Virus record (IMG/VR): IMGVR_UViG_2541047950_000002
Location: 1-51,620 of that record
Strand: one strand, 5' to 3'
Length of the DNA: 51,620 nucleotides
DNA from: a virus
Lineage: Duplodnaviria > Heunggongvirae > Uroviricota > Caudoviricetes
The notes under the pieces: generated by a model
Database searches by the model: none
What the model was told of the DNA's origin: nothing
Seen by the model: the letters and a program-made list of their open reading frames with translations, nothing else
Program-made: the position numbers and the translations under genes
In this document: positions 1-51,620 of the stretch, in pieces
How positions within the stretch are numbered: the stretch's first letter is position 1
Layout: each line of letters starts with the position of its first letter

Positions 1-537
1 ATGATGCTTACCCTAGACGAGATAGGTCAATCTGTACGTAACAATATCCAGTTGATTATTGATCATGTCGGCTTACCTCTTGCTGTTGGTCCGCTCAGTG
101 ATGATGATTACAAGATTCTGTGTGGTGGCTATGGTGAGCTTGAATGGGACTATGCGTTAAGCACCTATGGCAACTCCAGAGAAAAGTATGAGTTCTGCAT
201 AAAACTTGTTCAGCAAGGTCGGGTTCAGGGAATACCATCAGGAGCAGCAATTTGTGTTTATGGGGTTGAAGAAAACATCTTTCGTATCCATATGATCGAA
301 AGGTTTTCTAGAGAAGATGAATCTCACCCATTGAAAGGGCGCATGGTTTTACTCACTCTTATGAGTGCTTTTATATTTTGTAAAGCTGTTGAATGTAAAG
401 TTGTCCACATTGTAGAGCCAGTACCAGAACTGGTGCAGTATTACGAGTCTTTTGGTTTCCGCATGGAACAGTGCGGTTATGTGATGTCTGCAGTCATTGA
501 TGAGCTGCAGGATATCTTTCTTAAATTTGCTCAGTAG
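1..537 (+). CDS. hypothetical protein, 178 aa; att-proximal AT-rich cargo (loosely acetyltransferase-like, unverified)
   Basis: Open frame from ATG at position 1 (may be truncated by the window edge); low GC versus neighbouring phage genes; C-terminal YYESFGF motif is only loosely GNAT-like. Confidence 0.4.
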   Translation: MMLTLDEIGQSVRNNIQLIIDHVGLPLAVGPLSDDDYKILCGGYGELEWDYALSTYGNSREKYEFCIKLVQQGRVQGIPSGAAICVYGVEENIFRIHMIERFSREDESHPLKGRMVLLTLMSAFIFCKAVECKVVHIVEPVPELVQYYESFGFRMEQCGYVMSAVIDELQDIFLKFAQ

Positions 538-733
538 GTATAGACGAGAAGGGTCTACAAATTGTAGGATACCCGTCCAGATTACCTTAAAGGTACATCT
601 ATGGCAGTCGTTTTGTGCTTAAACTACTAAGAAACGATGTCACCAATCGACATGATCGATTGGCATAAGTTAGCGAAACAAGCTAGCTTTAAAGAGAGGG
701 TTAGAGACGCCTTTACTGTCTCGGGAGTTTTCT

Positions 734-907
734 ATGAAAGATCAAAAAGCAACCAAGCCACAGGTTAAGTTCGACACAATGAAAGCATTCGCAGGTATGG
801 GTGCTGCTGTTGAAGTTCTGATGAAGGCTGCTCCTAATGCGTTCACTCACGCTACTGTCTCTGGTAAAGAGCAGCAGGGTAAGCTTCGTCGTCGCAAAGC
901 AGCATGA
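734..907 (+). CDS. small hypothetical protein, 57 aa, lysine/alanine-rich
   Basis: ATG at 734 preceded by GGGAG about 6 nt upstream; stop TGA 905-907; not in the ORF track because it is under 60 aa; followed directly by a terminator. Confidence 0.4.
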   Translation: MKDQKATKPQVKFDTMKAFAGMGAAVEVLMKAAPNAFTHATVSGKEQQGKLRRRKAA

Positions 908-926
908 TCATAGCTGGTGCTTTTTG

Positions 927-953
927 AAAACCCGCCTTTAGGCGGGTTTTTTC
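927..953. terminator. bidirectional rho-independent terminator between the rightward cargo genes and the leftward early operon
   Basis: Hairpin AAAACCCGCC-TTTA-GGCGGGTTTT followed by a T-run on the + strand; shorter T-run on the - strand. Confidence 0.6.
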
Positions 954-954
954 T

Positions 955-1263
955 TTAGTGATGTTCTTTGCCCTTCTGTTTGCTTGTTCTGACCTGTTCC
1001 CACTCGATACGTCCTTCTTCTCGTCTTTTGTCTATGTATTCCGCAAGATCCTGAATATTGATGCAACGTTTTGCTTTTTGTGATGTGCCGATGCGATATG
1101 TTGGAACGGGCAACTTACAAGCGTTTGCTTTTGCTTCTGCCGTGGCTGGACTCATGCCAAAGTACTTTTGGCTAACTGCTGAGAGTTCAATGTTAGGGGT
1201 ATTGAATTCAGCCATCAGTAAAAACAAGGTGTTCATAATTTTCTCCATCAAAACCGGCTGCAC
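955..1263 (-). CDS. PrtN/excisionase-like small DNA-binding protein (putative Xis)
   Basis: 102-aa ORF at the distal end of the leftward early operon; resembles the PrtN/phage excisionase family from memory; true start may be the internal Met (MEKIM). Confidence 0.45.
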   Translation of the reverse strand: MQPVLMEKIMNTLFLLMAEFNTPNIELSAVSQKYFGMSPATAEAKANACKLPVPTYRIGTSQKAKRCINIQDLAEYIDKRREEGRIEWEQVRTSKQKGKEHH

Positions 1264-1272
1264 CCGGGAAAA

Positions 1273-1848
1273 TCATAATTCTGTGCTGGTGGCAGGAATT
1301 AATTTCTGCCAGATAGCGGAAACATATTTTGCCTGATGACGGGCATCGGCCAGGGCGTTGTGCCGTTCGCCATCGAAAGGCATGTCCATTTTGGGGTCGA
1401 ATCCGATAGAACGCCCAAGCGTAACGATCGTGCGTACATCGTGGTCATTCCAGTATGCCCACGGGCAGATTTGTCCTGCTCGCTCATAAGCTCCACGTAA
1501 AATTACGTTGTCGAAGGTGGCCCCGTTACCCCAGACTTTTAAATATTTCGTATTGGCTGCGTGCCGGTTAATGAAATGATTTAGTTCTGAGAGAGCATCG
1601 CTGATCGACAAAGTATCATCAATACAGATTGCAGCTCGTGCTTCAGGGCTTTGTTTCAACCACCACAGGATGGTATCGCCGTCAGGTGTAGCTCCTTGCC
1701 CCATAGCACTTTCCAGGCTAACAACCGTATAGAATTCTTGTCCGATGTCTCCGGTTTCTGGAGTGAAGAACACCGCGCCAATGGAAACGATCGGTGCATC
1801 CTTATTTTTCCCCATCGTCTCAAGGTCGATCATTAAGTTGTTCATCAC
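1273..1848 (-). CDS. DEDDh-type 3'-5' exonuclease (DnaQ-like)
   Basis: 191 aa; D-x-E motif in MIDLETMG and H-x4-D motif in HNALADA typical of DEDDh exonucleases. Confidence 0.7.
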   Translation of the reverse strand: MMNNLMIDLETMGKNKDAPIVSIGAVFFTPETGDIGQEFYTVVSLESAMGQGATPDGDTILWWLKQSPEARAAICIDDTLSISDALSELNHFINRHAANTKYLKVWGNGATFDNVILRGAYERAGQICPWAYWNDHDVRTIVTLGRSIGFDPKMDMPFDGERHNALADARHQAKYVSAIWQKLIPATSTEL

Positions 1849-2579
1849 TTCACCTCCTGCGGCGGTTCCGGTAGCGGCATCCAGTGAGTTGCTTGCTCAA
1901 TACCATTACCCGGCTTAATCGTTGCATCTCCGCGCCGAAAGGTGCTTCCGGTATAGCGTGCGGAGCATATTAGCGGTTCAACCAGAGAGCTATCGAAATT
2001 CACCGAAATAAGCACGTTCTGGCCCTTTTCAGGCATTTGATCACTACAGCTTATCCAACTATCCGGAGTTCCCGGAGAGTTGCCATTTACATCGAAGTTT
2101 GGCTCTGCGTCCTGAACCAGGAGGATGTAACCATTCTTGGCTGTATCAAGTTCTAACGCCTCGGTGACGGTGCCGAAATAGCGATTACCTAAATCAGCAT
2201 CACAAGTGCTTACATCAATGGAAACTTCCATGCCTTCGATTAATTCTGGCAAGTTGTAAGTTTGGCTTACAGGTTGGCTACCCTGAAGCATGGCGGCGCG
2301 GTGACACCAGATAATCCAGCCAAGCGCCATATCCCATGCCATGTATTCTCTATCGCCATTTTTTGCCCTACGGCGATCTACAGATTCCCCGAAACGCTTC
2401 TCCATAAATAATTCATAGGCTGCTCGTTCATCCGATACTGCTGCCAGTGATGCCAGTGCAATTTTTAATGCGGTAAGCATGTTGTTTTGATCTTCATCGA
2501 GTCCGAACGGTATTTCATCCCGTGCTGACTCAATGCTGGTAATCGTGTTCTGTAACCATTCTTTGGTAAGAGTATTCAT
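1845..2579 (-). CDS. conserved phage early protein with DUF551-like C-terminus
   Basis: 244-aa ORF; start overlaps the downstream gene; C-terminal THWMPLPEPP resembles the DUF551 signature as recalled. Confidence 0.45.
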   Translation of the reverse strand: MNTLTKEWLQNTITSIESARDEIPFGLDEDQNNMLTALKIALASLAAVSDERAAYELFMEKRFGESVDRRRAKNGDREYMAWDMALGWIIWCHRAAMLQGSQPVSQTYNLPELIEGMEVSIDVSTCDADLGNRYFGTVTEALELDTAKNGYILLVQDAEPNFDVNGNSPGTPDSWISCSDQMPEKGQNVLISVNFDSSLVEPLICSARYTGSTFRRGDATIKPGNGIEQATHWMPLPEPPQEVK

Positions 2580-2581
2580 AA

Positions 2582-2773
2582 CTATTTCACTTTAATCTCA
2601 ATATTTCGCAGCTTTAGCTCTACTGGCAGGTCTGACTTTCCTGTTAATGCTAATGCGAGATTTTCAGGAGTAATGAGAGCAGTTATTGTTTTCCCCCTCG
2701 CCAGACGAATAATCATTCGTATCTCGCAATCGTCACATGCTCCCGGTCGAACAATTGAGATTTGTCCGTTCAT
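2582..2773 (-). CDS. hypothetical small phage protein, 63 aa
   Basis: ORF tightly packed in the leftward operon. Confidence 0.3.
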   Translation of the reverse strand: MNGQISIVRPGACDDCEIRMIIRLARGKTITALITPENLALALTGKSDLPVELKLRNIEIKVK

Positions 2774-2774
2774 C

Positions 2775-3329
2775 TCACTTCCCCTTCACACCAATGTTGG
2801 CGGCGGCGCGCTCGGCTTCACTTTGTTCCCAAAACCACTTGTGAAGCGCCATAAGCTTTTCGTCAATCGGTGCATATTTGCGATTAAAGTAGGCCTGAGC
2901 ATCTTTCTCAGATTCGTCCGGTAATTCGCCAGGGCCAAACAGTGTGTTATAAATCCATGCCAGTCCGCTCTTAGCGTCGCCAGTTGCCTGCCATTCGATA
3001 ATGGCAGCCTGCATGACCAGAATGTTTTTCCCGATTAATAGGTCCAGTTCTTTGTACCGGTTGCGGATGTATGCATTCTCGCTTTGTAATTTTGCGTTTC
3101 GCTTCTCTGCTGCTTCCAGCTCATCCAGCAGCGCCAAGACGGTGGCAGGATTGGCGGCGGCTATGAATCGTTTATTGGCGCGATTATCTGGTCCTGAGCA
3201 TGATGCTATGTAGTAATTGGCGTTCAGTCCGGCATCGGCAATTACTCCATGGTAGTCATCAGCACACCATTCGCCTGGTGTTGCATTTTCTGCCGCCAGT
3301 CGCAGAGCCTGATAGTTAATCTCGCTCAC
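2775..3329 (-). CDS. Ead/Ea22-like early protein
   Basis: 184-aa ORF; N-terminal MSEINYQALR..ATPGEW and coiled-coil middle recall the Ea22-like family. Confidence 0.45.
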   Translation of the reverse strand: MSEINYQALRLAAENATPGEWCADDYHGVIADAGLNANYYIASCSGPDNRANKRFIAAANPATVLALLDELEAAEKRNAKLQSENAYIRNRYKELDLLIGKNILVMQAAIIEWQATGDAKSGLAWIYNTLFGPGELPDESEKDAQAYFNRKYAPIDEKLMALHKWFWEQSEAERAAANIGVKGK

Positions 3330-3565
3330 TGGTTGCCTCCTTTACGGATCTGCGCTGCGATGCGCGAAAAAAAAGACTCCCGCGTATGACTGTTAAGAGC
3401 TGGCGCGAACGCTGCGTTAAGAACGGCAGCATCACAGCCGTCATCGATATAGAGCGCAATTTTTTTCTCCAGGCGCGCTTTGGCTTCCTGCAACTGCATA
3501 CCCCGGCACGCACGCGGGATATACTCAGCAATTTGAGCGATAGATTTTTCGTTCTGTTTAAACAT
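3326..3565 (-). CDS. hypothetical phage protein, 79 aa
   Basis: ORF with overlapping start/stop in the leftward operon. Confidence 0.35.
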   Translation of the reverse strand: MFKQNEKSIAQIAEYIPRACRGMQLQEAKARLEKKIALYIDDGCDAAVLNAAFAPALNSHTRESFFSRIAAQIRKGGNQ

Positions 3566-3761
3566 GCTTCACCTCGATAGGCTTGATGCTGTCGATCAGC
3601 AGTCGGCGGCGCGTATTTTCTGCAAAGTGGCGGCGTCCGGTTTCTTTGTGGTAAAACTCGTTTTTTCCGACGACCCACATCCGCTTTGTCTGGTGCAGTT
3701 TTTTTACCTGCGGACCGTCTCGGGTGATAACAATTCCTGTATGAGTTTTTATCACGCTCAT
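3558..3761 (-). CDS. hypothetical phage protein, 67 aa
   Basis: ORF with overlapping start/stop in the leftward operon. Confidence 0.35.
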   Translation of the reverse strand: MSVIKTHTGIVITRDGPQVKKLHQTKRMWVVGKNEFYHKETGRRHFAENTRRRLLIDSIKPIEVKHV

Positions 3762-4120
3762 TTCTTATTCTCCGGTGCTTTCGGCATTACTGCCCAGTGA
3801 GTGATATTGACGTTTTCAAGGTCCCCGACCTGAAATGTCCACTGCCATTCTCCGGTTTCTTTTTGTCCCCAGGTGTACCAGAGAGAACGCCAGCCAATTA
3901 GCCAGCCTTCTCCGTTAGCATCAAATAACAGAACACTTTCATTTGCTGGTGGCAGTTCAGCTGACACTGGTATTATTTTGTTTTCCAGTGCCGTACATTT
4001 AGCTTCAAGCGCATCGAATTTACGTACCAGGTACTCAGCATTTGTTTCGTTCACTTTCAGATCTCGCGGTACACATTTCCCGCGAAGAAACCCTTCCATT
4101 TCGAAAACATTCATGCGCAT
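3758..4120 (-). CDS. YfdS-like phage protein, 120 aa
   Basis: Size and position match the CPS-53 yfdS slot; C-terminal THWAVMP is DUF551-like. Confidence 0.45.
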   Translation of the reverse strand: MRMNVFEMEGFLRGKCVPRDLKVNETNAEYLVRKFDALEAKCTALENKIIPVSAELPPANESVLLFDANGEGWLIGWRSLWYTWGQKETGEWQWTFQVGDLENVNITHWAVMPKAPENKK

Positions 4121-4647
4121 TTGCGTAACTCCGATAACTCGTTAAAACGTTCCATAAACATCCCGTAGGCATGGCCTGGTGACAGTGGAATAACTTTGAA
4201 CATCTCTGTCGCCGGGATACCTTCCAGTACAGGCCAGAAAGACCCATCATCAAGCCCGAGATCGCGGCGTTCGGTTGCCAGCATAATGAGATCGGCATAT
4301 TTCACTGGCGTGCTCATAACAGGAGGTAACCCGTATTTCTCACGGATTACGGCGTCTATTTTTTCTTCCATCCGTTTATAGTCAGGAAGAAGGCGTTTCA
4401 GTGGTGCGGGGATGTCCTGGCAATATGCTTCTGTTGCATCATGCATTAACGCTTCAAAAGCAAATTCCTGCGGTACCAGCTGGCTGCAAAGCACCGCATG
4501 TTGGGCGACGCTGTAGAAGTGTGAAAGATGTCCTGCAAAGCGACAGATATTTGAAAGGGAAACCGCGATATCGTTAATAACGATGTCGTCTTTATTTATC
4601 CTGTCATAATAAAAATGCTTCCCGGAAAAAGTTTTAATAAATGACAT
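4111..4647 (-). CDS. yfdR: HD-domain phosphohydrolase (YfdR-like 5'-deoxynucleotidase family)
   Basis: H..HD..D motifs (AQHAVL, LMHDATEAY, KYADL); 178 aa from the internal Met MSFIKT; the ORF track extends the frame to 4674. Confidence 0.6.
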   Translation of the reverse strand: MSFIKTFSGKHFYYDRINKDDIVINDIAVSLSNICRFAGHLSHFYSVAQHAVLCSQLVPQEFAFEALMHDATEAYCQDIPAPLKRLLPDYKRMEEKIDAVIREKYGLPPVMSTPVKYADLIMLATERRDLGLDDGSFWPVLEGIPATEMFKVIPLSPGHAYGMFMERFNELSELRKCA

Positions 4648-4774
4648 TTTGTTCTCCACGTATATGCGCTGCACCGCGCTGAATTCTGGTAAAAGGAAGC
4701 CCTCACCATCCGGTGATTATTGAGTTAATTACGTTTCCATAAATGCCCCCGCAGGGGCATTTGCAGTAATGAAA

Positions 4775-5599
4775 TCAGGCGGTGAAAGTACCAATAAAGG
4801 TTTCTACTTTGCTGTCTTTGAATTTCTCAACAAGCAGATCACGAAATTCGTTAGCCATTTCTTCCTGCACCGCTTCCAGCTGAATAATGCGCAGAACCAG
4901 TACAGGACGATCGCCAGTGATAATGCTGAGGCGTAATTTAAACGGACGTTCTTTCAGACCTTCAAACGGAACGCATTTAAATTCAAATGCCACTGGCATA
5001 ATGTCTTTGGTCTTCGCTTCGACAGACTCCATCAGGGAGCGTTTGCCGCTGAAGTCATTGTCTTCAAAATCAGCGGTCTGGTTTGCTTCAATCGTGATTT
5101 TACGGACTGCCGCAGCCGCTTTTGTTGCCTGAATAGCGTCACCATTAGCATCAAAGCCCACAAGGTAGTCGGCCCAGTCTTCGATCCATTCTGCCAGTGA
5201 TTTCTGGGAGTTACGCTCGCCATTAACAGACAACAGAGCAGAGAACGGTGCTGTCTTTTTCAGTTTGAGAGTGGCGGTGTTATCTGCGTGACCTGGTTCA
5301 TCAATAGTACCCAGGTTAAGCACACTGACGGCACGCATATTATCAGCATCGATAAAGCAGCGGGTGCCTTCATCTGCAAGATCTTTAGAATAACGGGTAA
5401 AGTCATCGATGCTGGCAGTGGAAAGCGCACCACGGAAACGGAAGCGATTTAAATTAAATTTTTCCAGATCATGAATGCGGAAATTCTCAGGCAATGCCAC
5501 AGCATCGGCACCAATCTTACTGATAATTTCATTAACACCCTGAGCAGAAATAAGGGCATGGATTTGATTAATTGCGGTTGCGTCTAAGTTCTGAGACAT
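4775..5599 (-). CDS. yfdQ: YfdQ-like DUF2303 family protein
   Basis: 274-aa ORF; length and sequence recall CPS-53 YfdQ. Confidence 0.55.
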
Positions 5600-5664
5600 A
5601 ATAAGTCCTCACTATATAAAGATATTCAGTGATGAGATAAATAATCAGTTAATTAAGAACGATA

Positions 5665-6027
5665 TTAATGACCTGCTGCGCGGAGTTTTCCGTCAGGTTC
5701 ACCGGCAAGAGTCAGTAATTGTCCCTGGTCTTCCTGCAGAATAGTCAGGCGACCACCGCGATTGACATACATCGGAGTTTCGGTGGTGTCTTCTTCGGAA
5801 ATTTTCCCGCGGTTAGTCGGGCGAACATATGAGAGTTTGTGTTTGATTTTCACACGGTTCTCATCAAATGGTTCGATTTCCAGGTTGAGCGAGACCTTAC
5901 CTTTGGTTTTCGTATTCATCACACCGGAAGCGACTTCACTGAGAACAGCGCCGATTTTGGTTTCAAATACGCCGCCGTCCAGCTCCCCGATAAATGCCTG
6001 CACATCAGTACTGCGTTCGCTAGCCAT
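5665..6027 (-). CDS. first gene of the leftward early operon (YfdP-like hypothetical, 121 aa)
   Basis: Internal ATG at 6025-6027 (MASERST) has GAGGAG about 7 nt upstream; the longer track ORF to 6213 has no RBS and runs through a hairpin. Confidence 0.45.
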   Translation of the reverse strand: MASERSTDVQAFIGELDGGVFETKIGAVLSEVASGVMNTKTKGKVSLNLEIEPFDENRVKIKHKLSYVRPTNRGKISEEDTTETPMYVNRGGRLTILQEDQGQLLTLAGEPDGKLRAAGH

Positions 6028-6075
6028 TTTGTTGCTCCTCATCATATCGACCCTGCAAGGTCGGTTGGTTTCTCC

Positions 6076-6174
6076 ACAAAACAGAGAAGAACACCTGCGG
6101 TGGCAGCCGCCCGGATGGATTGGGTTATGAGCCCGTCGTCCGGTGATGCTCTTCTCTGTTTTGTAAAAAGAGCG
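6076..6174 (-). promoter_or_regulatory. boxA-like motif plus long stem-loop in the pL leader (candidate nut/put-like RNA element)
   Basis: On the - strand CGCTCTTTTTACAA (6161-6174) runs into an 18-bp inverted repeat, 6147-6164 pairing with 6076-6093 at 17 of 18 positions, 48 nt upstream of the first early gene. Confidence 0.4.
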
Positions 6175-6704
6175 GTACCAGCCGGAAGCAAGTGTACAAA
6201 CTGGTACTGCCAAAGCAGTGGCTGTTGTGGTGACCGGTGCTGATCTCCGGCTTGCGGTTATTTCAGACTCTCACGGGCGTTTGATTGCCCCGCCGAACAG
6301 CTCTTTTCCGCAATAGCTGCAATGTCTTTCGCGCATCAGCCTGCGCATTCACCACAACGCTGAGAGCATTGCCGGTGTCCGAATCGAACGGACCTTTTCC
6401 CTGCCCAACCCTCCCATCTGAATGGGACTGTCTGGAATTGAACCAGCACTTATGCCTTGCTCGTCAATGCTCTCATCGTTGCGTCCTGGTCTCTTCCCAG
6501 GCGTCAAACCGAATCGCCACGCTGGTTAGGCGTCTTATCAGCATCCTCATTGACTTGCACATTCCGGCTACCTGGTTTGTTTGCCCGAGCAAGGAGTGGA
6601 TTGTCCCCTTTAACGTCCCCAGACCGCTAACGACGCATGTGCCATACGCCGTGTTACAACCAAATTTTGTTAGGACCTTGTTTGTTGGTCTGGAAAGAAA
6701 GATA

Positions 6705-6760
6705 AAATGAAATTGCGCATTATACAAGTGTTTTGTTGCGAGATGCGCAATATGATGGGT
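6705..6760 (-). promoter_or_regulatory. leftward early promoter pL with oL operator repeats
   Basis: Perfect TATAAT on the - strand (6719-6724) flanked by TTGCGCA and TGCGCAA motifs matching those in the cI-cro intergenic region. Confidence 0.5.
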
Positions 6761-6784
6761 GATGAAAAGCCACCTTCTGGTGGC
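6761..6784 (-). terminator. terminator of the repressor transcript
   Basis: Hairpin GCCACC-TTCT-GGTGGC (6769-6784) followed on the - strand by a T-run; lies between the cI stop and pL. Confidence 0.5.
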
Positions 6785-6805
6785 TAATTGATGAGGAGGT
6801 CGGGG

Positions 6806-7498
6806 TTAATTGTGTCGCTTAAGGGTTTGTGACTGACTGATTAAGACCTTCCCAAAGACCATAAACCGGTGTTCATTTTCGCTGGTAATTCCCCATTCAC
6901 GGTAAATCTGGTTATCAGAAATTACCAGTAGTTTGTCAGGTATCATTTGCAGTCGTTTGACATAAATTTTATCATCAAAACCAAACACATAGATACCATC
7001 CCCATCAAACTGATTGATACTGATATCAACGAAGATGAGATCTCCTGGCTCAATGGTTGGACACATACTGTCCCCACGAACGTTGATAACTTTAATGTGA
7101 TTGGCTGGTCGTCCTCCAAACATCGATACAGCATTATCAGTTATGTATTCAATGGCATGAATCACATCAATGACATCACCGCCCTGGATAAGGCCATTTC
7201 CCGCACTGGCACTGACATCCAGCATTTCAATACGGAATACATCCTTCACCTGCGCAACATCCTCACCAGTACTGTTTTTACATACAGTATTACTTTTGAA
7301 GTCTGAGGTAAAGAGATCTGCAATATCAACACCTAAGCTCCTGGCAATATTACTCAGGGCTTGTTCAGTGAATTGTTTCTGCTTACCTGTTTCCAGGCGT
7401 GAGATATTCGCCGCATCCACTCCTATTGCTTCAGCGAGATCGGCGATTTTCATGTTCTTCGCCTGGCGAAGTTGTCTGACTCGATTTCCTATGTTCAT
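6806..7498 (-). CDS. CI-like prophage repressor (XRE HTH plus S24 LexA-like peptidase domain)
   Basis: 230 aa; N-terminal HTH (NIGNRVRQLRQAKNMKIADLAEAIGV); C-terminal S24-type domain (RGDSMCPTIEPGDLIFVD); divergent from the cro-like gene. Confidence 0.85.
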   Translation of the reverse strand: MNIGNRVRQLRQAKNMKIADLAEAIGVDAANISRLETGKQKQFTEQALSNIARSLGVDIADLFTSDFKSNTVCKNSTGEDVAQVKDVFRIEMLDVSASAGNGLIQGGDVIDVIHAIEYITDNAVSMFGGRPANHIKVINVRGDSMCPTIEPGDLIFVDISINQFDGDGIYVFGFDDKIYVKRLQMIPDKLLVISDNQIYREWGITSENEHRFMVFGKVLISQSQTLKRHN

Positions 7499-7595
7499 GC
7501 GTTTATTACATTTCTTTATTGCGCGTTAAGCAAATCAACTTGCGCAAAATATTTGCGTGAAATAATATGCTTATCACGCAATATGTGGAGGTTAT
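7499..7595. promoter_or_regulatory. oR region with divergent pR/pRM and TTGCGCAA-type operators
   Basis: pR candidate: -35 TTGCGC, 17-bp spacer, -10 TAATAT upstream of cro; palindromic TTGCGCAA and related half-sites are repeated. Confidence 0.55.
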
Positions 7596-7856
7596 ATGCA
7601 ATCACCATTACGAAATGTGCGTAAGGCGCACGGATTTACTTTGCAGCATGTTGCTGCGGGTGTTCAGGTTAATCCAGCGACGCTGAGTCGTATTGAGAGA
7701 CTGGAACAAATTCCATCTATCGATCTGGCAGAGCGTCTGGCCAATTTTTTTAAGGGAGAAATCAGCGAAATGCAGATTCTCTATCCTGCTCGCTTTCAAT
7801 CTAGTCAAAACCGGAATGAGTTAAAACCACAGGAAAAGGAGGTAAGCCGTGGGTAA
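7596..7856 (+). CDS. Cro-like HTH regulator
   Basis: 86 aa; HTH (HGFTLQHVAAGVQVNPATLSRIE); GGAGG RBS; divergent from cI. Confidence 0.65.
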   Translation: MQSPLRNVRKAHGFTLQHVAAGVQVNPATLSRIERLEQIPSIDLAERLANFFKGEISEMQILYPARFQSSQNRNELKPQEKEVSRG

Positions 7857-8400
7857 GCATCACTGGAAAGTGGAAAAACAGCCTGAGTGGTACGTGAAAG
7901 CGGTCAGAAAAACTATCGCGGCGTTGCCGGGTGGTTACGCTGAAGCAGCTGAGTGGCTGGATGTAACAGAGAACGCTTTATTCAATCGCCTTCGTGCCGA
8001 TGGCGATCAGATTTTCCCGCTGGGATGGGCAATGATTTTACAGCGCGCGGCTGGCACTCACTACATTGCGGATGCTGTCGCACAGTCTGCTGGTGGGGTG
8101 TTTGTATCGCTTCCTGACATTGAGGAAGTAGAGAACGCCGATATAAACCAGCGCCTGCTGGAAGTCATCGAACAGATCGGGAGTTACTCAAAGCAGATTC
8201 GTTCGGCAATCGAAGATGGGGTAGTGGAGCCACACGAGCAGACAGCAATGAATGATGAGTTGTATCTGTCAATTTCGAAGCTCCAGGAGCATGCGGCACT
8301 GGTCTACAAAATTTTCTGCGCTCCAGAAAAGAGTGACGCCCGCGAGTGTGCAGCTCCGGGCGTCGTGGCGTTTTGTGTCTGTGGAGAAACTAACGCATGA
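7849..8400 (+). CDS. CII-like regulatory protein (CP76-type)
   Basis: 183 aa with GTG start overlapping the cro end; position and recalled family similarity. Confidence 0.45.
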   Translation: MGKHHWKVEKQPEWYVKAVRKTIAALPGGYAEAAEWLDVTENALFNRLRADGDQIFPLGWAMILQRAAGTHYIADAVAQSAGGVFVSLPDIEEVENADINQRLLEVIEQIGSYSKQIRSAIEDGVVEPHEQTAMNDELYLSISKLQEHAALVYKIFCAPEKSDARECAAPGVVAFCVCGETNA

Positions 8401-9560
8401 ACAGTTTAACGGCAAATAACCGTTTGTCGCAACAGCTGGTGGTCAGTGTCGCTGCACACCTGTTGTTACGGCATGAATGCAGATTACCAAATCACCTGGC
8501 TGTAAGTAACCACAGAGAACTTTACCTGACTGTGGGGGGCGAGTTGTGCAGGAACTTAACCGCTGGTTTCGTGACGGAAGAGGACTTTATGTTCATGTTA
8601 TTCGTTGGGAGCCAGAAACACAGCGCGTTATCTATCTTCGCAAAGACTACCCGCATGAGTGCTTTAGTCCTTTGTGGAAATTCAGGCGTGATTTTGTTGA
8701 GTGTGAAGGACCACCAGCATATTGATTCTGCAATTCCGGGACGTTACACTGTACCGGCACCTTATAAAGCGGGTGCCGGGATTGGCGTCCTGAAATTGAT
8801 TACTGAGCATAACCGCGCTCATGCGGTTTTTTCGTGTCATGAGCATTGCTACGCCCAAATTATGGTGGGGCGTACAGGGCCGACTTCGGTCGGGCCGGGT
8901 TCGGTAGTCTCCGGTAACGCCAACCCTGTACGTCTCACCACCTCTGTGATTGGCGTCCCATGTGGTGAGTTTTCTAAAAAACTGACTACCGGGGCTGTCA
9001 CTATGACTACTCTCCCAACCCTCTCTCAACCTGAAATTGCCATCGTTGATGGTCAGGCTGTTACATCTTCTTTGGCTGTTGCTGACTTCTTCTCTAAACG
9101 TCATGACGATGTTCTGAAAAAGATCCGCATTTTGGATTGTTCTCCAGAGTTTTGTGCCCGCAATTTTGCGGAGACATCAATTTTGGTACGCCAGCCCAAC
9201 GGCGGTACTCGCAAACTTCCTTGCTATCAAATCACCCGCGACGGTTTTGCGTTTCTTGCCATGGGCTTCACTGGTAAACGTGCTGCCCGGTTCAAAGAGG
9301 CATACATCAACGCCTTTAACCTGATGGAGAAACAGCTTTCAAAGCCCGCTGTACCGAGCGACGTTGCACATAACGCCAGCGTTCTCTGTTCCTACATTTC
9401 ATCAATTCATCAGGTCTGGCTGCAGCAGCTTTATCCTATGTTGGCAAAAGCCGAATCTCCGCTGGCTGTTAGCTTATATGACTATATTAATGATGCTTCG
9501 GCGCTGGCCTGCCTCATAAATTTGTCGCTGAACCCTTCAGAGGCAAGGGGGCGCAAATGA
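8397..9560 (+). CDS. ORF with C-terminal Rha (pRha) domain; N-terminal 200 aa unassigned (alternative start 9003)
   Basis: ATG at 8397 overlaps the upstream stop (ATGA); residues from MTTLPTLSQ (nt 9003) onward resemble Rha regulatory proteins; a second frame is also open over 8507-8722. Confidence 0.45.
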   Translation: MNSLTANNRLSQQLVVSVAAHLLLRHECRLPNHLAVSNHRELYLTVGGELCRNLTAGFVTEEDFMFMLFVGSQKHSALSIFAKTTRMSALVLCGNSGVILLSVKDHQHIDSAIPGRYTVPAPYKAGAGIGVLKLITEHNRAHAVFSCHEHCYAQIMVGRTGPTSVGPGSVVSGNANPVRLTTSVIGVPCGEFSKKLTTGAVTMTTLPTLSQPEIAIVDGQAVTSSLAVADFFSKRHDDVLKKIRILDCSPEFCARNFAETSILVRQPNGGTRKLPCYQITRDGFAFLAMGFTGKRAARFKEAYINAFNLMEKQLSKPAVPSDVAHNASVLCSYISSIHQVWLQQLYPMLAKAESPLAVSLYDYINDASALACLINLSLNPSEARGRK

Positions 9561-9781
9561 TCCGGAATATTTTCAAACGTTTTACCAATCAGACTTTCCG
9601 TTGTCCTCGTCCGGGTCAGTGGTACACCACGCCTGCAGGGCATGTTCTACGTGTTAGCCTGGTTGACCGTGAATGTCAGAAGGTGATTTGTGAACCGCTG
9701 GGCCGTAATTACCGCGTCAGTATGCCGCTTATAGCCTTTCGCTCCGGAAAAAACATGAAGCATCTCGGAGGTGCAGCATGA
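9557..9781 (+). CDS. hypothetical small protein, 74 aa
   Basis: ATGA overlaps at both ends couple it to its neighbours. Confidence 0.4.
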   Translation: MIRNIFKRFTNQTFRCPRPGQWYTTPAGHVLRVSLVDRECQKVICEPLGRNYRVSMPLIAFRSGKNMKHLGGAA

Positions 9782-10596
9782 GTATGGAGCTGATGGTTAA
9801 AGCGATGAAAATTCGAGTGGGTAATCCATTGCGAAAACTGGTTCTGATCAAGCTGGCTGATAATGCCAGCGATCAGGGTGAGTGCTGGCCCAGCTACCAG
9901 CATATTGCTGACCAGTGCGAGATTAGCAAACGTTCTGTGATGAATCATATTGCGGCCCTTTGTGAGTCCGGGCTGGTAAAAAAAGTCACCCGGAAAGGTG
10001 AAAAAGGTAACTCAAGTAATATCTATCTCCTTCATCTTGATGGTGCAGGAGATTCACTAGGGAGTAGTGCAAATAATTCACTATCTGGTGCAGCAAATTC
10101 ACCAGGTAGTGCAGGAGTTGCACCAGGGGGTAGTGCAGGAGATTCACCCAGAACCAGTCACTCTTTTGAACCAGTCAAAGAACCAGTCAATGAACCAATA
10201 GCTGTTGGTGCATCTGCTGATGAGTCTGTGCGAGTTCGTTCAAACCGATCGGAATACTCTCCGGAGTTTGAGCAGGCATGGCTGGCATACCCCAAACGTG
10301 CTGGTGGCAATTCAAAATCTGCAGCCTTCAAAGCCTGGAAAGCCCGTTTGAATGAGGGGGTAAAACCCGAAACCATGCTGGCAGGTGTGAAACGCTACGC
10401 GGGCTGGGTATCTGCGATGGGTAACAGCGGCACACAATTTGTGAAACAGGCTGTCACGTTCTTTGGCCCGGATCGTCATTTCGAAGAATCCTGGGAAGTT
10501 CCTGCGGTATCTGCAGCCAGACGCGAGGACCCGTACTTCAAAGCCAGTTACGACAACGTGGACTACAGCCAGATCCCGGCAGGATTCAGGGGGTGA
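9778..10596 (+). CDS. replication initiator, O-like (N-terminal HTH, iteron-encoding linker, C-terminal domain)
   Basis: 272 aa; N-terminal winged-helix-like region; the central low-complexity linker is encoded by the 21-22 bp tandem repeats; same architecture as lambda O. Confidence 0.55.
   Translation: MSMELMVKAMKIRVGNPLRKLVLIKLADNASDQGECWPSYQHIADQCEISKRSVMNHIAALCESGLVKKVTRKGEKGNSSNIYLLHLDGAGDSLGSSANNSLSGAANSPGSAGVAPGGSAGDSPRTSHSFEPVKEPVNEPIAVGASADESVRVRSNRSEYSPEFEQAWLAYPKRAGGNSKSAAFKAWKARLNEGVKPETMLAGVKRYAGWVSAMGNSGTQFVKQAVTFFGPDRHFEESWEVPAVSAARREDPYFKASYDNVDYSQIPAGFRG
10041..10149. repeat. iteron-like tandem repeats (candidate origin of replication) inside the O-like gene
   Basis: About five imperfect 21-22 bp direct repeats (GGTAGTGCAGGAGATTCACC-like) followed by three GAACCAGTCA repeats. 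Confidence 0.5.
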
Positions 10597-11087
10597 GCAT
10601 GGGTCTTTTGAATGACGTTCAGAAATTCATTGAAGCCCATCCGGGCTGTACTTCCGGAGACATTGCGGATGCTTTTGCAGGTTACTCACGGCAGCGCGTT
10701 CTGCAGTCAGCAAGCAAGTTACGTCAGAGTGGGCGTGTGGCTCACCGTTGTGAAGGAGATACACGCAGACATTTCCCGCGCCTGACTGAGAGAGCGCAGG
10801 AGCCGGAACCACAACCAGTTCGTGAAACCAGACCTGTGCGCAATTTCTATGTCGGCACTAACGATCCACGGGTGATTTTGTGCCTGACCCGCCAGGCTGA
10901 AGAACTGGAGTCAAGGGGCTTATACCGTCGTGCTGCAACCGTGTGGATGGCGGCATTCCGTGAAAGCCACTCCCAGCAAGAACGAAACAATTTTCTGGCA
11001 CGTCGTGAGCGGTGCTTACGGAAAAGCAGCAAGCGCGCTGCATCGGGTGAAGAGTGGTATCTGTCAGGGAATTACGTGGGGGCTTAA
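10593..11087 (+). CDS. PerC-like regulator with N-terminal extension
   Basis: 164 aa; C-terminal GLYRRAATVW resembles the PerC/Pch signature as recalled; start GTG 10593 or ATG 10599. Confidence 0.4.
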   Translation: MSMGLLNDVQKFIEAHPGCTSGDIADAFAGYSRQRVLQSASKLRQSGRVAHRCEGDTRRHFPRLTERAQEPEPQPVRETRPVRNFYVGTNDPRVILCLTRQAEELESRGLYRRAATVWMAAFRESHSQQERNNFLARRERCLRKSSKRAASGEEWYLSGNYVGA

Positions 11088-11740
11088 TGAGTAATAAATA
11101 TTGCCAGGCGCTGGTGGAACTGCGGAACAAACCAGCCCATGAACTGAAGGAAGTGGGCGATCAGTGGCGCACGCCGGACAACATTTTCTGGGGAATTAAC
11201 ACCCTGTTTGGCCCGTTTGTTCTGGATCTGTTTACTGACGGTGATAACGCCAAATGTGCCGCGTATTACACGGCGGAAGACAATGCGCTGGCGCATGACT
11301 GGTCAGAACGTCTTGCGGAGCTTAAAGGTGCTGCCTTTGGTAATCCCCCATACAGCCGCGCCAGTCAGCATGAGGGGCAATACATCACCGGCATGCGTTA
11401 CATCATGAAGCATGCCAGTGCCATGCGTGATAAAGGCGGGCGCTATGTTTTCCTGATCAAAGCTGCCACCAGCGAAGTGTGGTGGCCGGAAGATGCAGAT
11501 CATATTGCTTTTATTCGCGGGCGTATTGGTTTTGAACTGCCTGCCTGGTTTATCCCGAAGGATGAGAAGCAGGTGCCGACAGGCGCTTTCTTCGCTGGAG
11601 CTATTGCTGTTTTCGACAAGACCTGGAAGGGACCGGCAATCAGCTACATCGGGCGCGATGAACTTGAGGCATGTGGTGAGGCCTTTCTGGCGCAGGTTCG
11701 CCAGCAGGCAGAAAAACTGGTCAGGGAGATGGCGGCATGA
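11087..11740 (+). CDS. phage N6-adenine DNA methyltransferase
   Basis: 217 aa from MSNKYCQ; NPPY catalytic motif (GNPPYS); TAATG overlap with the upstream gene. Confidence 0.7.
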   Translation: MSNKYCQALVELRNKPAHELKEVGDQWRTPDNIFWGINTLFGPFVLDLFTDGDNAKCAAYYTAEDNALAHDWSERLAELKGAAFGNPPYSRASQHEGQYITGMRYIMKHASAMRDKGGRYVFLIKAATSEVWWPEDADHIAFIRGRIGFELPAWFIPKDEKQVPTGAFFAGAIAVFDKTWKGPAISYIGRDELEACGEAFLAQVRQQAEKLVREMAA

Positions 11741-12063
11741 CGACGTTAACTCAATGCCAGCAGCAGGTGCTGGATATGCTGATTTCTTATCAGAAAGAGC
11801 GTGGCTTTCCGCCAACCAATCAGGAGGTGGCAACCATGCTGGGATACCGTTCAGTGAATGCAGCGGTAGAGCATCTTCGCGCACTGGAGAAAAAAGGCGT
11901 CATCACGATAAAGCGTGGCGTGGCCCGGGGGATAACGCTTCATACCGCGGTGAAGGACGACGACAGCGAGGCGGTCGGGATTATCCGCGCACTGCTTGCC
12001 GGTGAGGAAAACGCAAGGCTGCGTGCAACCCACTGGTTACATGAGAGGGACCTGAAAGTATGA
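11737..12063 (+). CDS. LexA DNA-binding-domain-only protein (no S24 peptidase domain)
   Basis: 108 aa; GYRSVNAAVEHLRALEKKGVI closely parallels the LexA N-terminal segment [21 protein letters not shown]; ends before any protease domain. Confidence 0.55.
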   Translation: MTTLTQCQQQVLDMLISYQKERGFPPTNQEVATMLGYRSVNAAVEHLRALEKKGVITIKRGVARGITLHTAVKDDDSEAVGIIRALLAGEENARLRATHWLHERDLKV

Positions 12064-12449
12064 AGCTGATCCTGCCTTTTCCGCCCAGCGTGAACACGTA
12101 CTGGCGACACCCCAACAAAGGGGCGTTTGCTGGTAAGAGCCTGATAAGCGCGGCGGGGCGAAAATTCCAGAGCGCGGCGTGCGCAGCAATAGTTGAGCAG
12201 TTACGTCGTCTGCCGAAACCAACGTCGGCACCTGCTTCAGTGGAGATCGTGTTGTTTCCTCCGGATAACCGGATCCGCGATCTGGACAACTATAACAAGG
12301 CGCTGTTTGACGCCCTGACCCACGCGGGGGTGTGGGAAGACGACAGTCAGGTGAAAAGAATGCTGGTGGAGTGGGGACCGGTTATCCCGGAAGGGAAGGT
12401 CGAGATCACTATCAGTAAGTACGAGAAAACGGCGGGTGCAGCTGCCTGA
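12060..12449 (+). CDS. rusA: RusA-family Holliday junction resolvase
   Basis: 129 aa; MKLILPFPPSVNTYWR N-terminus and acidic DLDNYNKALFDAL motif typical of RusA. Confidence 0.8.
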   Translation: MKLILPFPPSVNTYWRHPNKGAFAGKSLISAAGRKFQSAACAAIVEQLRRLPKPTSAPASVEIVLFPPDNRIRDLDNYNKALFDALTHAGVWEDDSQVKRMLVEWGPVIPEGKVEITISKYEKTAGAAA

Positions 12450-12468
12450 TCAAGAGGAGAAACGAAGT

Positions 12469-13278
12469 ATGAATAATCTGATGGTCATTGATGGTATTGA
12501 AGTTCGTCGTGATGCTTATGGGCGTTACAGCCTGAACGATCTGCATCGCGCAGCAGTAGCATCTGGTGCAAATGCCAGAACCAAGGAGCCAGGAAAGTTT
12601 CTTTCCAGCCAACAAACTGTTGAGCTTGTTCATGAATTAACCAACACCCAGAATTTGGGTGTTGACCCGGTGAGTGTGATTCATGGGGGAAATGAACGGG
12701 GAACGTATGTCTGTAAGGAACTGGTGTATGCCTATGCAATGTGGATCAGCCCGTCATTCCATCTGAAGGTGATCCGTACTTTCGATATGGTAACCAGCGC
12801 GCCGGAAAAGTTATCCGGACAGGCTGCTGACAAGATGCAGGCTGGCGTGATTCTGCTGGACTTTATGCGCCGGGAGTTAAATCTGTCTAACTCATCTGTG
12901 CTTGGGGCCTGTCAGAAACTCCAGGAGGCTGTTGGCTTACCGAATCTGGCACCGCGCTATGCCATTGATGCACCTGCTGACGCGCCTGATGGCTCAAGCC
13001 GCCCGACGCTGTCGCTGAGTGCACTGCTGAAGCAGTATGGTATCCGCCTGACGGCTAATCAGGCATATCACCAGATGGCGAAGCTGGGGATCGTCGAGCA
13101 GCGCGAACGATACAGCCGTACCGCGATTAACAACATCAAAAAATTCTGGTCGCTGACAGCGAAAGGTTGCATGTTCGGCAAGAACATCACCAGTCCCGCA
13201 AATCCGCGCGAGACGCAGCCGCATTTCTTCGAATCCCGATTTCCTGAGCTGTTAAAGCTGCTCGATACCGTTCATTGA
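12469..13278 (+). CDS. KilA-N domain protein
   Basis: ATG at 12469 with AAGAGGAG RBS; N-terminal KilA-N-like region (VIDGIEVRRDAYGRYSLNDLH). Confidence 0.55.
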   Translation: MNNLMVIDGIEVRRDAYGRYSLNDLHRAAVASGANARTKEPGKFLSSQQTVELVHELTNTQNLGVDPVSVIHGGNERGTYVCKELVYAYAMWISPSFHLKVIRTFDMVTSAPEKLSGQAADKMQAGVILLDFMRRELNLSNSSVLGACQKLQEAVGLPNLAPRYAIDAPADAPDGSSRPTLSLSALLKQYGIRLTANQAYHQMAKLGIVEQRERYSRTAINNIKKFWSLTAKGCMFGKNITSPANPRETQPHFFESRFPELLKLLDTVH

Positions 13279-13279
13279 G

Positions 13280-14275
13280 GTGGCCGTGAGAGCACTACTG
13301 ACCCCTGAAATTGCCCCGCGTATGGGGATCGTATTGTTCAGGCCAGGTTCAGATCTGATGCCCCTGTTTATGCAGGGGCGTGTCCTGCTGGAGCCTGAGC
13401 CGGAGCGTTATTCATCTTTCGCCAGTGGTGCCGTTCCGGCGGCATCACAACCGCTGGCGGATGATCCTGCCGTTCGGGCCGTGTTCCGCAATGAGGCAGT
13501 GATCCGTCGTGCTGGTGGCGTGGAATGTCTTGAAAGCTGGTTACTTCGTGAAAAAGGCTGCCAGTGGCCTCATTCCGACTGGCACAGCGAGAACATGACC
13601 ACAACGCGCCATGCGCCGGGCGCAATCCGTCTGTGCTGGCACTGCGATAACCAGTTGCGTGACCAGTTCACGGAACGGCTGGAATCAATGGCAACGGATA
13701 ACTGTGCCCGCTGGGTGTTGTCTGTTGTGCGTCGGGATCTCGGTTTTGATGACAGTCACGTTGTGACAATGCCGGAACTGTGCTGGTGGCTGATTCGTAA
13801 TGACCTGGCGGATGCCTTACCGGAAAGTGCAGCCCGTAAGGCACTGAGATTACCGAAGCCTGTTGTGCCGTCTGTCACCCGGGAAAGTGACCTTGTGCCT
13901 TCGGTTCCTGCCACCAGCATCATCCAGGATAAGGCGAAAAAGGTGCTGGCGCTGAAAGTGGATCCGGAGTCGCCGGAGTCTTTTATGTTACGCCCAAAAC
14001 GTCGCCGCTGGGTTAATGAAAAGTACACGCGCTGGGTTAAGACACAGCCGTGTGCATGTTGTGGAAAGCCCGCTGATGATCCCCACCACCTGATAGGTTA
14101 CGGTCAGGGTGGAATGGGAACAAAAGCGCATGACCTTTTTGTGTTGCCTTTGTGCAGAAAGCATCACGACGAGCTGCATGCGGATACCGTGGCATTTGAA
14201 GAAAAGTATGGCTCCCAGCTGGAGCTGATATTTCGTTTTATCGATCGCGCGCTGGCGATTGGTGTGCTGTCCTGA
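13280..14275 (+). CDS. DUF968/HNH-like nuclease-domain protein
   Basis: 331 aa, GTG start; C-terminal Cys/His cluster (CACCGKPADDPHH...CRKHHDELH). Confidence 0.5.
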   Translation: MAVRALLTPEIAPRMGIVLFRPGSDLMPLFMQGRVLLEPEPERYSSFASGAVPAASQPLADDPAVRAVFRNEAVIRRAGGVECLESWLLREKGCQWPHSDWHSENMTTTRHAPGAIRLCWHCDNQLRDQFTERLESMATDNCARWVLSVVRRDLGFDDSHVVTMPELCWWLIRNDLADALPESAARKALRLPKPVVPSVTRESDLVPSVPATSIIQDKAKKVLALKVDPESPESFMLRPKRRRWVNEKYTRWVKTQPCACCGKPADDPHHLIGYGQGGMGTKAHDLFVLPLCRKHHDELHADTVAFEEKYGSQLELIFRFIDRALAIGVLS

Positions 14276-14292
14276 TTTTGTGGAGAAAGTTG

Positions 14293-14673
14293 ATGCGTGA
14301 TATTCAGATGGTTCTTGAACGCTGGGGGGCATGGGCGGCAAGTGGTAACACCGGGGTGGACTATTCTCCGATCGCTGCCGGATTCAAAGGACTTTTACCA
14401 TCTGCCACTAAACCACGTCCGGCCTGCTGCGATGATGACGGACTTATCATTGAAAACTGTCTTGCTCGTCTGAAGCAGAAAAAACCTGAGGAGTATTCGC
14501 TTCTCATTGCTCATTATTTGTTGCGAATATCAAAAAGACAGATAGCCAGGACGAGAAAGAAAAGCGAAAAAGCAATACGAATTGAGATGCAGATAGCCGA
14601 AGGGTTTATTGACGGATGTTTGTCTGTGCTGGGGGTAAGACTGGAGATGGACGACTGGCTGCTAAAAAAGTAA
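14293..14673 (+). CDS. Q: late-gene antiterminator Q (phage 21/933W type)
   Basis: MRDIQMVLERWGAWAA N-terminus recalls Q of the 21/933W group; last gene of the coupled early operon, followed by a terminated short leader. Confidence 0.65.
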   Translation: MRDIQMVLERWGAWAASGNTGVDYSPIAAGFKGLLPSATKPRPACCDDDGLIIENCLARLKQKKPEEYSLLIAHYLLRISKRQIARTRKKSEKAIRIEMQIAEGFIDGCLSVLGVRLEMDDWLLKK

Positions 14674-14767
14674 AAAATGATTAGCGCGGTCCGCAAAAAG
14701 TATGTCAGTATGTTAAGAGTGGTTACTTCGCCACACAGCTTAAACCCGCCGCGAGCGGGTTTTTTTA
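14674..14767 (+). promoter_or_regulatory. late promoter/qut region with tR'-like terminator (hairpin at 14743-14767)
   Basis: Intergenic segment after Q ending in hairpin CCCGC-CGCGA-GCGGG and a T7 run. Confidence 0.5.
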
Positions 14768-14888
14768 TGGCTGAAATCGGTCCTGTACAGTAAACGCGCT
14801 GGTGGTGGTGAATACCGGTCTTTCAGCTTGCTGGCTTTTTTGACAAGAGTTATTGGTGTGTCACGTTAACCGGAAAAGGGAAAAAGAC

Positions 14889-15086
14889 ATGCTGAAACAG
14901 CAGGATATGACCGAAACCGCCAGAGTGGTGTTTAATGAATTAAGCGTCACTGAACCGGCGACAGTCGGGGAGATTGCGCAGAATACTTATCTTTCACGTG
15001 AACGCTGCCAGTTAATACTGACCCAGCTTGTTATGGCGGGTCTGGCAGACTATCAGTTCGGTTGTTACAGACGCCTTCAGTCATGA
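14889..15086 (+). CDS. hypothetical small protein, 65 aa
   Basis: ATG at 14889; ORF ends inside a terminator hairpin. Confidence 0.35.
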   Translation: MLKQQDMTETARVVFNELSVTEPATVGEIAQNTYLSRERCQLILTQLVMAGLADYQFGCYRRLQS

Positions 15087-15100
15087 AGGCTTTTTTATTT
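15073..15100 (+). terminator. rho-independent terminator
   Basis: GCCTTCA-GTCA-TGAAGGC hairpin followed by TTTTTTATTT. Confidence 0.5.
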
Positions 15101-15236
15101 GTGGTAAATGGGCGGCTGGTGGGTGTTAGGGGCACTCACCAGCCATCTGCTCATGCGTCCGGATCACAAGCAAACCTCAGGCCCACTGCTTTGCGCAAAA
15201 GCAGAATGAGCCTATCAGAGACAGGCTTAATGATCC

Positions 15237-16295
15237 ATGCTTAATACTGTAAAAATATCCAGTTGTGAGTTAATCAACGCCGACTGCCTGGAATTTATCC
15301 GGTCGTTACCCGAAAATTCTGTTGACCTGATAGTCACGGATCCGCCGTACTTTAAAGTGAAGCCTGAGGGCTGGGATAACCAGTGGAAGGGCGACGATGA
15401 TTACCTGAAGTGGCTGGACCAGTGTCTTGCGCAGTTCTGGCGGGTGCTGAAACCTGCCGGAAGTCTTTACCTGTTCTGTGGCCATCGCCTAGCATCTGAT
15501 ATCGAAATCATGATGCGTGAACGCTTCAGTGTGCTGAACCATATTATCTGGGCAAAGCCGTCCGGACGCTGGAACGGGTGCAACAAGGAAAGCCTGAGGG
15601 CGTATTTCCCCGCCACAGAGCGCATTCTGTTCGCGGAACATTATCAGGGGCCGTATCGTCCGAAAGATGCCGGGTATGAGGCGAAGGGCAGGGCACTGAA
15701 ACAGCATGTGATGGCTCCGCTGATTGCTTACTTTCGTGATGCGCGTGCTGCCCTAGGGATAACGGCAAAACAGATAGTGGATGCCACAGGAAAGAAAAAC
15801 ATGGTGTCGCACTGGTTCAGTGCCAGTCAGTGGCAACTGCCGAACGAAAGTGATTATCTGAAATTACAGGCGCTGTTTGCCCGGGTGGCAGAAGAGAAGC
15901 ATCAGCGGGGTGAACTGGAGAAGCCCCACCACCAGCTGCTGGAGACGTATACTTCACTGAACCGGCAGTATGCGGAACTGCAGAGTGAATATAAGCATCT
16001 GCGGCGGTATTTTGGCGTGACGGCGCAGGTGCCGTACACCGATGTGTGGACGCATAAACCGGTGCAGTACTATCCCGGGAAACATCCGTGCGAAAAACCG
16101 GCAGAAATGCTGCAGCAGATAATCAGCGCGAGCAGTCGTCCGGGGGACCTGGTTGCAGATTTTTTCATGGGGTCGGGTTCGACAGTCAAAGCCGCGATGG
16201 CACTGGGGCGTCGTGCAACTGGTGTTGAGCTGGAGACTGAACGTTTTGAGCAGACGGTCAGGGAAGTTCAGGATTTAGCCAGTCAGAACGGATGA
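15237..16295 (+). CDS. DNA methyltransferase (N4/N6 amino-MTase, DPPY motif)
   Basis: 352 aa; N-terminal VTDPPYF catalytic motif; C-terminal FFMGSGST AdoMet-binding motif. Confidence 0.7.
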   Translation: MLNTVKISSCELINADCLEFIRSLPENSVDLIVTDPPYFKVKPEGWDNQWKGDDDYLKWLDQCLAQFWRVLKPAGSLYLFCGHRLASDIEIMMRERFSVLNHIIWAKPSGRWNGCNKESLRAYFPATERILFAEHYQGPYRPKDAGYEAKGRALKQHVMAPLIAYFRDARAALGITAKQIVDATGKKNMVSHWFSASQWQLPNESDYLKLQALFARVAEEKHQRGELEKPHHQLLETYTSLNRQYAELQSEYKHLRRYFGVTAQVPYTDVWTHKPVQYYPGKHPCEKPAEMLQQIISASSRPGDLVADFFMGSGSTVKAAMALGRRATGVELETERFEQTVREVQDLASQNG

Positions 16296-16335
16296 TATTG
16301 CAGTATTAGTTACGTACCGTTATTATCCTGCACCC

Positions 16336-16411
16336 GGCCCTTTAGCTCAGTGGTGAGAGCGAGCGACTCATAATCGCCAGGTCGCTGGTTCAAATCCAGC
16401 AAGGGCCACCA
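16336..16411 (+). tRNA. tRNA with anticodon CAT (Met or Ile2-type)
   Basis: Manual cloverleaf: 7-bp acceptor GGCCCTT/AAGGGCC, anticodon loop CTCATAA, T-loop TTCAAAT, encoded 3' CCA. Confidence 0.8.
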
Positions 16412-16420
16412 TATCACATA

Positions 16421-16497
16421 CCGCCATTAGCTCATCGGGATAGAGCGTCAGCCTTCGAAGCTGGTTGCGCGGGGTTCGAGTCCTCGATGGCGGTCCA
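16421..16497 (+). tRNA. tRNA-Arg (anticodon TCG)
   Basis: Acceptor CCGCCAT/ATGGCGG, anticodon loop CTTCGAA, T-loop TTCGAGT, encoded CCA. Confidence 0.7.
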
Positions 16498-16510
16498 TTA
16501 TCGGTATTCA

Positions 16511-16587
16511 GCGTTGTTAGCTCAGCCGGACAGAGCAATTGCCTTCTAAGCAATCGGTCACTGGTTCGAATCCAGTACAACGCGCCA
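16511..16587 (+). tRNA. tRNA-Arg (anticodon TCT, reads AGA)
   Basis: Acceptor GCGTTGT/ACAACGC, anticodon stem ATTGC/GCAAT with loop CTTCTAA, T-loop TTCGAAT, encoded CCA. Confidence 0.8.
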
Positions 16588-16600
16588 TATTTATTTACCA

Positions 16601-16626
16601 GGCTCGCTTTTGCGGGCCTTTTTTGT
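16601..16626 (+). terminator. terminator-like hairpin after the tRNA cluster
   Basis: GGCTCGC-TTTT-GCGGGCC (one mismatch) followed by a T-run. Confidence 0.4.
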
Positions 16627-16756
16627 ATCCGCGCCACGCCCGGCGCATATCAACCACAGAGCCTTTCGGGGGTGAGCTTACGGAGTGGTCAGTGTGACTT
16701 TCTCTGTGGGCAGATCGCTCCCGGGCGTTGGCTCACCCACCTAAAGGAACGTCACG

Positions 16757-17188
16757 ATGTTTGGTATTTTCAAAAAGAAAACCCGCAGAGCAGCAGCGGA
16801 AATTAAAAAGTTTGAGAAACGTGATCTGGCACAGGCGGTTATTAATGCTGCCTACCTGGTAGCCTATGCAGATGGTGAATGTGAGGCTTCAGAGAAAGCG
16901 AAGATCGAGCAGGTCTTGCGTAACCAGCCAGCGTTGTCCGCGTTTACGTCAGAAATTAATGCTATCAGTGCCACGATCACAGGTCAGCTTGACACCAACT
17001 TTAAAATTGGTCGTCGAGCGGCGTTGCGTGAAATTGAAGATGTGAAACACGATACGCGTGAAGCGGAAGATGTGCTGGATGTGGCGGTGGCCATTGCTGA
17101 AGCAGATGGTGAAATTGAGCCGGAAGAGCGTAAGGTTCTGGAAGAGATTGCTGGTGTTCTTGGCCTGCGACTGGAGAACCACCTGTGA
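16757..17188 (+). CDS. TerB-like domain protein
   Basis: 143 aa; two ADG motifs (YADGECEASEKAKI and EADGEIEPEERKVL) typical of the TerB fold; sits where stx lies in Stx phages. Confidence 0.55.
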   Translation: MFGIFKKKTRRAAAEIKKFEKRDLAQAVINAAYLVAYADGECEASEKAKIEQVLRNQPALSAFTSEINAISATITGQLDTNFKIGRRAALREIEDVKHDTREAEDVLDVAVAIAEADGEIEPEERKVLEEIAGVLGLRLENHL

Positions 17189-17349
17189 CGGTAAAACTGC
17201 GTCTGGCCGCTGTGGCACTCCTGCTGTTTCTGGTGGTGATGGTGGATTTCACCAGCAGGATCATGTCGGTGCTGGCGGATGGAGTGCTGGTGGTCGGTAT
17301 TGTGGTGGTGCTTTTTCCTTTGGTGAAAAAGGACATGCCAGGTAGTTAG
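17185..17349 (+). CDS. small hydrophobic (membrane) protein, 54 aa
   Basis: GTG overlapping the TerB-like stop; predicted product VTVKLRLAAVALLLFLVVMV... is strongly hydrophobic; not in the ORF track. Confidence 0.3.
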   Translation: MTVKLRLAAVALLLFLVVMVDFTSRIMSVLADGVLVVGIVVVLFPLVKKDMPGS

Positions 17350-17596
17350 CCGGGTATCAGTCATGCCCCGAAAATTTTAAATGTCTCACAATTCAGACGG
17401 TTGACAGTTGTCTGTTTTGCGGGGAGTTTGTTAAAAGAAACAGGCATGGTGAATCCCCCTGAGCGGAGGGGCGACTGGTGCATTAGGTGTTATCTTTGAT
17501 ACCCAGGAAAGTAAACGCGCGGGTTTGGTGGCACCGGGCTGAACTCACCGGGAGGCACCCGGCATCATGCGCATGATGATACAGATACGCGGCTTT

Positions 17597-17622
17597 AGCC
17601 CCTCTCCGGAGGGGCTTTTATA
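17597..17622 (+). terminator. rho-independent terminator
   Basis: Perfect hairpin AGCCCCTC-TCCG-GAGGGGCT followed by TTTTATATGAATTTT. Confidence 0.6.
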
Positions 17623-17650
17623 TGAATTTTGTAAGATATGAGTAAACTAA

Positions 17651-17986
17651 TTATGGACACTGTTGTTTTAGTCCGTAAGGGCATATTTGCAGAATGCAAT
17701 GATTATTAAAGCATTCTTTCAATACGTTATCTGAATTTGCAGGACATTCCTGGCTGTTTTTGATTAAATCCCAGAATCTTTTATTGAATGGTACAACGTT
17801 GTAAATGGTTACAGGTAGCACTTTGTTATTAAGTACGATACCTGTGTGAGTCAACGTAAATATACTTTCAGGAGGTAAGAAAACATCCGATTGATACCAG
17901 ATTATTAATTTTATTTTACTCCATATGGCTGAAAAAGATATTCCGCATGATGGCTGGATAACTGTATCAATCACAATCCACTTCAT
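17651..17986 (-). CDS. orphan AT-rich protein, 111 aa, Cys-rich C-terminus; convergent to the late operon
   Basis: ATG at 17984-17986 with consensus AAGGAGG RBS on the - strand; very low GC; very AT-rich upstream region. Confidence 0.55.
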
Positions 17987-18247
17987 TTAGCCTCCTTATT
18001 TATGCTGTGCTGGTGATGTTCTGAAAAGTATAAATGATAATTTTGAATGTAAACCATAGAGCAGAATTATTTTTCTGATGTTGTTTATTGTTTATTTAAA
18101 TACAGGTTTTTTATATCCCGTCTTGTAGTTTATCCATGCATACCTGCTTTATGATGAGGTTTTCATTTAAGGTATGGTTTTGTGTTTTTTTTCTGTATTT
18201 CATGTCAGGTATTTTAAAGAATTGTTTTTAATATGGTGGAAAGAACC

Positions 18248-20215
18248 ATGGCATTTAAACACTACGATGTGGTCAGGGCGGCGTCGCCGTCAGACCTTGC
18301 GGAGCGACTGACTCAAAAACTGAAGGAGGGGTGGCAGCCATTTGGCAGCCCTGTCGCCATCACGCCTTATACCCTGATGCAGGCCATTGCGGCGGAAGGT
18401 GATGTCACCACACCTGTGGTGGTGAAGCCGTCGGATGGAGAAGGCACAGTAATCAGCGCCACCAGCGACCCGGAGTATTACTTTGTTGTGGTTCTGGCAG
18501 GGCAGTCAAATGGCATGTCGTATGGTGAAGGTCTTCCGCTGCCGGAGACATATGACCGTCCGGACCCGCGTATTAAGCAGCTGGCGCGCCGCAGTACGGT
18601 GACACCGGGCGGTGCCGCCTGTAAGTATAACGACATTATTCCGGCGGACCATTGTCTGCATGATGTGCAGGACATGAGCCGTCTTAACCATCCGAAAGCG
18701 GACCTGTCAAAGGGGCAGTACGGAACCGTGGGGCAGGGGCTGCATATCGCCAAAAAACTGCTGCCGTTTATACCGGCGAATGCGGGCATTCTGCTGGTTC
18801 CGTGCTGCCGTGGTGCTTCGGCATTCACAACGGGGGCAGACGGCACATACAGCGAATCAGCCGGTGCATCGGAAAATTCACTGCGCTGGGGTGTGGGTAA
18901 GCCGCTGTATCAGGATTTGGTGAGCCGGACTAAAGCCGCACTGGCGAAGAACCCGAAAAACCGTCTGCTTGCGGTGGTGTGGATGCAGGGAGAAGGTGAT
19001 GCGGCAGTGGGGACGCATGCGCAGCATCCGGGGCTGTTTAGTGCGATGGTGAATCAGTTCAGAACGGAGCTTGCCGGTCTGGCATCACAGAGCACAGGAG
19101 GCAGCGCATCAGCGGTACCGTGGATTTGCGGGGACACAACGTATTTCTGGAAGCAGCGTCATGCGGAAGGGTATGCATCAGTATACGGAGGGTATAAGGG
19201 GAAGGAGTCGCAGAACATTTTCTTTGTACCGTTAATGACGGATGAGAATGGTGCGAATGTGCAGACCAATAACCCGGCAGAAGACCCGGACCTGGAAACC
19301 GTCGGTTATTACGGTTCAAAGTGGCGTAATGACCAGAAGACCTGGACATCAGCAGACAGGGCCAGCCATTTCAGTTCATGGGCTCGCCGTGGGATTATTT
19401 CCGACCGTCTGGCAACGGCGATTCTGTTGCACGCCGGGAGAACCGCTGAATTCATTACCGGAAAACAGCCTGATACGGTGAAGCCCACCGGACCTTCCGG
19501 TGAAGGTCCGGAGAGAGAGGCGGAAGCCCCGGCCAGTAAGCGTACCCTGATGAGTCTGCTGGCATCCGGCGAAGACCTGGCATCACAGGGCTGGCGCTAT
19601 TATCACAAACCGGCGAGCGGAGACAGTATTGATAAAAACATCGCTGAGGCTGTGGTCAGTGATGAGGGTGCCACCGGTGGTAAGGCCCTGCAACTGAACA
19701 AACCGGAAAGCCACATCTGGTTTCTGGAGCATGATGCAGCCGGGCAGGGGGCAGAGTTACTGAAGAAAGGCGGACGTGTGAGCGTGCGGTTTAAGGTGCC
19801 GGGCTCACTGGTACAGAACCGGTTTGCCCTGGGTATTTACTGGCAGTTGTCGTCCCTGCCGGAGGGTGTGTCGCTGGCGGAGGAAGGCAACGACATGCTG
19901 ATGTCCTTCTTCCTGCAGACGGATGCGACGAACCTGAACGCGATGTACCACAAGACGCAGAATGCGAAGCTGGATACGTTCGGGGCATTTGATAACGAAT
20001 GGCACACACTGTCTTTTGAGTTTGCCGGAAACAACAGTATTCAGGTGACGCCGGTACTTGATGAGAAGCGGGGCACGCCATTCACGCTGGTGAAATCTCA
20101 GGCAACAGGGGTGGCGGATAAACTTCTGCTGACTGATATCACGAAGGTAGCAACGTATACGCTGCTGATTGACAGCGTGAAGGTGGAAGTGAACAACGCG
20201 GACGCCGCGGCATGA
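18248..20215 (+). CDS. NanS-p-like sialate O-acetylesterase (N-terminal DUF1737-like, C-terminal carbohydrate esterase)
   Basis: About 655 aa; N-terminus MAFKHYDVVRAASPSDLAERL recalls the Stx-phage NanS-p/YjhS family; same position relative to Q and S as in Stx phages. Confidence 0.65.
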   Translation: MAFKHYDVVRAASPSDLAERLTQKLKEGWQPFGSPVAITPYTLMQAIAAEGDVTTPVVVKPSDGEGTVISATSDPEYYFVVVLAGQSNGMSYGEGLPLPETYDRPDPRIKQLARRSTVTPGGAACKYNDIIPADHCLHDVQDMSRLNHPKADLSKGQYGTVGQGLHIAKKLLPFIPANAGILLVPCCRGASAFTTGADGTYSESAGASENSLRWGVGKPLYQDLVSRTKAALAKNPKNRLLAVVWMQGEGDAAVGTHAQHPGLFSAMVNQFRTELAGLASQSTGGSASAVPWICGDTTYFWKQRHAEGYASVYGGYKGKESQNIFFVPLMTDENGANVQTNNPAEDPDLETVGYYGSKWRNDQKTWTSADRASHFSSWARRGIISDRLATAILLHAGRTAEFITGKQPDTVKPTGPSGEGPEREAEAPASKRTLMSLLASGEDLASQGWRYYHKPASGDSIDKNIAEAVVSDEGATGGKALQLNKPESHIWFLEHDAAGQGAELLKKGGRVSVRFKVPGSLVQNRFALGIYWQLSSLPEGVSLAEEGNDMLMSFFLQTDATNLNAMYHKTQNAKLDTFGAFDNEWHTLSFEFAGNNSIQVTPVLDEKRGTPFTLVKSQATGVADKLLLTDITKVATYTLLIDSVKVEVNNADAAA

Positions 20216-20365
20216 TGAAAAAGGCCGCCAGCAATGAAGGAAAGGGATGAACTTTTGTCCACTACATGAATGCTGGCGGCTGGTAAAACGATCATGATGA
20301 CAGCGAAGTCTGGGTGTTTTTCTACAAAAATAAGTAAATTATGTCAACTATAACGGTGAGAAAAC

Positions 20366-20545
20366 ATGACATTTCTGAACCAGTTAATGCTGTACTTCTG
20401 TACGGCGGTCTGTGTGCTGTATCTTCTTTCGGGTGGGTACAGGGCTGTGCGCGATTTCTGGCGCAGACAGATTGATAAAAGGGCCGCTGAGAAAATCAGC
20501 GCCAGTCAGTCAGCCGGAACCAGACCCGAAGAGCCGCTCATTTAG
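20366..20545 (+). CDS. small membrane protein, 59 aa
   Basis: ATG with upstream GGTGAG; hydrophobic N-terminus; not in the ORF track. Confidence 0.3.
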   Translation: MTFLNQLMLYFCTAVCVLYLLSGGYRAVRDFWRRQIDKRAAEKISASQSAGTRPEEPLI

Positions 20546-20585
20546 TTGCAATCTTCTTTACAACACCTTTCAACGAGAAAATCCC

Positions 20586-20870
20586 ATGTCAGAAATAAAA
20601 CCCCTGGTCACTGCTGAGGCAGTGAAAGACGCGCTGCGCTCAGAAGATGTGCGTGGAGCACTGAAACAGAAAGTCCGCCAGACATTTGAAGCGCAGATAG
20701 AAGCGGAGGTGGATGCGATTCTGGATACGCTACTGGGCGAGCAGCCAGGCGAACAGCCAGAGCCGGAACCGCAACCGGAAGATATCACCTCAGAAAACGG
20801 CGATATTCAGCCCGAATCACCGGTGGTTGATGCGACTGAAGCACAACCCGAACCGGGCACAATGCTGTAA
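20586..20870 (+). CDS. hypothetical acidic protein, 94 aa
   Basis: ATG at 20586 within the longer track ORF 20412-20870; acidic Pro/Glu-rich C-terminus. Confidence 0.4.
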
Positions 20871-20946
20871 AGGTGAGTCAGGGCCATCAGTAAAGTACTG
20901 CTGGCCTTTTTCATGTTGTGAGCTTCCGGATTGCGGGAGACGGGGT

Positions 20947-21162
20947 ATGTACCAGATGGAAAAAATAACAACAGGTGTGTCATACACCACGTCAGCGGTG
21001 GGAACGGGCTACTGGTTCCTGCAGCTGCTGGACAGGGTTTCCCCGTCTCAGTGGGCGGCAATAGGCGTGCTGGGGAGTCTGCTGTTTGGTCTGCTGACGT
21101 ACCTGACGAACCTGTATTTCAAAATCAGAGAGGACCGTCGTAAGGCGGCACGGGGAGAGTAG
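20947..21162 (+). CDS. S: pinholin (S21-type class II holin) with dual-start motif
   Basis: [71 protein letters not shown] closely matches phage 21 S as recalled; Met1/Met4 dual start; GGAG RBS. Confidence 0.75.
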
Positions 21163-21165
21163 GTG

Positions 21166-21723
21166 ATGAACCATGAAGAAATGAATCAGCGCTTCAGTCG
21201 TCTGGAAAATGAAATTGCTGAACTGAATAAAAAACTGTCGGCGCTGATGCCTTCTGAAGATGAAAAAAAACGCCGCGATGAGCAGTTTGCTGCGTTTGAC
21301 GATTATTGTCGGAAAGTGATGAGCAGAAATCTCGCAGAGTGTTTCAGTATTCATAATGATAATTTCAGTGAGCTGGAATGGGAGTGTAACCGGCCATCCT
21401 TTGTTGTATCCGGTGATGCTGGGAAAATAACCATCTCAGAAAATGGGAAAGTAACACCTCCATCGCACCAGCACAGTGAGGAGCTCATTGAATTTGCCAT
21501 TGATTACCTGAAGAACAATAAAAAACAGGGGCTGATGCAGCGCATTGGTCGTTGCATGGGGTATCTGCAGGTAGCCGCTGAGATTGAAGCGCTGGCCAGT
21601 GGTGCTGATAAGGATGCAGTTGTGCGGGAGACCGTTCTTCGTGATTTCAATACTCCACCCTTTAAGACTGAGCCTGATAACTGGATCCAGCCGGGGCTGA
21701 CTTATCTTAAAGTGCGTATTTAG
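21166..21723 (+). CDS. hypothetical protein, about 185 aa, inserted between holin and endolysin
   Basis: Starts immediately after the holin stop (GTG 21163 or ATG 21166); no recognisable lysis-protein features. Confidence 0.45.
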   Translation: MNHEEMNQRFSRLENEIAELNKKLSALMPSEDEKKRRDEQFAAFDDYCRKVMSRNLAECFSIHNDNFSELEWECNRPSFVVSGDAGKITISENGKVTPPSHQHSEELIEFAIDYLKNNKKQGLMQRIGRCMGYLQVAAEIEALASGADKDAVVRETVLRDFNTPPFKTEPDNWIQPGLTYLKVRI

Positions 21724-21759
21724 TGGGCCAGGGACAGCGGCTGAATATTTAATATATCC

Positions 21760-22293
21760 ATGAACGCAAAAATCAAATACGGCCTGTCAGCTGCTGTTCT
21801 GGCGCTGATTGCCGCAGGGGCTTCTGCGCCTGAAATCCTCGACCAGTTTCTGGATGAAAAAGAAGGTAACCACACCACGGCATACCGTGATGGTGTGGGT
21901 ATCTGGACCATCTGCCGTGGAGCCACCCGGGTGGATGGTAATCCTGTGATTCCTGGCATGAAGCTGTCGAAGGGGAAATGCGACCGGGTTAACGCCATTG
22001 AGCGTGATAAGGCGCTGGCATGGGTGGAGAAAAACATCAAAGTGCCACTGACTGAACCCCAGAAAGCGGGAATTGCGTCATTCTGTCCTTACAACATTGG
22101 CCCCGGTAAGTGTTTCCCGTCGACGTTTTATAAACGAATTAATGCAGGCGATCGAAAAGGTGCCTGCGAAGCGATTCGCTGGTGGATTAAGGACGGTGGC
22201 AGAGACTGCCGTATTCGCTCAAATAATTGCTACGGTCAGGTATCCCGTCGCGACCAGGAGAGTGCGCTGGCATGCTGGGGTATCGACAGGTAG
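21760..22293 (+). CDS. R: SAR endolysin (R21-type lysozyme)
   Basis: N-terminal signal-anchor-release segment (GLSAAVLALIAAGASAPE); lysozyme-like core; paired with the pinholin as in phage 21. Confidence 0.75.
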   Translation: MNAKIKYGLSAAVLALIAAGASAPEILDQFLDEKEGNHTTAYRDGVGIWTICRGATRVDGNPVIPGMKLSKGKCDRVNAIERDKALAWVEKNIKVPLTEPQKAGIASFCPYNIGPGKCFPSTFYKRINAGDRKGACEAIRWWIKDGGRDCRIRSNNCYGQVSRRDQESALACWGIDR

Positions 22294-22566
22294 CAGAATA
22301 TTTTGCTGAAAAATGACGTTGACCAACGCGGACGGATAACACGAAATCCTGCGAACTGGCAAAACCTAAGTGAATAAAGTCAGGAACATTGTTTCACGCA
22401 GAGGCACCGTAATGGTGCCTTTGGCATTTCTGCGCTTCGCACAAGCGTAAATAAACCAAAGAACCTTTCAGGATGAGCCCTGGTGGATAACCGGCAGTGG
22501 TCTGGTTAACCCTCTTTGGGCTGGTTATTCCTGTGCGCAGGGTTCATCACTAAAAGGAAATAACCG

Positions 22567-23136
22567 ATGAATATGATAACCGTGCCGTTTCACGGCGATT
22601 CTCTTTATGTGGTTAACCATAACGGCGAACCATACGTTCCCATGAAACCTGTCGTTGCGGGGATGGGGCTGGCCTGGCAATCACAGTTGGCTAAGTTAAG
22701 ACAGCGTTTTGCGTCAACTATAACGGAAATCGTTATGGTTGCTGAGGACGGGAAACGACGCAATATGGTGTCCCTGCCACTTCGAAAACTTGCAGGCTGG
22801 TTACAAACCATCAATCCCAACAAAGTAAAACCCGGAATCCGCGACAAGGTTATCCAGTATCAGGAAGAGTGCGACGATGTTCTCTATGAATACTGGACGA
22901 AGGGTTTTGTCGTTAATCCTCGTCAAATGAGCGTGATGGAAGAACTCAACCAGGCATGCGCTGACATGAAACGGGATAAAAACATTGCCAGTCTGTTTGG
23001 TACAGGGTTAAACGAATGGAAACTGGTTAAAGCCGCGCATGTATCAAAAATTCGCACGTTGATAAACGAAGCGAATCTGCTGATTGGTTTTGTCCTGGCT
23101 GATACAGGCAAAGGAAAAATCACAAAGACGGATTGA
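22567..23136 (+). CDS. AntA/AntB-type antirepressor-like protein
   Basis: 189 aa; N-terminal FHGDSLYVVNHNGEPYVPMKPVVAGMGL resembles the AntA domain as recalled; has its own upstream intergenic region. Confidence 0.5.
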   Translation: MNMITVPFHGDSLYVVNHNGEPYVPMKPVVAGMGLAWQSQLAKLRQRFASTITEIVMVAEDGKRRNMVSLPLRKLAGWLQTINPNKVKPGIRDKVIQYQEECDDVLYEYWTKGFVVNPRQMSVMEELNQACADMKRDKNIASLFGTGLNEWKLVKAAHVSKIRTLINEANLLIGFVLADTGKGKITKTD

Positions 23137-23150
23137 TGGAGTGGCGTCTA

Positions 23151-23285
23151 ATGATATCAGGCAAACTCATAACGCTGGCGAAGACCATCTGTGTGATTGT
23201 CGGCGTTTCATTTTCGCTAATGATGGTTGCTCTTTTTCTTTCCATAGCCTGGATGGCGTTGACTTCGGCAGGGCTGGTGGGGTGA
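23151..23285 (+). CDS. small hydrophobic protein, 44 aa
   Basis: ATG with GGAG 9 nt upstream; predicted single membrane helix; under 60 aa. Confidence 0.25.
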   Translation: MISGKLITLAKTICVIVGVSFSLMMVALFLSIAWMALTSAGLVG

Positions 23286-23405
23286 CAGTGACTGATGACG
23301 ACAATTTATTTAAACAGATGAGTACTGAATTTATTCGGGCAACGGCATTTGCCATTCGCATTGTGGCAATTGCGGTTCTAATCCGGGAAATCCGCTGGTG
23401 GTGAA

Positions 23406-24173
23406 ATGAATAATAACTCTGCAAAACCGTTTCTCCCGTGGTTAGGAGGGAAGCGTCGTCTGGCAAAACATATTCTGCCGTTATTTCCTGAGCACACTCT
23501 GTATGTGGAACCGTTCTGTGGCGGTGCGGCACTGTTCTTTATGAAAAAACCGAGCTGCGCTGAAATCATCAACGATATAAACAGTGATATCGTTAATCTC
23601 TACCGTGTGGTGAAGTACCACCAGGAGGAATTTTCCCGCCAGTTTCAGTGGATGCTCGCCAGTCGTGAGATGTGGAATGAGGTGATAAATCAGCACACGG
23701 AGTACATGACGGATATCCAGCGGGCTGTCCGTTTCTTTTTTATCCAGAAGTGCGCGTATGGCGGAAGAGCATACAGTCGGGCATTTGGAGTTAAAACTCA
23801 CAGACCGCAGATAATCCCCGGGAATACAGAGCAGTTATTGCAGGAAGCCCGTGATCGGCTGGCGCGGGCAACTATTGAACACCTTGACTGGGAGGTCTGT
23901 ATCGCACGGTATGACCGCCCGACAACGCTGTTTTACTGCGATCCTCCGTATTGGTTGGATGGTGGTTACGGCATTGATTTTTCATTCTGCAATTATGAGC
24001 GCATGGCAGAACTTGCCCGCACAATAAAAGGCAAAATGATTATATCCCTGAACGATACGCAGGAAATGAGACGATTGTTTGAGGGGATGAATATTCATCA
24101 TGTTGCTCATCGTTATACTGTACCACGTGGTAAGACAAGCAGTGTCAGCGAGCTGATAATCTGCAATTTCTGA
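23406..24173 (+). CDS. Dam-family N6-adenine DNA methyltransferase
   Basis: 255 aa; N-terminal PWLGGKRRL AdoMet motif and DPPY catalytic motif. Confidence 0.75.
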   Translation: MNNNSAKPFLPWLGGKRRLAKHILPLFPEHTLYVEPFCGGAALFFMKKPSCAEIINDINSDIVNLYRVVKYHQEEFSRQFQWMLASREMWNEVINQHTEYMTDIQRAVRFFFIQKCAYGGRAYSRAFGVKTHRPQIIPGNTEQLLQEARDRLARATIEHLDWEVCIARYDRPTTLFYCDPPYWLDGGYGIDFSFCNYERMAELARTIKGKMIISLNDTQEMRRLFEGMNIHHVAHRYTVPRGKTSSVSELIICNF

Positions 24174-24181
24174 CAGGGGGC

Positions 24182-24685
24182 ATGGTGAGCATAAACCGAA
24201 TTCTTTCCGCGTTTACTGTTATTCTGCTGGTGGTCTGTGGTGCGCTTAGTCTGGGGCTGAATCATTACCGCGATAACGCCATCACCTACAAAGCGCAGCG
24301 CGATAAAAAAGCCAGAGAGCTGGAACAGGCGAATGCCACCATTACTGACATGCAGGTGCGCCAGCGTGATGTTGCTGCGCTCGATGCAAAATACTCGAGG
24401 GAATTAGCCGATGCGAGAGCTGAAAATGAAACTCTGCGTGCTGATATTGCCGCTGGTCGTAAGCGCCTGCGGCTCAACGCCACCTGCCCCGGTACCGTGC
24501 GTGAAGCCACCGGCACCTCCGGCGTGGATAATGCAACCGGCCCCCGACTGGCAGACACCGCTGAACGGGATTATTTCAACCTCAGAGAACGGTTGATGAC
24601 AATGCAGAAGCAGCTGGAAGGGGCGCAGGAATATATACGCACTCAGTGCACTAAGCTGGCTTTTTATTATCCGGAGGATACATGA
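24182..24685 (+). CDS. Rz: i-spanin Rz
   Basis: 167 aa; strong similarity to lambda Rz as recalled (NHYRDNAITYKAQRDK..., VDNA..PRLADTAERDYF). Confidence 0.8.
   Translation: MVSINRILSAFTVILLVVCGALSLGLNHYRDNAITYKAQRDKKARELEQANATITDMQVRQRDVAALDAKYSRELADARAENETLRADIAAGRKRLRLNATCPGTVREATGTSGVDNATGPRLADTAERDYFNLRERLMTMQKQLEGAQEYIRTQCTKLAFYYPEDT
24411..24596 (+). CDS. Rz1: o-spanin Rz1 (lipoprotein) embedded in Rz in the +1 frame
   Basis: 61 aa; lipobox LVVSAC and proline-rich CVKPPAPPAWIMQPAPDWQTPLNGII match lambda Rz1. Confidence 0.7.
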   Translation: MRELKMKLCVLILPLVVSACGSTPPAPVPCVKPPAPPAWIMQPAPDWQTPLNGIISTSENG

Positions 24686-24906
24686 AGAAATTACGGGTAA
24701 CCGTAGAACCTTTTCAGGGAACAATTCCGTTCCGTATTTTGCAGCGTGGTCGTGTTCTTGTTGAAGGTTCGTTCAGTGGTAAATGTACGCAATTACACAC
24801 CCGGACCTTTCAGGTGAATGCCACGAATGAAGAGCTAACCGTTGAGTGTACGATGAATGCCGCTAAATGCCGCATGGTATCCGCTGCATTACAGCCAGTG
24901 TGTTGA
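24682..24906 (+). CDS. hypothetical protein, 74 aa
   Basis: ATGA overlap with the Rz stop. Confidence 0.35.
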   Translation: MKKLRVTVEPFQGTIPFRILQRGRVLVEGSFSGKCTQLHTRTFQVNATNEELTVECTMNAAKCRMVSAALQPVC

Positions 24907-25166
24907 GCGACCTTATTATCCATGGCGCGGTATTGTCGCCGTATTCCCGTATTAACAGAGACCGCAGCCCGACAGGGAGACTCCTCTGCGCGAGTGTGCG
25001 GGGATAATCAAAAACGATACACACCGGGGTTTACCGCGTTAACGGAGCGCGGCGTTGTCCCCTCATGGTCGCCTGTCCGGTGCGATGGTGGAAGAAACTG
25101 GATTTTGTTGCAACTGATAACCATTATCATTTTCGCGGGTCCTTTCCGGCGATCCGGGCCGTTACG

Positions 25167-25178
25167 GGGCGGCGACCT
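25167..25178. other. cosN cohesive-end site, identical to the lambda 12-nt overhang
   Basis: GGGCGGCGACCT present and followed by CGCGGGTTTTC.CTATTTATGAAAATTTTCCGG, which matches the lambda left end as recalled. Confidence 0.7.
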
Positions 25179-25215
25179 CGCGGGTTTTCACTATTTATGA
25201 AAATTTTCCGGGATC

Positions 25216-25314
25216 CATGTCCGGTTTCTCTGCAAGTTAACTATATGAAAAATATAAAAACAGGTCTTCTGTGAACCGGACATGCGCAAAAAATGGGCAT
25301 GTGAACCGGACATG
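25216..25314. promoter_or_regulatory. cosB-like terminase small-subunit binding repeats
   Basis: Three copies of AACCGGACATG (one inverted at 25216-25226, direct at 25271-25284 and 25301-25314) around an AT-rich IHF-like segment, between cosN and nu1. Confidence 0.45.
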
Positions 25315-25361
25315 ACCTGTTTTGTTGTGATTGTGAGGTGAGAGTTTTTGCGAGGTGAGGA

Positions 25362-25871
25362 GTGGCTACGCAGACTGAAGTTGCCAGGCATTTAAGTCTG
25401 ACCGATCGCCAGCTTCGCAGATTGCAGAAATTGCCGGGTGCTCCGATATCGAATAAGCGAGGGCAACTGGATCTGGATGCCTGGCGCGATTTTTACATAT
25501 CGTATCTGAGGAGAAGTAAAAACGATGTGCCTGATGGCGATAGCGAAGACGACTATGAGGAGAAATTGCTTATTGCCAGATGGGAACTGACAGCGGAACA
25601 GGCTGTTACACAGCAGTTAAAAAATGAGGTGTCAAAAGGAAAACTTATTGACACCGGGTTCTGTATTTTTGCCCTCAGTAAGCTGGCAATGGCGTTATCC
25701 AGTACGCTTGATTCCATCCCTTTATCCATGCAGCGACAGTTTCCTGATTTAACACCGCGCCATCTTGACCATCTGAAAACCCTTATTGCGAAGGGGGCAA
25801 ATCAGTGTGCGCGGGCGGGGGATAAATTACCGGATTTACTCGATGAATATATCAGAGCAACAACTGAATAA
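25362..25871 (+). CDS. nu1: terminase small subunit (Nu1-like)
   Basis: 169 aa, GTG start; C-terminal half aligns with lambda Nu1 as recalled (ALSKLA..S.LD.IPLS.QR.FP.L..RH.D.LK). Confidence 0.8.
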   Translation: MATQTEVARHLSLTDRQLRRLQKLPGAPISNKRGQLDLDAWRDFYISYLRRSKNDVPDGDSEDDYEEKLLIARWELTAEQAVTQQLKNEVSKGKLIDTGFCIFALSKLAMALSSTLDSIPLSMQRQFPDLTPRHLDHLKTLIAKGANQCARAGDKLPDLLDEYIRATTE

Positions 25872-27771
25872 TATGATGAGCGCTGTCACAACAGCATTAC
25901 AGCCCCTGATAAGGGCATTGCCGGTGACGCCAGTTGAATGGGCTGATCAAAATTATTATCTGCCTAAAGAATCTTCATATGGTGAGGGAGAATGGAAAAC
26001 GCTGCCGTTCCAGATCGCCATCATGAACAGTATGGGGAATGATCAGATCCGCACTGTTAATCTGATTAAATCTGCCCGTGTTGGCTATACAAAGATGTTG
26101 CTGGGGGTGGTCGGGTATTTTATTGAGCATAAATCCCGAAACAGTCTGCTTTTTCAGCCCACGGATTCTGCCGCTGAAGATTTTATGAAGTCTCACGTGG
26201 AGGCGACGATTCGCGATGTTCCCTGCCTGAAAAAACTTTCTCCCTGGCTGGGACGTAAACATCGTGATAATACCCTCACGCTGAAACGCTTTTCATCGGG
26301 TGTGGGTTTCTGGTGCCTGGGCGGCGCTGCCGCCAAAAACTACCGTGAAAAATCCGTGGATGTGGTCTGCTATGACGAACTTTCCTCGTTCGAACCGGAT
26401 GTTGAAAAAGAGGGTTCGCCAACCCTGCTGGGGGATAAGCGTATTGAGGGCTCTGTATGGCCAAAATCCATTCGCGGCTCGACGCCTAAAATAAAAGGTT
26501 CCTGCCAGATCGAAAAAGCGGCCAACGAGTCGGCGCATTTCATGCGTTTTTATGTGCCCTGCCCGCACTGTGGGGAGGAGCAGTATCTGAAATTTGGCGA
26601 TGAGTCCACGCCTTTTGGCCTTAAATGGGAGAAGGACAGCCCCGAAAGCGTTTTCTACCTCTGTGAACATCATGGCTGCGTGATCCATCAGTCTGAGCTT
26701 GACCAGAGCAACGGGCGGTGGATCTGTGAAAACACGGGGATGTGGACCCGTGACGGTCTGACGTTTTTCAGCGCTGCGGGTAATGAAATTCCACCGCCGC
26801 GCTCCATCACATTCCATATCTGGACGGCGTACAGTCCGTTCACCACCTGGGTACAGATAGTCTATGACTGGCTGGATGCACTGAAAGATCCCAACGGCCT
26901 GAAAACTTTTGTGAACACCACGCTGGGCGAGACCTGGGAAGAGGCCGTGGGCGAAAAACTCGATCACCAGGTACTGATGGATAAGGTTGTGCGTTACACG
27001 GCGGCGGTGCCTGCCCGGGTGGTTTATCTGACGGCGGGCATTGACTCGCAGCGAAACCGTTTTGAGATGTATGTCTGGGGATGGGCTCCGGGAGAGGAAG
27101 CCTTTCTGGTGGATAAAATCATCATTATGGGACGTCCAGATGAGGAAGAGACGCTGTTACGTGTGGATGCGGCGATCAACAAAAAATATCGCCATGCGGA
27201 TGGCACCGAAATGACCATTTCCCGTGTCTGCTGGGACACCGGGGGGATCGATGGCGAAATCGTTTATCAGAGATCAAAAAAACACGGTGTTTTCCGTGTG
27301 CTGCCGGTAAAAGGCGCGTCTGTCTATGGCAAGCCGGTGATCACCATGCCAAAAACCCGCAATCAGCGGGGCGTGTATCTGTGTGAAGTGGGGACGGACA
27401 CCGCAAAAGAAATTCTCTATGCCCGTATGAAAGCCGATCCCACGCCTGCGGATGAAGCCACGTCGTATGCCATCCGTTTTCCTGATGATCCGGAGGTTTT
27501 TTCGCAGACAGAGGCGCAGCAACTGGTGGCGGAAGAGCTGGTGGAGAAGTGGGAAAAAGGAAAGATGCGTCTGCTGTGGGATAACAAAAAGCGGCGTAAC
27601 GAAGCGCTGGACTGCCTGGTGTATGCCTACGCGGCATTACGTGTGTCCGTGCAACGCTGGCAGCTTGATCTGGCTGTACTGGCAAAATCCCGGGAAGAAG
27701 AGACGACCCGGCCAACCCTGAAAGAACTGGCAGCGAAGCTGTCCGGAGGAGTGAATGGTTACAGTCGCTGA
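25843..27771 (+). CDS. A: terminase large subunit (gpA-like)
   Basis: Start MNISEQQ overlaps the nu1 end as in lambda; extensive similarity to lambda gpA as recalled (VEWADQNYYLPKES, KNYREKSVDV, HCGEEQYLKFGD). Confidence 0.9.
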   Translation: MNISEQQLNNMMSAVTTALQPLIRALPVTPVEWADQNYYLPKESSYGEGEWKTLPFQIAIMNSMGNDQIRTVNLIKSARVGYTKMLLGVVGYFIEHKSRNSLLFQPTDSAAEDFMKSHVEATIRDVPCLKKLSPWLGRKHRDNTLTLKRFSSGVGFWCLGGAAAKNYREKSVDVVCYDELSSFEPDVEKEGSPTLLGDKRIEGSVWPKSIRGSTPKIKGSCQIEKAANESAHFMRFYVPCPHCGEEQYLKFGDESTPFGLKWEKDSPESVFYLCEHHGCVIHQSELDQSNGRWICENTGMWTRDGLTFFSAAGNEIPPPRSITFHIWTAYSPFTTWVQIVYDWLDALKDPNGLKTFVNTTLGETWEEAVGEKLDHQVLMDKVVRYTAAVPARVVYLTAGIDSQRNRFEMYVWGWAPGEEAFLVDKIIIMGRPDEEETLLRVDAAINKKYRHADGTEMTISRVCWDTGGIDGEIVYQRSKKHGVFRVLPVKGASVYGKPVITMPKTRNQRGVYLCEVGTDTAKEILYARMKADPTPADEATSYAIRFPDDPEVFSQTEAQQLVAEELVEKWEKGKMRLLWDNKKRRNEALDCLVYAYAALRVSVQRWQLDLAVLAKSREEETTRPTLKELAAKLSGGVNGYSR

Positions 27772-27961
27772 ACTGCAGGCGCTGCGTCAGGCGCGCCTTG
27801 ATTTATTAACCGGTAAACGGGTGGTGTCTGTCCAGAAAGATGGTCGCAGAATTGAATATACGGCGGCTTCTCTGGATGAGCTTAACCGTGCGATCAATGA
27901 TGCGGAGTCGGTACTGGGGACAACCCGACGTCGCCGTCGTCCGCTGGGAGTGAGGTTATGA
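27755..27961 (+). CDS. W: head-tail joining protein W
   Basis: 68 aa; LTGKRVVSVQKDGRRIEYTAAS matches lambda gpW. Confidence 0.8.
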   Translation: MVTVAELQALRQARLDLLTGKRVVSVQKDGRRIEYTAASLDELNRAINDAESVLGTTRRRRRPLGVRL

Positions 27962-29550
27962 AACGAACGCCTGTCCTGATTGATGTGAACGGCGTTCCGC
28001 TTCGGGAGAGCCTCAGCTACCATGGGGGCGGTGCAGGATTTGGCGGGCAAATGGCGGAGTGGTTGCCACCGGCGCAGAGTGCCGATGCGGCCCTGCTGCC
28101 CGCGTTGCGTCTGGGGAATGCCCGTGCAGATGATCTGGTGCGCAATAACGGGATAGCGGCTAATGCGGTGGCCCTGCATAAGGATCATATTGTCGGGCAT
28201 ATGTTTCTGATCAGCTACCGTCCGAACTGGCGCTGGCTGGGGATGCGGGAGACTGCGGCAAAAAGTTTTGTCGATGAGGTGGAGGCGGCCTGGTCGGAAT
28301 ACGCCGAAGGGATATTTGGCGAGATCGATGTGGAAGGGAAACGCACGTTTACGGAATTTATCCGTGAAGGTGTGGGCGTTCATGCGTTTAACGGCGAAAT
28401 CTTTGTGCAGCCGGTCTGGGATACGGAGAGCACGCAACTGTTTCGTACGCGTTTTAAAGCCGTGAGTCCGAAACGGGTGGACACGCCAGAACACGGTATG
28501 GGGAACCGTTTTCTGCGGGCCGGTGTGGAGGTTGATCGATATGGTCGTGCCGTTGCGTACCATATCTGTGAGGATGATTTTCCGTTCTCCGGGAGTGGAC
28601 GATGGGAACGGATCCCGCGTGAACTTCCCACCGGGCGTCCGGCCATGCTGCATATTTTCGAGCCGGTGGAGGACGGGCAGACCCGTGGGGCCAATCAGTT
28701 TTACAGCGTCATGGAACGGCTGAAGATGCTCGATTCCCTGCAGGCAACACAGCTTCAGTCGGCCATAGTGAAGGCGATGTATGCAGCGACGATTGAAAGT
28801 GAACTTGATACCGAAAAGGCCTTTGAATATATCGCGGGGGCACCACAGGGTCAGCAGGATAATCCGCTCATTAATATTCTGGAGAAGTTCTCCAGCTGGT
28901 ATGACACGAATCACGTGACGCTGGGTGGTGTCAAAATTCCGCACCTTTTCCCCGGTGATGATCTGAAACTGCAGACCGCGCAGGATTCAGACAATGGATT
29001 TTCGGCGCTTGAACAGGCTCTGCTGCGGTATATCGCCGCCGGTCTTGGCGTTTCCTACGAACAGTTGTCCCGTGATTACTCGAAGGTCAGTTATTCAAGT
29101 GCCCGCGCCTCTGCCAATGAGTCGTGGCGCTATTTTATGGGACGACGAAAATTTATTGCGGCCCGGCTGGCCACGCAGATGTTTTCCTGCTGGCTGGAAG
29201 AGGCACTTCTTCGGGGGATTATCCGTCCGCCACGGGCACGTTTTGATTTTTATCAGGCGCGATCAGCCTGGTCACGGGCAGAGTGGATTGGTGCCGGAAG
29301 AATGGCCATTGACGGGCTCAAGGAGGTCCAGGAATCGGTGATGCGTATTGATTCCGGACTGAGCACGTATGAGAAAGAGCTGGCGCTGATGGGTGAGGAT
29401 TATCAGGACATTTTCCGCCAGCAGGTCAGGGAATCCGCAGAGCGGGAAAAGGCCGGACTCTCACGTCCGGTGTGGATAGCGCAGGCGTATCAGCAGCAGA
29501 TAGCGGAGAGCCGCAGGCCGGAAGAGGAGACAACACCACGTGAGACGTAA
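27958..29550 (+). CDS. B: portal protein (gpB-like)
   Basis: 530 aa; position after W and recalled similarity to lambda gpB. Confidence 0.85.
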   Translation: MKRTPVLIDVNGVPLRESLSYHGGGAGFGGQMAEWLPPAQSADAALLPALRLGNARADDLVRNNGIAANAVALHKDHIVGHMFLISYRPNWRWLGMRETAAKSFVDEVEAAWSEYAEGIFGEIDVEGKRTFTEFIREGVGVHAFNGEIFVQPVWDTESTQLFRTRFKAVSPKRVDTPEHGMGNRFLRAGVEVDRYGRAVAYHICEDDFPFSGSGRWERIPRELPTGRPAMLHIFEPVEDGQTRGANQFYSVMERLKMLDSLQATQLQSAIVKAMYAATIESELDTEKAFEYIAGAPQGQQDNPLINILEKFSSWYDTNHVTLGGVKIPHLFPGDDLKLQTAQDSDNGFSALEQALLRYIAAGLGVSYEQLSRDYSKVSYSSARASANESWRYFMGRRKFIAARLATQMFSCWLEEALLRGIIRPPRARFDFYQARSAWSRAEWIGAGRMAIDGLKEVQESVMRIDSGLSTYEKELALMGEDYQDIFRQQVRESAEREKAGLSRPVWIAQAYQQQIAESRRPEEETTPRET

Positions 29551-31045
29551 TCTTTCACACATTATTGCCGCAGCGTTCAATGAACCGCTGCTTCTGGAGC
29601 CCGCCTATGCGCGGGTTTTCTTTTGCGCGCTCGGACGCGAGATGGGGGCTGCAAGTCTTTCGGTACCACAACAGCAGGTACAGCTTGATGCTCCCGGAAT
29701 GCTGGCTGAAACGGACGAGTACATGGCCGGAGGTAAACGACCGGCCCGTGTTTACCGGGTGGTGAACGGTATTGCGGTACTGCCGGTGACCGGCACGCTG
29801 GTGCACCGGCTGGGTGGCATGCGGCCATTTTCCGGAATGACAGGCTATGACGGCATTGTCGCCTGTCTTCAGCAGGCAATGGCGGATAGCCAGGTGCGGG
29901 GCGTACTGCTGGACATTGACAGTCCGGGCGGGCAGGCCGCAGGCGCGTTTGACTGCGCTGACATGATTTACCGCCTCCGGCAGCAGAAGCCTGTCTGGGC
30001 ACTGTGCAATGACACGGCCTGTTCTGCAGCCATGCTGCTGGCGTCGGCCTGCTCCCGACGGCTGGTTACCCAGACATCCCGTATCGGCTCCATTGGCGTG
30101 ATGATGAGCCATGTCAGCTATGCCGGTCATCTGGCGCAGGCCGGGGTGGATATCACGCTGATTTATGCCGGGGCGCATAAGGTGGATGGCAATCAGTTTG
30201 AAGCGTTACCGTCAGAGGTGCGTCAGGACATGCAGCAGCGCATTGATGCGGCGCACCGGATGTTTGCCGAAAAAGTGGCGATGTATACGGGGCTGTCTGT
30301 GGACGCTGTCACGGGGACAGAGGCTGCCGTTTTTGAAGGTCAGTCCGGCCTTAATACCGGACTGGCGGATGAATTAATCAATGCGTCGGATGCCATCAGC
30401 GTGATGGCTGCGGCGCTGAACACACATGATACAGGAGGCACTATGCCGCAATTAACTGCAACGGAAGCTGCCGCGCAGGAGAACCAGCGAGTGATGGGGA
30501 TCCTGACGTGTCAGGAAGCGAAAGGACGTGAACACCTTGCCACGATGCTGGCAGGACAACAGGGCATGAGCGTTGAACAGGCCCGGGCGATTCTGACCGC
30601 GGCAGCACCACAGCAGCCGGTGGCATCCGCGCAGAGTGAAGCCGATCGCATTATGGCGTGTGAAGAGGCTAAAGGTCGTGAACAACTGGCGGCAACGCTG
30701 GCGGCGATGCCGGAGATGACGGTGGAAAAAGCCCGCCTGATCCTGGCGGCTGCACCACTGGCGGATGCCGGGCCCTCACTCCGTGATCAGATCATGGCCC
30801 TGGATGAGGCAAAAGGGGCAGAAGCGCAGGCTGAACAGCTGGCGGCCTGCCCGGGAATGACAGTGGAGAACGCCTGGGCTGTGCTGGCTGCGGGATCAGG
30901 TAAGGCCGAACCGGTCTCTGCATCCACAACCGCCCTGTTTGAACATTTCATGGCGAATCATTCACCGGCAGCGGTGCGGGGTGGCGTGTCACAGACGTCA
31001 GCAGACGGTGATGCGGACGTGAAAATGCTCATGGCCATGCCATGA
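29540..31045 (+). CDS. C: head maturation protease/scaffold (gpC with nested Nu3-like region), S49 family
   Basis: 501 aa; S49 protease core similar to lambda gpC; the C-terminal region carries a triplicated EAKGRE...ARxILAAAP motif. Confidence 0.85.
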   Translation: MRRNLSHIIAAAFNEPLLLEPAYARVFFCALGREMGAASLSVPQQQVQLDAPGMLAETDEYMAGGKRPARVYRVVNGIAVLPVTGTLVHRLGGMRPFSGMTGYDGIVACLQQAMADSQVRGVLLDIDSPGGQAAGAFDCADMIYRLRQQKPVWALCNDTACSAAMLLASACSRRLVTQTSRIGSIGVMMSHVSYAGHLAQAGVDITLIYAGAHKVDGNQFEALPSEVRQDMQQRIDAAHRMFAEKVAMYTGLSVDAVTGTEAAVFEGQSGLNTGLADELINASDAISVMAAALNTHDTGGTMPQLTATEAAAQENQRVMGILTCQEAKGREHLATMLAGQQGMSVEQARAILTAAAPQQPVASAQSEADRIMACEEAKGREQLAATLAAMPEMTVEKARLILAAAPLADAGPSLRDQIMALDEAKGAEAQAEQLAACPGMTVENAWAVLAAGSGKAEPVSASTTALFEHFMANHSPAAVRGGVSQTSADGDADVKMLMAMP

Positions 31046-31081
31046 AGTCAGTGCTGACCATCAATATGAGGTTTTAACAAA

Positions 31082-31429
31082 ATGGTGACGAAAACCATCA
31101 CTGAACAGCGTGCGGAAGTACGTATTTTTGCCGGTAATGATCCGGCTCATACCGCCACAGGCAGCAGCGGGATTTCTTCTGCAACACCGGCTCTGACGCC
31201 CCTGATGCTGGATGAAGCTACCGGGAAACTGGTGGTCTGGGATGGACAGAAAGCCGGTAGTGCGGTTGGCATACTGGTACTGCCGCTTGAAGGCACAGAG
31301 ACGGTGCTGACCTATTACAAGTCGGGGACCTTTGCGACGGAGGCTGTCCGCTGGCCTGAAAGTGTGGATGAACACAAAAAGGCCAACGCCTTTGTCGGCA
31401 CAGCCCTGAGTCACGCGGCGCTGCCGTAA
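31082..31429 (+). CDS. D: head decoration protein D
   Basis: 115 aa; GNDPAHTAT...TPLMLD...YKSGTF matches lambda gpD. Confidence 0.85.
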   Translation: MVTKTITEQRAEVRIFAGNDPAHTATGSSGISSATPALTPLMLDEATGKLVVWDGQKAGSAVGILVLPLEGTETVLTYYKSGTFATEAVRWPESVDEHKKANAFVGTALSHAALP

Positions 31430-31486
31430 CACGTTATCAGGCCACCGCGTTGGCCTGACTGATTTCTGAATGAAAGGAACTGATTT

Positions 31487-32515
31487 ATGGGATTGTTTAC
31501 GACCCGCCAGTTACTCGGTTATACCGAACAAAAAGTGAAATTTCGTGCGCTGTTTCTGGAGCTGTTTTTCCGCCGTACGGTGAATTTCCACACCGAAGAG
31601 GTGATGCTGGATAAAATTACCGGAAAAACGCCGGTGGCAGCCTATGTCTCCCCGGTTGTTGAAGGAAAAGTGCTGCGTCATCGTGGTGGTGAAACCCGCG
31701 TGTTGCGTCCGGGCTACGTCAAGCCGAAACACGAATTTAATTACCAGCAGGCGGTGGAGCGCCTTCCCGGTGAAGATCCGGCGCAGCTGAACGACCCGGC
31801 CTACCGTCGTCTGCGTATCATCACCGATAACCTCAAACAGGAAGAGCACGCCATTGTCCAGGTGGAAGAAATGCAGGCGGTGAATGCCGTTCTGTATGGT
31901 AAATACACCATGGAAGGGGAGCAGTTTGATACTGTCGAGGTTGATTTCGGGCGCTCTGAAGGAAATAACATTGAGCAGGCTGACGGTAAAAAATGGTCTG
32001 AGCAGGACCGTGATACGTTTGATCCGACGCATGATATTGACCTCTACTGCGATCAGGCCAGCGGTCTTGTGAATATCGCCATTATGGACGGTACGGTCTG
32101 GCGTCTGCTGAATGGCTTTAAGCTGTTCCGCGAAAAACTGGATACCCGTCGCGGCTCAAATTCACAACTCGAAACGGCAGTGAAAGATCTGGGCGCAGTG
32201 GTGTCCTTCAAGGGGTATTACGGCGATCTGGCCATTGTGGTGGCGAAAACGTCTTATGTGGCAGAGGACGGTACTGAAAAACGTTATCTGCCGGAGGGCA
32301 CGCTGGTCCTGGGAAATACGGCTGCTGATGGCATCCGTTGCTATGGTGCCATTCAGGATGCGCAGGCGTTGTCCGAAGGTGTGGTGGCCTCTTCCCGTTA
32401 TCCGAAACACTGGCTGACCGTTGGCGATCCGGCCCGTGAATTCACCATGACGCAGTCCGCTCCGCTGATGGTGCTGCCGGATCCGGATGAGTTTGTGGTG
32501 GTACAGGTGAAATAA
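31487..32515 (+). CDS. E: major capsid protein E
   Basis: 342 aa; extensive similarity to lambda gpE as recalled (PGYVKPKHE, LDTRRGSNS.LETAVKDLG, TGDPAREFTM.QSAPLM). Confidence 0.9.
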   Translation: MGLFTTRQLLGYTEQKVKFRALFLELFFRRTVNFHTEEVMLDKITGKTPVAAYVSPVVEGKVLRHRGGETRVLRPGYVKPKHEFNYQQAVERLPGEDPAQLNDPAYRRLRIITDNLKQEEHAIVQVEEMQAVNAVLYGKYTMEGEQFDTVEVDFGRSEGNNIEQADGKKWSEQDRDTFDPTHDIDLYCDQASGLVNIAIMDGTVWRLLNGFKLFREKLDTRRGSNSQLETAVKDLGAVVSFKGYYGDLAIVVAKTSYVAEDGTEKRYLPEGTLVLGNTAADGIRCYGAIQDAQALSEGVVASSRYPKHWLTVGDPAREFTMTQSAPLMVLPDPDEFVVVQVK

Positions 32516-32566
32516 TCCGTGAGTGGGGGCGATATGCCCCCGTGTCTTTTTTCACAGAGGGCTGAG

Positions 32567-32950
32567 ATGGCAACAAAAGAAGAAAATCAGAAACGTCTTC
32601 GTGAACTGGCTGGCCTGCTGGGGCGCGAGGCGGATATGTCGGGGAGTGCAGCGGATATTGCTCAACGTGTGTCTGAGTGGGAAGAGGAGCTTGCTGTTTC
32701 CCCGGAAGGCATTATGCACTCTGATGAGAGCGGGTCTGATCAAAATTACACAGACGATGGTGAGCAGTTGAACAACACGGATTCTCCGGATGATGTTAAA
32801 GCCGTCCGGGTACGGAAGTGCCTGCAAGTAATGGGGTATTGCCCGGAGACAGGTCGTCCCGTTGAGCTGGCGTTACGGGGTATGCGTGTTCTGGTGCCAT
32901 CATCACTGGCAACGGCCATGATACAGCACGGAACGGCTGAATATGCGTGA
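32567..32950 (+). CDS. FI: DNA-packaging protein FI-like
   Basis: ATG at 32567 with upstream RBS inside the track ORF 32519-32950; position between E and FII. Confidence 0.6.
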   Translation: MATKEENQKRLRELAGLLGREADMSGSAADIAQRVSEWEEELAVSPEGIMHSDESGSDQNYTDDGEQLNNTDSPDDVKAVRVRKCLQVMGYCPETGRPVELALRGMRVLVPSSLATAMIQHGTAEYA

Positions 32951-33296
32951 TTTTCAGAATGCCTTTGATGCTGCCCTCGCCGGGGTGGACAGTACGATCG
33001 TTGAAGTGATGGGGATCCGTGCGCAGTTCACCTCCGGTGCACAGCGTGGCGGCGAAGTTCAGGGGGTTTTTGACGATCCGGAGTCGCTGGGTTTTGCCGG
33101 TGGCGGGGTCCGTATTGAAGGAAGCAGCCCGTCATTATTTGTGCGGACGGATACGGTGCGTGCCGTGCGGCGTGGTGACACGCTGACCATTAACGGCGAG
33201 ATGTTCTGGGTGGATCGTGTTTCTCCGGATGACGGGGGAAGCTGTTATCTCTGGCTCAACCGTGGGCAACCACCCGCTGTTAACCGGCGACGATAA
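32943..33296 (+). CDS. FII: head completion protein FII
   Basis: 117 aa; RGDTLTI...FWVDRVSPDDGGSC.LWL.RG.PPAVNRRR matches lambda FII. Confidence 0.8.
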   Translation: MRDFQNAFDAALAGVDSTIVEVMGIRAQFTSGAQRGGEVQGVFDDPESLGFAGGGVRIEGSSPSLFVRTDTVRAVRRGDTLTINGEMFWVDRVSPDDGGSCYLWLNRGQPPAVNRRR

Positions 33297-33311
33297 ACGC
33301 AGGGTGAAATT

Positions 33312-33887
33312 ATGGCGATAAAAGGGCTTGATCAGGCGATTGAAAATCTGAGCCGGGTTCGTAAAAACGCCATTCCGGCGGCTTCAGCAATGACGATTAA
33401 CCGCGTGGCCACAACGGCGATTAATCAGTCTTCATCACAGGTTGCCCGGGAGACAAAGGTACGCCGGAAACTGGTTAAGGAACGCTCCAGACTGAAACGG
33501 GCCACGGTCAGAAATCCGAATGCAAAAATTATCGTTAACCGCGGTGATCTCCCAGTGATTAAGCTGGGGATCAGAATGCTGGGGCGTCGTCCGAACAGCA
33601 TACTCAAAGCCGGTCAGCATCGTTATCAGCGGGCATTTATCCAGCGATTAAATAATGGGCGCTGGCATGTTATGCAACGTCTTCCCCAGGCCAGATATGA
33701 GGAGGGCAATGACGACAAGGGCAGGAAAAAGCGTAATCGCCTTCCCATTCAGGTGGTGAAAATCCCGATGGCGGCCCCACTGAAACAGGCGTTTGATGAG
33801 AATGTTGACCGTATCCGGCGTGAACGCCTGCCAGAAGAACTGGCATACGCGCTGAAACAACAACTGAGGATTGCGATAAAACGATGA
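33312..33887 (+). CDS. Z: tail completion protein Z
   Basis: 191 aa; MAIKGL.QA.ENLSR and C-terminal RRERLP.EL.YAL..QLR match lambda gpZ. Confidence 0.8.
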   Translation: MAIKGLDQAIENLSRVRKNAIPAASAMTINRVATTAINQSSSQVARETKVRRKLVKERSRLKRATVRNPNAKIIVNRGDLPVIKLGIRMLGRRPNSILKAGQHRYQRAFIQRLNNGRWHVMQRLPQARYEEGNDDKGRKKRNRLPIQVVKIPMAAPLKQAFDENVDRIRRERLPEELAYALKQQLRIAIKR

Positions 33888-34279
33888 AACATACTGATAT
33901 CCGTGCAGCCGTACTGGATGCACTGGAGAAGCATGACACCGGGGCGACGCTGTTTGATGGTCGCCCCGCTGTTTTTGAGGAGGCGGATTTTCCGGCGGTC
34001 GCGGTTTATCTGACGGATGCAGAGTATACCGGTGAAGAGCTGGATGCTGATACCTGGCGGGCCACACTGCATATTGAGGTGTTTTTACCGGCACAGGTAC
34101 CGGATTCAGAGCTTGATCAGTGGATGGAAAGCCGGATTTACCCGGCGATGGCGGCGATCCCTGCACTGGCAGGCATGATTACCACGATGGTTACGCAGGG
34201 CTATGAGTATCATCGTGATGACGATATGGCATTGTGGAGCTCTGCAGATCTGACTTATTCCATTACATACGAGATGTGA
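33884..34279 (+). CDS. U: tail terminator protein U
   Basis: 131 aa; near-identical to lambda gpU as recalled ([20 protein letters not shown]). Confidence 0.85.
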
Positions 34280-34286
34280 GGATGAT

Positions 34287-35036
34287 ATGGCAACACCAAA
34301 TCCCCTGGCGCCGGTAAAAGGTTCCGGCACCACGCTCTGGGTTTACACCGGTAAGGGCGATGCTTATGCAAACCCGCTGTCAGATGATGAGTGGACGCGT
34401 CTGGCAAAAATAAAGGATCTGACCCCCGGCGAGATGACGGCGGAATCCTACGACGATAACTATCTGGATGATGAGGATGCTGACTGGGTATCCACCGGGC
34501 AGGGGCAGAAATCTGCCGGTGACACCAGTTTTACGCTGGCCTGGAAGCCCGGCGAGAAAGGGCAGCGTGATTTGATTGCCTGGTTTGACAGCAGTGAGAC
34601 CCGGGCCTACAAAATCCGCTTCCCGAACGGTACGGTGGATGTGTTCCGTGGCTGGGTGAGCGCCATTGGTAAAGCGGTGACTGCCAAAGAAGTGATTACC
34701 CGTACGGTAAAAATCACCAATATTGGTCGTCCGTCGCTGGCGGAGGATCGGGGAGAAATCACACCGGTCACCGGTATTACCGTGACGCCACTAACGGGGA
34801 ATGTGGCAAAAGGTCAGAGCACCACCCTGACTGTGGCCGTTCAGCCGGAAGGCGCAACGGATAAAACATTCCGCGCAACGTCGGCAAATCAGAATTTCGC
34901 CACCATTACCGTGAAAGGGAACACGATCACCGTGAAAGGTGTTGCGGCAGGTAAAGCGCAGATCCCTGTTGTCACCGGCAACGGTGAGTTTGCGGCGGTG
35001 GCGGAGATCACCGTCACGGATGGCGCTGCGGGCTGA
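34287..35036 (+). CDS. V: major tail tube protein V with C-terminal Ig-like domain
   Basis: 249 aa; strong similarity to lambda gpV as recalled. Confidence 0.85.
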
Positions 35037-35052
35037 GGGGAGGAGATCAAGC

Positions 35053-35475
35053 ATGTTCCTGAAAACAGAACAATTTGAATATAACGGTGTGTCCGTCACG
35101 CTGTCGGAGCTGTCCGCGCTGCAGCGGTTTGATTATATGAAGTTTGTTTCAGACGCAGAACAACAGGGGACAACGAAGCATGATGTCGTGCACATTAACC
35201 AGCGATATCTGGAAACGGCATCCCTGCTTGTGGCGATGTCGCTATGGCATTCCCATTCCCTCAAAGGCACTCTGGCCTCTCCGGAGACAGAGATGCAGCA
35301 GATCCGCCGTGAAGTGATGCTGGGATGGCCTGCTGATGCACTGAATCAGGCAACGAACCGGGTGCTTTATCTTTCAGGTATGCTGGATAACCGGCACGAT
35401 GCCGATCCTGAACAAACCGGGAAAGCAGAAGCGACTGAGCCGGTAACATCAAAAAAGCATTCGAAGGCGAGCTGA
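35053..35475 (+). CDS. G: tail assembly chaperone G
   Basis: 140 aa; MFLKTE.FE.NGV.VTLSELSALQR matches lambda gpG; stop TGA 35473-35475. Confidence 0.8.
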   Translation: MFLKTEQFEYNGVSVTLSELSALQRFDYMKFVSDAEQQGTTKHDVVHINQRYLETASLLVAMSLWHSHSLKGTLASPETEMQQIRREVMLGWPADALNQATNRVLYLSGMLDNRHDADPEQTGKAEATEPVTSKKHSKAS

Positions 35476-35915
35476 ACTTTGTCCTGAAACTGGCGCGAGA
35501 GATGGGGAGACCCGACTGGCGCGCCATGCTTGCCGGGATGACATCCACCGAATATGCCGACTGGCGACGTTTTTACTGCACGCATTATTTTCAGGATACC
35601 CAACTGGACGCTCATTTTTCCGGGCTGATGTACGCCGTACTCAGCCTGTTTTTTGGCGATCCGGATATGCATCCGGCGGATTTCAGTCTGCTTGCGCCAG
35701 CGTGTGAGGAAGAGCAGACGGAGATGCCGGACGAGGAAGACATGCTGATGCAGAAAGCGGCAGGAGTTGCCGGAGGCGTCCGGTTCTGTGGGGTGGGTGG
35801 GGGCGATATTTCACCTTCTGCGGATGTGGTGGATGTCAGCGAAGATGATGTTGCATTAATGATGGCTTCAGCGGGGATTTCCGGAGGTGTGAGATATGTC
35901 CCAGCCAGCGGGTGA
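35053..35915 (+). CDS. tail assembly chaperone G-T fusion via programmed -1 frameshift at A AAA AAG (35451-35457)
   Basis: Slippery heptamer in G-frame phasing X XXY YYZ; the -1 frame is open from 35439 to 35915 and overlaps the H start; conserved G/GT arrangement of lambda-like tails. Confidence 0.6.
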
Positions 35916-38508
35916 TCTTGTTATTGATTTGAGTCTGGATGCGGCCCGGTTTGATGAACAGATGGCTCGGGTACGCCGCCATTTTTCCAGTCTGGAGGCG
36001 GATGCCAGAAAAACCGCCAGTACTGTTGAACAGGGGCTGAGCCGACAGGCGCTGGCTGCACAAAAAGCCGGGATATCAGTCGGACAGTATAAGGCTGCCA
36101 TGCGCACACTGCCCGCACAGTTCACGGATATTGTCACTCAGCTTGCCGGTGGTCAGAATCCCTTCCTTATCATGCTGCAGCAGGGGGGGCAGATCAGCGA
36201 TTCATTCGGTGGACCGCTCAGCCTGCTTACCCTGCTGAAGGAGGAACTTCTCGGGATCAGGGATGCCTCTGAATCATCAGAGGATTCGCTGTCAGATACG
36301 GCAAATGCACTGGCTGAAAATGCCCGGAATGCCGGTGAACTGGGACGATTTATGTCGGTGGCCCGTGTGGCGGCAGGTGGCGGGGTTGCCGTACTGGCCG
36401 CGCTTGCTGCTGCCGCCTGGCAGGCAGAGCAGGCTGACCGGGCCTTATTGCGTTCACTGACCCTGACCGGAGGGGCGGCTGCCACCACAACGGCAGAATT
36501 GTGGAAAATGGCCGGGGTGATCAGCGATGAAGCCGGTGGTGGTATCAGACAGGCGGCAGAAAATCTGGCCCGTCTGGCAGAAAGCGGGAAATATACCGCC
36601 GGGCAGCTACGGATCATGGGGGAAACCTCTCAGAGATGGCTGCAGACGGTGGGGGACGATGCCGGGAAGGTGGAAAAAGCCTTTGAAGGGATTGCAGCAG
36701 ATCCGGTGAAGGCGCTGGCCTCCCTGAATCAGCAGTATAACTTCCTGAGCGTTTCCCAGTTACGCCATATTGATGAGCTTGAGCGCACGAAAGGTAAACA
36801 GGCTGCGGTAACGGAGGCGATGTCCCTGTTTGCGGATGTCATGAATGCACGTCTGGAGCAACTTGATAAAGCGGCCACGCCGGTGGAAAAAATCTGGGAC
36901 GATGTTAAAACCTGGACTTCTGACGCATGGGCATGGATAGGTGATCATACTCTGGGGGCACTCAGTCTGATCACTGACGTGGTGGCCGGAACCGTTGAAC
37001 AGGTGAAGCTGCTGCTTGTGCAGGGGGATCTGGCGCTGGCTGAATTTATTCAGTCAGCTTGGGAAACGACAAAGAATGTGCCCGGCGTTGGTGCGTTGTT
37101 TGGTGAACTGGCAGAAGAGAACCGCGTATTTATTGAGAAAACAAAACGCGATGAACTGGCGCTGAGAAAATCCATTGCGGAACGGGATGCGCGTATACGC
37201 CAGGGGGAAATGGGGTACATCAACCGTTCGCGTGCAACAGGCGTCAGCAAAGGTCCGGGGCAGCAGGAAGCCGTCAGCCGTCTGGCTGAAGAGCTGACAG
37301 GTAAAAAGCATACATCACCGAAAACGCGCTCTGCCGGGGAGAGGGAAGAGGAGCAGGCAAGAGAGGCTCTGCTTGCCCTTGAAGCTGAGCTCAGGACGCT
37401 GGAAAAACACAGCGGTGCGAATGAGAAAATCAGCCGGCAGCGCCGTGATTTATGGAAGGCAGAAAGTCAGTATGCGGTCCTGAAAGAGGCTGCCACGAAA
37501 CGACAGTTATCCGGGCAGGAAAAATCCCTGCTGGCCCATGAGAAAGAGACGCTGGAGTACAAACGCCAGCTGGCTGAGCTGGGCGACAAGGTTGAATACC
37601 AGAAACGCCTGAATGAGCTGGCACAGCAGGCGGCACGGTTTGAAGAGCAGCAGAGCGCGAAGCAGGCCGCCATCAGCGCAAAAGCCCGTGGTCTCACTGA
37701 CCGTCAGGCTCAGCGGGAGTCTGAAGCGCAGCGTCTTCGTGACGTGTATGGCGATAATCCGCAGGCGCTGGCACAGGTCACCGGGGCACTTAAACAGACA
37801 TGGACGGATGAAGACATGCTGCGCGGTGACTGGCTGGCCGGGCTGAAGTCCGGCTGGGGGGAGTGGGCGGAAAGTGCGACGGACAGTTTTTCGCAGGTTA
37901 AAAGTGCTGCCACGCAGACCTTTGACGGTATTGCACAGAATATGGCGGCGATGCTGACCGGTGCAGAGGCAGACTGGCGGGGATTCACCCGTTCGGTGCT
38001 GTCCATGATGACAGAAATCCTGCTTAAACAGGCCATGGTGGGAATTGTCGGGCGTATCGGCAGCGCCATTGGTGGTGCTTTCGGTGGTGGCGCATCCGCT
38101 TCCACGGGAACGGCCATTGAGGCTGCGGCGGCGAACTTTCATTTCGCGACCGGCGGATTTACGGGCACGGGCGGCAAATATGAGCCTGCGGGGATAGTTC
38201 ACCGCGGGGAGTTTGTTTTCACGAAAGAGGCAACCAGCCGGATAGGTGTGGGGAATCTTTACCGTCTGATGCGCGGCTATGCGGAAGGTGGTTATGTGGG
38301 TGGTGCCGGAAGTCCGGCGCAGATGCGGCGGGCGGAAGGTATTAATTTTAATCAGAACAATCACGTAGTGATTCAGAACGACGGTATCAACGGACAGGCG
38401 GGGCCGCAGCTGATGAAGGCGGTGTATGACATGGCCCGTAAGGGGGCGCAGGATGAACTCCGGCTGCAGTTGCGTGATGGCGGTATGTTATCAGGGAGCG
38501 GGCGATGA
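35896..38508 (+). CDS. H: tail tape measure protein H
   Basis: 870 aa, helix-rich; position and similarity to lambda gpH. Confidence 0.85.
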   Translation: MSQPAGDLVIDLSLDAARFDEQMARVRRHFSSLEADARKTASTVEQGLSRQALAAQKAGISVGQYKAAMRTLPAQFTDIVTQLAGGQNPFLIMLQQGGQISDSFGGPLSLLTLLKEELLGIRDASESSEDSLSDTANALAENARNAGELGRFMSVARVAAGGGVAVLAALAAAAWQAEQADRALLRSLTLTGGAAATTTAELWKMAGVISDEAGGGIRQAAENLARLAESGKYTAGQLRIMGETSQRWLQTVGDDAGKVEKAFEGIAADPVKALASLNQQYNFLSVSQLRHIDELERTKGKQAAVTEAMSLFADVMNARLEQLDKAATPVEKIWDDVKTWTSDAWAWIGDHTLGALSLITDVVAGTVEQVKLLLVQGDLALAEFIQSAWETTKNVPGVGALFGELAEENRVFIEKTKRDELALRKSIAERDARIRQGEMGYINRSRATGVSKGPGQQEAVSRLAEELTGKKHTSPKTRSAGEREEEQAREALLALEAELRTLEKHSGANEKISRQRRDLWKAESQYAVLKEAATKRQLSGQEKSLLAHEKETLEYKRQLAELGDKVEYQKRLNELAQQAARFEEQQSAKQAAISAKARGLTDRQAQRESEAQRLRDVYGDNPQALAQVTGALKQTWTDEDMLRGDWLAGLKSGWGEWAESATDSFSQVKSAATQTFDGIAQNMAAMLTGAEADWRGFTRSVLSMMTEILLKQAMVGIVGRIGSAIGGAFGGGASASTGTAIEAAAANFHFATGGFTGTGGKYEPAGIVHRGEFVFTKEATSRIGVGNLYRLMRGYAEGGYVGGAGSPAQMRRAEGINFNQNNHVVIQNDGINGQAGPQLMKAVYDMARKGAQDELRLQLRDGGMLSGSGR

Positions 38509-38834
38509 AAACCTTTCGCTGGAAAGTGAAGCCGGATATGGAGGTGAACTCGCAGCCATCGGTGCGTGAAGTGCGTTTTGGTGACGGGTACTCACAGCGT
38601 ATGGCGGCAGGGCTGAATGCTGACCTGAAAACATACCGGGTGATGCTTTCCGTGACCCGGGAGGAGGCCCGGCATCTGGAAGCGTTCCTGGCAGAGCACG
38701 GGGGCTGGAAGGCATTTTTGTGGAAGCCACCCTATGCATACCGGCAGATAAAGGTGACCTGTGCTGCGTGGTCATCACGGGTTCGCATGCTGCGGGTGGA
38801 ATTCAGTGCCGAGTTTAAGCAGGTGGTGAACTGA
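38505..38834 (+). CDS. M: minor tail protein M
   Basis: 109 aa; near-identical to lambda gpM as recalled. Confidence 0.85.
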   Translation: MKTFRWKVKPDMEVNSQPSVREVRFGDGYSQRMAAGLNADLKTYRVMLSVTREEARHLEAFLAEHGGWKAFLWKPPYAYRQIKVTCAAWSSRVRMLRVEFSAEFKQVVN

Positions 38835-39532
38835 TGCAGGATATTCACGAAGAAAGTCTGAACGAGTCGGTTAAATCAGAGCAGTCACCGCGGGTGGTAC
38901 TCTGGGAAATCGACCTGACGGTACAGGGCGGTGAGCGGTATTTTTTCTGTAATGAGCTGAATGAAAAAGGGGAGCCGGTGACCTGGCAGGGGCGGAAGTA
39001 TGAGGCGTACCCGATTGAGGGCAGCGGCTTTGAGATGAACGGAAAGGGCAGCAGTGCCCGCCCGTCGCTGACAGTGTCCAATCTTTTCGGGCTGGTCACC
39101 GGGATGGCGGAGGATTTGCAGAGCCTGGTGGGTGCCACGGTGGTCCGTCGCCGGGTGTATGCGCGTTTTCTGGATGCGGTGAATTTTGTGGCAGGCAATC
39201 CTGAGGCAGACCCGGAGCAGGAGCTGACGGACCGGTGGGTGGTGGAGCAGTTATCAGAGCTGACGGCCATGACGGCCTCGTTTGTGCTGGCGACACCGAC
39301 GGAGACGGACGGGGCGCTGTTTCCCGGTCGCATCATGCTGGCGAACACCTGTATGTGGGATTACCGGGGCGATGAGTGCGGGTATAACGGTCCGGCAGTG
39401 GCGGATGAGTTCGACAACCCCACCACGGATATCCGGAAGGACAGATGCAGTAAATGTATGCGCGGGTGTGAGATGCGCGGCATGGCGGTCAATTTTGGCG
39501 GTTTCCTTTCCATCAATAAACTTTCGCAGTAA
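38834..39532 (+). CDS. L: minor tail protein L
   Basis: 232 aa; Cys cluster CSKCMRGCEMRG; similarity to lambda gpL. Confidence 0.85.
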   Translation: MQDIHEESLNESVKSEQSPRVVLWEIDLTVQGGERYFFCNELNEKGEPVTWQGRKYEAYPIEGSGFEMNGKGSSARPSLTVSNLFGLVTGMAEDLQSLVGATVVRRRVYARFLDAVNFVAGNPEADPEQELTDRWVVEQLSELTAMTASFVLATPTETDGALFPGRIMLANTCMWDYRGDECGYNGPAVADEFDNPTTDIRKDRCSKCMRGCEMRGMAVNFGGFLSINKLSQ

Positions 39533-39542
39533 ATCCCGTTTT

Positions 39543-40286
39543 ATGACACAGACTGAATCAGCGATTCTGGTGCATGCCCGGCGGTGTGCGCCAGCGGAGT
39601 CGTGCGGCTTCGTGATAAGCACCCCGGAGGGCGAACGGTACCAGCCCTGCGTGAATATCTCCGCAGAGCCGGAGGCGTATTTTCGTATTACACCGGAAGA
39701 CTGGCTGCAGGCACAGATGCAGGGGGAGATTGTGGCGCTGGTCCACAGTCATCCCGGTGGTCTGCCCTGGCTGAGCGAGGCGGACCGGCGGCTGCAGATA
39801 AAGAGTGCCCTGCCCTGGTGGCTGGTCTGCCGGGGTGAAATTCACCGGTTCCGCTGTGTGCCGCACCTGACCGGACGGCGCTTTGAACACGGTGTGACGG
39901 ACTGTTACACCCTGTTCCGGGATGCATACCATCTGGCGGGGATAACGCTGCCGGATTTTGTGCGTGAGGATGACTGGTGGCGCAACGGCCAGAACCTGTA
40001 CCTGGACAACCTGGCGGAAAACGGCTTTTACCGGGTGTCTCCGTCCTGTGCACAGGCAGGCGATATCCTGCTGTGCTGCTTTGGTTCATCGGTGCCGAAT
40101 CATGCCGCCATTTACTGTGGCAACGGTGAACTGCTTCACCATATACCTGAACAACTGAGTAAACGGGAGAGGTATTCTGAAAAATGGCAACGACGAACGC
40201 ATTCTGTCTGGCGTCACCGCCACTGGTCCGCATCTGCCTTCACGGGGATTTACAACGATTTGGTCGCCGCATCAGCCTGTATGTGA
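39543..40286 (+). CDS. K: tail tip assembly protein K (MPN/NlpC-P60 type)
   Basis: Start MTQTESAIL inside the track ORF 39282-40286; JAMM-like HSHPGG motif; 3' end overlaps I. Confidence 0.8.
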   Translation: MTQTESAILVHARRCAPAESCGFVISTPEGERYQPCVNISAEPEAYFRITPEDWLQAQMQGEIVALVHSHPGGLPWLSEADRRLQIKSALPWWLVCRGEIHRFRCVPHLTGRRFEHGVTDCYTLFRDAYHLAGITLPDFVREDDWWRNGQNLYLDNLAENGFYRVSPSCAQAGDILLCCFGSSVPNHAAIYCGNGELLHHIPEQLSKRERYSEKWQRRTHSVWRHRHWSASAFTGIYNDLVAASACM

Positions 40287-40831
40287 ACACGGCAGCAGAG
40301 GCCATCCGTGCCCTGTCGCTGCAGCTGCCGGGATTCCGCCGTCAGATGAACGAAGGCTGGTACCGGGTACGTATTGCCGGTGAGGATACTGCGCCGGACC
40401 AGATATCGACCCGACTGCATGAGCCACTGAGCCCGGGGGATGTCATTCATCTGGTACCCCGGACTGAAGGAGCCAAAAGTGGCGGTGTGTTTCAGACTGT
40501 GCTGGGCGTTGCGCTGGTTGCAGCTGCTATCTGGATGCCGGGTATCGGTATTGCAGCCAGCAATATTATGTTTTCCATGGGTTCTGCAATGGCGCTGGGT
40601 GGTGTGGCTCAGATGCTGGCCCCGAAGGCAAAAACACCGGAGTACAGGGCGACGGATAACGGTAAACAGAACACGTATTTTTCCTCACTGGATAACATGA
40701 TTGCCCAGGGGAACCCGATGCCGGTGCCTTACGGTGAAATGCTGGTTGGCTCCCGGCGAATCTCCCAGGACATCAGCACCCGTGATGAAGGTGGTGGCGG
40801 GAAGGTGGTGGTTATCGGGCGGCAGGGGTAA
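40184..40831 (+). CDS. I: tail tip assembly protein I
   Basis: 215 aa; ARICL.GDLQRFGRRI and NGKQNTYFSSLDNM.AQGN match lambda gpI. Confidence 0.8.
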   Translation: MATTNAFCLASPPLVRICLHGDLQRFGRRISLYVNTAAEAIRALSLQLPGFRRQMNEGWYRVRIAGEDTAPDQISTRLHEPLSPGDVIHLVPRTEGAKSGGVFQTVLGVALVAAAIWMPGIGIAASNIMFSMGSAMALGGVAQMLAPKAKTPEYRATDNGKQNTYFSSLDNMIAQGNPMPVPYGEMLVGSRRISQDISTRDEGGGGKVVVIGRQG

Positions 40832-41000
40832 AGCATAAAAAAAAAGTCCCGCAGTGTTGCGGAGCTGCGGGAGAGAACGATGAAGATTAACGTTATGGAG
40901 TTATTTTTCAGGCACTAAAAAGTAACGCAGCGTATTTATCAGCGCAACAGTCTTTTTTTTCAGAATGTGAAGAAATTCAGAATTTTTATTCAGTCATGAT

Positions 41001-41034
41001 ACAGGCATCCTCCGGGATGCCTGTTGTTTTTGTG
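41001..41034 (+). terminator. strong hairpin terminator-like element in the I-J spacer
   Basis: Perfect 10-bp stem ACAGGCATCC-TCCG-GGATGCCTGT followed by TGTTTTTGTG. Confidence 0.5.
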
Positions 41035-41065
41035 CGTAACAGTTATCGCAGTAAAGGGTGAGACA

Positions 41066-44000
41066 ATGGGCAAAGGTGGCGGCAAGGGGCACACGCCGGT
41101 TGAGGCAAAGGACAATCTCAAATCCACGCAGATGATGAGCGTGATTGATGCGATTGGTGAGGGACCGATAGAAGGCCCGGTGAAGGGGCTGCAGAGTATT
41201 CTGGTGAACAAAACCCCGCTGACGGACACGGACGGTAATCCCGTGATACACGGTGTGACCGCGGTCTGGCGTGCCGGGGAGCAGGAGCAGACACCACCCG
41301 AAGGCTTTGAGTCCTCCGGAGCTGAAACCGCACTGGGCGTGGAAGTGACGAAGGCAAAGCCGGTGACGCGCACCATTACGTCCGCGAACATTGACCGCCT
41401 GCGGGTCACCTTCGGGGTGCAGTCACTGGTGCAGACCACGTCAGAGGGTGACCGAAACCCGGCATCCGTCCGCCTGCTGATTCAGTTACAGCGTAACGGT
41501 AACTGGGTGACGGAAAAGGATGTCACCATTAATGGCAAGACCACCTCGCAGTTTCTGGCGTCGGTGATTCTGGATAACCTGCCTGAGCGTCCTTTTAACA
41601 TCCGGATGGTCCGGGAGACGGCGGACAGCACCACGGACCAGCTGCAGAACAGAACGCTGTGGTCGTCATACACCGAAATCATCGATGTGAAACAGTGCTA
41701 CCCGAACACGGCGATTGTGGGCCTGCAGGTGGATGCGGAGCAGTTTGGCGGTCAGCAGATGACGGTGAACTACCATATCCGCGGTCGCATCATCCAGGTG
41801 CCGTCAAACTATGACCCGGAAAAACGCACTTACAGCGGCATCTGGGACGGCAGCCTGAAACCGGCATACAGCAACAACCCGGCCTGGTGCCTGTGGGACA
41901 TGCTGACTCACCCGCGTTACGGAATGGGAAAACGCCTGGGGGCGGCGGATGTGGACAAATGGGCGCTGTATGCCATCGGGCAGTACTGCGACCAGATGGT
42001 CCCGGATGGTTTCGGGGGCACAGAGCCGCGGATGACCTTTAATGCATACCTGTCACAACAGCGTAAGGCGTGGGACGTTCTCAGTGATTTCTGCTCGGCG
42101 ATGCGCTGTATGCCGGTATGGAACGGCCAGACGCTGACGTTCGTTCAGGACCGCTCGTCGGATGTGGTGTGGCCGTACACCAACAGCGATGTGGTGGTGG
42201 ATGATAACGGCGTGGGGTTCCGCTACAGCTTCAGTGCCCTGAAGGACCGTCACACGGCGGTGGAGGTGAATTACACCGACCCGCAGAACGGCTGGCAGAC
42301 CTCCACGGAACTGGTGGAAGACCCGGACGCCATACTGCGCTACGGACGCAACCTGCTGAAGATGGATGCGTTCGGCTGCACCAGTCGCGGTCAGGCCCAC
42401 CGTGCCGGGCTGTGGGTGATAAAGACCGAACTGCTGGAAACGCAGACGGTGGATTTCACGCTCGGGTCACAGGGGCTGCGTCACACACCCGGTGACATTA
42501 TTGAAATCTGTGATAACGACTATGCCGGGACCCTGACCGGCGGACGCATCCTGTCCATTGATGCCGCCAGCCGCACCCTGACACTGGACCGTGAGGTGAC
42601 CCTGCCGGAGACAGGTACTTCGACGGTGAACCTGATTAACGGCAGCGGTAAGCCGGTGAGCGTGGACATCACTGCACACCCCGCGCCGGACCGGATACAG
42701 GTCAGTACCCTGCCGGATGGTGTGGAGACATACGGGGTGTGGGGACTCTCCCTGCCGTCACTGCGTCGTCGCCTGTTCCGCTGTGTCTCCATCCGGGAAA
42801 ACACGGACGGCACCTTTGCCATCACGGCAGTGCAGCATGTGCCGGAAAAAGAAGCCATCGTGGATAACGGGGCCAGCTTTGAGCCGCAGTCAGGCACCCT
42901 GAACAGCGTTATCCCACCGGCAGTGCAGCACCTCACGGTGGAGGTGAGCGCGGCTGACGGCCAGTATCTGGCACAGGCGAAATGGGACACGCCGCGGGTG
43001 GTGAAGGGGGTGCGCTTCAGTCTGCGACTGACCAGCGGAAGCGGAGAAGACAGCCGTCTGGTGACCACCGCCATCACTGCGGATACAGAGCATCGTTTCA
43101 GTGGTCTGCCGCTCGGGGAATACACCCTGACGGTCAGGGCGATTAACAGCTATGGCCAGCAGGGCGAACCGGCCACCACCACCTTCCGGATTAACGCGCC
43201 AGCAAAACCCGCCACCATTGAACTGACGCCGGGGTATTTTCAGATAACGGCGGTCCCGCGTCTTGCGGTGTATGACCCGACGGTACAGTTTGAATTCTGG
43301 TTTTCGGAGGCAAAAATCGCAGACACCGCACAGGTGGAAACCGCTGCCCGTTATCTGGGGACCGGCAGCCAGTGGAGCGTCTCCGGCAGCCGGATTAAGC
43401 CGGGGACGGATTTCTGGTTTTATGTGCGCAGCGTCAACCTGGTGGGCAAGTCTGCGTTTGTGGAAGCCGGCGGGCAGGCCAGCAATGATGCGGAAGGTTA
43501 TCTGGACTTTTTCAGAGGAGAAATAGGGAAAACGCATCTGGCTCAGGGGCTGTGGGAGCTGATAGATAACAGCCAGCTTGCGGATGATATGGCGGAAATG
43601 CAGACCACCATCACCGAAACCCGCAATGAAATCACACAGACGGTCAGTAAAACGCTGGAGAGCCAGAGCGCCACCATACAGCAGATACAGCGCGTGCAGA
43701 CGGGCACAAATGATGACCTGGCTGCACTCTACATGCTGAAGGTACAGAAAACGAAAGACGGCATTCCCTATGTGGCCGGGATAGGTGCGGGGATTGAGGA
43801 TACTGATGGTCAGACGCTGAGCAACATACTGCTGCAGGCTGACCGTATAGCGATGATTAACCCGCAGGACGGCAACACCACGCCGTTATTTGTGGCGCAG
43901 GGGAATCAGTTGTTCCTGAATGATGTTCTGATGAAATCGCTGATTGTTGATTTTGCCAGTATTACAGGTGAGATCCAGTCTGATGGTTTTAAATCCGGAT

Positions 44001-44140
44001 CACCCGGCTGGCGTTTTTCACGTAACGGAAAACTGGAAATTAACAGCAGTAATGACGGTGGGCGCATGACTTTTAACGGCGATCGTATCGATGTGTATGA
44101 TCAGAATGGTGTGCTGCGTGTCCGGATGGGGAAACTCTGA
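41066..44140 (+). CDS. J: host-specificity tip attachment protein J
   Basis: About 1024 aa from MGKGGGKGHTP; N-terminal two thirds closely match lambda gpJ as recalled; C-terminal receptor-binding part diverges. Confidence 0.85.
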   Translation: MGKGGGKGHTPVEAKDNLKSTQMMSVIDAIGEGPIEGPVKGLQSILVNKTPLTDTDGNPVIHGVTAVWRAGEQEQTPPEGFESSGAETALGVEVTKAKPVTRTITSANIDRLRVTFGVQSLVQTTSEGDRNPASVRLLIQLQRNGNWVTEKDVTINGKTTSQFLASVILDNLPERPFNIRMVRETADSTTDQLQNRTLWSSYTEIIDVKQCYPNTAIVGLQVDAEQFGGQQMTVNYHIRGRIIQVPSNYDPEKRTYSGIWDGSLKPAYSNNPAWCLWDMLTHPRYGMGKRLGAADVDKWALYAIGQYCDQMVPDGFGGTEPRMTFNAYLSQQRKAWDVLSDFCSAMRCMPVWNGQTLTFVQDRSSDVVWPYTNSDVVVDDNGVGFRYSFSALKDRHTAVEVNYTDPQNGWQTSTELVEDPDAILRYGRNLLKMDAFGCTSRGQAHRAGLWVIKTELLETQTVDFTLGSQGLRHTPGDIIEICDNDYAGTLTGGRILSIDAASRTLTLDREVTLPETGTSTVNLINGSGKPVSVDITAHPAPDRIQVSTLPDGVETYGVWGLSLPSLRRRLFRCVSIRENTDGTFAITAVQHVPEKEAIVDNGASFEPQSGTLNSVIPPAVQHLTVEVSAADGQYLAQAKWDTPRVVKGVRFSLRLTSGSGEDSRLVTTAITADTEHRFSGLPLGEYTLTVRAINSYGQQGEPATTTFRINAPAKPATIELTPGYFQITAVPRLAVYDPTVQFEFWFSEAKIADTAQVETAARYLGTGSQWSVSGSRIKPGTDFWFYVRSVNLVGKSAFVEAGGQASNDAEGYLDFFRGEIGKTHLAQGLWELIDNSQLADDMAEMQTTITETRNEITQTVSKTLESQSATIQQIQRVQTGTNDDLAALYMLKVQKTKDGIPYVAGIGAGIEDTDGQTLSNILLQADRIAMINPQDGNTTPLFVAQGNQLFLNDVLMKSLIVDFASITGEIQSDGFKSGSPGWRFSRNGKLEINSSNDGGRMTFNGDRIDVYDQNGVLRVRMGKL

Positions 44141-44164
44141 TGTTCATTCTTCAGGAGCAGTGAT

Positions 44165-44446
44165 ATGGGATACGGTTATTCTGTTTATGATGGCAAAGGA
44201 AGGGATATCAGCGGGTTTCTCACTCCGATATTTTTTCTTGACAGATTCACGGCATCGTCAGGCTCAAAAACATACGCAGATCCACCACGGGGAAAGTCAT
44301 TGTGTGCTGTATGTTCATTAATGCCTTTGAATAATGATAATCATATAAATATTCCGTCTCCTCAGATTGTTATTGAAGGTAACACGGTTCGCTGGTCAAA
44401 CCTGTATCAGGGATTAGGTTCATATATTTATACATTCTGGAGGTGA
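44165..44446 (+). CDS. hypothetical protein, 93 aa, AT-rich post-J cargo
   Basis: ATG with AGGAG RBS 8 nt upstream; about 40 percent GC against a GC-rich tail module. Confidence 0.45.
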   Translation: MGYGYSVYDGKGRDISGFLTPIFFLDRFTASSGSKTYADPPRGKSLCAVCSLMPLNNDNHINIPSPQIVIEGNTVRWSNLYQGLGSYIYTFWR

Positions 44447-45060
44447 GCATGCATGGAATGAGTATTACACAGCCGGATGGAAGTGTATGGCTGAGCCCGG
44501 AATTTACCCCTGCCTGTTTAATTAATAAGGGGAATCTGGCAGCCTCAAAGGGCGCGCTATACAGAACATCAATACCTTCCTGGAAGTCGTGTTTTTTCTT
44601 TATAAAAAGCACCGCCAGGGCAAATATGATGTTTTTACATGAACAGTCTGGTGGTGTGCATACATTAAAACTCCATCAGTTATCAGGTAACCCAGGAACA
44701 ATTACTGTTTATGCGTTTTCCGATATGGTGTTACCGCATTCTGGTTATGGTATTGCCATGTATAATAAAAACGGAGAGATGATTTATCATGGCGAGATGA
44801 TGCCGCTTGATGCAAAACTGGTTAATGTTGATGTCCAGTTTTCAATTAACATGGGGTATCCGTGTGCAATAATGCCTGCAATGGTTGGCGTATATAATTA
44901 CAGACGAACAGATTATGACAGGCCTGTATATGTCACCATGACGGGGGCAACGGGAAATCAGATATATAACGGGGAATGGTATTCGAGTAATGTCACCTGG
45001 GATGTGCGTAAATCCTATACCAGACAGGTTCTTGTTATTGATACATCAAAATATGATTAA
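44443..45060 (+). CDS. hypothetical protein, 205 aa, AT-rich post-J cargo
   Basis: GTG start overlapping the upstream stop (GTGA); AT-rich; no recognisable family. Confidence 0.45.
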   Translation: MSMHGMSITQPDGSVWLSPEFTPACLINKGNLAASKGALYRTSIPSWKSCFFFIKSTARANMMFLHEQSGGVHTLKLHQLSGNPGTITVYAFSDMVLPHSGYGIAMYNKNGEMIYHGEMMPLDAKLVNVDVQFSINMGYPCAIMPAMVGVYNYRRTDYDRPVYVTMTGATGNQIYNGEWYSSNVTWDVRKSYTRQVLVIDTSKYD

Positions 45061-45164
45061 ATCACTGTGCAGATAGTTTATTTTGATGGTCAGTTAATTT
45101 TATGCGTAAACAGCATGTGATGCATTATCGAATCTGTTCTGTTTAATTATGGCTGGGTATTAAA

Positions 45165-45896
45165 ATGAAAATATCAGGTTTTATTGCCGGGTTTTATTTT
45201 ACTGGCATGAGTTTCTTTCCCGTGATGTCGTGGGCTGCAAAGGGGGAGCATACGTTGTCGCAGGGGTATGTCTGGCTTCATGTGTCCGGTCTGAAAAATT
45301 TTGTGAAAAACAGGTCTGATTATAACAGAATGGCACTTGAACAGGTTGTAAATGACGGTTTTCATTCCCGGGAAAATGATAATGGTGGTTTCAGCAATTA
45401 TGTGGGAAACGATAAGCCACTGCAGGGGATAAACGTCAGGTATCGTTATGAAATAACGGATAAGCTGGGTGTGATGAGTTCTTTTACCTGGGTACACTCA
45501 AAAACCAGTGCAAAATCCATAGCTGATATTCATCCCGCCGGGGCAGGAGAGGCAACATCCCATGTATCAGCCAGGACTGATATCATTGCCAGTTACCGGA
45601 GTTTCCTGGCAGGGCCGGTATGGCGGGTTAATGAGTATGCCAGTCTCTATGCAATGGCTGGTGCTGGCATGACAAAATTTTCTGCGGATTTGAAAATCAG
45701 TAAAAATATCAAAGGCAGTAAATGTGAACCATTGGGGGATAAACGTTACAGCAAAAGTAAAATATCTTTCGCCGGGGCGGTGGGAGGGCAGTTTAACCTG
45801 AACGAAACCGTTGTTATTGATGTGACATACGAATATTCAGGTTATGGTCAGTGGCATGCCAGTGGCTTTGGTGCAGGCATCGGTTTTAAATTCTGA
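45165..45896 (+). CDS. lom: Ail/Lom-family outer-membrane beta-barrel protein
   Basis: 243 aa; C-terminal VIDVTYEYSGYGQWHASGFGAGIGFKF and alternating beta-strand pattern typical of Lom/Ail/PagC; N-terminal signal-like segment. Confidence 0.6.
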   Translation: MKISGFIAGFYFTGMSFFPVMSWAAKGEHTLSQGYVWLHVSGLKNFVKNRSDYNRMALEQVVNDGFHSRENDNGGFSNYVGNDKPLQGINVRYRYEITDKLGVMSSFTWVHSKTSAKSIADIHPAGAGEATSHVSARTDIIASYRSFLAGPVWRVNEYASLYAMAGAGMTKFSADLKISKNIKGSKCEPLGDKRYSKSKISFAGAVGGQFNLNETVVIDVTYEYSGYGQWHASGFGAGIGFKF

Positions 45897-45922
45897 CGGC
45901 CAAAATACGACGGTTTTAGTCT

Positions 45923-45953
45923 GCCCGTAGCATCATTGCTGCGGGCTTTTTTT
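45923..45953 (+). terminator. rho-independent terminator after the lom-like gene
   Basis: GCCCGTAGCA...TGCTGCGGGC stem followed by TTTTTTT. Confidence 0.6.
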
Positions 45954-45970
45954 ATTATTGGTGGAAGAGT

Positions 45971-51620: not shown

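Follow-up and report, generated by a model that had tools for sequence, protein, structure and literature searches.

A prophage gene encoding a LexA-type winged helix joined to a conserved helical hairpin in place of the protease domain, a possible RecA-insensitive stand-in for LexA

The window (the whole stretch of DNA that was analyzed, 51,620 nucleotides) covers a lambda-like Escherichia coli prophage, in whose delayed-early nin block an ATG-to-TGA open reading frame of 108 codons is located on the plus strand at 11737..12063 (stop codon included). It encodes a protein of 108 amino acids. The reading frame is preceded by the Shine-Dalgarno sequence GGGAGA (11724-11729), and its start codon overlaps the stop codon of the preceding gene in the tetranucleotide ATGA (11737-11740; ribosome-binding site and overlap together, 11724..11740, plus strand). 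This upstream neighbor specifies a Dam N6-adenine methyltransferase (11054..11740, plus strand; PF05869, E = 1.1e-45). At the other end, the stop codon overlaps the ATG of the gene for the RusA Holliday-junction resolvase (12060..12449, plus strand; PF05866), likewise as ATGA (12060-12063). The order in the nin region is replication genes, a PerC-like gene, methyltransferase genes, the LexA-DBD gene described here, and rusA, all within an unbroken plus-strand block in which stop codons overlap the start codons that follow. Promoter-like or strong terminator-like sites were not seen in this block ahead of the tR' terminator (14742-14762); the late genes lie behind Q (14278..14673) and tR'. To judge from the gene order, the LexA-DBD gene is probably transcribed with the delayed-early nin genes, so that the protein would be made after the onset of lytic growth.

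The Pfam profile LexA_DNA_bind (PF01726) matched the 108-residue protein over the entire model (positions 1-65 of 65) with an E value of 2.9e-19 and 69 bits (cutoff 23.7). The segment GYRSVNAAVEHLRALEKKGVI of the translation was aligned by HMMER without gaps to residues 2-70 of E. coli LexA, and 35 of residues 1-69 (51%) were identical. The equivalog for full-length LexA, TIGR00498, was matched at model positions 1-91 of 203 only, and the score of 70.6 bits stayed below the cutoff of 110.95. A Pfam profile search found no S24 peptidase domain with its Ser/Lys dyad (PF00717) in the protein, and the reading frame overlapping the 3' end of the gene encodes RusA and contains no S24 remnant. The AlphaFold2 model (mean pLDDT 85.5) consisted of the three helices and two-stranded wing typical of LexA followed by a helical hairpin. 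The LexA-type winged helix-turn-helix occupies residues 1-69 (11737..11943, plus strand), as delimited by the predicted secondary structure and the match to 3JSO. Its elements are helices 6-22, 28-35, and 40-52 and strands 56-58 and 66-68, residues 40-52 forming the recognition helix and residues 56-68 the wing. The best match in the PDB was the LexA-operator complex 3JSO (rmsd 1.0 Å, 68 columns, 50% identity). Chains of E. coli LexA made up the seven top matches (rmsd 1.0-1.3 Å), and all matches with E ≤ 0.002 were LexA. PADLOC returned a weak CARF-related match over the helix-turn-helix (E = 3.6e-4), which was dismissed, and the gene was not assigned to any defense system.

The protein is a LexA winged-helix head that lacks the S24 domain and carries a hairpin in its place. 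The preliminary description, made from the sequence alone, had proposed a LexA-like N-terminal winged helix that stops before any S24 domain, and both statements were borne out by the profile and structure comparisons. It had also considered that the fold might be merely that of winged helices in general, without relation to LexA; this is ruled out, because the top PDB matches were all LexA and fold as well as sequence are LexA-specific. A frameshifted or truncated full-length lexA is ruled out by the missing S24 remnant downstream and by a length of 105-111 amino acids that is kept across five genera. The origin of the head is best explained by derivation from an enterobacterial LexA, and the product would be a small DNA-binding regulator. 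The triplet A88-G89-E90 aligns with A84-G85-E86 of LexA, yet the protein itself carries no catalytic domain; the triplet falls at a predicted helix end, and Ala88 is kept in just 16 of the 64 divergent family members (those below 70% identity) on which the counts for the DNA-contact residues are also based.

The hairpin comprises residues 74-103 (helices 74-88 and 93-103; 11956..12045, plus strand), was defined from the AlphaFold2 model and from conservation, and was predicted with a pLDDT of about 90. Residues A79, L82, R84, G89, A93, R94, A97, an aromatic residue (Phe, Tyr, or Trp) at position 100, and L101 are conserved across genera. The tail aligns with that of homologues at 38-65% identity, and its pN of 0.32-0.40 compares with a pS of 0.70-0.84. 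No sequence match to the tail was found in the PDB, and a Pfam match to NIL (E = 0.063) was regarded as noise. The preliminary description had taken the protein for a DNA-binding domain alone. This stands insofar as a true LexA DNA-binding domain without protease is present, but the protein is more than a truncated domain, since a conserved two-helix module has been added. Presumably, the hairpin is a module for dimerization or for binding of a partner. BlaI/MecI, MarR/MepR, Rrf2, and MntR have a similar plan, in which C-terminal helices come after a winged helix at the N-terminus, and gave weak full-length fold matches; with rmsd values of 8-13 Å over the full length and identities of 12-24%, and with a head that is LexA-specific, the likeness is an analogy of architecture only.

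Over its full length, the protein is a member of PHROG 362 (phrog_362; E = 3.8e-59, with residues 1-108 spanning profile positions 1-106 of 106) and does not differ from what NCBI terms the "LexA family protein" of lambdoid phages. PHROGs 24920, 3502, and 29443 were matched in addition. The family corresponds to pham 237 (PMC8136144). Proteins labeled "LexA family protein" occur in 2233 of 5426 complete E. coli genomes (41%), and the gene was present at 95-99% nucleotide identity in 50 phage records. Carriers include mEp460, where it is annotated as "LexA DNA binding domain protein," SfII, and Stx2 phages (Stx2a and Stx2c). Three segments of phage 1720a-02 were compared with the window and proved almost identical to it; in the "bully phage" preprint, which deals with 1720a-02, prophage interference was ascribed to Cro, not to the LexA-DBD gene. 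Some family members are mislabeled as Rrf2, and short proteins with a LexA DBD are frequent among phages that infect many different hosts. Homologues with 45-57% identity occupy the same position in prophages of Salmonella, Cronobacter, and Atlantibacter. The 108-codon frame is intact in all 80 IMG/VR loci. In a comparison of four genera, synonymous sites were saturated and pN was 0.24-0.40; both the DNA-binding domain and the tail are under purifying selection across these genera. The family is thus common and already annotated, but its function is unstudied: we found no functional study of PHROG 362 in the literature, and its annotation derives from sequence only.

The residues that contact DNA are the most conserved positions of the protein. 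The base contacts listed for helix 3 of LexA are Ser39, Asn41, Ala42, Glu44, and Glu45 (PMC3091678). Four of these five are present in the phage protein (Ser39, Asn41, Ala42, and Glu45), whereas Glu44 is replaced by Val. Among the 64 divergent members, no substitution occurs at Ser39 and Asn41 or, in the wing, at Lys53 and Arg64; Ala42 is found in 60, and an acidic residue (Asp or Glu) occupies position 45 in 56. Position 44 is never Glu but Asn, Ala, Thr, Leu, Phe, or Val, and Arg28 and Glu57 of LexA are also systematically substituted. As Glu44, Arg28, and Glu57 are replaced throughout the family, a specificity identical to that of LexA cannot be assumed. It may be shifted relative to LexA, and the pattern at the three positions looks like a deliberate change in DNA recognition. 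Differences from E. coli LexA close to the DNA are E44V, E57T, V59K, and S60R, with Ala at position 71; several acidic residues that LexA has near the DNA are neutral or basic in the phage protein. The LexA variant E71K binds more tightly (PMC3159453). The recognition helix differs by clade, reading SVNAAVEH, SPNAATDM, SHNAAAEH, or SPNAANDH.

Three very strong SOS boxes, all of them candidate targets, are present in the prophage itself. The CI-type repressor gene (6806..7498, minus strand; PF00717, E = 1.2e-18, and the helix-turn-helix family PF01381) contains a canonical SOS box, TACTGTTTTTACATACAGTA, at 7270..7289 within the linker codons 70-77, which scored 25.4 bits with the LexA matrix. 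This box has three mismatches to the 20-mer consensus, and 0 such boxes were expected by chance. Compared with a Cronobacter cI gene, 19 of its 20 positions are conserved, and the flanks agree at 19 of 30 and 13 of 30 positions. Neither a scan nor inspection by eye revealed a promoter adjoining the box on either strand. A second box, TACTGTAAAAATATCCAGTT (15245..15264, 23.8 bits), spans codons 3-9 of a late N6/N4 DNA methyltransferase gene (15237..16295). It is kept in 79 of 80 loci with the same methylase allele, and the corresponding place in a divergent allele is also occupied by a box. Tandem boxes (48973..49020; 23.1 bits at 48973-48992 and 15.2 bits at 49001-49020) are situated just upstream of a DinI-like gene (48711..48959, minus strand; PF06183, E = 4.6e-20). 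The same tandem pair is present in mEp460 (23.1 and 21.6 bits), where an overlapping promoter is annotated. The cleavable CI-type repressor and the DinI-like gene had both been named in the preliminary description, and both were recovered. For CI, the combination of a helix-turn-helix with Peptidase_S24, the Ala-Gly site (SASA/GNG), and the GDSM and VKRL motifs of the translation predicts that the repressor is cleavable. The strong SOS boxes strengthen the idea of an SOS-wired phage. The further suggestions of the preliminary description, that the protein could occupy SOS boxes and that the phage tunes the SOS and induction circuit at several points, are conjectural.

A link between these boxes and the LexA-DBD gene is unproven, as the boxes are also present in phages that lack the gene; of 59 loci with the cI-box allele, 7 are without it. 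Around the LexA-DBD gene, 63 SOS boxes were counted in 1.32 Mb, as against 1 box in 1.26 Mb at lambda-NinG control loci. This enrichment was dropped as proof of function, because it is largely an effect of lineage and module: the box-bearing methylase allele is accompanied by the LexA-DBD gene in 0 of 40 loci, the cI-box allele occurs in just 27 of 66 loci that carry the gene, and in Atlantibacter carriers no phage-borne SOS box was found within 10 kb on either side of the gene. The Atlantibacter carriers suggest that the shared target is provided by boxes of the host.

The closest relative in form is the N-terminal autocleavage product of E. coli LexA (residues 1-84; PDB 1LEA and 3JSO), which has the same fold (1.0 Å) and is 51% identical over residues 1-69. 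Ser39, Asn41, Ala42, Glu45, Lys53, and Arg64 are shared, and neither polypeptide has an S24 domain. The phage protein differs in being the product of its own gene rather than of cleavage, in the extra conserved hairpin of 35 residues that follows the wing, in the replacement of Glu44, Arg28, and Glu57, and in its C-terminus, which reads ...DLKV and lacks the VAA-COOH end that in the LexA fragment is an exposed ClpX tag. In our preferred reading, which we regard as plausible although we incline slightly to doubt it, the protein serves as a RecA-insensitive LexA stand-in and occupies SOS boxes while the phage grows lytically. Two copies would occupy boxes of the CTGT-N8-ACAG type, the pair being joined by the hairpin, by LexA-like contacts between the DNA-binding domains on DNA, or by both. 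Having no catalytic domain, the protein could not be inactivated by RecA*, and its C-terminus does not resemble the ClpX tag of the LexA N-terminal cleavage fragment. Repression of SOS promoters would then persist or be re-established during the destruction of host LexA. The universal target would be the host regulon, and the phage's own boxes (in cI, in the methylase gene of the late region, and near the dinI-like gene) would be possible extras. DNA binding, SOS-box specificity, dimerization, the timing of expression, and repression rather than activation are all parts that we infer for this scheme.

Published work on LexA is consistent with several of these steps. The N-terminal domain by itself reportedly still binds SOS boxes and represses, hence the need for its removal by ClpXP (PMC10584840), and the DNA-binding domains of LexA share an extensive mutual interface on the operator (PMC3159453). 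The proposed outcome, an SOS repressor resistant to RecA*, is common to the non-cleavable LexA Ind- mutants (for example, G85D and S119A; PDB 1JHF and 1JHH). Overexpressed Ind- variants have been used to disable the SOS response (PMC3159453). The Ind- proteins are full-length dimers with an S24 domain that is intact but inactive, whereas the phage protein has no S24 domain and any dimerization would have to occur by other means.

The only characterized DBD-only phage homologue of LexA, gp6 of the Bacillus thuringiensis tectivirus GIL01, activates transcription and has an operator of another kind. This truncated LexA homologue activates the late promoter P3 via GaCACAn-nTGTGaC (PMC6182141). Like the protein described here, it is a LexA DNA-binding domain without catalytic domain from a temperate phage, and it is expressed early in the lytic program. 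By the same route, the head of our protein could have drifted to a phage-specific operator outside the SOS system and could activate or repress a phage promoter, the tail contacting RNA polymerase or mediating dimerization. The replacement of Glu44, Arg28, and Glu57 throughout the family is consistent with such an altered specificity. The clade-dependent recognition helices and the frequency of short LexA-DBD proteins in phages of diverse hosts also speak for this reading. On the other hand, the late genes of lambdoid phages are turned on by Q, and no late activator is needed. The phage protein retains Ser39, Asn41, Ala42, and an acidic residue at position 45 as do the CTGT-class LexA proteins; in contrast, gp6 was proposed by its authors to have evolved toward a distinct recognition sequence (PMC6182141). 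In the comparisons made, a conserved non-SOS palindrome was not noticed. A homology model of gp6 is essentially a winged helix alone, in which a C-terminal extension of 14 residues forms the wing (PMC6182141). Compared by description rather than by sequence, our protein differs from gp6 in its additional hairpin, in a recognition helix closely similar to that of the host LexA, and in belonging to a Q-dependent lambdoid phage. On balance, a gp6-like transcription factor appears rather unlikely.

The neighborhood of the gene invokes a different role, in which the tail binds a partner, for example RecA, LexA, RusA, or the methyltransferase encoded upstream, while the head is a tether or vestigial. 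In all 77 IMG/VR loci with a downstream flank, rusA is the next gene, and the same holds for Salmonella and Atlantibacter. The upstream gene is dam in 57 of the 80 loci and a PerC-like gene in 21 (no upstream flank is available in 2). In the Cronobacter, Salmonella, and Atlantibacter loci, the upstream methyltransferases come from three unrelated families (PF05869, PF02086, or PF05869 plus PF00145), and in Cronobacter and Salmonella prophages the start overlaps the methyltransferase gene by the same 4 nucleotides. This recurrence of DNA methyltransferases of unrelated families and the constancy of rusA favor a protein partner, as does a tail with conserved charged residues (R84, R94, and an acidic position 95); Arg84 and Arg94 could equally point to such a partner. 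Nevertheless, an extra gene separates the LexA-DBD gene from rusA in Cronobacter, the PerC-like gene replaces the methyltransferase in the 21 loci mentioned, and the strong conservation of the DNA-contact residues argues against a vestigial head. The overlaps are best explained by translational coupling to the dam or PerC-like gene upstream and to rusA downstream, and inheritance of a translationally coupled block could account for the synteny. A function exerted mainly through protein partners is improbable.

The protein might also act against LexA, competing for SOS boxes or poisoning LexA binding without repressing, which would raise the SOS response and favor induction. Operator-like recognition residues of LexA are present, and manipulation of LexA by phages is known, for example by gp7 of GIL01. 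However, any protein that sits on a promoter-overlapping box will cause repression, the N-terminal domain of LexA was reported to repress and not to derepress (PMC10584840), and the phage protein has no LexA C-terminal domain with which mixed dimers could form. We consider this reading highly improbable. A functionless, decaying remnant of a captured lexA, to which the truncated TIGR00498 match and a faint similarity between residues 79-90 and the linker and cleavage region of LexA (...LLAGEE versus VAAGEP) might point, is effectively refuted by conservation, that is, by the intact frame in 80 of 80 loci, the 2233 E. coli genomes, homologues of equal length in four further genera, pN of 0.24-0.40 at saturated synonymous sites, and the conserved tail.

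A more far-reaching version of the LexA stand-in, which we consider clearly unlikely, would make the protein a RecA-proof off-switch for the SOS response and a lock on lytic commitment. It would re-occupy boxes vacated by LexA and silence colicin operons, host SOS functions that could prematurely kill or arrest the cell, and the antirepressors that LexA controls in rival prophages, and it would hinder renewed synthesis of CI via the box in the cI linker. If this were true, the dynamics of induction and the competition between prophages would depend in part on a single small gene that is carried by Stx2 phages and by about 40% of E. coli genomes. The SOS response governs prophage induction, antibiotic-triggered release of Shiga toxin, mutagenesis, and persistence. 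Should SOS repression be confirmed, nature would have supplied a compact LexA that is not cleaved, of use in synthetic biology or in strategies against the SOS response. A gp6-like behavior would instead mean that LexA heads have been recruited repeatedly as phage-specific regulators. A LexA surrogate immune to RecA, if the proposed reading is true, would be a simple viral takeover of the SOS switch.

The LexA-DBD gene (11737..12063, + strand) comprises 108 codons from ATG to TGA, with GGGAGA located 7 nt before the start. Its product matched the entire Pfam LexA_DNA_bind model (E=2.9e-19) and aligned with E. coli LexA residues 2-70 free of gaps, the ungapped identity over residues 1-69 being 35/69. 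An AlphaFold2 model built with 21 family sequences (mean pLDDT 85.5) contained three helices and a two-strand wing of the LexA type. Then came a low-confidence linker (pLDDT minimum at residues 71-73), after which helices 74-88 and 93-103 were predicted with confidence. The top seven PDB matches of the model were all E. coli LexA chains, headed by the LexA-operator complex 3JSO (rmsd 1.0 Å over 68 columns), which ruled out a generic winged helix unrelated to LexA. The close likeness to the LexA N-terminal winged-helix domain noted in the preliminary description was borne out by these results, and the product is structurally a member of the LexA DBD family. The hallmarks of LexA proper are missing. 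Only positions 1-91 of 203 of TIGR00498, the full-length LexA equivalog, were matched, with a score below the cutoff, and the catalytic dyad is absent. A profile search of the product found no S24 peptidase domain, and the overlapping next ORF encodes RusA (12060..12449, + strand), confirming that the protein stops before any such domain.

Residue conservation was scored in 64 family members, each sharing under 70% identity with the query. Ser39, Asn41, Lys53, and Arg64 were invariant (64/64), Ala42 was kept in 60 members, and Asp or Glu occupied position 45 in 56. Not one member had Glu at position 44 or Arg at position 28, as LexA does, and position 57 (Glu in LexA) was Thr or Ser. The DNA-contacting residues of LexA are listed as Ser39, Asn41, Ala42, Glu44, and Glu45 (PMC3091678, second-hand for these contacts). 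Comparison of this list with the alignment showed that the window protein keeps four of the five, the fifth, Glu44, being changed family-wide. Near the DNA surface, acidic residues were lost or basic ones gained relative to LexA (E44V, E57T, V59K, and S60R), and residue 71 is Ala; LexA E71K is a known variant with slower dissociation (PMC3159453).

The tail carried its own conservation pattern (A79, L82, R84, G89, A93, R94, A97, an aromatic residue at 100, and L101), and a sequence search detected no PDB relatives of it. Because HMMER weakly aligned tail residues 79-90 with the linker and cleavage region of LexA, the first of the two tail helices may have its origin there. In the same alignment, Ala-Gly-Glu at 11998-12006 (residues 88-90) was paired with the scissile Ala84-Gly85-Glu86 of LexA. 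Within the family, Gly89 was found in 46/64, an acidic residue 90 in 51/64, and Ala88 in only 16/64 members. The triplet is possibly a relic of the cleavage-site region that now forms the helix-helix turn.

The gene is widespread and carries annotations already; the observation as such amounts to ordinary annotation. The product matched PHROG 362 ("transcriptional repressor") over its full length (E=3.8e-59). Fifty GenBank phage records carry the gene at 95-99% nucleotide identity, among them mEp460, SfII, 1720a-02, and Stx2a/Stx2c phages. Its labels there vary, with "LexA DNA binding domain protein" at one end and, erroneously, "SOS-response repressor and protease LexA" at the other. It was present in 2233 of 5426 complete E. 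coli genomes, with up to 4 copies per genome, and the Stx-phage pangenome lists it as pham 237 (PMC8136144). The 108-codon ORF was intact in all 80 IMG/VR loci retrieved, and RusA followed in each of the 77 having downstream flank. Cronobacter, Salmonella, and Atlantibacter prophages harbor homologues of 105-111 aa (45-57% identity) in the same slot. Between genera, synonymous sites were saturated (pS 0.62-0.84), whereas pN was 0.24-0.32 for the DBD and 0.32-0.40 for the tail, which shows purifying selection on both parts. According to BFVD, phages in general often encode short proteins that consist of a LexA DBD alone. A representative-protein search also returned chains of 140-350 aa in which two LexA-DBD stretches stand apart (P0130, P0131, P0148, P0150, P0153, and others), the shortest having no remainder of S24 size. 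Tandem heads in one chain would be a different way of offering two heads to a palindrome.

The window carries a lambdoid prophage. In three compared segments it differed hardly at all from phage 1720a-02, and mEp460 and SfII were close to it. The gene order starts with cI (HTH + S24; 6806..7498, - strand) and Cro, then a CII-like gene and one of the Rha/Ash type. A replication gene, a PerC-like gene, Dam (11054..11740, + strand), and the LexA-DBD gene come next, and then RusA, a KilA-N gene, a 331-aa ORF with DUF968 proteins as its counterparts in related prophages, and Q. ATGA overlaps join the dam stop to the start of the LexA-DBD gene and its stop to the rusA start. Neither promoter-like sites nor convincing + strand terminator-like sites were found within the block before tR' at 14742. 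Judged from lambdoid gene organization, the gene should be delayed-early, its product following N-dependent readthrough from pR.

In the 80 IMG/VR loci, the upstream gene was Dam in 57 and the PerC-like gene, then directly abutting, in 21. In the window, the PerC-type C-terminal region (PF06069, E=2.2e-9) lies in ORF 10593..11087 (+ strand), two genes upstream, and in every genus examined a PerC-like gene stood ahead of the methyltransferase/LexA-DBD/RusA block. A methyltransferase, ending at ~10000, lay immediately upstream of the homologue in 8/8 compared loci from Cronobacter, Salmonella, and Atlantibacter (L165-L172). These enzymes fall into three unrelated families: PF05869 Dam, PF02086 MethyltransfD12, or PF05869 with a 696-aa protein after it that weakly matched PF00145 (C5-MTase). 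The slot is either a methylase-replacement hotspot or a sign of a functional link. At the right end of the prophage, a tyrosine integrase gene (49021..50118, - strand) lies beside the DinI-like gene and immediately adjoins host dusA (50207..51244, + strand). The prophage thus appears to be integrated at dusA, with int at the tail-fibre end instead of beside the early-left genes.

SOS boxes were sought with a LexA matrix assembled from ~21 E. coli operators and by simple pattern matching. Two 20-mers differed from the consensus at no more than 3 positions, versus 0.00 expected. The highest-scoring candidate, a near-perfect box (7270-7289, TACTGTTTTTACATACAGTA, 25.4 bits), lies within cI, in codons 70-77 of the HTH-S24 linker. 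On the cI strand it reads TACTGTATGTAAAAACAGTA, which differs by one base from the umuDC operator. The box was 19/20 identical in Cronobacter cI (flanks 19/30 and 13/30) and 17/20 in the cI of phage Eeyore (flanks 15/30 and 12/30), which is ~67% identical overall (73% over the aligned part) and whose box still scored 23.6 bits. It was identical in mEp460 cI and a perfect box in both SfII and the Cronobacter prophages, and all 80 loci with the window's cI allele had it. At the sequence level, it is a conserved island amid a variable stretch. No promoter-like hexamers were found beside it.

A second candidate (15245-15264, TACTGTAAAAATATCCAGTT, 23.8 bits) covers codons 3-9 of a late N6/N4 methyltransferase gene (15237..16295, + strand), downstream of Q and two terminators. 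It was kept in 79/80 loci with the window's allele, and a divergent allele was boxed at the same place, which suggests that the phage methylase may be under LexA control. A third (48973-48992, TACTGTGTTTGTATACAGTA, 23.1 bits) and a weaker one (49001-49020, 15.2 bits) lie in tandem directly upstream of the DinI-like gene (48711..48959, - strand). In mEp460, tandem boxes of 23.1 and 21.6 bits directly precede this gene and overlap an annotated promoter; the phage dinI homologue is presumably SOS-induced, as is host dinI. Ten of 80 related loci (L029, L038, L046, L053, and others) have an intergenic box, TACTGTATTTATGAACAGTG (21.4 bits), immediately past rusA at ~10765, 764 nt beyond the LexA-DBD start. 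In an Atlantibacter prophage (L171), a 22.4-bit box (5829-5848) separates an S24-less repressor gene (5968..6564, - strand) from an 85-aa gene (5343..5600, - strand), a layout reminiscent of LexA-controlled antirepressor modules.

Among loci that are phylogenetically non-independent, 63 strong boxes occurred in 1.32 Mb of gene-bearing loci versus 1 in 1.26 Mb of lambda-NinG control loci, and the LexA-DBD gene was present in 52 of the 59 cI-box loci whose cro-side flank was 6 kb or longer. It was present in 0/40 loci with the window's box-bearing methylase allele and enough upstream flank, the cI-box allele occurred in only 27/66 gene-bearing loci, and Atlantibacter carriers had no SOS boxes within 10 kb either side of the gene. 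The best explanation of the boxes is thus that they serve an SOS-wired phage lineage as operators for host LexA. For the LexA-DBD protein they are plausible additional candidate targets; its universal targets would be host boxes, if it binds SOS boxes.

The N-terminal fragment of LexA is reported to keep SOS-box binding and repression, full SOS induction needing its removal by ClpXP (PMC10584840), and two LexA DBDs reportedly share an extensive interface on the operator (PMC3159453). The simplest reading is therefore a RecA-insensitive SOS-box binder that keeps or restores repression of SOS promoters, a role we favor tentatively, at slightly less than an even chance. Encoded on its own, stable, and equipped with a helical module, the LexA head would bind SOS boxes irrespective of RecA. 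The nin transcript would yield it once host LexA has been cleaved or while its cleavage is under way, and SOS promoter repression would be kept or restored by the phage protein, which by analogy would work like non-cleavable LexA.

The main rival, a dedicated phage regulator of shifted specificity, is less probable, at roughly one chance in a few. Its precedent is GIL01 gp6, the sole characterized phage-encoded DBD-only LexA homologue, which activates the late promoter P3 via a non-LexA palindrome (PMC6182141), and the substitutions of Glu44, Arg28, and Glu57 could mark such a shift. Unlike gp6, however, the LexA-DBD protein has an added conserved hairpin and a host-like recognition helix, and it resides in a Q-dependent lambdoid phage. 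A role with a protein partner contacted through the tail, with which the invariant rusA neighbor would agree, seems improbable, and competition against LexA itself is very improbable. A dead remnant is contradicted by the conservation and can hardly be entertained. We found no study in the literature on the function of the PHROG 362 prophage family. What the LexA-DBD protein does can be tested cheaply and may bear on Stx-phage induction.

Follow-up and report, generated by a model that had tools for sequence, protein, structure and literature searches.

The closest described relative of the gene pair analyzed here is the tciA-tciB-tciC group of phage P1, in which the pair was named tciA/tciB in 2004, the name being given by homology. 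In P1, a TerB protein is followed by a 54-aa DUF3927 protein, the tciA and tciB frames are adjacent or overlapping, tRNA genes lie nearby, and the three genes are located inside the C1-repressed early ban operon. P1 tciA, tciB and tciC were all scored non-essential by CRISPRi, and any benefit of tciABC must therefore be conditional. No experiment on the function of TciA or TciB was found in the accessible literature. For a D6-like plasmid-prophage the predicted resistances have been said to need testing (PMC6799933), and the genome note on phage Pollock calls the role in a lytic phage unknown (PMC4319500). TerB domains are also found in the ter operon, terZABCDEF (R478; K. pneumoniae, structure 2JXU), which is associated with tellurite resistance, phage inhibition and colicin resistance, and in the Dionysus, Bunzi and Shango defence systems, where they are combined with membrane proteins; in Dionysus, DinA is a transmembrane protein, DinB a TerB protein and DinC a pore-former. 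Membrane association and amphitropic behaviour have been reported for TerB proteins, and membrane surveillance has been proposed both for them and for these defence systems.

The stretch of phage DNA analyzed here (the window, 51,620 nucleotides) carries two ORFs that are tciA and tciB, in the following setting:

13280-14275, + strand: gene for a DUF968 protein, upstream of Q
14278-14673, + strand: antiterminator Q (Pfam Phage_antitermQ, E=1.6e-52), at the start of the predicted late operon containing the pair
14742-14762, + strand: tR'-like intrinsic terminator directly after Q, with an 8-bp GC-rich stem and a T-run
15237-16295, + strand: N6/N4 DNA methylase
16336-16587, + strand: three tRNA genes with anticodons CAT, TCG and TCT (ARAGORN, Rfam tRNA)
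16600-16625, + strand: terminator-like site, a hairpin and U-run bounding the tciAB cassette on its 5' side
16626-16756, + strand: structured leader of tciA, 131 nt (covariance model, 143.5 bits)
16757-17188, + strand: tciA, 143-aa soluble TerB-domain protein
17185-17349, + strand: tciB, 54-aa hydrophobic DUF3927 peptide
17415-17627, + strand: sRNA gene STnc100 (Rfam RF02076, 139.4 bits against a gathering score of 47)
17651-17986, - strand: IraM-like anti-adapter, an antisense 111-aa ORF (RefSeq product name at the identical locus; PHROG 4407)
18233-20215, + strand: NanS-p-like esterase with DUF1737, SASA and DUF6645 domains (Pfam; RefSeq 'SASA family carbohydrate esterase')
20366-20545, + strand: gene for a DUF1378 protein
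downstream of the DUF1378 gene, + strand: holin, then lysozyme (lysozyme at 21760-22293)
22421-22566, + strand: second, paralogous copy of the leader (covariance model, 112 bits), directly upstream of the Ant-like gene
22567-23136: Ant-like gene, its product with P22_AR_N and ORF11CD3 domains

A reading made earlier from the letters alone (the sequence-only reading) had called this region a Shiga-toxin-locus equivalent, pointing to the order Q, tRNA cluster, cargo, NanS-p-like esterase and holin as that of Stx phages. The label is correct because stxA1B1 of the Stx1 phage BP-4795 and tciAB of its genus-mate, the lambdoid phage JLK-2012, occupy matching slots. The order is Q, stxA1, stxB1, STnc100-like segment, yjhS (nanS-p) and S in BP-4795, and Q, tRNAs, tciA, tciB, yjhS and S in JLK-2012, where the same genes are annotated in GenBank as tciA and tciB at the matching position. 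The tciAB cassette thus fills the cargo slot occupied by stxAB in Stx phages, between Q (with or without tRNAs) on one side and an STnc100-like RNA, nanS-p (yjhS) and holin on the other; an STnc100-type RNA is also present downstream of stx in Stx phages. Late-operon read-through is implied by position for both cargoes. The cargoes themselves are unrelated, however, and tciAB comes with a 5' hairpin and a structured leader, neither of which was detected at the Stx1 phage locus searched. The tRNA cluster at 16336-16587 is of the ileZ-argN-argO type of Stx-type phages, its first member being a tRNA-Ile in RefSeq (identical locus). Downstream, the slot is bordered by the esterase. The IraM-like ORF, which lies between the esterase and STnc100, is a cargo gene of its own, and the promoter scan gave minus-strand promoter-like sites for it. 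tRNA genes are found near tciAB in phage P1 and in D6-like, jumbo and lambdoid phages. A general linkage of the pair to tRNAs was considered and rejected, as tRNAs lay near the pair at no more than 4 of 20 loci from species-representative genomes and in none of the N4-like phages.

The tciA gene begins with ATG, with AAAGGAA 8 nt upstream, and its product is a full-length TerB homologue, in agreement with the 143-aa TerB-fold protein of the sequence-only reading. TciA matched Pfam TerB (PF05099) over residues 26-138 (E=1.4e-16; 61 bits, cut-off 24.4) and PHROG 632 ('tellurite resistance') over its full length (E=1.8e-69), and a TciA profile matched the solved TerB of Klebsiella (K. pneumoniae 2JXU) over residues 13-137 (E=1.2e-14). 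AlphaFold modelled TciA as a bundle made up entirely of helices (pLDDT 88.4, pTM 0.83), of the same fold class as the TerB of the ter operon, and its top structural matches were the TerB-like structures 2H5N and 2OU3. The two ADG motifs that had been pointed out are present, at A38-D39-G40 and A116-D117-G118; among 22 TciA homologues, D39 and G40 were nearly invariant and D117, G118 and E124 invariant. Unlike TerB of the ter operon, TciA has no TerC, TerD, TerE or TerZ partner, its partner being a 54-aa peptide; no ter genes were found among the flanking Q, methylase, tRNAs, IraM-like ORF, esterase and DUF1378 gene.

As had been described from the sequence, the 54-aa hydrophobic peptide overlaps the tciA stop. 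Its gene, tciB, starts with the GTG of a GTGA, which gives a 4-nt overlap. TciB matched Pfam DUF3927 (PF13064; E=3e-16) and PHROG 1470 ('TciB-like inhibition of cell division or resistance to colicin'; E=1.4e-24). It is hydrophobic with basic ends, and was modelled by AlphaFold as one continuous helix over residues 2-49. DUF3927 is a very small family: a search of 1.84 billion proteins gave only 51 representative clusters at E<=1e-3. Its conserved features are a central VDFTS..S..ADG motif and a proline near the C-terminus. Relative to the window, the proteins of phage P1 are 42-52% (TciA, two variants) and 43% (TciB) identical. P1 differs in three respects: it has tciC, its pair lies in the early ban operon rather than in what is here presumed to be a Q-dependent late operon, and it has no structured leader. 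The gene tciC is annotated in P1 only; in the window there was no + strand ORF of at least 30 aa between the tciB stop (17349) and STnc100 (17415).

The sequence-only reading could not place the two genes in a described system. They do have a place: the pair is that of phage P1 (PHROG 632 and 1470), an already named phage gene pair, and in RefSeq the products appear as 'tellurite resistance TerB family protein' and 'DUF3927 family protein'. The same reading had named, as a finding that would tell against it, that the pair prove to be a ubiquitous and characterised phage gene; the pair is ubiquitous and named, but not functionally characterised. Of 5,426 complete E. coli genomes, 807 (15%) contained the pair in a megablast search with its 593 nt. 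There were 2,727 matching places, and a genome had 4 of them in the median and 8 at most; in 29 of 30 records among the matches listed, the match covered both genes. Strains of O157:H7 carry 3-5 copies, between tRNAs and the SASA esterase. According to a 2026 preprint, TerB (PF05099) is one of the most frequently conserved genes of these prophage regions.

The ORF directly following tciA was matched by a profile made from DUF3927 proteins in the window, in JLK-2012, in an O157 prophage and in phage CharmingMan, and likewise in the two phage P1 variants and in the virulent N4-like phages Pollock and FSL SP-076. In the jumbo Erwinia phage ChrisDB the match was weak (E=4e-4), and in the jumbo Salmonella phage pSal-SNUABM-04 an annotated DUF3927 gene adjoins that of TerB. 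In all, TciB directly followed TciA in 88 of 94 TciA ORFs (92 loci), with the 4-nt overlap in 84 of these, so that the proposed two-gene module is borne out. When one genome per species was taken, TciB was present at 15 of 20 TciA loci, including those of Franconibacter, Pantoea, Pseudescherichia, Buttiauxella, Serratia, Pectobacterium and an Aeromonadaceae MAG. TciA relatives without TciB were found in Pseudomonas, Vibrio, Marinomonas and Paracoccus; those of Pseudomonas, Marinomonas and Paracoccus are among the more distant ones. Median dN/dS was 0.03 for tciA and 0.29 for tciB, and purifying selection acts on both genes. The two ORFs are a co-conserved pair, coupled in translation by the GTGA overlap. 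Gene fusions were considered as a sign of contact between TciA and TciB and set aside: the only ones found were P0124 and P0186, which resemble the E. coli pair joined by a frameshift, and P0251, an unrelated chimera. The surroundings of the pair vary among phages. In CharmingMan it is directly upstream of the holin region, and in the N4-like phages it is among dUTPase, replication initiator and ATPase genes, far from the lysis genes.

Terminator-like sites were found upstream of the pair at 14742, 15073 and 16600. The site at 14742-14762 would, from its position, be the expected target of Q antitermination. The hairpin at 16600-16625 stays with the tciAB cassette even where the preceding tRNAs are missing, and its stem covaries across genera. 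No sigma-70-like site was found on the + strand between 14000 and 21000 in the promoter scan, nor was a promoter seen by eye in the conserved tciA leader. Late, Q-dependent expression of the pair, as first suggested from the letters alone, is plausible from the order of the genes. The strong terminator that was thought to end the pair exists (17597-17616, followed by a T-run), but it lies 248 nt past the tciB stop and is the 3' end of STnc100, not part of the pair; the STnc100 match spans model positions 1-206 of 206. The terminator scan found no terminator directly after tciB.

The leader occupies the whole of the interval between the hairpin at 16600-16625 and the tciA start codon. The loop of its hairpin P0 pairs with a downstream strand (PK1). 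Helix P1 has 8 bp (CCACAGAG / CUCUGUGG), and the strands of helix P2 (GGGUGAGC / GCUCACCC) interleave with those of P1 and PK1, which gives the leader a pseudoknot topology; P3 is a small hairpin. A conserved CCUUU (16661-16665) can pair with the Shine-Dalgarno sequence AAAGG (16743-16747), extending P2. These elements were drawn by eye and by counting, and the covariance model was built on PK1, P1 and P3, with P0, P2 and the anti-Shine-Dalgarno pairing outside the model. Leader cells forming a standard pair amounted to 90.1%, versus 80.7 ± 0.7% in shuffles (0 of 500 reached the observed value) and 37-49% when the partner was slid by 1-3 columns, and 20 of 35 pairs were changed on both sides, versus 9.5 ± 1.5 in 500 shuffles and 4-12 with the partner slid by 1-3 columns; in both counts the structure was derived from the same sequences that were used for counting. 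Compensatory changes occur in every leader helix. Because G-U pairs are frequent, the leader is read as an RNA of the + strand.

Across genera the leader hardly varies, and it is better conserved than tciA itself. Identity to the window was 74-98% for the leader versus 31-77% for the third codon positions of tciA, and in CharmingMan and Klebsiella phage 5 LV-2017 the leader was 82-83% identical, with tciA only 52%. Stop codons occurred in all three frames in 7 of 8 leaders, and no frame was stop-free in more than 2 of the 8. No family in Rfam 15 matched the leader at its gathering score; the best scores, of at most 18 bits against thresholds of at least 40, were at chance level. The covariance model found 27 leader copies in 40 sources. 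The element precedes tciA in jumbo phages, KilA-N genes in ST104, Klebsiella phage ST11-VIM1phi8.1 and JLK-2012, a Rha gene in Salmonella phage 103203_sal4, and HNH_3 genes in Dewey and CharmingMan. The same search did not find it in phage P1, the N4-like phages, distant TciA loci or the Stx1 phage locus searched.

Two possible relationships of the leader to known RNAs were considered and put aside. C4 antisense RNA and isrK (8757-8945) were not supported as trans regulators of the leaders, the energies of their duplexes being within or near those of mononucleotide-shuffle controls (z = -0.4 to -2.0; 40 shuffles). The crossing of helices P1 and P2 follows the strand order of an HDV-like ribozyme. 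When the leader was compared by eye with such a ribozyme, L3 had 3 nt and hence no P1.1, the P2-P3 joiner was long, and there was no conserved C before the 3' strand of P2; the leader had no match to an Rfam ribozyme.

Among described RNAs, the leader resembles those that sequester a Shine-Dalgarno sequence (riboswitches, RNA thermometers and protein-responsive operators), in that it has a covarying multi-helix fold that ends at the start codon and a conserved anti-Shine-Dalgarno CCUUU facing the AAAGG of tciA. Unlike metabolite riboswitches, leaders of the tciA type precede unrelated genes (TerB, P22_AR_N, KilA-N, Rha and HNH_3). The simplest reading is that the leader is a shared translational lock for late-operon accessory genes. 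It is possible, though we put it at somewhat less than an even chance, that both leaders of the window (16626-16756 and 22421-22566) are members of a family of pseudoknotted cis-regulatory RNAs that is as yet undescribed and lies between a terminator hairpin and the start codons of accessory genes (TerB, Ant/P22_AR_N, KilA-N, Rha and HNH) in lambdoid, P22-like and jumbo phages. Such an RNA would lock the ribosome-binding site until a ligand, a protein or a condition of late infection opens it.

The function that we favour for the pair is a role in the lytic cycle, exerted at the inner membrane, in which TciB would be TciA's partner; we regard this as about an even proposition. The link to the membrane is drawn from the hydrophobic, basic-ended TciB and from the membrane association and amphitropic behaviour reported for TerB proteins. 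The lytic role is favoured because the pair occurs in N4-like and jumbo phages that are strictly virulent, because the P1 pair is in an operon under C1 repression, because three terminator-like sites and no + strand sigma-70-like site accompany the pair in the window, and because the leader can pair its CCUUU with the Shine-Dalgarno sequence. In the lysogen the cassette would be silent, the upstream terminators stopping transcription and the leader sequestering the ribosome-binding site, and tciAB would be transcribed only once Q antiterminates the late operon. In the infected cell, TciB would then recruit TciA to the inner membrane or partner it there, and the TerB domain, an acidic and putatively metal-binding helical bundle, may buffer or sense envelope or ion stress and so keep the cell productive until programmed lysis. 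The cassette would in this way serve the phage during lytic growth and would not be a defence system of the lysogen. What the activity might be is a more tentative matter: the pair could conceivably guard the envelope or membrane potential of the infected cell against superinfection, colicins or abortive-infection effectors, but we put this specific activity at clearly less than an even chance. Superinfecting phages, pore-forming colicins and membrane-targeting abortive-infection effectors would be examples of the threats countered.

The main competing explanation is that of the sequence-only reading, which saw in the pair the shape of a stress or phage-exclusion module. As lysogenic-conversion defence, the pair would be expressed in the lysogen and exclude other phages or colicins, in the manner of the Phi and PacB phenotypes of the ter operon or of the TerB-containing Shango, Bunzi and Dionysus systems. 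TerB domains do belong to validated defence systems with a proposed surveillance function, and the cassette occupies a cargo slot used by lysogenic-conversion genes. However, when TciA, TciB and two neighbouring ORFs were scanned against PADLOC-DB v2, there was no credible match to a defence model: TciB had none, and that of TciA was marginal (PDC-S48, E=0.002, over 35 residues). Dionysus, Bunzi and Shango have a pore-forming toxin, a helicase/ATPase or a lipid-binding transmembrane TerB partner, whereas no such partner adjoins the pair in the window, and tciAB is phage-encoded, also by virulent phages, in which a module protecting the lysogen is not expected. The terminators, the missing promoter-like site and the leader pairing likewise speak against expression in the lysogen, and we consider this explanation improbable, although less so than those that follow. 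A part in the timing of lysis, with TciB modulating holin triggering or membrane potential and TciA acting as its cytoplasmic regulator, would suit a hydrophobic peptide of the size of a holin or antiholin-like peptide, encoded in a late operon a few kb upstream of holin and, in CharmingMan, next to the holin region. The placement of the pair in the ban operon of P1 and among replication genes in N4-like phages does not fit such a part, and Pfam and PHROGs searches revealed no resemblance of TciB to holin families; we rate the proposed part as quite improbable.

We give a similarly low rating to metal or oxyanion homeostasis, in which TciA would alter the handling of tellurite, Mn or Ca, perhaps via host TerC-family proteins. 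The homology of TciA to bona fide TerB over its full length and the conserved DG...E motifs are in its favour; against it, no homologue of terC, terD, terE or terZ was near the pair at any locus examined, the ter operon is incomplete (PMC6799933), and nothing ties a phage late gene to tellurite. Least probable by a wide distance is that the two are hitch-hiking or decaying ORFs without function. The non-essentiality of tciABC in P1 would agree with this, but it is contradicted by strong purifying selection, and also by the retention of the pair across four unrelated phage lineages and many genera and by the conserved 4-nt coupling. Overall, the slot and the two-gene module are real, and the evidence leans away from lysogen defence and toward the lytic-cycle role at the inner membrane.

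The gene pair is therefore an ordinary one, which needs the name tciA/tciB and no new category. In E. coli prophages, few cargoes are found at the Shiga-toxin position more often than tciAB, which has up to 8 copies per genome, and as a pair that is common in prophages and also carried by virulent phages it is a useful target for study. The part of this locus that may be new is the leader RNA, the gene pair being already known, and the leader could matter more than the genes that it precedes. If its fold sequesters the ribosome-binding site, it is a directly testable regulatory element. If the proposed family is real, the leader would be a translational switch common to phage cargo genes that are potentially toxic, and its fold would explain the silence of accessory genes in lambdoid lysogens.

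The structured RNA leader 5' to tciA, the TerB-domain gene of the tciAB pair, is present in two copies in the window:

16626-16756, plus strand, leader RNA copy 1, ending at the tciA start codon, with a hairpin/U-run before it
22421-22566, plus strand, leader RNA copy 2, ending at the start codon of a P22_AR_N Ant-like gene (22567-23136), with a hairpin/U-run before it

These copies are paralogous, about 135 nt in length, covarying and pseudoknotted, and no matching family was found in Rfam; relatives in other phages are located 5' to KilA-N, Rha and HNH genes. Two other RNAs were identified, which constitute an immI-like regulatory pair of the P1/Gifsy type:

within 8757-8945, plus strand, isrK (RF01394, 59 bits)
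within 8757-8945, plus strand, C4 antisense RNA (RF01695, 82 bits), following isrK

When duplexes between the isrK/C4 region and both leaders were tested, shuffled controls were not clearly exceeded.

The region just after Q, the antiterminator gene, contains three elements:

14742-14762, plus strand, tR'-like terminator, 69 nt 3' to Q
14853-15086, plus strand, 77-aa ORF, without a Pfam match
15073-15090, plus strand, second terminator-like site

Clusters of tRNA genes contain or adjoin tciAB in P1, jumbo phages and lambdoid phages:

P1 (L002), 1616-3276
ChrisDB (L004), 976-4510
pSal-SNUABM-04 (L115), 191-655
JLK-2012 (L001), 4756-4989

JLK-2012 and P1 have in common a tRNA-Asn and a tRNA-Thr upstream of tciAB. 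The linkage is not general; of 20 species-representative loci, 4 show it, and both N4-like phages lack it.

Candidatus Pantoea communis (L101, 2501-4585) has three TerB-family ORFs in tandem without TciB, the first preceded by a diverged leader copy. In two E. coli entries, P0124 (197 aa) and P0186 (170 aa), TciA and TciB occupy a single ORF with both Pfam domains; the apparent cause of these joins is a frameshift within the 4-nt overlap, not natural fusion.

Two features lie 3' to tciB:

17415-17627, plus strand, STnc100 sRNA gene (RF02076, 139 bits), 3' to tciB and 5' to the esterase gene
17651-17986, minus strand, antisense 111-aa ORF (PHROG 4407), annotated 'anti-adapter protein IraM' in an identical RefSeq locus

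The terminator at 17597-17616 is part of STnc100, which in Stx phages is also found 3' to stx. Promoter-like sites occur on the minus strand at 18094-18066 and 17935-17908, and the IraM-like ORF is likely a cargo gene of the tciAB slot with independent expression.

Follow-up and report, generated by a model that had tools for sequence, protein, structure and literature searches.

A convergent AT-rich gene in the late operon of a lambdoid prophage is very probably an allele of iraL, encoding an RssB anti-adaptor

What is the identity of a short, AT-rich gene that lies within the late operon of a lambdoid prophage and is read against it? The question is raised by the window analysed here, namely the whole stretch of 51,620 nt of the Caudoviricetes record IMGVR_UViG_2541047950_000002, in which a reading of the sequence alone (hereafter the sequence-only reading) had singled out a - strand open reading frame (ORF) as an orphan moron of no recognised family. 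The gene is, however, already known and annotated: its family, its target, a co-crystal of K-12 IraM with RssB, and the prophage location of its closest homologue have all been published. We conclude that the ORF is very probably an allele of iraL, an RssB anti-adaptor gene carried by the prophage for lysogenic conversion. Its family, predicted fold, conserved contact residues, prophage slot and conserved promoter are shown in the following by comparison of sequences and structures. The surroundings of the gene comprise these features:

14278-14673, + strand: Q-like antiterminator gene
17415-17627, + strand: STnc100 small RNA (Rfam RF02076, 139.4 bits against a gathering score of 47)
17625-18247, no strand: AT-rich iraL island, a cargo cassette with a GC content of 0.31 that is absent from related phages
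18248-20215, + strand: nanS-p-like esterase gene (Pfam domains DUF1737, SASA and DUF6645), whose RefSeq start at 18248 marks the right boundary of the island

On the + strand, the antiterminator is followed by a DNA methylase, three tRNAs, TerB and DUF3927, and past iraL by the esterase, holin and endolysin; every late-operon neighbour is thus on the + strand and iraL alone on the other, which bears out the initial description of the gene as running against late transcription. The terminator proposed at 17597-17622 is likewise real, consisting of a hairpin with a T run at 17597-17616 (+), although it had not been recognised as the 3' end of STnc100, which faces that of iraL in convergent orientation; the adjoining gene, taken to be NanS-p-like, is confirmed as such by its Pfam domains. 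In a terminator scan, no U-tract terminator was found 3' of the iraL stop on the - strand, where the STnc100 hairpin is represented by its complement alone; for want of such a tract, transcription of iraL may continue into STnc100 in antisense. In three phages, JLK-2012, BP-4795 (Stx1) and PPyecE_EH1910, the STnc100-like region and the esterase are retained but 17625-18247 is missing, with similarity resuming at 18248-18255. Their comparison therefore defines an island of 0.6 kb, which coincides with the GC trough. As regards the marks of a moron, we found a promoter (homologous to one with a mapped start), foreign composition and a presence/absence polymorphism, but no - strand U-tract terminator. 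The view that the gene is an independently expressed moron is supported in particular by CFT073 iraL, whose transcription start has been mapped and whose promoter is conserved in the window.

Two further observations were made on RNA genes of this prophage. The first tRNA, at 16336-16411 (+), was called tRNA-Met (CAT) by ARAGORN, while RefSeq names the identical gene tRNA-Ile; a CAT anticodon carrying a lysidine modification would fit the latter call. Furthermore, Rfam matches to isrK (59 bits) and to C4 antisense RNA (82 bits) lie side by side at 8757-8945 (+) in the prophage early region, inside or adjoining the ORF 8397-9560.

Within and upstream of the island gene, the following elements are distinguished:

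17651-17986, - strand: iraL-type ORF, ATG start, 111 codons and stop
17654-17752, - strand: codons 79-111, C-terminal tail with the pattern C81-x10-C92-x4-C97-x4-C102, delimited from a 35-member alignment
17753-17986, - strand: codons 1-78, PmrD-like beta-barrel and helix, predicted RssB-binding domain (AF2, Foldseek)
17987-18019, - strand: putative 33-nt 5' UTR with its start at 18019, by homology to 5'RACE in CFT073
17991-17997, - strand: Shine-Dalgarno sequence AAGGAGG, read directly, 4 nt ahead of the ATG
18027-18032, - strand: -10 hexamer TATACT, 7 nt upstream of the start, identical in the window, CFT073 and AR_0013
18048-18053, - strand: -35-like hexamer TTTACA (our own reading of the -35 element), identical in the same three sequences
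18082-18098, + strand: weak PhoP-box-like repeat TGTTTAttgttTATTTA, 63-79 nt upstream of the putative start

The ORF, its length of 111 aa and its Cys-rich C-terminus are all present as the sequence-only reading gave them, and so is the perfect AAGGAGG motif in front of it, the - strand sequence ahead of the start being TAAGGAGGCTAA-ATG. AAGGAGG occurs 6 times in the window against 5.2 expected, which is not above chance, so that only its position is meaningful. The very low GC content described for this region is equally borne out, amounting to 0.311 over 17625-18232, 0.342 in the iraL coding sequence and 0.28 in the AT-rich upstream region (17987-18232), against 0.518 for the whole window. 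In composition-matched first-order Markov simulations of the island, an ORF of at least 111 aa arose in 38 of 5000 runs. The dN/dS between the window gene and its relatives, which amounts to 0.18-0.26, shows that the coding sequence is under purifying selection.

The gene is not an orphan. NCBIfam model NF007393, "anti-adapter protein IraM", matched the protein with 161.1 bits against a cut-off of 121, spanning residues 1-109 and profile positions 1-112 of 114, and the IraM chain of PDB 8TWD, an IraM-RssB complex, was matched over residues 1-78 at an E value of 6.6e-33. RefSeq holds the exact window protein as WP_021574136.1, under the name IraM. A Foldseek search with a predicted structure, which had been put forward as a way of finding remote homologues, returned the same family: the AF2 model, comprising strands within residues 2-66 and a helix at 69-77, was closest to 8TWD_A (TM 0.87, rmsd 1.5 A), followed by the PmrD structures 4HN7 (TM 0.74) and 2RQX (TM 0.72), with which it shares 14-18% identity in the structural alignment. 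The resemblance of IraM to the PmrD fold is itself a published relationship and agrees with that found here (PMC10844676). Confidence in the model rose with the depth of the alignment, from a mean pLDDT of 66.6 with 15 homologues to 83.9 with 35, and in the latter case the block means reached 87-96 over codons 1-78. Among the 15 residues with which IraM contacts RssB in 8TWD (clusters I-III and Pro66), 11 are identical in the window protein; three of the other four are conservative exchanges (T13S, L75I and I64V), and the fourth, H63N, introduces the residue that most family members have at this position. As judged from profile matches and the predicted structure, the window ORF is a member of the IraM/IraL/RssC family of RssB anti-adaptors.

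Other collections are less telling. With E values up to 10, a Pfam hmmscan yielded no match for the window ORF, for IraL of the CFT073 type or for K-12 IraM, and since the scan is empty for K-12 IraM as well, this negative is uninformative. Precomputed labels of PF11183 (PmrD) are found on relatives, at odds with the empty scan. In PHROGs, the family corresponds to phrog_4407 (230 bits, full length), filed under "unknown function".

Which member of the family is it? The window protein shares 100 of 111 residues with IraL of CFT073 (c1429, WP_000871291.1), likewise of 111 aa, and 67 of 107 with K-12 IraM. At the nucleotide level, its coding sequence matches CFT073 iraL at 314 of 336 positions (93.5%), whereas similarity to K-12 iraM amounts to 70% over 17667-17988 and is confined to the coding sequence, the upstream regions being unrelated; regulation is therefore expected to follow iraL rather than Mg2+/PhoP control. 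All iraL copies in a 2014 survey had at least 95% nucleotide identity to the CFT073 iraL coding region (Hryckowian et al. 2014, PMC4045071), a value below which the window allele falls, while still being far closer to iraL than to iraM. The marks of the iraM subtype, near-identity to K-12 iraM together with a PhoP-dependent upstream region, were not found. None of the 11 substitutions that separate the window protein from CFT073 IraL affects an RssB-contact residue; five lie in the tail between the cysteines, in addition to S110C. Furthermore, the slot is the same in both genomes. In CFT073, an antiterminator, tRNAs for Ile, Arg and Arg, and DUF3927 precede iraL (-), which is followed by a DUF1737 remnant and a holin; hence the setting in a lambdoid prophage, between tRNA/DUF3927 and the DUF1737 esterase on the opposite strand, is that of the CFT073 locus (L007) in order and in orientation.

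The control region points in the same direction. The transcription start of CFT073 iraL has been mapped by 5'RACE (PMC4045071), and the published sequence, exact in CFT073, aligns to the window with 27 identities in 33 positions (+1 to +33), while 93 of 100 positions are identical from -100 to -1. Surveyed iraL copies were at least 96% identical across the promoter/start region (PMC4045071); by this sequence comparison, the window promoter is slightly more diverged than those copies and nevertheless retains the iraL promoter/start region. Its TTTACA and TATACT hexamers are separated by a 15-nt spacer, and the promoter was missed by a consensus promoter scan because this spacer falls below 16 nt. 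The two - strand matches which that scan did report are no more than chance, and we discarded them. CFT073 and the common iraL alleles have AAGGAAA where the window has AAGGAGG, and the window allele, with its consensus Shine-Dalgarno sequence, may be translated more strongly.

In CFT073, the function of IraL has been characterised by experiment. [quoted passage not shown] A fragment that joins positions -100 to +33 to the coding sequence suffices for CFT073 iraL to be expressed and to complement, and under this native promoter, iraL raises RpoS in K-12 (PMC4045071). CFT073 iraL responds to a shift from 23 to 37 degrees C with a 1.6 log2 rise (PMC12890032), and IraL levels rise without Fur (PMC7157518).

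Both RssB binding and RpoS stabilisation are on record for CFT073 IraL and K-12 IraM only (PMC4045071, PMC10844676), and our model for the window gene is built on these experiments. In the lysogen, iraL would be transcribed leftwards from its own sigma-70 promoter, starting near 18019, into an mRNA with a 33-nt leader and the consensus Shine-Dalgarno sequence. By analogy with the two characterised proteins, the N-terminal beta-barrel domain would bind the adaptor RssB, which would thereby be prevented from passing sigma-S (RpoS) on to the ClpXP protease; RpoS would then accumulate during growth, with a rise of the general stress regulon. Upon prophage induction, Q-modified polymerase would be expected to pass the STnc100 terminator and to cross iraL antisense. 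Such late transcription should lower iraL expression, for which reason we suppose a role of the gene in the lysogen and not in lytic growth.

Against the assignment to iraL stand the 11 residue differences, the nucleotide identity of 93.5%, the 15-nt spacer and the lack of a - strand U-tract terminator, and three other readings have to be weighed against it. Induction of K-12 iraM by Mg2+ starvation runs via PhoP, as Bougdour and colleagues reportedly found in 2008. The window gene could in the same manner be IraM proper in function, silent during normal growth and induced by PhoP/PhoQ when Mg2+ is scarce, given that it belongs to the same family and that the PhoP-box-like repeat, with one mismatch to KGTTTA-N5-KGTTTA, is conserved in CFT073. 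Yet the upstream region is that of iraL and is unrelated to that of K-12 iraM, and iraL is expressed in log phase in LB (PMC4045071). The box itself is a weak statistic in AT-rich DNA: the scan gave 2 hits in the window where 0.58 would be expected, a number reached in 10 of 100 shuffles, and no hit in the known PhoP-dependent region of K-12 iraM. We consequently left it out of the mechanism, and we regard control of the iraM kind as improbable here.

Still less probable is a PmrD-like connector that would act on another response regulator, PmrA for instance, or on a phage-related target instead of on RpoS turnover. The similarity of the predicted fold to 4HN7 and 2RQX, as well as the PF11183 labels on relatives, would agree with such a role; however, identity to PmrD is as low as stated above, the residues by which IraM contacts RssB are retained, binding to RssB is established for the 90% identical IraL, and PmrD is devoid of the four-Cys tail that defines the family. 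As for the initial notion of a new orphan moron, or else of an ORF in AT-rich DNA that exists by chance or is decaying, it could appeal to the empty Pfam hmmscan and to the filing of phrog_4407 under unknown function, of which the former carries no information. It is already refuted by the NCBIfam, PDB and Foldseek matches together with the CFT073 locus, and a degraded gene fragment, also considered at the outset, does not accord with a frame intact in 1446 genomes and a dN/dS of ~0.2; we give this explanation hardly any credence. The iraL allele thus remains our preferred reading.

Apart from the barrel domain, the family is distinguished by its C-terminal tail. When 35 sequences with identities as low as 20% are aligned, only M1, W72, C81, C97 and C102 are invariant, with P12, W30, C92 and P103 conserved in at least 90%. 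All 35 aligned members have four cysteines in the tail, corresponding to C81, C92, C97 and C102 of the window protein, whose fifth cysteine, at 110, is not conserved. The motif, which is our own definition drawn from the family alignment, reads C-P-G-N-x7-8-C-x5-C-x4-C-P-Y-G. Going by this alignment, the four tail cysteines form the best conserved part of the IraM/IraL family as a whole, across several enterobacterial genera, with Escherichia, Salmonella, Citrobacter, Enterobacter and Kosakonia among those that share them. In the only crystal structure, residues 79-107 had been removed as proteolytically unstable and were called less conserved and flexible (PMC10844676). A profile of the tail alone found no match in the PDB (E up to 10) or in Pfam, save for a sub-threshold beta-defensin hit of one sequence. 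AF2 assigned the tail a pLDDT below 50 with 15 close homologues and block means of 47-69 with 35 sequences, values too low for a metal site to be read from the model. We tentatively entertain the possibility that the tail is a metal-binding or redox-sensitive module and not a disordered appendage; the conservation of its cysteines would fit a simple structural zinc knuckle or a disulfide staple equally well. Should the tail bind zinc or form disulfides reversibly, the stability or the activity of the anti-adaptor could be gated by it, and signals of metal or oxidative status would then reach the control of RpoS post-translationally. Of all our findings, only that on the invariant four-Cys tail goes beyond published knowledge of an otherwise well-studied regulator family.

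How widespread is the gene? Copies of the 641-bp island with at least 90% identity are present in 1446 of 5426 complete E. coli genomes, in every case with an intact frame annotated as "anti-adapter protein IraM". The window allele is rare among them, only 20 of the 1446 genomes having it at 95% identity or more, and perfect matches to the 641-bp island come from three STEC strains; to the common allele the island is 92.7% identical. A megablast of the island against sequenced phages returned only 4 records. A profile search of 1.84 billion representatives added ~45-50 full-length, single-domain relatives of similar size. Ten of these were checked and, where named, belong to Salmonella salamae, Citrobacter, Enterobacter, Kosakonia, Intestinirhabdus and Dryocola, most being labelled IraM in the cluster annotations.

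More distant members of the family, with 77%, 69% and 62% identity, also lie between Q and the esterase gene and opposite to the late genes. The 77% identical homologue is found in two prophages of GCA_039832115.1 (3206-3541 in L008 and 3173-3508 in L009), with stxB (87 aa) as its immediate neighbour on one side and the nanS-p-like esterase on the other; the 69% identical one belongs to E. albertii, and the 62% identical one adjoins an LpxR gene. The stx2 genes beside the 77% identical homologue are ~89% identical to those of stx2a/2c phages, and the arrangement of stx with an iraL-like gene seen in L008 is absent from the sequenced phages of the INPHARED collection.

For the host, the consequence is that a lysogen of this phage probably possesses a prophage-encoded RpoS booster, which is relevant to the acid and stress tolerance of STEC-type strains. 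With phrog_4407 labelled as unknown function and no Pfam match at hand, annotation centred on phages will keep calling the gene an orphan.

Placed among known systems, the window gene is closest to iraL of CFT073, with which it has the AT-rich composition of the island in common. The window allele is harboured by an intact prophage of STEC-type strains; iraL had been reported as under-represented in that pathotype (PMC4045071). K-12 IraM is of the same family and fold and has the same four-Cys tail, but its gene is induced by Mg2+ starvation (PMC10844676), and it binds both RssB domains, whereas IraL contacts only the N-terminal one in two-hybrid assays; the IraM co-crystal may accordingly not describe the IraL-RssB interface exactly. 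The chromosomal setting of K-12 iraM (b1160) is different too, beside the e14 attachment-site remnant, and suggests that this gene also resides in a prophage remnant. In this region of K-12 (L003 8681-10108), iraM lies just outside the annotated end of e14, beyond the icdC pseudogene, and adjoins ycgX (DUF1398), a kind of gene frequently found in lambdoid prophages. PmrD, which protects phospho-PmrA, is also small, also binds the receiver domain of a response regulator and shares the fold, but has another partner and no Cys-rich C-terminal tail, at 14-18% identity. Finally, the morons located between Q and the lysis genes of lambdoid prophages, such as stx1/stx2 and TerB/DUF3927 (tciA/tciB in phage records), are likewise cargo of foreign composition. 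The stx genes are co-oriented with late transcription and largely driven by it, whereas iraL has its own promoter and points against the late operon.

Follow-up and report, generated by a model that had tools for sequence, protein, structure and literature searches.

A conserved, uncharacterised gene between the pinholin and endolysin genes of a Stx-phage-like prophage

The lysis cassette described here raises the question of what a hydrophilic reading frame contributes between a pinholin gene (S) and an endolysin gene (R) that lie side by side in phage 21 and 933W. The window, by which we mean the whole stretch of 51,620 nucleotides that was analysed (IMG/VR record IMGVR_UViG_2541047950_000002), contains upstream of this frame a gene (20947..21162, + strand) for a 71-aa S21-type class II holin, or pinholin, that matched PF04971 (Phage_holin_2_1, E 9e-33) and PHROG holin families and that PGAP labels 'class II holin family protein' in a near-identical prophage. 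The holin N-terminus, MYQMEK, has methionines at positions 1 and 4, which we take to be a dual-start arrangement as in phage 21 S, where the dual start provides the antiholin. The ORF under study (21166..21723, + strand) runs from an ATG to a TAG stop (21721-21723) and encodes an acidic protein of 185 aa (GRAVY -0.69, pI 5.35) that ends in GLTYLKVRI. A GTG at 21163 is an alternative start in the ORF list and would give 186 aa (21163..21723, +); the ATG at 21166 is the start chosen by PGAP in the 99.3%-identical prophage of strain FHI_NMBU_10. The endolysin gene (21760..22293, +) begins 36 nt beyond the ORF stop and encodes a lysozyme of 177 aa (PF00959, E 4.7e-24; PHROG 7, endolysin). From its Gly/Ala-rich hydrophobic N-terminal segment and its E-x8-D-x5-T motif, read alongside what is known of R21, we take it to be a SAR-type enzyme with its catalytic triad. 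An earlier note had described a hydrophilic ORF of this size that begins at the holin stop and comes between the genes for an S21-type pinholin and a SAR endolysin, and this description is borne out by the domain matches on either side.

The GTG and then the ATG come straight after the holin stop (TAG, 21160-21162), the ATG 4 nt past it, and the spacing from the holin stop to the start is constant across related loci. A Shine-Dalgarno-like GGGGAGAG (21152..21159, +) can be read within the last holin codons, and its GGAG (21154-21157) stands 8 nt ahead of the ATG. Scanning with simple consensus patterns found no terminator-like site between S, the ORF and R, and no promoter-like or terminator-like site flanking the ORF, the latter being a weak negative. 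As there is no terminator-like site and the GGAG and start codon sit at the holin stop, the natural reading is that the ORF would be co-transcribed with S and R from the late promoter downstream of Q (antiterminator gene at 14278-14673) and that it is probably translationally coupled to the holin gene. From this layout we infer that the ORF is placed for co-expression with the lysis genes, as the earlier note had proposed. On the opposite strand a 120-aa ORF (20992-21354, -) overlaps the 3' half of the holin gene and the start of the 185-aa ORF; nothing marks it as a gene, and coding on the sense strand probably accounts for its open frame.

A known function was sought by sequence and by fold. 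Scans of Pfam and NCBIfam returned nothing for the ORF, or only weak matches of coiled-coil type (Relaxase_C, bMERB, DegQ, ABC_tran_CTD), and a sequence profile search of the PDB gave nothing below E 0.02. PADLOC-DB 2.0 at E <= 0.1 gave no match for the ORF, for its distant relatives or for the partner gene discussed below, and the 185-aa protein is not a known defence protein. An AF2 model built on a 21-sequence alignment reached a mean pLDDT of 82; with a shallow alignment of 12 E. coli sequences the C-terminal domain (CTD) had scored 51, which rose to 82 when Salmonella and metagenomic relatives were added. Three fold searches were run with this model, all without a usable match; Foldseek comparisons produced nothing below E 0.9 against the PDB and a best E of 0.12 against BFVD. 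The structure prediction suggested by the earlier note has given a model with no match in either database, and the absence of a known function holds across these sequence and fold searches. A holin or antiholin was ruled out, as the protein has no transmembrane segment (highest Kyte-Doolittle 19-residue window 0.76), no signal sequence for export and no holin match in Pfam or PHROG; a spanin (Rz/Rz1) was ruled out in the same way, there being no N-terminal transmembrane segment, lipobox or PF03245 match. The literature on DUF1327, ydfR, essQ and Stx lysis cassettes yielded no published study of the 185-aa gene, its functional data being those on K-12 YdfR, and reviews of Stx-phage lysis cassettes are silent on an extra gene between S and R (PMC8136144).

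The protein belongs to PHROG 1085, a family annotated as of unknown function (E 8e-110, 367.9 bits), with residues 2-186 of the 186-aa GTG-start query corresponding to positions 117-296 of the 296 in the profile. Its N-terminal module (residues 3-61; 21172..21348, +) is predicted by AF2 to form two long helices arranged as a hairpin (residues 3-27 and 31-61, pLDDT 80-92) and carries the heptad-like motif LENEIAELNKKL; the pattern LE..I..L.K.L of this coiled coil is kept in E. coli and Salmonella relatives. A linker predicted to be disordered (residues 63-71) leads into the conserved CTD (residues 72-185; 21379..21720, +). The CTD is modelled as an alpha/beta domain in which three short strands (79-97) are followed by helices (101-117, 123-144, 151-161 and 178-184), with pLDDT of 78-96 over residues 71-160 and 67-76 over the last ~25 residues. 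Conserved in the CTD are H103, GRCMGxLQxAxEI (128-140), PPxK (164-167), W173, PG (176-177) and YLK (180-182).

Relatives of the protein are assembled from three modules, namely an optional N-terminal YdfR/DUF1327 domain (PF07041; about 75-100 aa, with the motif YELVVKG...EGA.LEFYEA), the short coiled-coil hairpin and the ~115-aa CTD. K-12 YdfR (103 aa), which matches positions 1-79 of PHROG 1085, is the DUF1327 domain alone; phage 86 gp05 (268 aa) joins that domain to the CTD; proteins of 287-296 aa, a size taken from database annotation, have all three and combine PF07041 with 98% of the 185-aa protein; and proteins of 185 and 213 aa consist of coiled coil and CTD only, as does the window copy. 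The YdfR domain is fused to the CTD in relatives of 268-385 aa, and also to the coiled coil in the 287-385-aa forms. In the 185-aa protein itself DUF1327 (PF07041) gave no Pfam match at E <= 0.1, and tblastn with the N-terminal domains of K-12 YdfR and phage 86 as queries found no match anywhere in the window. Lacking this defining domain, the 185-aa protein falls outside the YdfR/DUF1327 family, although it shares the slot of that family and has relatives in which the two are fused. Residues 5-66 of the 186-aa query, the coiled-coil module, also occur C-terminally in proteins whose N-terminal domains differ, for example in a 181-aa protein (P0134) where they correspond to positions 120-181 of PHROG 2091; this module thus moves independently.

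Searching 5.8 billion proteins returned 165 relatives, and among the matches listed all 120 with a source name were from E. coli; no more than 42 clusters came out when 1.84 billion representatives were searched exhaustively with an HMM. A profile of the CTD found 80 proteins, and those with an organism name all came from Escherichia, Shigella or Salmonella. Beyond phages of these three genera, the family has only a few metagenomic relatives. The Salmonella relatives (165-185 aa, about 35% identity) have the same layout of coiled coil and CTD, which makes the 185-aa form an architecture in its own right, more than a mere truncation. At the DNA level the window copy is a mosaic, with a 5' part like the Stx2_12E129 type and a 3' part, together with the spacer before R, like the ATCC 25922 type.

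The ORF is a genuine gene under selection. For the CTD, dN/dS was 0.13-0.38 across unsaturated pairs, which indicates purifying selection; the comparison of the window with locus L006, the only informative pair of two 185-aa copies, gave 0.31. About 10 of the 80 IMG/VR loci with this CTD are broken, and selection is therefore not strong everywhere. A chance ORF is ruled out by the conservation and the dN/dS values. The base composition of the ORF is foreign relative to its neighbours (GC 45.8% and GC3 45.4%, against 55.4% and 67.6% for the holin gene and 53.5% and 55.4% for the endolysin gene). The exact protein is present in RefSeq as WP_021574140.1, a 'hypothetical protein'; the holin-ORF-lysozyme triple was found at >=80% query coverage in 724 of 5,426 complete E. 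coli genomes, and the ORF alone matched in 886 genomes. The sequence is thus already in databases in hundreds of genomes, and the gene is uncharacterised, while occupancy of the slot is common and not a one-off insertion.

How common it is depends on where one looks. With an artificial query of S fused directly to R, evenly spread samples of E. coli genomes and of phage records were surveyed. Of 29 places sampled in E. coli chromosomes where S and R were joined, only two were contiguous and 27 had an intervening gene, 25 of these genes being annotated 'YdfR family protein'. Phage records gave the reverse picture, with 39 of 50 places contiguous, including VT2-Sakai and many Stx2a phages, and 11 occupied; in VT2-Sakai and most Stx phages the adjacent S and R encode holins and endolysins about 90-95% identical to those of the window. 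The statement in the earlier note that S and R are normally adjacent therefore stands for phage 21, 933W and Stx phages of the VT2-Sakai type, but not for E. coli chromosomes. That note had also let its reading hinge on whether the gene is a standard, characterised part of the cassette family; a standard part it is, but an uncharacterised one.

Among the best 80 IMG/VR loci with the CTD, an S21 holin gene lies directly upstream of the CTD gene in all 78 that are informative, having enough flanking sequence. By the sizes called by the ORF script, 22 of the 80 encode an intact 185-aa form whose start is conserved 4 nt past the holin stop, which ties as the most frequent architecture with the 268-aa type (also 22); a further 10 encode 213 or 217 aa, 14 encode ~325-385 aa, 10 are broken and two are cut by the contig end. 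Decay is seen beside an intact holin gene: the identical holin protein WP_000284506.1 accompanies an intact copy in one case and a copy flagged by PGAP as a pseudogene in another. For E. coli ATCC 25922 (L005, 2053-2943) PGAP gives only an 'incomplete YdfR family protein' and leaves the CTD DNA, 95% identical to the window, unannotated; a similar pattern of decay occurs in many of the sampled genomes, mostly human isolates. Copies in Shigella flexneri and E. coli ECMA0423 (L007 and L008, 3683-4332) are frameshifted close to the 3' end.

Relatives from outside E. coli do not occupy the S-R junction: in Salmonella the gene comes after Q and before an HP1-type holin gene (PF16080), and on a metagenomic contig it precedes an unclassified multi-TMD (three-TMD-like) ORF and a GH108 endolysin gene. 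Many relatives are followed by a convergent gene of 104-105 aa (PHROG 1853, annotated as of unknown function), which is found in E. coli Stx phages, Salmonella prophages and the metagenomic phage with 40-77% identity across hosts. It is present in 35 of the 80 IMG/VR loci, and its coordinates, all on the - strand, are for example 4657-4971 in L001, 4359-4673 in L002, 4021-4338 in L009 and 495-812 in L018. Its product keeps the motif YLDCEWD...QK.R.F and matched neither Pfam nor PADLOC. The window has no copy. The CTD gene and the PHROG 1853 gene may form a two-gene module.

The late region upstream of the cassette (14278-20870) has the layout of a Stx phage without stx genes. Behind the Q gene come a DNA methylase gene (15237-16295), three tRNA genes (Met-CAT, Arg-TCG and Arg-TCT; 16336-16587), a TerB-family gene at the usual place of stx (16757-17188) and a NanS-p-type sialate esterase gene (18233-20215), then DUF1378 and DUF826. 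A tellurite-resistance gene replacing stx2d has been described in an O157:H7 prophage (PMC9413875). A 111-aa ORF on the opposite strand (17651-17986, -) corresponds to a gene for the anti-adapter protein IraM that PGAP calls as frameshifted in the FHI_NMBU_10 prophage, and had no Pfam match. A second interruption of the lysis cassette, between R and Rz, consists of genes for the antirepressor Ant (P22_AR_N, PF10547; 22567-23136) and for a Dam-type N6-adenine methylase (PF02086; 23406-24173), which are followed by an Rz-type spanin gene (PF03245, E 6.6e-50; 24182..24685, +). The inserts have a GC content of 46-48%, against about 54% for R and Rz.

Among named systems the closest in position is YdfR of K-12 (b1555, DUF1327/PF07041), which is encoded between the S21-type holin gene essQ and the lysozyme gene rrrQ in the Qin prophage (essQ-ydfR-rrrQ) and matches the same PHROG 1085 profile. 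The two proteins nevertheless have essentially no homologous residues in common; K-12 YdfR has neither the coiled coil nor the CTD, and the 185-aa protein has no DUF1327. A 2026 study (PMC13232886) mapped binding to the catalytic half of RNase E to residues 1-72 of K-12 YdfR and reported that the protein co-purifies with RNA. This RNase E-binding domain is absent from the 185-aa protein. Nearer in sequence are two Stx2 phage proteins that are also encoded between holin and endolysin genes: gp05 of phage 86 ('YdfR family protein', YP_794052.1), which combines DUF1327 with a CTD 82% identical in protein, and a 213-aa hypothetical protein of the Stx2a phage Stx2_12E129, which shares the coiled coil and has a CTD about 85% identical. 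Both differ from the window copy in being longer, in having a different middle segment and in being followed by the convergent PHROG 1853 gene.

Like lambdoid morons (bor and lom of lambda, ant and dam of the window), the ORF is an extra gene at a late-operon boundary that is missing from syntenic relatives and has a lower GC content. Classical morons come with a promoter and a terminator of their own, and expression in the lysogen is frequent; in contrast, the ORF has no such signals that the weak pattern scan detected and is apparently coupled to the holin gene. Of three features by which a moron may be recognized, absence from the same place in related phages and a base composition unlike that of the flanking genes were thus found, whereas a promoter and terminator of its own were not, by what is a weak test. 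The late-expressed moron that the earlier note had offered as one option fits both the GC content (45.8% against 53.5-55%) and the adjacency of S and R in related phages. With antiholins and other lysis regulators (S21-71, lambda S107, T4 RI, P1 LydB) the ORF has in common its place inside the lysis cassette and an expected co-expression with the holin. Known antiholins are membrane proteins or periplasmic proteins that bind the holin. The 185-aa protein differs from them in being soluble, with no transmembrane segment or signal sequence, and resembles them neither in sequence nor in fold.

Could the protein act on lysis itself? The pinholin ends in a basic cytoplasmic tail, and an acidic cytoplasmic protein (pI 5.35) might delay or sharpen triggering by binding this C-terminal tail or a different component of the lysis system. 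The inferred coupling to the holin gene would fit such a modulator, as would the position exactly between S and R at 78 of 78 informative E. coli-type loci and the fact that distant relatives also adjoin lysis genes. We nevertheless consider this unlikely. Those distant relatives are paired with unrelated holins (of the PF16080 type, or the unclassified three-TMD-like ORF) and with a GH108 endolysin, and there the gene is upstream of the holin gene with a convergent gene in between. Many phage genomes have near-identical S and R genes with nothing between them, and copies of the gene are often pseudogenised beside an intact holin gene, as in ATCC 25922. Moreover, the window holin has its own putative Met1/Met4 dual start, which in S21 is the established source of antiholin, and the 185-aa protein has no membrane segment. 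Another possibility is that the gene is the orphan half of a two-gene module with PHROG 1853, serving exclusion, defence or a toxin-antidote-like function, and that it has lost its partner here and is possibly inactive. The partner is kept from E. coli Stx phages to Salmonella and the metagenomic phage at 40-77% identity, and its presence in 35 of 80 loci and absence from the window would be in line with such a loss. It also opposes the late operon, the classic layout of lysogen-expressed morons such as bor. This explanation seems improbable to us, given that neither gene matches any PADLOC model and that partner-less forms are common, the 185-aa form being intact in the absence of the partner at 21 of its 22 loci; the CTD dN/dS of 0.31 between the window and L006 and the lack, in the weak scan, of a promoter-like site belonging to the forward gene also count against it.

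It could also be asked whether the ORF is a decaying remnant, a 5'-deleted piece of a longer YdfR-family gene whose frame has stayed open by chance and which has no function. Longer relatives do have DUF1327 ahead of the same 185 residues, PGAP treats related copies as pseudogenes, incomplete members of the YdfR family, and about 10 of 80 loci are visibly broken, with frameshifts in L007 and L008. However, coiled coil and CTD recur together in Salmonella at about 35% identity, the exact 185-aa form is intact at 22 of 80 loci with its start conserved 4 nt past the holin stop, dN/dS is below 0.4 and a good Shine-Dalgarno sequence precedes the start, and we regard a functionless remnant as very improbable. 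A truncated pseudogene was likewise judged unlikely from the recurrence of this architecture in Salmonella and in 22 of the 80 loci.

The reading that we favour, with moderate confidence, is that the ORF is a non-essential late accessory gene, of moron type, in a lambdoid, stx-less, Stx-phage-like prophage and no part of the lysis machinery itself, and that its product is cytoplasmic, dispensable for lysis and possibly related to RNA turnover. A requirement for the ORF in pinholin/SAR-endolysin lysis is very unlikely, because the gene is absent from syntenic phages and occurs as a pseudogene beside an identical holin. We propose that the 185-aa protein would be synthesised in the cytoplasm late in induction, alongside the lysis proteins, that it would probably oligomerise through the modelled helical hairpin, and that the CTD would probably bind a partner. 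The domain fusion to YdfR is the only mechanistic lead on that partner: as coiled coil and CTD are joined to an RNase E-binding domain in relatives, they may, by Rosetta-stone logic, take part in the same process. On this analogy the likeliest activity would be to modulate host RNA turnover late in infection, a role that we nevertheless regard as doubtful. The RNA-turnover proposal is drawn from domain fusion; homology assigned no activity to the coiled coil or the CTD. Several points count against the accessory reading or its parts. The 185-aa copy lacks DUF1327, which leaves fusion logic as its link to RNase E; direct RNA binding by so acidic a protein is disfavoured; the autonomous expression signals of classical morons were not detected; and the strict placement by lysis genes, even with unrelated holins and endolysins, would be compatible with a lysis-related role. 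A bolder suggestion, whose chances we think slim, is that the protein has a new fold and represents a new class of cytoplasmic late-infection factor tied to lysis genes. As a modulator of the holin clock it would act on the cytoplasmic tails of the holin; as a factor directed at RNase E it would protect late or lysis mRNAs, with the YdfR domain as an optional targeting module.

Pinholin/SAR-endolysin cassettes set the timing of lysis and of phage and toxin release in E. coli lambdoid and Stx prophages, and most of the chromosomal cassettes sampled in E. coli hold an extra conserved gene between S and R. What looked like an oddity of one prophage is now a defined and testable family with clear module boundaries. 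If neither lysis timing nor late mRNA stability is affected by this gene, it would be one more late-operon moron; if either is affected, models of lysis and toxin release would change. Were the reading as a late factor with a new fold to prove true, pinholin/SAR-endolysin lysis, and with it the timing of Shiga toxin release in STEC prophages, would gain a further level of regulation.

Follow-up and report, generated by a model that had tools for sequence, protein, structure and literature searches.

Accessory genes and a predicted RNA leader between the endolysin and Rz genes of a Stx-phage-like Escherichia coli prophage

Introduction

In the E. coli prophage analysed here, the stop codon of the endolysin gene R and the start codon of the spanin gene Rz are 1888 nt (about 1.9 kb) apart. 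Which genes occupy this interval, how would they be expressed and what might they do? An earlier note, made from the sequence of the window (the whole stretch of 51,620 nt that was analysed), had suggested that a late-expressed antirepressor could act on competing prophages and an orphan methylase on host restriction. Here we compare the interval with related loci and examine its genes and its intergenic region. The reading that we favour, with a probability of about 0.7, is that the R–Rz/Rz1 interval consists of stacked, independently acquired accessory cassettes in a Q-dependent late operon, with the roles proposed below for an RNA leader, the methylase and a 44-aa membrane protein.

Gene layout of the lysis region

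The lysis genes comprise a P21-type holin, a SAR endolysin (N-terminal sequence MNAKIKYGLSAAVLALIAAGASAP) and Rz with embedded Rz1 (PF04971, PF00959, PF03245 and PF06085), which is a pinholin/SAR-endolysin/spanin set. They are not contiguous: 561 nt of ORF lie between the holin gene and R, and the 1888 nt between R and Rz hold a 273-nt spacer (22294-22566), the gene known as ant, two small ORFs and a D12-class adenine methylase gene (Table 1). The holin–endolysin slot varies among phages, with YdfR or DUF1327 found there in other prophages. Gene content and order thus agree with the earlier note, including the 44-aa hydrophobic ORF, to which we add a 28-aa ORF in front of the methylase.

Table 1. 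Features of the lysis region and of the leader upstream of ant (window coordinates)
Feature	Position	Strand	Evidence
Class II (P21 S-type) holin	20947..21162	+	PF04971, E 5.9e-32; RefSeq counterpart in IBS28
186-aa ORF, holin–endolysin slot	21163..21723	+	phrog_1085, E 8e-110, function unknown
Lysozyme-type endolysin, hydrophobic N-terminus (SAR type)	21760..22293	+	PF00959, E 4.7e-24
R-proximal spacer, unstructured	22294..22379	+	fold z = +0.64
Terminator-like hairpin, first leader element	22399..22432	+	-17.6 kcal/mol, z = -4.3
Hairpin 2 (GCGCUU-CGCAC-AAGCGU)	22431..22449	+	-7.2 kcal/mol, z = -2.3
Rod RNA: P0, P1, asymmetric internal loop, P2	22464..22557	+	-43.1 kcal/mol, z = -3.7; RNAalifold and pair counts
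"ant", P22_AR_N + ORF11CD3, 189 aa	22567..23136	+	Pfam
44-aa single-pass membrane protein	23151..23285	+	phrog_4906, E 5.4e-27
28-aa hydrophobic ORF	23318..23404	+	matches C-terminal part of phrog_3246
Orphan D12-class N6-adenine DNA methyltransferase, 255 aa	23406..24173	+	PF02086, E 4.4e-27
Rz i-spanin	24182..24685	+	PF03245, E 6.6e-50
Rz1 o-spanin lipoprotein, nested in Rz	24411..24596	+	PF06085, E 2.6e-21

The note had further described the lysis cassette as split again. Genes are indeed interposed between R and Rz, but this is nothing unusual: R, ant, small ORF, Rz is the standard order in Stx phages, and VT2-Sakai annotates S, R, ant and Rz. Both 933W and VT2-Sakai have the same order (R, a spacer of about 270 nt, ant, small ORF, Rz) and the same leader. 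What sets the prophage apart from these phages is that a 28-aa ORF and the methylase come between its small ORF and Rz and that its moron slot contains TerB in place of stx. We conclude that it is a Stx-phage-like lambdoid E. coli prophage and that its interrupted lysis-cassette layout was already known.

We delimited the cassettes by comparing variants that contain only ant, only dam, both or neither. The R-proximal part of the spacer is conserved in all four kinds of variant, and the 44-aa ORF is present in all of them. Beyond what the earlier note covered, the methylase is a separate rare cassette, the 44-aa ORF is independent of ant and constant upstream of Rz, and the intergenic hairpin is part of a widespread predicted RNA leader.

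A predicted RNA leader upstream of ant

The hairpin that the earlier note had pointed out in the 273-bp intergenic region (AGGCACC-GTAAT-GGTGCCT) is present at 22402-22420, and as RNA its stem extends to 10 bp (22399-22408 with 22414-22423). None of 200 shuffled sequences was equally stable. The U tract behind it is interrupted (UUUGGCAUUU), so that the hairpin may terminate poorly in the window, and it fails the terminator rule of the scanning tool; relatives carry a GC hairpin followed by T6-8 at the same position. Because a hairpin occupies this position ahead of homologous genes in other genera, the comparison indicates that it is not a chance feature.

The hairpin is the first of three elements. 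It is followed by a small hairpin, for which covariation was found at four of four pairs and 100% of the cells are paired, and by a rod-like RNA of about 95 nt that ends at the ribosome site. According to the prediction, the rod has two helices stacked on each other, one of about 15 bp and one of 8-10 bp, and in between an internal loop that is asymmetric and conserved (its 3' side reads UAUGCGGC). At the base of the rod, CCUUU is paired with AAAGG, which belongs to the Shine-Dalgarno region and has its GG at 22556-22557; this anti-Shine-Dalgarno helix is the weakest part of the structure, with 68-72% of the cells paired. The covariance model matches the window at 22418-22578 with 82 bits (E about 1e-21). 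A candidate apical hairpin, P3, was rejected since only one-sided changes were seen at the tested position; an extended P2 has ten double changes at one pair.

An IMG/VR search for the locus based on proteins returned only near-identical E. coli copies, which are of little value for covariation. Of the 33 pairs in the alignment of the leader, 27 show compensatory (double) changes. In a separate count, 93.5% of the cells are paired, compared to 34-49% when slid, and 22 pairs show double changes compared to 5-9; the observed values were matched in none of 500 shuffles. G-U pairs are frequent (at one pair of P1, for example, they make up 75 of 91), and leaders score 80-188 bits on the sense strand and at most 20 on the reverse strand. 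From the G-U pairs and the low reverse-strand scores we conclude, at the level of sequence comparison, that the conserved structure is that of a sense-strand RNA.

Distribution of the leader

The module was detected in at least 120 viral contigs, and its three parts also occur in Salmonella, Photorhabdus, Providencia, Yersinia, Symbiopectobacterium and Serratia. Among 5426 complete E. coli genomes, at least 954 (about a fifth) contain the element, where it is unannotated. It is found ahead of KilA-N, Rha, P22_AR_N, HNH and TerB genes, and it is nearly constant while these cargo genes differ widely, with fixed spacing to the Shine-Dalgarno sequence and the ATG. Several copies per phage genome occur; the window itself contains a second copy at 16617-16768, upstream of TerB. 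In some phages, the terminator of the module lies immediately after a pR'-like promoter. The leader is also present in ES18 and, with 158.9 bits, between gene 15 and rha of P22.

Rfam yielded no match to the leader, neither in a gathering scan of the window nor in E-value scans of the spacer and five consensus loci, and we found no description of the module in the literature open to our search. The sRNAs known from EHEC prophages (the anti-sRNAs AgvB and AsxR and the Pas sRNAs) were considered as candidates and rejected, as they are located near the esterase/holin region. The supplements of PMC4104026 gave nothing relevant either.

Late-operon context

All genes from Q (14278-14673) to the terminase have a single direction, and the junctions in the R–Rz interval are tight or overlapping. 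The CI of the prophage is encoded on the minus strand, at 6806-7498. A promoter scan found no sigma-70-like site in the spacer upstream of 22567; across 20300-25400 it reported a single site (24132-24160, within the methylase), with 5.9 expected by chance. Inspection of the conserved leader by eye revealed neither a boxA nor an IHF consensus nor a promoter. Taken together, the common direction, the junctions, the lack of a detected spacer promoter and a leader that starts with a terminator make late co-transcription of the R–Rz genes plausible, as the earlier note had supposed.

Lambdoid phages are known to carry additional genes inserted in their late operon, the morons (Juhala et al. 2000, treated in PMC4104026). 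The classic moron is preceded by a promoter of its own and followed by a terminator. The ant cassette differs from this arrangement, with a terminator-like hairpin ahead and no promoter detected.

The ant protein

The earlier note had labelled the protein AntA-like. This label is not borne out: a Pfam scan at E up to 0.01 detected no AntA/AntB domain and no P22 Ant C-domain, and instead assigned P22_AR_N (PF10547, E 9.1e-45, residues 5-113) and ORF11CD3 (E 4.8e-07). The latter is common to KilA-N and Rha proteins and stands where P22 Ant has its C-domain. The similarity to P22 Ant is confined to residues 1-126 (48.8% identity), where the tblastn match ends. The ant proteins of 933W and VT2-Sakai are 92-95% identical to the one studied here. 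A search of PDB sequences with the ant protein gave chance matches only, and NCBIfam and PADLOC gave no match for ant or the small ORFs.

The predicted fold of the N-domain resembles Dachshund/Ski, a baculovirus Orf22 N-domain and the APSES (Mbp1) DNA-binding domains. The protein thus most likely acts through an N-domain of the DNA-binding type, as far as the fold prediction goes. P22 Ant is a proven antirepressor, and since it has the same N-domain, an antirepressor role for the ant product is possible. Heavy control of expression would be common to both cases, but the settings differ: the P22 gene lies in immI (with arc, mnt and sar RNA), and P22-type relatives (L014-L021) have an arc-like gene and a sar-type hairpin upstream, whereas ant lies in the late operon with neither of them upstream.

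A further parallel is rha of P22 (ORF201), which is likewise an accessory gene of the late operon with the same leader ahead and belongs to the same domain-shuffled class. In relatives, pRha is combined with ORF11CD3. The N-domain of the P22 and phi80 rha products is pRha, compared to P22_AR_N in ant, and P22 rha is located after Rz and not between R and Rz.

Small ORFs

The 44-aa ORF is constantly found upstream of Rz, with or without ant and dam, and is therefore independent of ant. Its 15 intact alleles have a pN/pS of 0.53; the alternative frames give 0.80 and 1.02. An alternative start at 23136 would overlap the ant stop as TGATG. We propose that the protein regularly accompanies Rz, that its translation is coupled to that of the neighbouring genes and that it is probably a lysis accessory.

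The 28-aa ORF ends 1 nt ahead of the methylase ATG, and in SCU-111 the same ORF abuts Rz directly. An overlapping ORF of 106 aa (23084-23404, phrog_3246) was rejected as a gene in favour of the 44-aa ORF, with a pN/pS of 0.8-1.0 in its frame and only the last 28 codons recurring elsewhere.

Methylase

In the methylase, motif I (EPFCGGAALF) precedes motif IV (DPPY, residues 179-182), which is the motif order of the D12 class, and its PDB relatives are DpnM and EcoDam. Its neighbours are the 28-aa ORF and Rz; no cognate nuclease is adjacent and PADLOC matched methylase models only, in agreement with its description as an orphan in the earlier note. An assignment to the Dam family would hold at the subfamily level only: the subfamily model TIGR00571 scores 115.2 with a cut-off of 114.85, and the Dam equivalog NF008152 scores 72 with a cut-off of 441. 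In the phmmer alignment, Y119 and R137 of EcoDam are kept, whereas K9, N120, L122, R124, P134 and Y138, which we take to be GATC-contact residues of the EcoDam-DNA structure, are replaced by P, G, R, a gap, K and P, respectively. GATC specificity is thus doubtful on the basis of these residues.

The enzyme is rare: of 5426 complete E. coli genomes, 5 contain it. In IBS28, the nearest genome, the methylase gene carries a frameshift, which indicates that the gene is dispensable. The 8 nt that follow the methylase stop codon (CAGGGGGC) supply the Rz ribosome site. It would appear that the methylase is a rare cassette whose insertion lies exactly at the border of the small ORFs and Rz, that it has a Shine-Dalgarno sequence of its own and that the start of Rz was re-created. 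It would be made late and methylate progeny DNA prior to packaging, and the modified site need not be GATC. The closest relatives outside E. coli (58% identity) are found in Mu-like prophages. Like these and the Dam enzymes of T4 and P1, the methylase is a phage-borne D12-class enzyme with motif I before motif IV and no nuclease; what distinguishes it from the phage orphan Dam-family enzymes is its rare position in the lysis cassette and the lack of conservation of the GATC-contact residues. Two methylase alleles differ mostly in putative DNA-recognition segments.

Proposed roles and alternative explanations

The ant cassette (about 22380-23150) would be of the 933W/VT2-Sakai type, comprising the terminator-like hairpin, the small hairpin, the rod and the P22_AR_N/ORF11CD3 gene. 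We suggest that the three RNA elements together are a portable leader, which temperate phages of enterobacteria set before many accessory late genes. As the leader begins with a terminator, expression would need a polymerase modified by Q (i.e. antiterminated), and stray transcription in the lysogen would be stopped; the rod may limit or time translation, possibly via processing. Most likely, the leader makes potentially harmful cargo genes dependent on Q antitermination and limits their translation, a role that we infer only from its position and structure. Tight control of this kind would fit the harm to phage growth reported for at least one such product when misregulated: according to PMC4936722, Rha of P22 and phi80 is detrimental in lytic growth without IHF, and IHF regulates rha. 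More tentatively, at somewhat less than even odds, the leader is an undescribed and widespread cis-regulatory RNA that defines a portable 'late-operon cargo cassette' in Stx phages, P22, ES18 and Klebsiella/Enterobacter prophages, insulating and gating interchangeable genes and perhaps responding to a specific factor of the host or the phage.

Other functions of the conserved sequence have to be considered. The rod might be an RNase III-type processing site, where a cut would detach the mRNA of the cargo from the lysis transcript and either free its ribosome site or destroy it. The rod is intercistronic in a polycistronic late transcript, and with P0/P1 and P2, which covary, it would comprise some two turns of double-stranded RNA, coaxially stacked and interrupted by an internal loop, as is typical of such sites; the RNase III hairpins of T7 and of the lambda N leader are likewise intercistronic two-helix rods with an internal loop beside a ribosome site. 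The rod sequence is, however, far more conserved than a generic site needs, and since more than the pairing is conserved, recognition by a specific protein or ligand seems more likely than that of generic double-stranded RNA. We regard cleavage of the rod as putative and this explanation as possible, though rather unlikely. It is quite improbable that an antisense RNA arises from the leader and, in trans or in cis, represses the gene downstream of it, in the manner of P1 c4 and the isrK/C4 pair with their antirepressor genes. The same prophage does contain an isrK and C4 pair (8757-8945, Rfam) upstream of an early Rha/Ash gene, the order of a terminator-ended element, multi-helix RNA, ribosome site and antirepressor-class gene is similar, and multiple copies of the leader per phage genome would permit cross-talk. 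Yet P1/P7 c4 and isrK/C4 have a closing stem and two target-complementary loops, whereas the leader is a rod without similarity to them in sequence or model: the leader of the window and five consensus-type loci gave no match to the Rfam C4 clan at E up to 1, the apical loops have no obvious complement at the ribosome site as judged by eye, and a nearly constant leader precedes many different types of genes. Its location at mosaic junctions, highly conserved between variable flanking genes, might also point to a recombination linker that acts at the level of DNA and has no RNA function. With the compensatory changes, the G-U pairs, the different scores of the two strands and the constant distance to the Shine-Dalgarno sequence and the ATG, we consider this very improbable.

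For the genes, the alternative is the one put forward in the earlier note, in which the late-made ant protein is a true antirepressor that inactivates the repressors of co-resident prophages and the methylase is a GATC Dam that shields progeny DNA from host restriction. In its favour, the N-terminal similarity is to a protein that targets the repressors of several phages, in Salmonella the induction of prophages is coupled by antirepressors that act in trans (PMC3121763), and the methylase is a D12-class enzyme with DPPY and no nuclease partner. The replacement of the P22 Ant C-domain by ORF11CD3 and the DNA-binding type of the predicted N-domain fold argue against the antirepressor, and the low equivalog score and the changed contact residues argue against a GATC Dam, so that we consider this combination unlikely. 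The experiments on the "ant" of phi24B are not transferable, as that is a different gene whose product resembles the C-terminus of P22 Ant.

While the gene layout is ordinary for Stx phages and the methylase a minor and rare addition, it is the leader that matters here: a strongly covarying predicted RNA, absent from Rfam, that is shared by Stx phages, P22 and about a fifth of the complete E. coli genomes. If the leader gates its cargo, it would give a handle on how temperate phages silence potentially self-harmful regulators in lysogens and dose them late, and it might be relevant to the long-known Rha/IHF phenotype. In addition, it can serve as a marker for cargo cassettes in prophages and correct gene starts such as that of P22 rha, whose annotated start appears to lie inside the leader RNA.

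Organization of the region between R and Rz

The earlier note described a lysis cassette in which the endolysin gene R is separated from the spanin genes Rz/Rz1. All elements that it listed (endolysin, spacer, 189-aa ORF, 44-aa ORF, methylase and Rz/Rz1) were found where it had placed them, and a 28-aa ORF was missing from its list. This arrangement is real but mostly known already: the annotation of VT2-Sakai shows the order S (holin), R, ant, Rz, and the protein of ant, the 189-aa gene, is 92–95% identical across about 250 Stx and related phages, so that a split by ant is familiar from Stx phages. The family label 'AntA-like' was wrong, as the protein consists of P22_AR_N and ORF11CD3, and the functional scenario, in which antirepressor and methylase act on competing prophages and host restriction, is unproven.

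Features of the prophage (coordinates refer to the window)
Feature	Position	Strand	Remark
CI-like repressor	6806-7498	minus
isrK and C4 RNAs	8757-8945	+	tandem; 59 and 82 bits
Q	14278-14673	rightward
DNA methylase	15237-16295	+	PF01555, N6/N4 type
Second leader copy	16617-16768	+	40 bits, E ~1e-9
STnc100 sRNA	17415-17627	+	139 bits
iraM-like gene	17651-17986	-
186-aa ORF	21163-21723	+	phrog_1085
Endolysin (R)	21760-22293
Spacer between R and ant			273 nt
ant-like ORF	22567-23136		189 aa
Hairpin in ant-like ORF	22583-22597	+	codons 6-14
Hydrophobic ORF	23151-23285		44 aa
Small ORF	23318-23404		28 aa
Methylase	23406-24173		D12 class, DPPY
Rz	24182-24685
Rz1	24411-24596		embedded in Rz
74-aa ORF	24682-24906	+	phrog_2571

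We aligned the slot between R and Rz with those of O157:H7 (ant only), 2013C-3033 (methylase only) and SCU-111 (neither). This alignment shows the slot to be mosaic, with separate cassettes. All four prophages share the ~86 nt that directly follow the R stop, and the ant cassette spans ~22380–23150, hairpin included. The 44-aa ORF is also present in all four, always immediately upstream of Rz; its stop overlaps the GTG start of Rz in O157, and in SCU-111 the 28-aa ORF directly abuts Rz. The methylase lies between the small ORFs and Rz, with 1 nt (window) or 7 nt (2013C-3033) from the preceding stop to its ATG, and the 8-nt junction CAGGGGGC after it gives Rz a ribosome site and a new ATG.

Among the collected loci, the 44-aa ORF has 15 distinct alleles, which are all intact, hydrophobic and 43–44 codons long. 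Its pN/pS is 0.53 in its own frame compared to 0.80 and 1.02 in the other two, and it matches phrog_4906, which has no assigned function. In our view, it encodes a genuine small membrane protein that is tied to Rz and, given its position, may act in lysis.

Three further observations concern this region. The 186-aa ORF lies between holin and endolysin, where other prophages carry YdfR or DUF1327 genes, which makes this slot another variable insertion point. The 74-aa ORF, which is conserved in related prophages, has an ATG that overlaps the stop codon of Rz (ATGA), and the ~450 nt that separate it from Nu1 contain no clear gene. The terminator-like hairpin within ant (TGCCG-TTT-CACGGCG, then ATTCTCTTTA) may be due to chance (nine such sites in the region compared to 4.7 expected).

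A conserved leader RNA

The part worth following up is a leader RNA in the spacer upstream of ant. The hairpin that had been noticed there lengthens to a stem of 10 bp when folded as RNA (-17.6 kcal/mol, z = -4.3). Furthermore, the 273-nt spacer as a whole is more stable than its shuffles (z = -3.2), with the signal coming from the 3' 170 nt. In seven other genera, homologous genes are preceded by the same three-part leader. It opens with a GC hairpin and then a T run, continues with a small hairpin whose stem sequence varies while pairing is kept, and ends in a rod of ~100 nt that is closed by AAUGAGCCUUUG...CAAAGGUUCAUU and lies directly before the Shine-Dalgarno sequence.

Using 59 aligned sequences of <94% identity, RNAalifold predicted 26 pairs, and 20 of these show compensatory changes. 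In a 33-pair structure, 93.5% of cells are paired compared to 34–49% with slid partners, and double changes occur at 22 pairs compared to 5–9; none of 500 shuffles reached the observed values. A covariance model detected 93 copies among 78 sources, with several in many of the phages, and in the model-fitted alignment double changes occur at 27 of the 33 pairs. Many G-U pairs occur, and scores on the reverse strand do not exceed 20 bits; thus, the leader is an RNA on the sense strand. The base of the rod pairs with the Shine-Dalgarno region in the window (CCUUU/AAAGG); this helix is the least supported part, with 68–72% of cells paired. For the upper part of the rod, an alternative hairpin was considered, and the extended upper helix was preferred. 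No Rfam family matches the leader at E up to 1, and we found it undescribed in Rfam 15 and the literature searched, though an older account is possible.

Distribution and possible role of the leader

A pattern from the conserved part of the leader matches at least 120 IMG/VR contigs. Among the matches listed, it lies ~20 nt upstream of the start codons of many different genes, with the Pfam domains KilA-N (with P63C or ORF11CD3), Phage_pRha (with ORF11CD3), P22_AR_N with ORF11CD3, and HNH_3. Copies that diverge more are found ahead of genes for TerB, a secreted protein and products of no assigned function. The window's own second, divergent copy is directly upstream of a TerB-family gene (ATG 16757), just past three tRNA genes; in Stx phages, this slot is occupied by stx. 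The leader is preceded by a tRNA, by the end of Rz, or by a short unit in which a TTGACT...TATGCT promoter comes directly before the terminator of the module itself; this last arrangement looks like pR'-tR'. Several contigs carry two or three copies (L201, L112, L129, L176, L211, L217 and L229), each preceding a different accessory gene.

The leader is present in ES18, HK544 and Stx2 phage 1717, and upstream of the Rha gene after Rz in SCU-111 and KY176. In P22, a 158.9-bit copy lies between gene 15 and rha (1185–1356 of our locus L236, 39484–39655 of NC_002371.2). The annotated rha start (39575) is ~70 nt upstream of the model-aligned start codon (near 39645) and thus seems to be inside the RNA; ORF201 is probably ~23 codons too long. 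At least 954 of 5426 complete E. coli genomes contain the common form, where either no feature is annotated or an over-extended Rha CDS runs across it.

The leader structure is conserved, strand-specific and at a fixed position relative to the ribosome site. It opens with a terminator-type hairpin, is found at late-operon positions, and no promoter-like site is present in it. We infer that the terminator would confine expression to antiterminated polymerase, and that the rod, base paired to the Shine-Dalgarno region in the window, would limit or time translation, perhaps through RNase III-type processing. Tight control of the cargo would fit the harm to phage growth that, according to a citing paper, P22 and phi80 Rha cause once IHF-dependent regulation is lost (PMC4936722). 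It would also fit the RNA control of other antirepressor genes, including that by the isrK/C4 pair of the same prophage.

The methylase

The methylase gene is a new insertion that is rare but belongs to a known kind. Its product had been assigned to the Dam family with a DPPY motif; the motif is present and the enzyme is of class D12, but by sequence models the Dam assignment holds at the subfamily level only (TIGR00571 score 115.2, cut-off 114.85; Dam equivalog model 72, cut-off 441). Its best relatives with a solved structure are DpnM and EcoDam, and the EcoDam positions K9, N120, L122, R124, P134 and Y138, which we take to be the GATC contacts in the EcoDam-DNA structure, are not conserved in the alignment to these relatives.

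Five of 5426 complete E. coli genomes carry the gene. The copy in IBS28 is frameshifted. A large protein collection holds two clusters (100% and 87% identity, ~200 members together); beyond these, identity drops to 61% or less, and the relatives examined sit in Mu-like prophages. The two E. coli alleles (window; L002 4035–4802) share 80% identity, and their differences are concentrated in residues 116–144, 182–186 and 228–247, which align with the EcoDam DNA-recognition hairpin and the loop following DPPY. Protein cluster P0002 is a recombinant that joins the tail of one allele to the first two segments of the other, a sign that DNA-recognition segments may be shuffled. The two alleles may have different specificities. 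No nuclease partner accompanies the gene, and its product, an orphan enzyme, would be made late and mark progeny DNA. The late region codes for a second, unrelated methylase, the PF01555 gene upstream of the tRNAs.

Surroundings in the prophage

The window is a lambdoid E. coli prophage of the Stx-phage type. Downstream of the PF01555 gene follow three tRNAs, the TerB gene, a SASA esterase, the lysis genes, Nu1 and the large terminase, all rightward. Segment 21700–24750 is 99.4% identical to the E. coli IBS28 chromosome. Of 5426 complete E. coli genomes, 4992 match it in part but only four contain 80% or more of it, a coverage that no phage-collection record reaches.

STnc100 adjoins a convergent iraM-like gene, whose IBS28 counterpart is annotated as anti-adapter IraM; both are located after the TerB/DUF3927 genes and before the esterase. 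isrK and C4 lie upstream of a Rha/Ash-domain gene, and the C4 loop CGGUAGUC finds its complement, GACUACCG, at 8984–8991, near the ribosome site of this gene, whose ATG is likely at 9004. The listed ORF (8397–9560) thus probably begins too early.

What the first reader, a model, noticed from the sequence alone, without database searches (positions are those of the whole stretch)
30480..30900. Triplicated 47-52-aa motif in the C/Nu3 scaffold region
The C-terminal part of the gpC-like ORF has three tandem diverged copies of a motif ending in an ARxILAAAP-like helix (TCQEAKGREHLATMLAGQQGMSVEQARAILTAAAP; ACEEAKGREQLAATLAAMPEMTVEKARLILAAAPL; LDEAKGAEAQAEQLAACPGMTVENAWAVLAAGS). As I recall, lambda has a single copy, which makes this ORF about 60 aa longer.
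Basis: partly seen in the sequence, partly recalled or inferred. Interest (0 to 1): 0.4.

Follow-up and report, generated by a model that had tools for sequence, protein, structure and literature searches.

The report
Phage 21 "Tri box" scaffold repeats
The head protease/scaffold gene of this E. coli prophage does carry three diverged copies of a small helical module that phage lambda has once, but the triplication was already marked in the 1993 sequence record of phage 21 and sits in about a third of complete E. coli genomes, so it is real but ordinary.

Summary

**What is there.** ORF 29540-31045 (+, 501 aa) is a lambda gpC-type S49 prohead protease. An in-frame internal start (AGGAGG, then ATG at 30443) gives a 200-aa Nu3-type scaffold. 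Its C-terminal part holds three tandem protein repeats: aa 312-357, 362-407 and 409-454 (nt 30473-30901), with periods of 50 and 47 aa and z = 11-17 against shuffles. Lambda C (439 aa) has one copy.

**Why it is not new.** The gene is 95% identical, ungapped, to phage 21 genes 5/6. GenBank record M81255 already annotates these three segments as "Tri1 box / Tri box / Tri3 box, function unknown". About 1,864 of 5,426 complete E. coli genomes carry the array. It is also in Gifsy-1, Shigella, E. albertii and Providencia.

**What I added.**
- Each unit is predicted to be a ~40-residue three-helix module (I-x4-EAKGRE-x-LA-x2-LA-x4-MT-x-E-x-A-x3-L-x2-AP).
- The module matches 1,680 protein clusters, almost all with one copy, and has no Pfam family or solved structure.
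- The triplication is old, the copies are orthologous by position, and they are under purifying selection.
- Copy number ranges from 1 to 4, with independent duplications elsewhere.

**Likely role (inferred, untested).** The module targets scaffold and protease into the procapsid. Three copies would make a longer, multivalent scaffold.

The parts
29540..31045 (+). gpC-type prohead protease / scaffold fusion ORF (501 aa, GTG start overlapping the end of the portal gene); orthologue of phage 21 gene 5
   Evidence: ORF list. Pfam Peptidase_S49 E=3.2e-35. PHROG 53 head maturation protease E=6.5e-225. 95.3% nucleotide identity, ungapped over 1506 nt, to M81255 gene 5. 57% aa identity to lambda C.
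29975..30418 (+). S49 peptidase domain (aa 146-293). Ser162 (codon 30023-30025) and Lys214 (codon 30179-30181) align with lambda Ser166 and Lys218.
   Evidence: Pfam PF01343 match to aa 146-293. PDB SppA matches 3rst/4kwb, E~2e-16. Invariant columns in the alignment and residue positions.
30433..30438 (+). AGGAGG ribosome-binding site for the nested scaffold gene
   Evidence: Sequence read. Lambda has the same AGGAGG-spacer-ATG arrangement at C codon 309. Annotated as the gene 6 RBS in both phage 21 records.
30443..31045 (+). Nested in-frame Nu3-type scaffolding protein (200 aa); orthologue of phage 21 gene 6. The homologous lambda product is 131 aa.
   Evidence: PHROG 8399 'head scaffolding protein' matched three times.
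30473..30610 (+). Repeat copy 1 (aa 312-357), AQENQRVMGILTCQEAKGREHLATMLAGQQGMSVEQARAILTAAAP; corresponds to the Tri1 box of phage 21
   Evidence: The Tri1 box of M81255 maps to window 30510-30613.
30623..30760 (+). Repeat copy 2 (aa 362-407), ASAQSEADRIMACEEAKGREQLAATLAAMPEMTVEKARLILAAAPL; corresponds to the Tri (second) box
   Evidence: The Tri box maps to window 30650-30760.
30764..30901 (+). Repeat copy 3 (aa 409-454), DAGPSLRDQIMALDEAKGAEAQAEQLAACPGMTVENAWAVLAAGSG; corresponds to the Tri3 box. It is the most diverged copy (KGAE instead of KGRE; W where relatives have R).
   Evidence: The Tri3 box maps to window 30791-30904.
30902..31042 (+). C-terminal tail shared by protease and scaffold (aa 455-501). 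It has a conserved short helix (TALFEHFMANHSP) and a conserved end (...DVKMLMAMP). Lambda has the equivalent TALDRLMQGAP...DLLNTPV.
   Evidence: Alignments. Predicted helices at Nu3 residues 160-173 and 191-196, at low confidence.
27958..29550 (+). Context: lambda-family portal protein (gpB homologue)
   Evidence: Pfam Phage_portal_2 E=2e-100. 61% identity to lambda B.
31082..31429 (+). Context: head decoration protein (gpD / phage 21 Shp homologue)
   Evidence: Pfam HDPD E=1.9e-24. Annotated shp in M81255.
31487..32515 (+). Context: major capsid protein (gpE homologue), the presumed partner of the scaffold
   Evidence: Pfam Phage_cap_E E=8.9e-67. 62% identity to lambda E, 342 vs 341 aa.

Best explanation
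The three repeats are the 'Tri boxes' of the phage 21-type head protease/scaffold gene.

Shown:
- One reading frame gives two products: a 501-aa S49 protease-scaffold fusion from GTG 29540, and a 200-aa scaffold from the internal AGGAGG/ATG at 30443. Both carry the same C-terminal 200 residues.
- That shared part consists of three copies of a ~40-residue module joined by short, low-confidence linkers, followed by a conserved tail.
- The module is predicted to fold as three short helices, with an invariant A-K-G-R-E turn between the first and second.
- The module is the conserved core of lambda-type Nu3 scaffolds, normally present once.
- The triplication arose by old tandem duplication in the phage 21 / Gifsy-1 lineage. 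Each copy is orthologous by position across E. coli, Salmonella and Providencia phages, and is kept by purifying selection on the protein.

Inferred:
- By analogy with lambda Nu3, the module is the unit through which scaffold, and the few protease molecules that share it, are recruited into the growing procapsid. Lambda Nu3 is reported to interact with itself, C, portal B and capsid protein E.
- The invariant charged KGRE turn is the likely contact surface.
- Three modules per chain would give a longer, multivalent scaffold that can bridge several partners without relying as much on weak self-association. They also replace lambda's long disordered linker.
- After assembly the S49 protease would degrade the scaffold, as in lambda.
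For: Identity:
- 95.3% ungapped nucleotide identity to phage 21 genes 5/6, and the Tri1/Tri/Tri3 annotation maps onto the three copies.
- S49 domain with the Ser and Lys columns conserved.
- Portal - protease/scaffold - D - E gene order.
- The internal RBS+ATG is homologous to lambda's.

The repeats are real and old:
- z = 11-17 against shuffles; third codon positions are only 37-41% identical between copies.
- Same-position copies in different phages are 60-72% identical, against 50-58% for different positions. The nearest neighbour is a same-position copy in 43 of 48 cases.
- pN/pS is 0.24-0.30 in the repeat region.
- 58 of 60 sampled E. coli genomes have the array at exactly 603 nt.
- Viable phages carry it: phage 21, ev017, 4A7, 1W, 3W, Gifsy-1.

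The module is a conserved family:
- A profile of 21 copies finds 1,680 representative clusters at E<=0.001, almost all with one matched stretch. They sit at the C-terminus of ~430-500-aa S49 proteins or in ~130-aa stand-alone scaffolds.
- 225 phage records match, spanning Escherichia, Klebsiella, Proteus, Aeromonas, Vibrio, Xylella and Pseudomonas phages.
- One unit superposes on the C-terminal part of S49 proteases in BFVD at rmsd 1.1-2.0 A over 51-59 columns.

Structure: the AlphaFold model built with a 16-sequence alignment gives three helices per unit at pLDDT 75-84, linkers below 50-65, and pTM 0.28, i.e. beads on a string.

Lambda Nu3 interactions with Nu3, C, B and E are listed in PMC3224144.
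Against: - No experiment or computation here shows what the module binds. The phage 21 record itself says 'function unknown; putative'.
- AlphaFold confidence is only moderate (mean pLDDT 69), and no solved structure resembles the model.
- From my memory of Medina et al. 2011, which I could not read, lambda Nu3 is described as largely intrinsically disordered. The modules may therefore fold only on binding.
- In other phages the extreme C-terminus of the scaffold, not an internal module, binds the coat protein. The conserved tail (aa 455-501) could be the real capsid contact, and the repeats something else.
- Copy 3 in this lineage has lost the Arg of KGRE. That argues against three equivalent binding sites.
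Confidence: 0.8

Rival explanations
1. The repeats are only a length spacer. They would be a flexible, largely disordered stretch whose length, not its sequence, matters, for example by setting the distance between the protease domain or scaffold N-terminus and the capsid-binding C-terminal tail.
For: - Lambda has a 36-aa low-complexity linker where phage 21 has almost none, so total length is partly compensated.
- The linkers and tail are low-confidence in the model and no inter-repeat packing is predicted (pTM 0.28).
- Partial in-frame deletions of copy 2 exist in natural prophages (L008; P0009 with 53 members).
Against: - A mere spacer would not keep 7 invariant and 7 nearly invariant columns across 21 copies, including Vibrio and metagenome homologues.
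- It would not define a family of 1,680 clusters.
- It would not keep copies orthologous by position or show pN/pS of 0.24-0.30.
- It is unknown whether the deletion variants sit in viable phages.
Confidence: 0.12
2. The module is a self-association or portal-binding element rather than a capsid-protein-binding one. Three copies in one chain would mimic intramolecularly the oligomer that single-copy lambda Nu3 forms.
For: - Nu3-Nu3 (dimer or multimer) and Nu3-B interactions are listed for lambda (PMC3224144).
- Single-copy scaffolds are the rule, so oligomerisation could supply valency there.
Against: - AlphaFold predicts no packing between the three modules, though the alignment is shallow.
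- Nothing here distinguishes this from capsid binding. It is a variant of the best explanation rather than an exclusive alternative.
Confidence: 0.25
3. The similarity is a by-product of alanine-rich low-complexity sequence, a recent replication-slippage event, or an assembly artefact.
For: - The region is 23% alanine.
- Tandem Repeats Finder sees no DNA repeat.
Against: - Composition-preserving shuffles never come near the observed scores (z = 11-17).
- The copies differ at 41-51% of nucleotides, so the duplication is not recent.
- The same array is in 1,864 complete E. coli genomes and in independently sequenced phages.
Confidence: 0.01
4. The repeated segments act at the DNA or RNA level, for example as the CII-binding sites annotated on the minus strand in the phage 21 genome record, as an antisense promoter, or as minus-strand ORFs.
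For: - OL657228 annotates two TTGYN6TTGY 'CII binding sites' inside gene 6. Both are present here at 30448-30461 and 30682-30695 on the minus strand.
- Minus-strand ORFs of 54-77 aa overlap the region.
Against: - The pattern is not enriched: 8 matches in the window against 12 +/- 3 expected.
- Only one of the two sites lies inside a repeat, and the repeats are not conserved as DNA.
- No promoter-like site and no Rfam family falls in the region.
- Conservation follows the + strand codon phase: first and second positions are 54-70% identical, third positions 37-41%.
Confidence: 0.02

Closest known systems
Phage 21 genes 5 and 6 (head-tail preconnector gp5 / scaffold gp6) with Tri1, Tri and Tri3 boxes; GenBank M81255 and OL657228. 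From memory, the source paper is Smith & Feiss 1993, Gene 126:1.
   Same: 95.3% nucleotide identity over the whole 1506-nt gene without gaps. Same GTG start, same internal RBS and ATG, and the same three boxes at the same positions. This is the same gene.
   Different: About 5% of residues differ. For example, copy 3 has W here where phage 21 has R, and copy 2 has ARLILAAAPL against ARPILAASPQ. Here the gene lies in a prophage integrated at dusA that has a different early region.
Bacteriophage lambda C / Nu3 (S49 prohead protease with a nested scaffolding protein)
   Same: - Same gene order.
- 57% identity overall; S49 domain with the aligned Ser and Lys.
- Homologous internal AGGAGG-ATG start.
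- Same module and the same kind of C-terminal tail.
   Different: Lambda has one module and a linker 36 aa longer. Its C is 439 aa and its short Nu3 131 aa, against 501 and 200 aa here.
Salmonella phage Gifsy-1 STM2605 (lambda gpC homologue)
   Same: 498 aa with three modules in the same order. Each is closest to the same-position module here, which shows that the triplication predates the E. coli / Salmonella phage split.
   Different: Only about 56-60% identical in the scaffold part. All three Gifsy-1 copies keep Arg or His at the KGRE position.
P22 gp8 scaffolding protein, C-terminal helix-turn-helix coat-binding domain (functional analogue only)
   Same: A small helical hairpin with conserved basic residues at the turn, located in the C-terminal part of a scaffold protein. 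From established knowledge, this is how P22 scaffold binds coat protein.
   Different: No detectable sequence or fold match (Foldseek against PDB, no hit with E<=0.001). P22 has one such domain and no fused protease. This is a resemblance in logic, not membership.
Herpesvirus UL26 / UL26.5 and phage Mu I/Z or P2 gpO (protease and scaffold sharing a C-terminus through nested in-frame genes)
   Same: The same design: a minor protease-scaffold fusion and an abundant scaffold share the C-terminal capsid-targeting part (established knowledge).
   Different: Unrelated protease folds and sequences. I know of no tandem module repeats in those systems.

Membership tests
Lambda gpC/Nu3-type nested prohead protease-scaffold | S49 (SppA-like) peptidase domain | tested here: met
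   Pfam PF01343 E=3.2e-35, aa 146-293, above the curated cut-off. SppA structures 3rst/4kwb match at E~2e-16.
Lambda gpC/Nu3-type nested prohead protease-scaffold | Catalytic Ser and Lys of the S49 dyad conserved | tested here: met
   Ser162 and Lys214 lie in invariant columns with lambda Ser166 and Lys218. That lambda Ser166 is the nucleophile is from my memory of Medina et al. 2010; it was not checked here.
Lambda gpC/Nu3-type nested prohead protease-scaffold | Position between the lambda-family portal gene and the D (decoration) and E (major capsid) genes | tested here: met
   Pfam Phage_portal_2, HDPD and Phage_cap_E on the flanking ORFs.
Lambda gpC/Nu3-type nested prohead protease-scaffold | In-frame internal translation start producing a separate scaffold protein | tested here: met
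   AGGAGG at 30433-30438 and ATG at 30443, homologous to lambda's AGGAGG-ATG at C codon 309. Annotated as gene 6 in phage 21. This is sequence evidence only; expression was not tested.
Lambda gpC/Nu3-type nested prohead protease-scaffold | Conserved Nu3 core module followed by the C-terminal tail | tested here: met
   The module is present three times. The same profile finds lambda's single copy at E=1.9e-24. The tail aligns with lambda's.
Lambda gpC/Nu3-type nested prohead protease-scaffold | Scaffolding activity and proteolytic removal during head maturation | not testable with these tools
   Needs assembly assays.
Phage 21 gp5/gp6 'Tri box' variant | Three tandem copies of the module at the annotated Tri1/Tri/Tri3 positions | tested here: met
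   The M81255 repeat_region features map to window 30510-30613, 30650-30760 and 30791-30904, and translate to the three copies.
Phage 21 gp5/gp6 'Tri box' variant | Orthology to phage 21 gene 5/6 | tested here: met
   95.3% ungapped nucleotide identity over 1506 nt; 95% aa identity.
P22-type scaffold helix-turn-helix coat-binding domain (considered as analogue) | Detectable structural similarity to the solved domain | tested here: not met
   Foldseek of the 200-aa model against PDB gave no match with E<=0.001. The test is weak, because the domain is small and the model is multi-domain with flexible linkers.

The most novel reading that the evidence does not exclude
The ~40-residue 'Tri' module may be an unrecognised, widespread domain family that serves as the actual capsid- or portal-docking unit of lambda-type scaffolds. 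It matches at least 1,680 clusters and has no Pfam entry or solved structure. Its copy number (1, 2, 3 or 4, with independent duplications in unrelated lineages such as P0142, P0110 and P0146) may be an evolvable dial for scaffold valency, so that multi-copy scaffolds replace oligomerisation of single-copy ones.
Probability: 0.3. Interest if true: 0.35.

Novelty: already known. Interest (0 to 1): 0.15.

Why it matters
It matters little as a discovery. The triplication has been in GenBank since the phage 21 head operon was sequenced, and it is one of the commonest prophage genes in E. coli.

The residual value is modest:
- Its function is still listed as unknown.
- The module has no Pfam family and no solved structure.
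- Natural 1-, 2-, 3- and 4-copy variants within otherwise identical head modules form a ready-made series for asking how a lambda-type scaffold engages capsid protein and portal.

Tried and rejected
- Tandem Repeats Finder and DNA repeat search on 30200-31100 found no array, because the repeat is too diverged at the DNA level.
- Pfam scans of the scaffold part and of single copies gave no family.
- A PDB sequence search matched only the protease domain.
- Foldseek of the AlphaFold model against PDB gave nothing significant. Against BFVD it gave only short local matches to other S49 prohead proteases.
- The single-sequence AlphaFold run was poor (pLDDT 61). The run with an alignment was moderate (pLDDT 69).
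- Literature searches for the Tri boxes or the phage 21 head-gene paper found nothing in the held library. Medina et al. 2011 on gpNu3 is not held.
With the single protein it returned only 4 species-representative loci.
- The first homologue search returned mostly truncated proteins from contig ends. Copy numbers there are reliable only for sequences that span the whole region.
- The CII-binding-site idea taken from the OL657228 annotation was rejected: the pattern is not enriched.
- Minus-strand ORFs of 54-77 aa were rejected as by-products of the GC- and Ala-rich coding strand. Conservation follows the + strand codon phase.

Full report
**What is at the coordinates.** The + strand ORF 29540..31045 (GTG start, 501 aa) overlaps the end of a lambda-family portal gene. 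It is followed by homologues of the lambda decoration protein D and major capsid protein E. Residues 146-293 are a Peptidase_S49 domain (Pfam E=3.2e-35) and match solved SppA structures. PHROGs classifies the whole protein as head maturation protease. At 30433-30438 there is an AGGAGG, followed by an in-frame ATG at 30443. Lambda has the same AGGAGG-ATG arrangement at codon 309 of C. The locus therefore encodes a protease-scaffold fusion and, nested within it, a 200-aa Nu3-type scaffold. The homologous lambda product is 131 aa.

**The observation.** A windowed BLOSUM62 self-comparison of the C-terminal 200 residues gives strong diagonals at offsets of 50 and 47 residues. The three copies are:
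- aa 312-357 (nt 30473-30610)
- aa 362-407 (nt 30623-30760)
- aa 409-454 (nt 30764-30901)

Pairwise Smith-Waterman scores are 99, 70 and 94. Composition-preserving shuffles give 22-23 +/- 4.5, never above 47 in 2,000 trials (z = 11-17). The alanine-rich composition therefore does not explain the similarity. At the DNA level the copies are 49-59% identical in register. First and second codon positions are 54-70% identical, but third positions only 37-41%. That is why Tandem Repeats Finder reports nothing and the DNA repeat search finds only 13-17-nt fragments.

**The interpretation.** An alignment with lambda C (439 aa, NC_001416 4418-5737) shows one copy in lambda. Lambda also has a 36-aa longer low-complexity linker upstream of the copy. 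A motif profile that did not include lambda itself finds exactly one unit in lambda (E=1.9e-24) and three in Gifsy-1.

**It is already known.** The gene is 95.3% identical over all 1506 nt, without gaps, to genes 5/6 of phage 21. Mapped onto the window, they fall at 30510-30613, 30650-30760 and 30791-30904. They translate to the cores of the three copies. From memory, the record belongs to Smith & Feiss 1993, Gene 126:1. The paper is not in the held library.

**How common it is.**
- The full gene is present at >=80% coverage in 1,866 of 5,426 complete E. coli genomes.
- The 603-nt scaffold part is present in 1,864.
- In an evenly spaced sample of 60 records, 58 have exactly 603 nt, one has an in-frame 57-nt deletion and one is truncated.
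- It is carried by viable phages: phage 21, ev017, 4A7, Lambda_4C10, 1W, 3W, D2 and the PhiR series.
- Three-copy genes also occur in Shigella flexneri, E. albertii and Providencia alcalifaciens, in Salmonella and in Gifsy-1.

**Copy-number survey.**
- A tblastn of a consensus unit against 50,697 phage records found 225 records and 264 places. That fits about 19-20 three-copy records, which are the phage 21-type ones. All the others have a single copy. They include lambda, HK225, N15, Stx1a phages and Aeromonas, Proteus, Providencia, Klebsiella, Vibrio, Xylella and Pseudomonas phages.
- A profile of 21 units searched against 1.84 billion cluster representatives found 1,680 proteins at E<=0.001.
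- Of the best 150, 53 are full-length (>=380 aa). Of these, 51 have one unit, one has two (P0142) and one has three (P0102).
- Many ~110-160-aa hits with one unit look like separately called Nu3-type scaffolds.
- Variants of the phage 21 type exist with two units (P0018, P0022), a partly deleted second unit (P0009, L008) and four units (P0025/L004, E. coli GCA_032727965.1).
- Independent duplications occur in distant proteins: P0142 (with a Pro-rich spacer), P0110, P0146, P0182 and P0209.
- The four-unit gene and P0142 each lie directly upstream of the D and E homologues. For P0142 the terminase and portal genes upstream are also on the contig.

**Age and selection.** I compared 16 three-copy proteins.
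- Same-position units in different proteins are 60-72% identical. Units at different positions are 50-58% identical, whether in the same or different proteins.
- The nearest neighbour of a unit in another protein is a same-position unit in 43 of 48 cases.
- The triplication therefore predates the spread of this head module across Escherichia, Salmonella and Providencia phages, and there is no sign of concerted evolution.
- By contrast, units 2-4 of the four-copy variant are 79-89% identical to each other, which points to a more recent expansion.
- Between orthologues, pN/pS in the repeat region is 0.24-0.30, against 0.05-0.17 in the protease part. This is purifying selection, somewhat relaxed.

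**Anatomy of the unit.**
- The alignment of 21 units has seven invariant columns: A16, G18, E20, A23, L26, M32, A37.
- It has seven nearly invariant columns: I10, K17, R19, A27, L41, A43, P46.
- The resulting motif is I-x4-E-A-K-G-R-E-x-L-A-x2-L-A-x4-M-T-x-E-x-A-x3-L-x2-A-P.
- AlphaFold2 with a 16-sequence alignment predicts, for each unit, a first helix, a short turn carrying KGR, a second helix, a P-G-M loop and a third helix. pLDDT is 75-84 in the units and below 50-65 in the linkers and tail. pTM is 0.28, so no fixed arrangement between units is predicted.
- No Pfam family covers the unit and no PDB sequence matches it.
- Foldseek against PDB gives nothing significant.
- In BFVD, one unit superposes locally on the C-terminal region of other S49 prohead proteases, including a Synechococcus virus (51 columns, rmsd 1.1 A). 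The E-values are weak because the unit is small.

**Mechanism (inference).** In lambda, reported interactions include Nu3-Nu3, Nu3-C, Nu3-B and Nu3-E (PMC3224144). The nested-gene design gives protease and scaffold a common C-terminal part (Shaw & Murialdo 1980, cited). The most economical reading has three steps:
1. The conserved module, with its invariant charged turn, is the docking or self-association unit that brings both proteins into the procapsid.
2. The conserved tail contributes as well.
3. Three modules per chain make a longer, multivalent scaffold.

Both capsid proteins have almost the same length and are 62% identical. Phage 21 and lambda build the same kind of head, so copy number is not a capsid-size ruler. 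Rivals are a pure spacer role, or an oligomerisation- or portal-specific role; nothing available here separates these. Chance, artefact and DNA-level explanations are rejected.

**Verdict.** The feature is already known, and it is one of the commonest prophage genes in E. coli. Interest is low. The only open point is that the function of the module, and of its multiplication, has never been established.

Noticed in passing
window 8757-8945 (+): Rfam gathering-level matches to isrK (8757-8833) and C4 antisense RNA (8858-8945). This is a P1/P7-type C4/isrK antirepressor-control element in the early region of this lambdoid prophage.
   Followed up: no
window 16336-16587 (+) and 17415-17627 (+): A cluster of three tRNA genes (Met-CAT, Arg-TCG, Arg-TCT), followed by an STnc100 sRNA match (139 bits). 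It lies upstream of a 660-aa ORF at 18233-20215. I recall this layout from the late-gene regulatory region of Stx-type lambdoid prophages, although no stx-sized ORFs were seen.
   Followed up: no
window 49021-51620: The right end of the window appears to be the prophage-host junction. It holds a tyrosine integrase (49021-50118, minus strand) next to dusA (50207-51244) and pspG, so the prophage is probably integrated at dusA in E. coli. The left 3 kb is 100% identical to several Shiga-toxin-type E. coli genomes.
   Followed up: partly
window about 30872-30874 (copy 3, ENAWAVLAAG): The third repeat has Trp where phage 21 and another E. coli orthologue (L007) have Arg, and where most other copies aligned have Arg or Lys; this is the 'AR' of the ARxIL helix. 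In the whole E. coli phage 21 lineage, copy 3 also has KGAE instead of the otherwise nearly invariant KGRE.
   Followed up: partly
window 30926-30960 (aa 463-474, TTALFEHFMANH): The start of the C-terminal tail resembles the first helix of a repeat unit (SEADRIMAC, SLRDQIMAL; lambda TALDRLMQG). A 15-nt direct repeat links 30784-30798 with 30940-30954. The array may be '3.3' units, and lambda's '1.3'. The stretch is too short to test statistically.
   Followed up: no
L003 (NC_001416) 2333-2938 = lambda 5132-5737: RefSeq annotates lambda nu3 as 201 aa starting at C codon 239, inside the protease domain. The start homologous to phage 21 gene 6 (AGGAGG-ATG) is at codon 309 and gives 131 aa, which is also the length of the PHROG 8399 scaffold profile.
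   Followed up: partly
L004 (E. coli GCA_032727965.1 contig ABNWJB010000046.1) 1-1043; L005 4001-5410: A four-copy variant, whose last three copies are 79-89% identical to each other, and an independent two-copy variant with a Pro-rich spacer. Each lies directly upstream of lambda-type D and E homologues.
   Followed up: partly
L008 (NZ_CP173570.1) 98-1546: A natural in-frame 19-aa deletion removes the second half of repeat 2 in an E. coli prophage. The same variant is protein cluster P0009, with 53 members. Whether these prophages still make heads is unknown.
   Followed up: no
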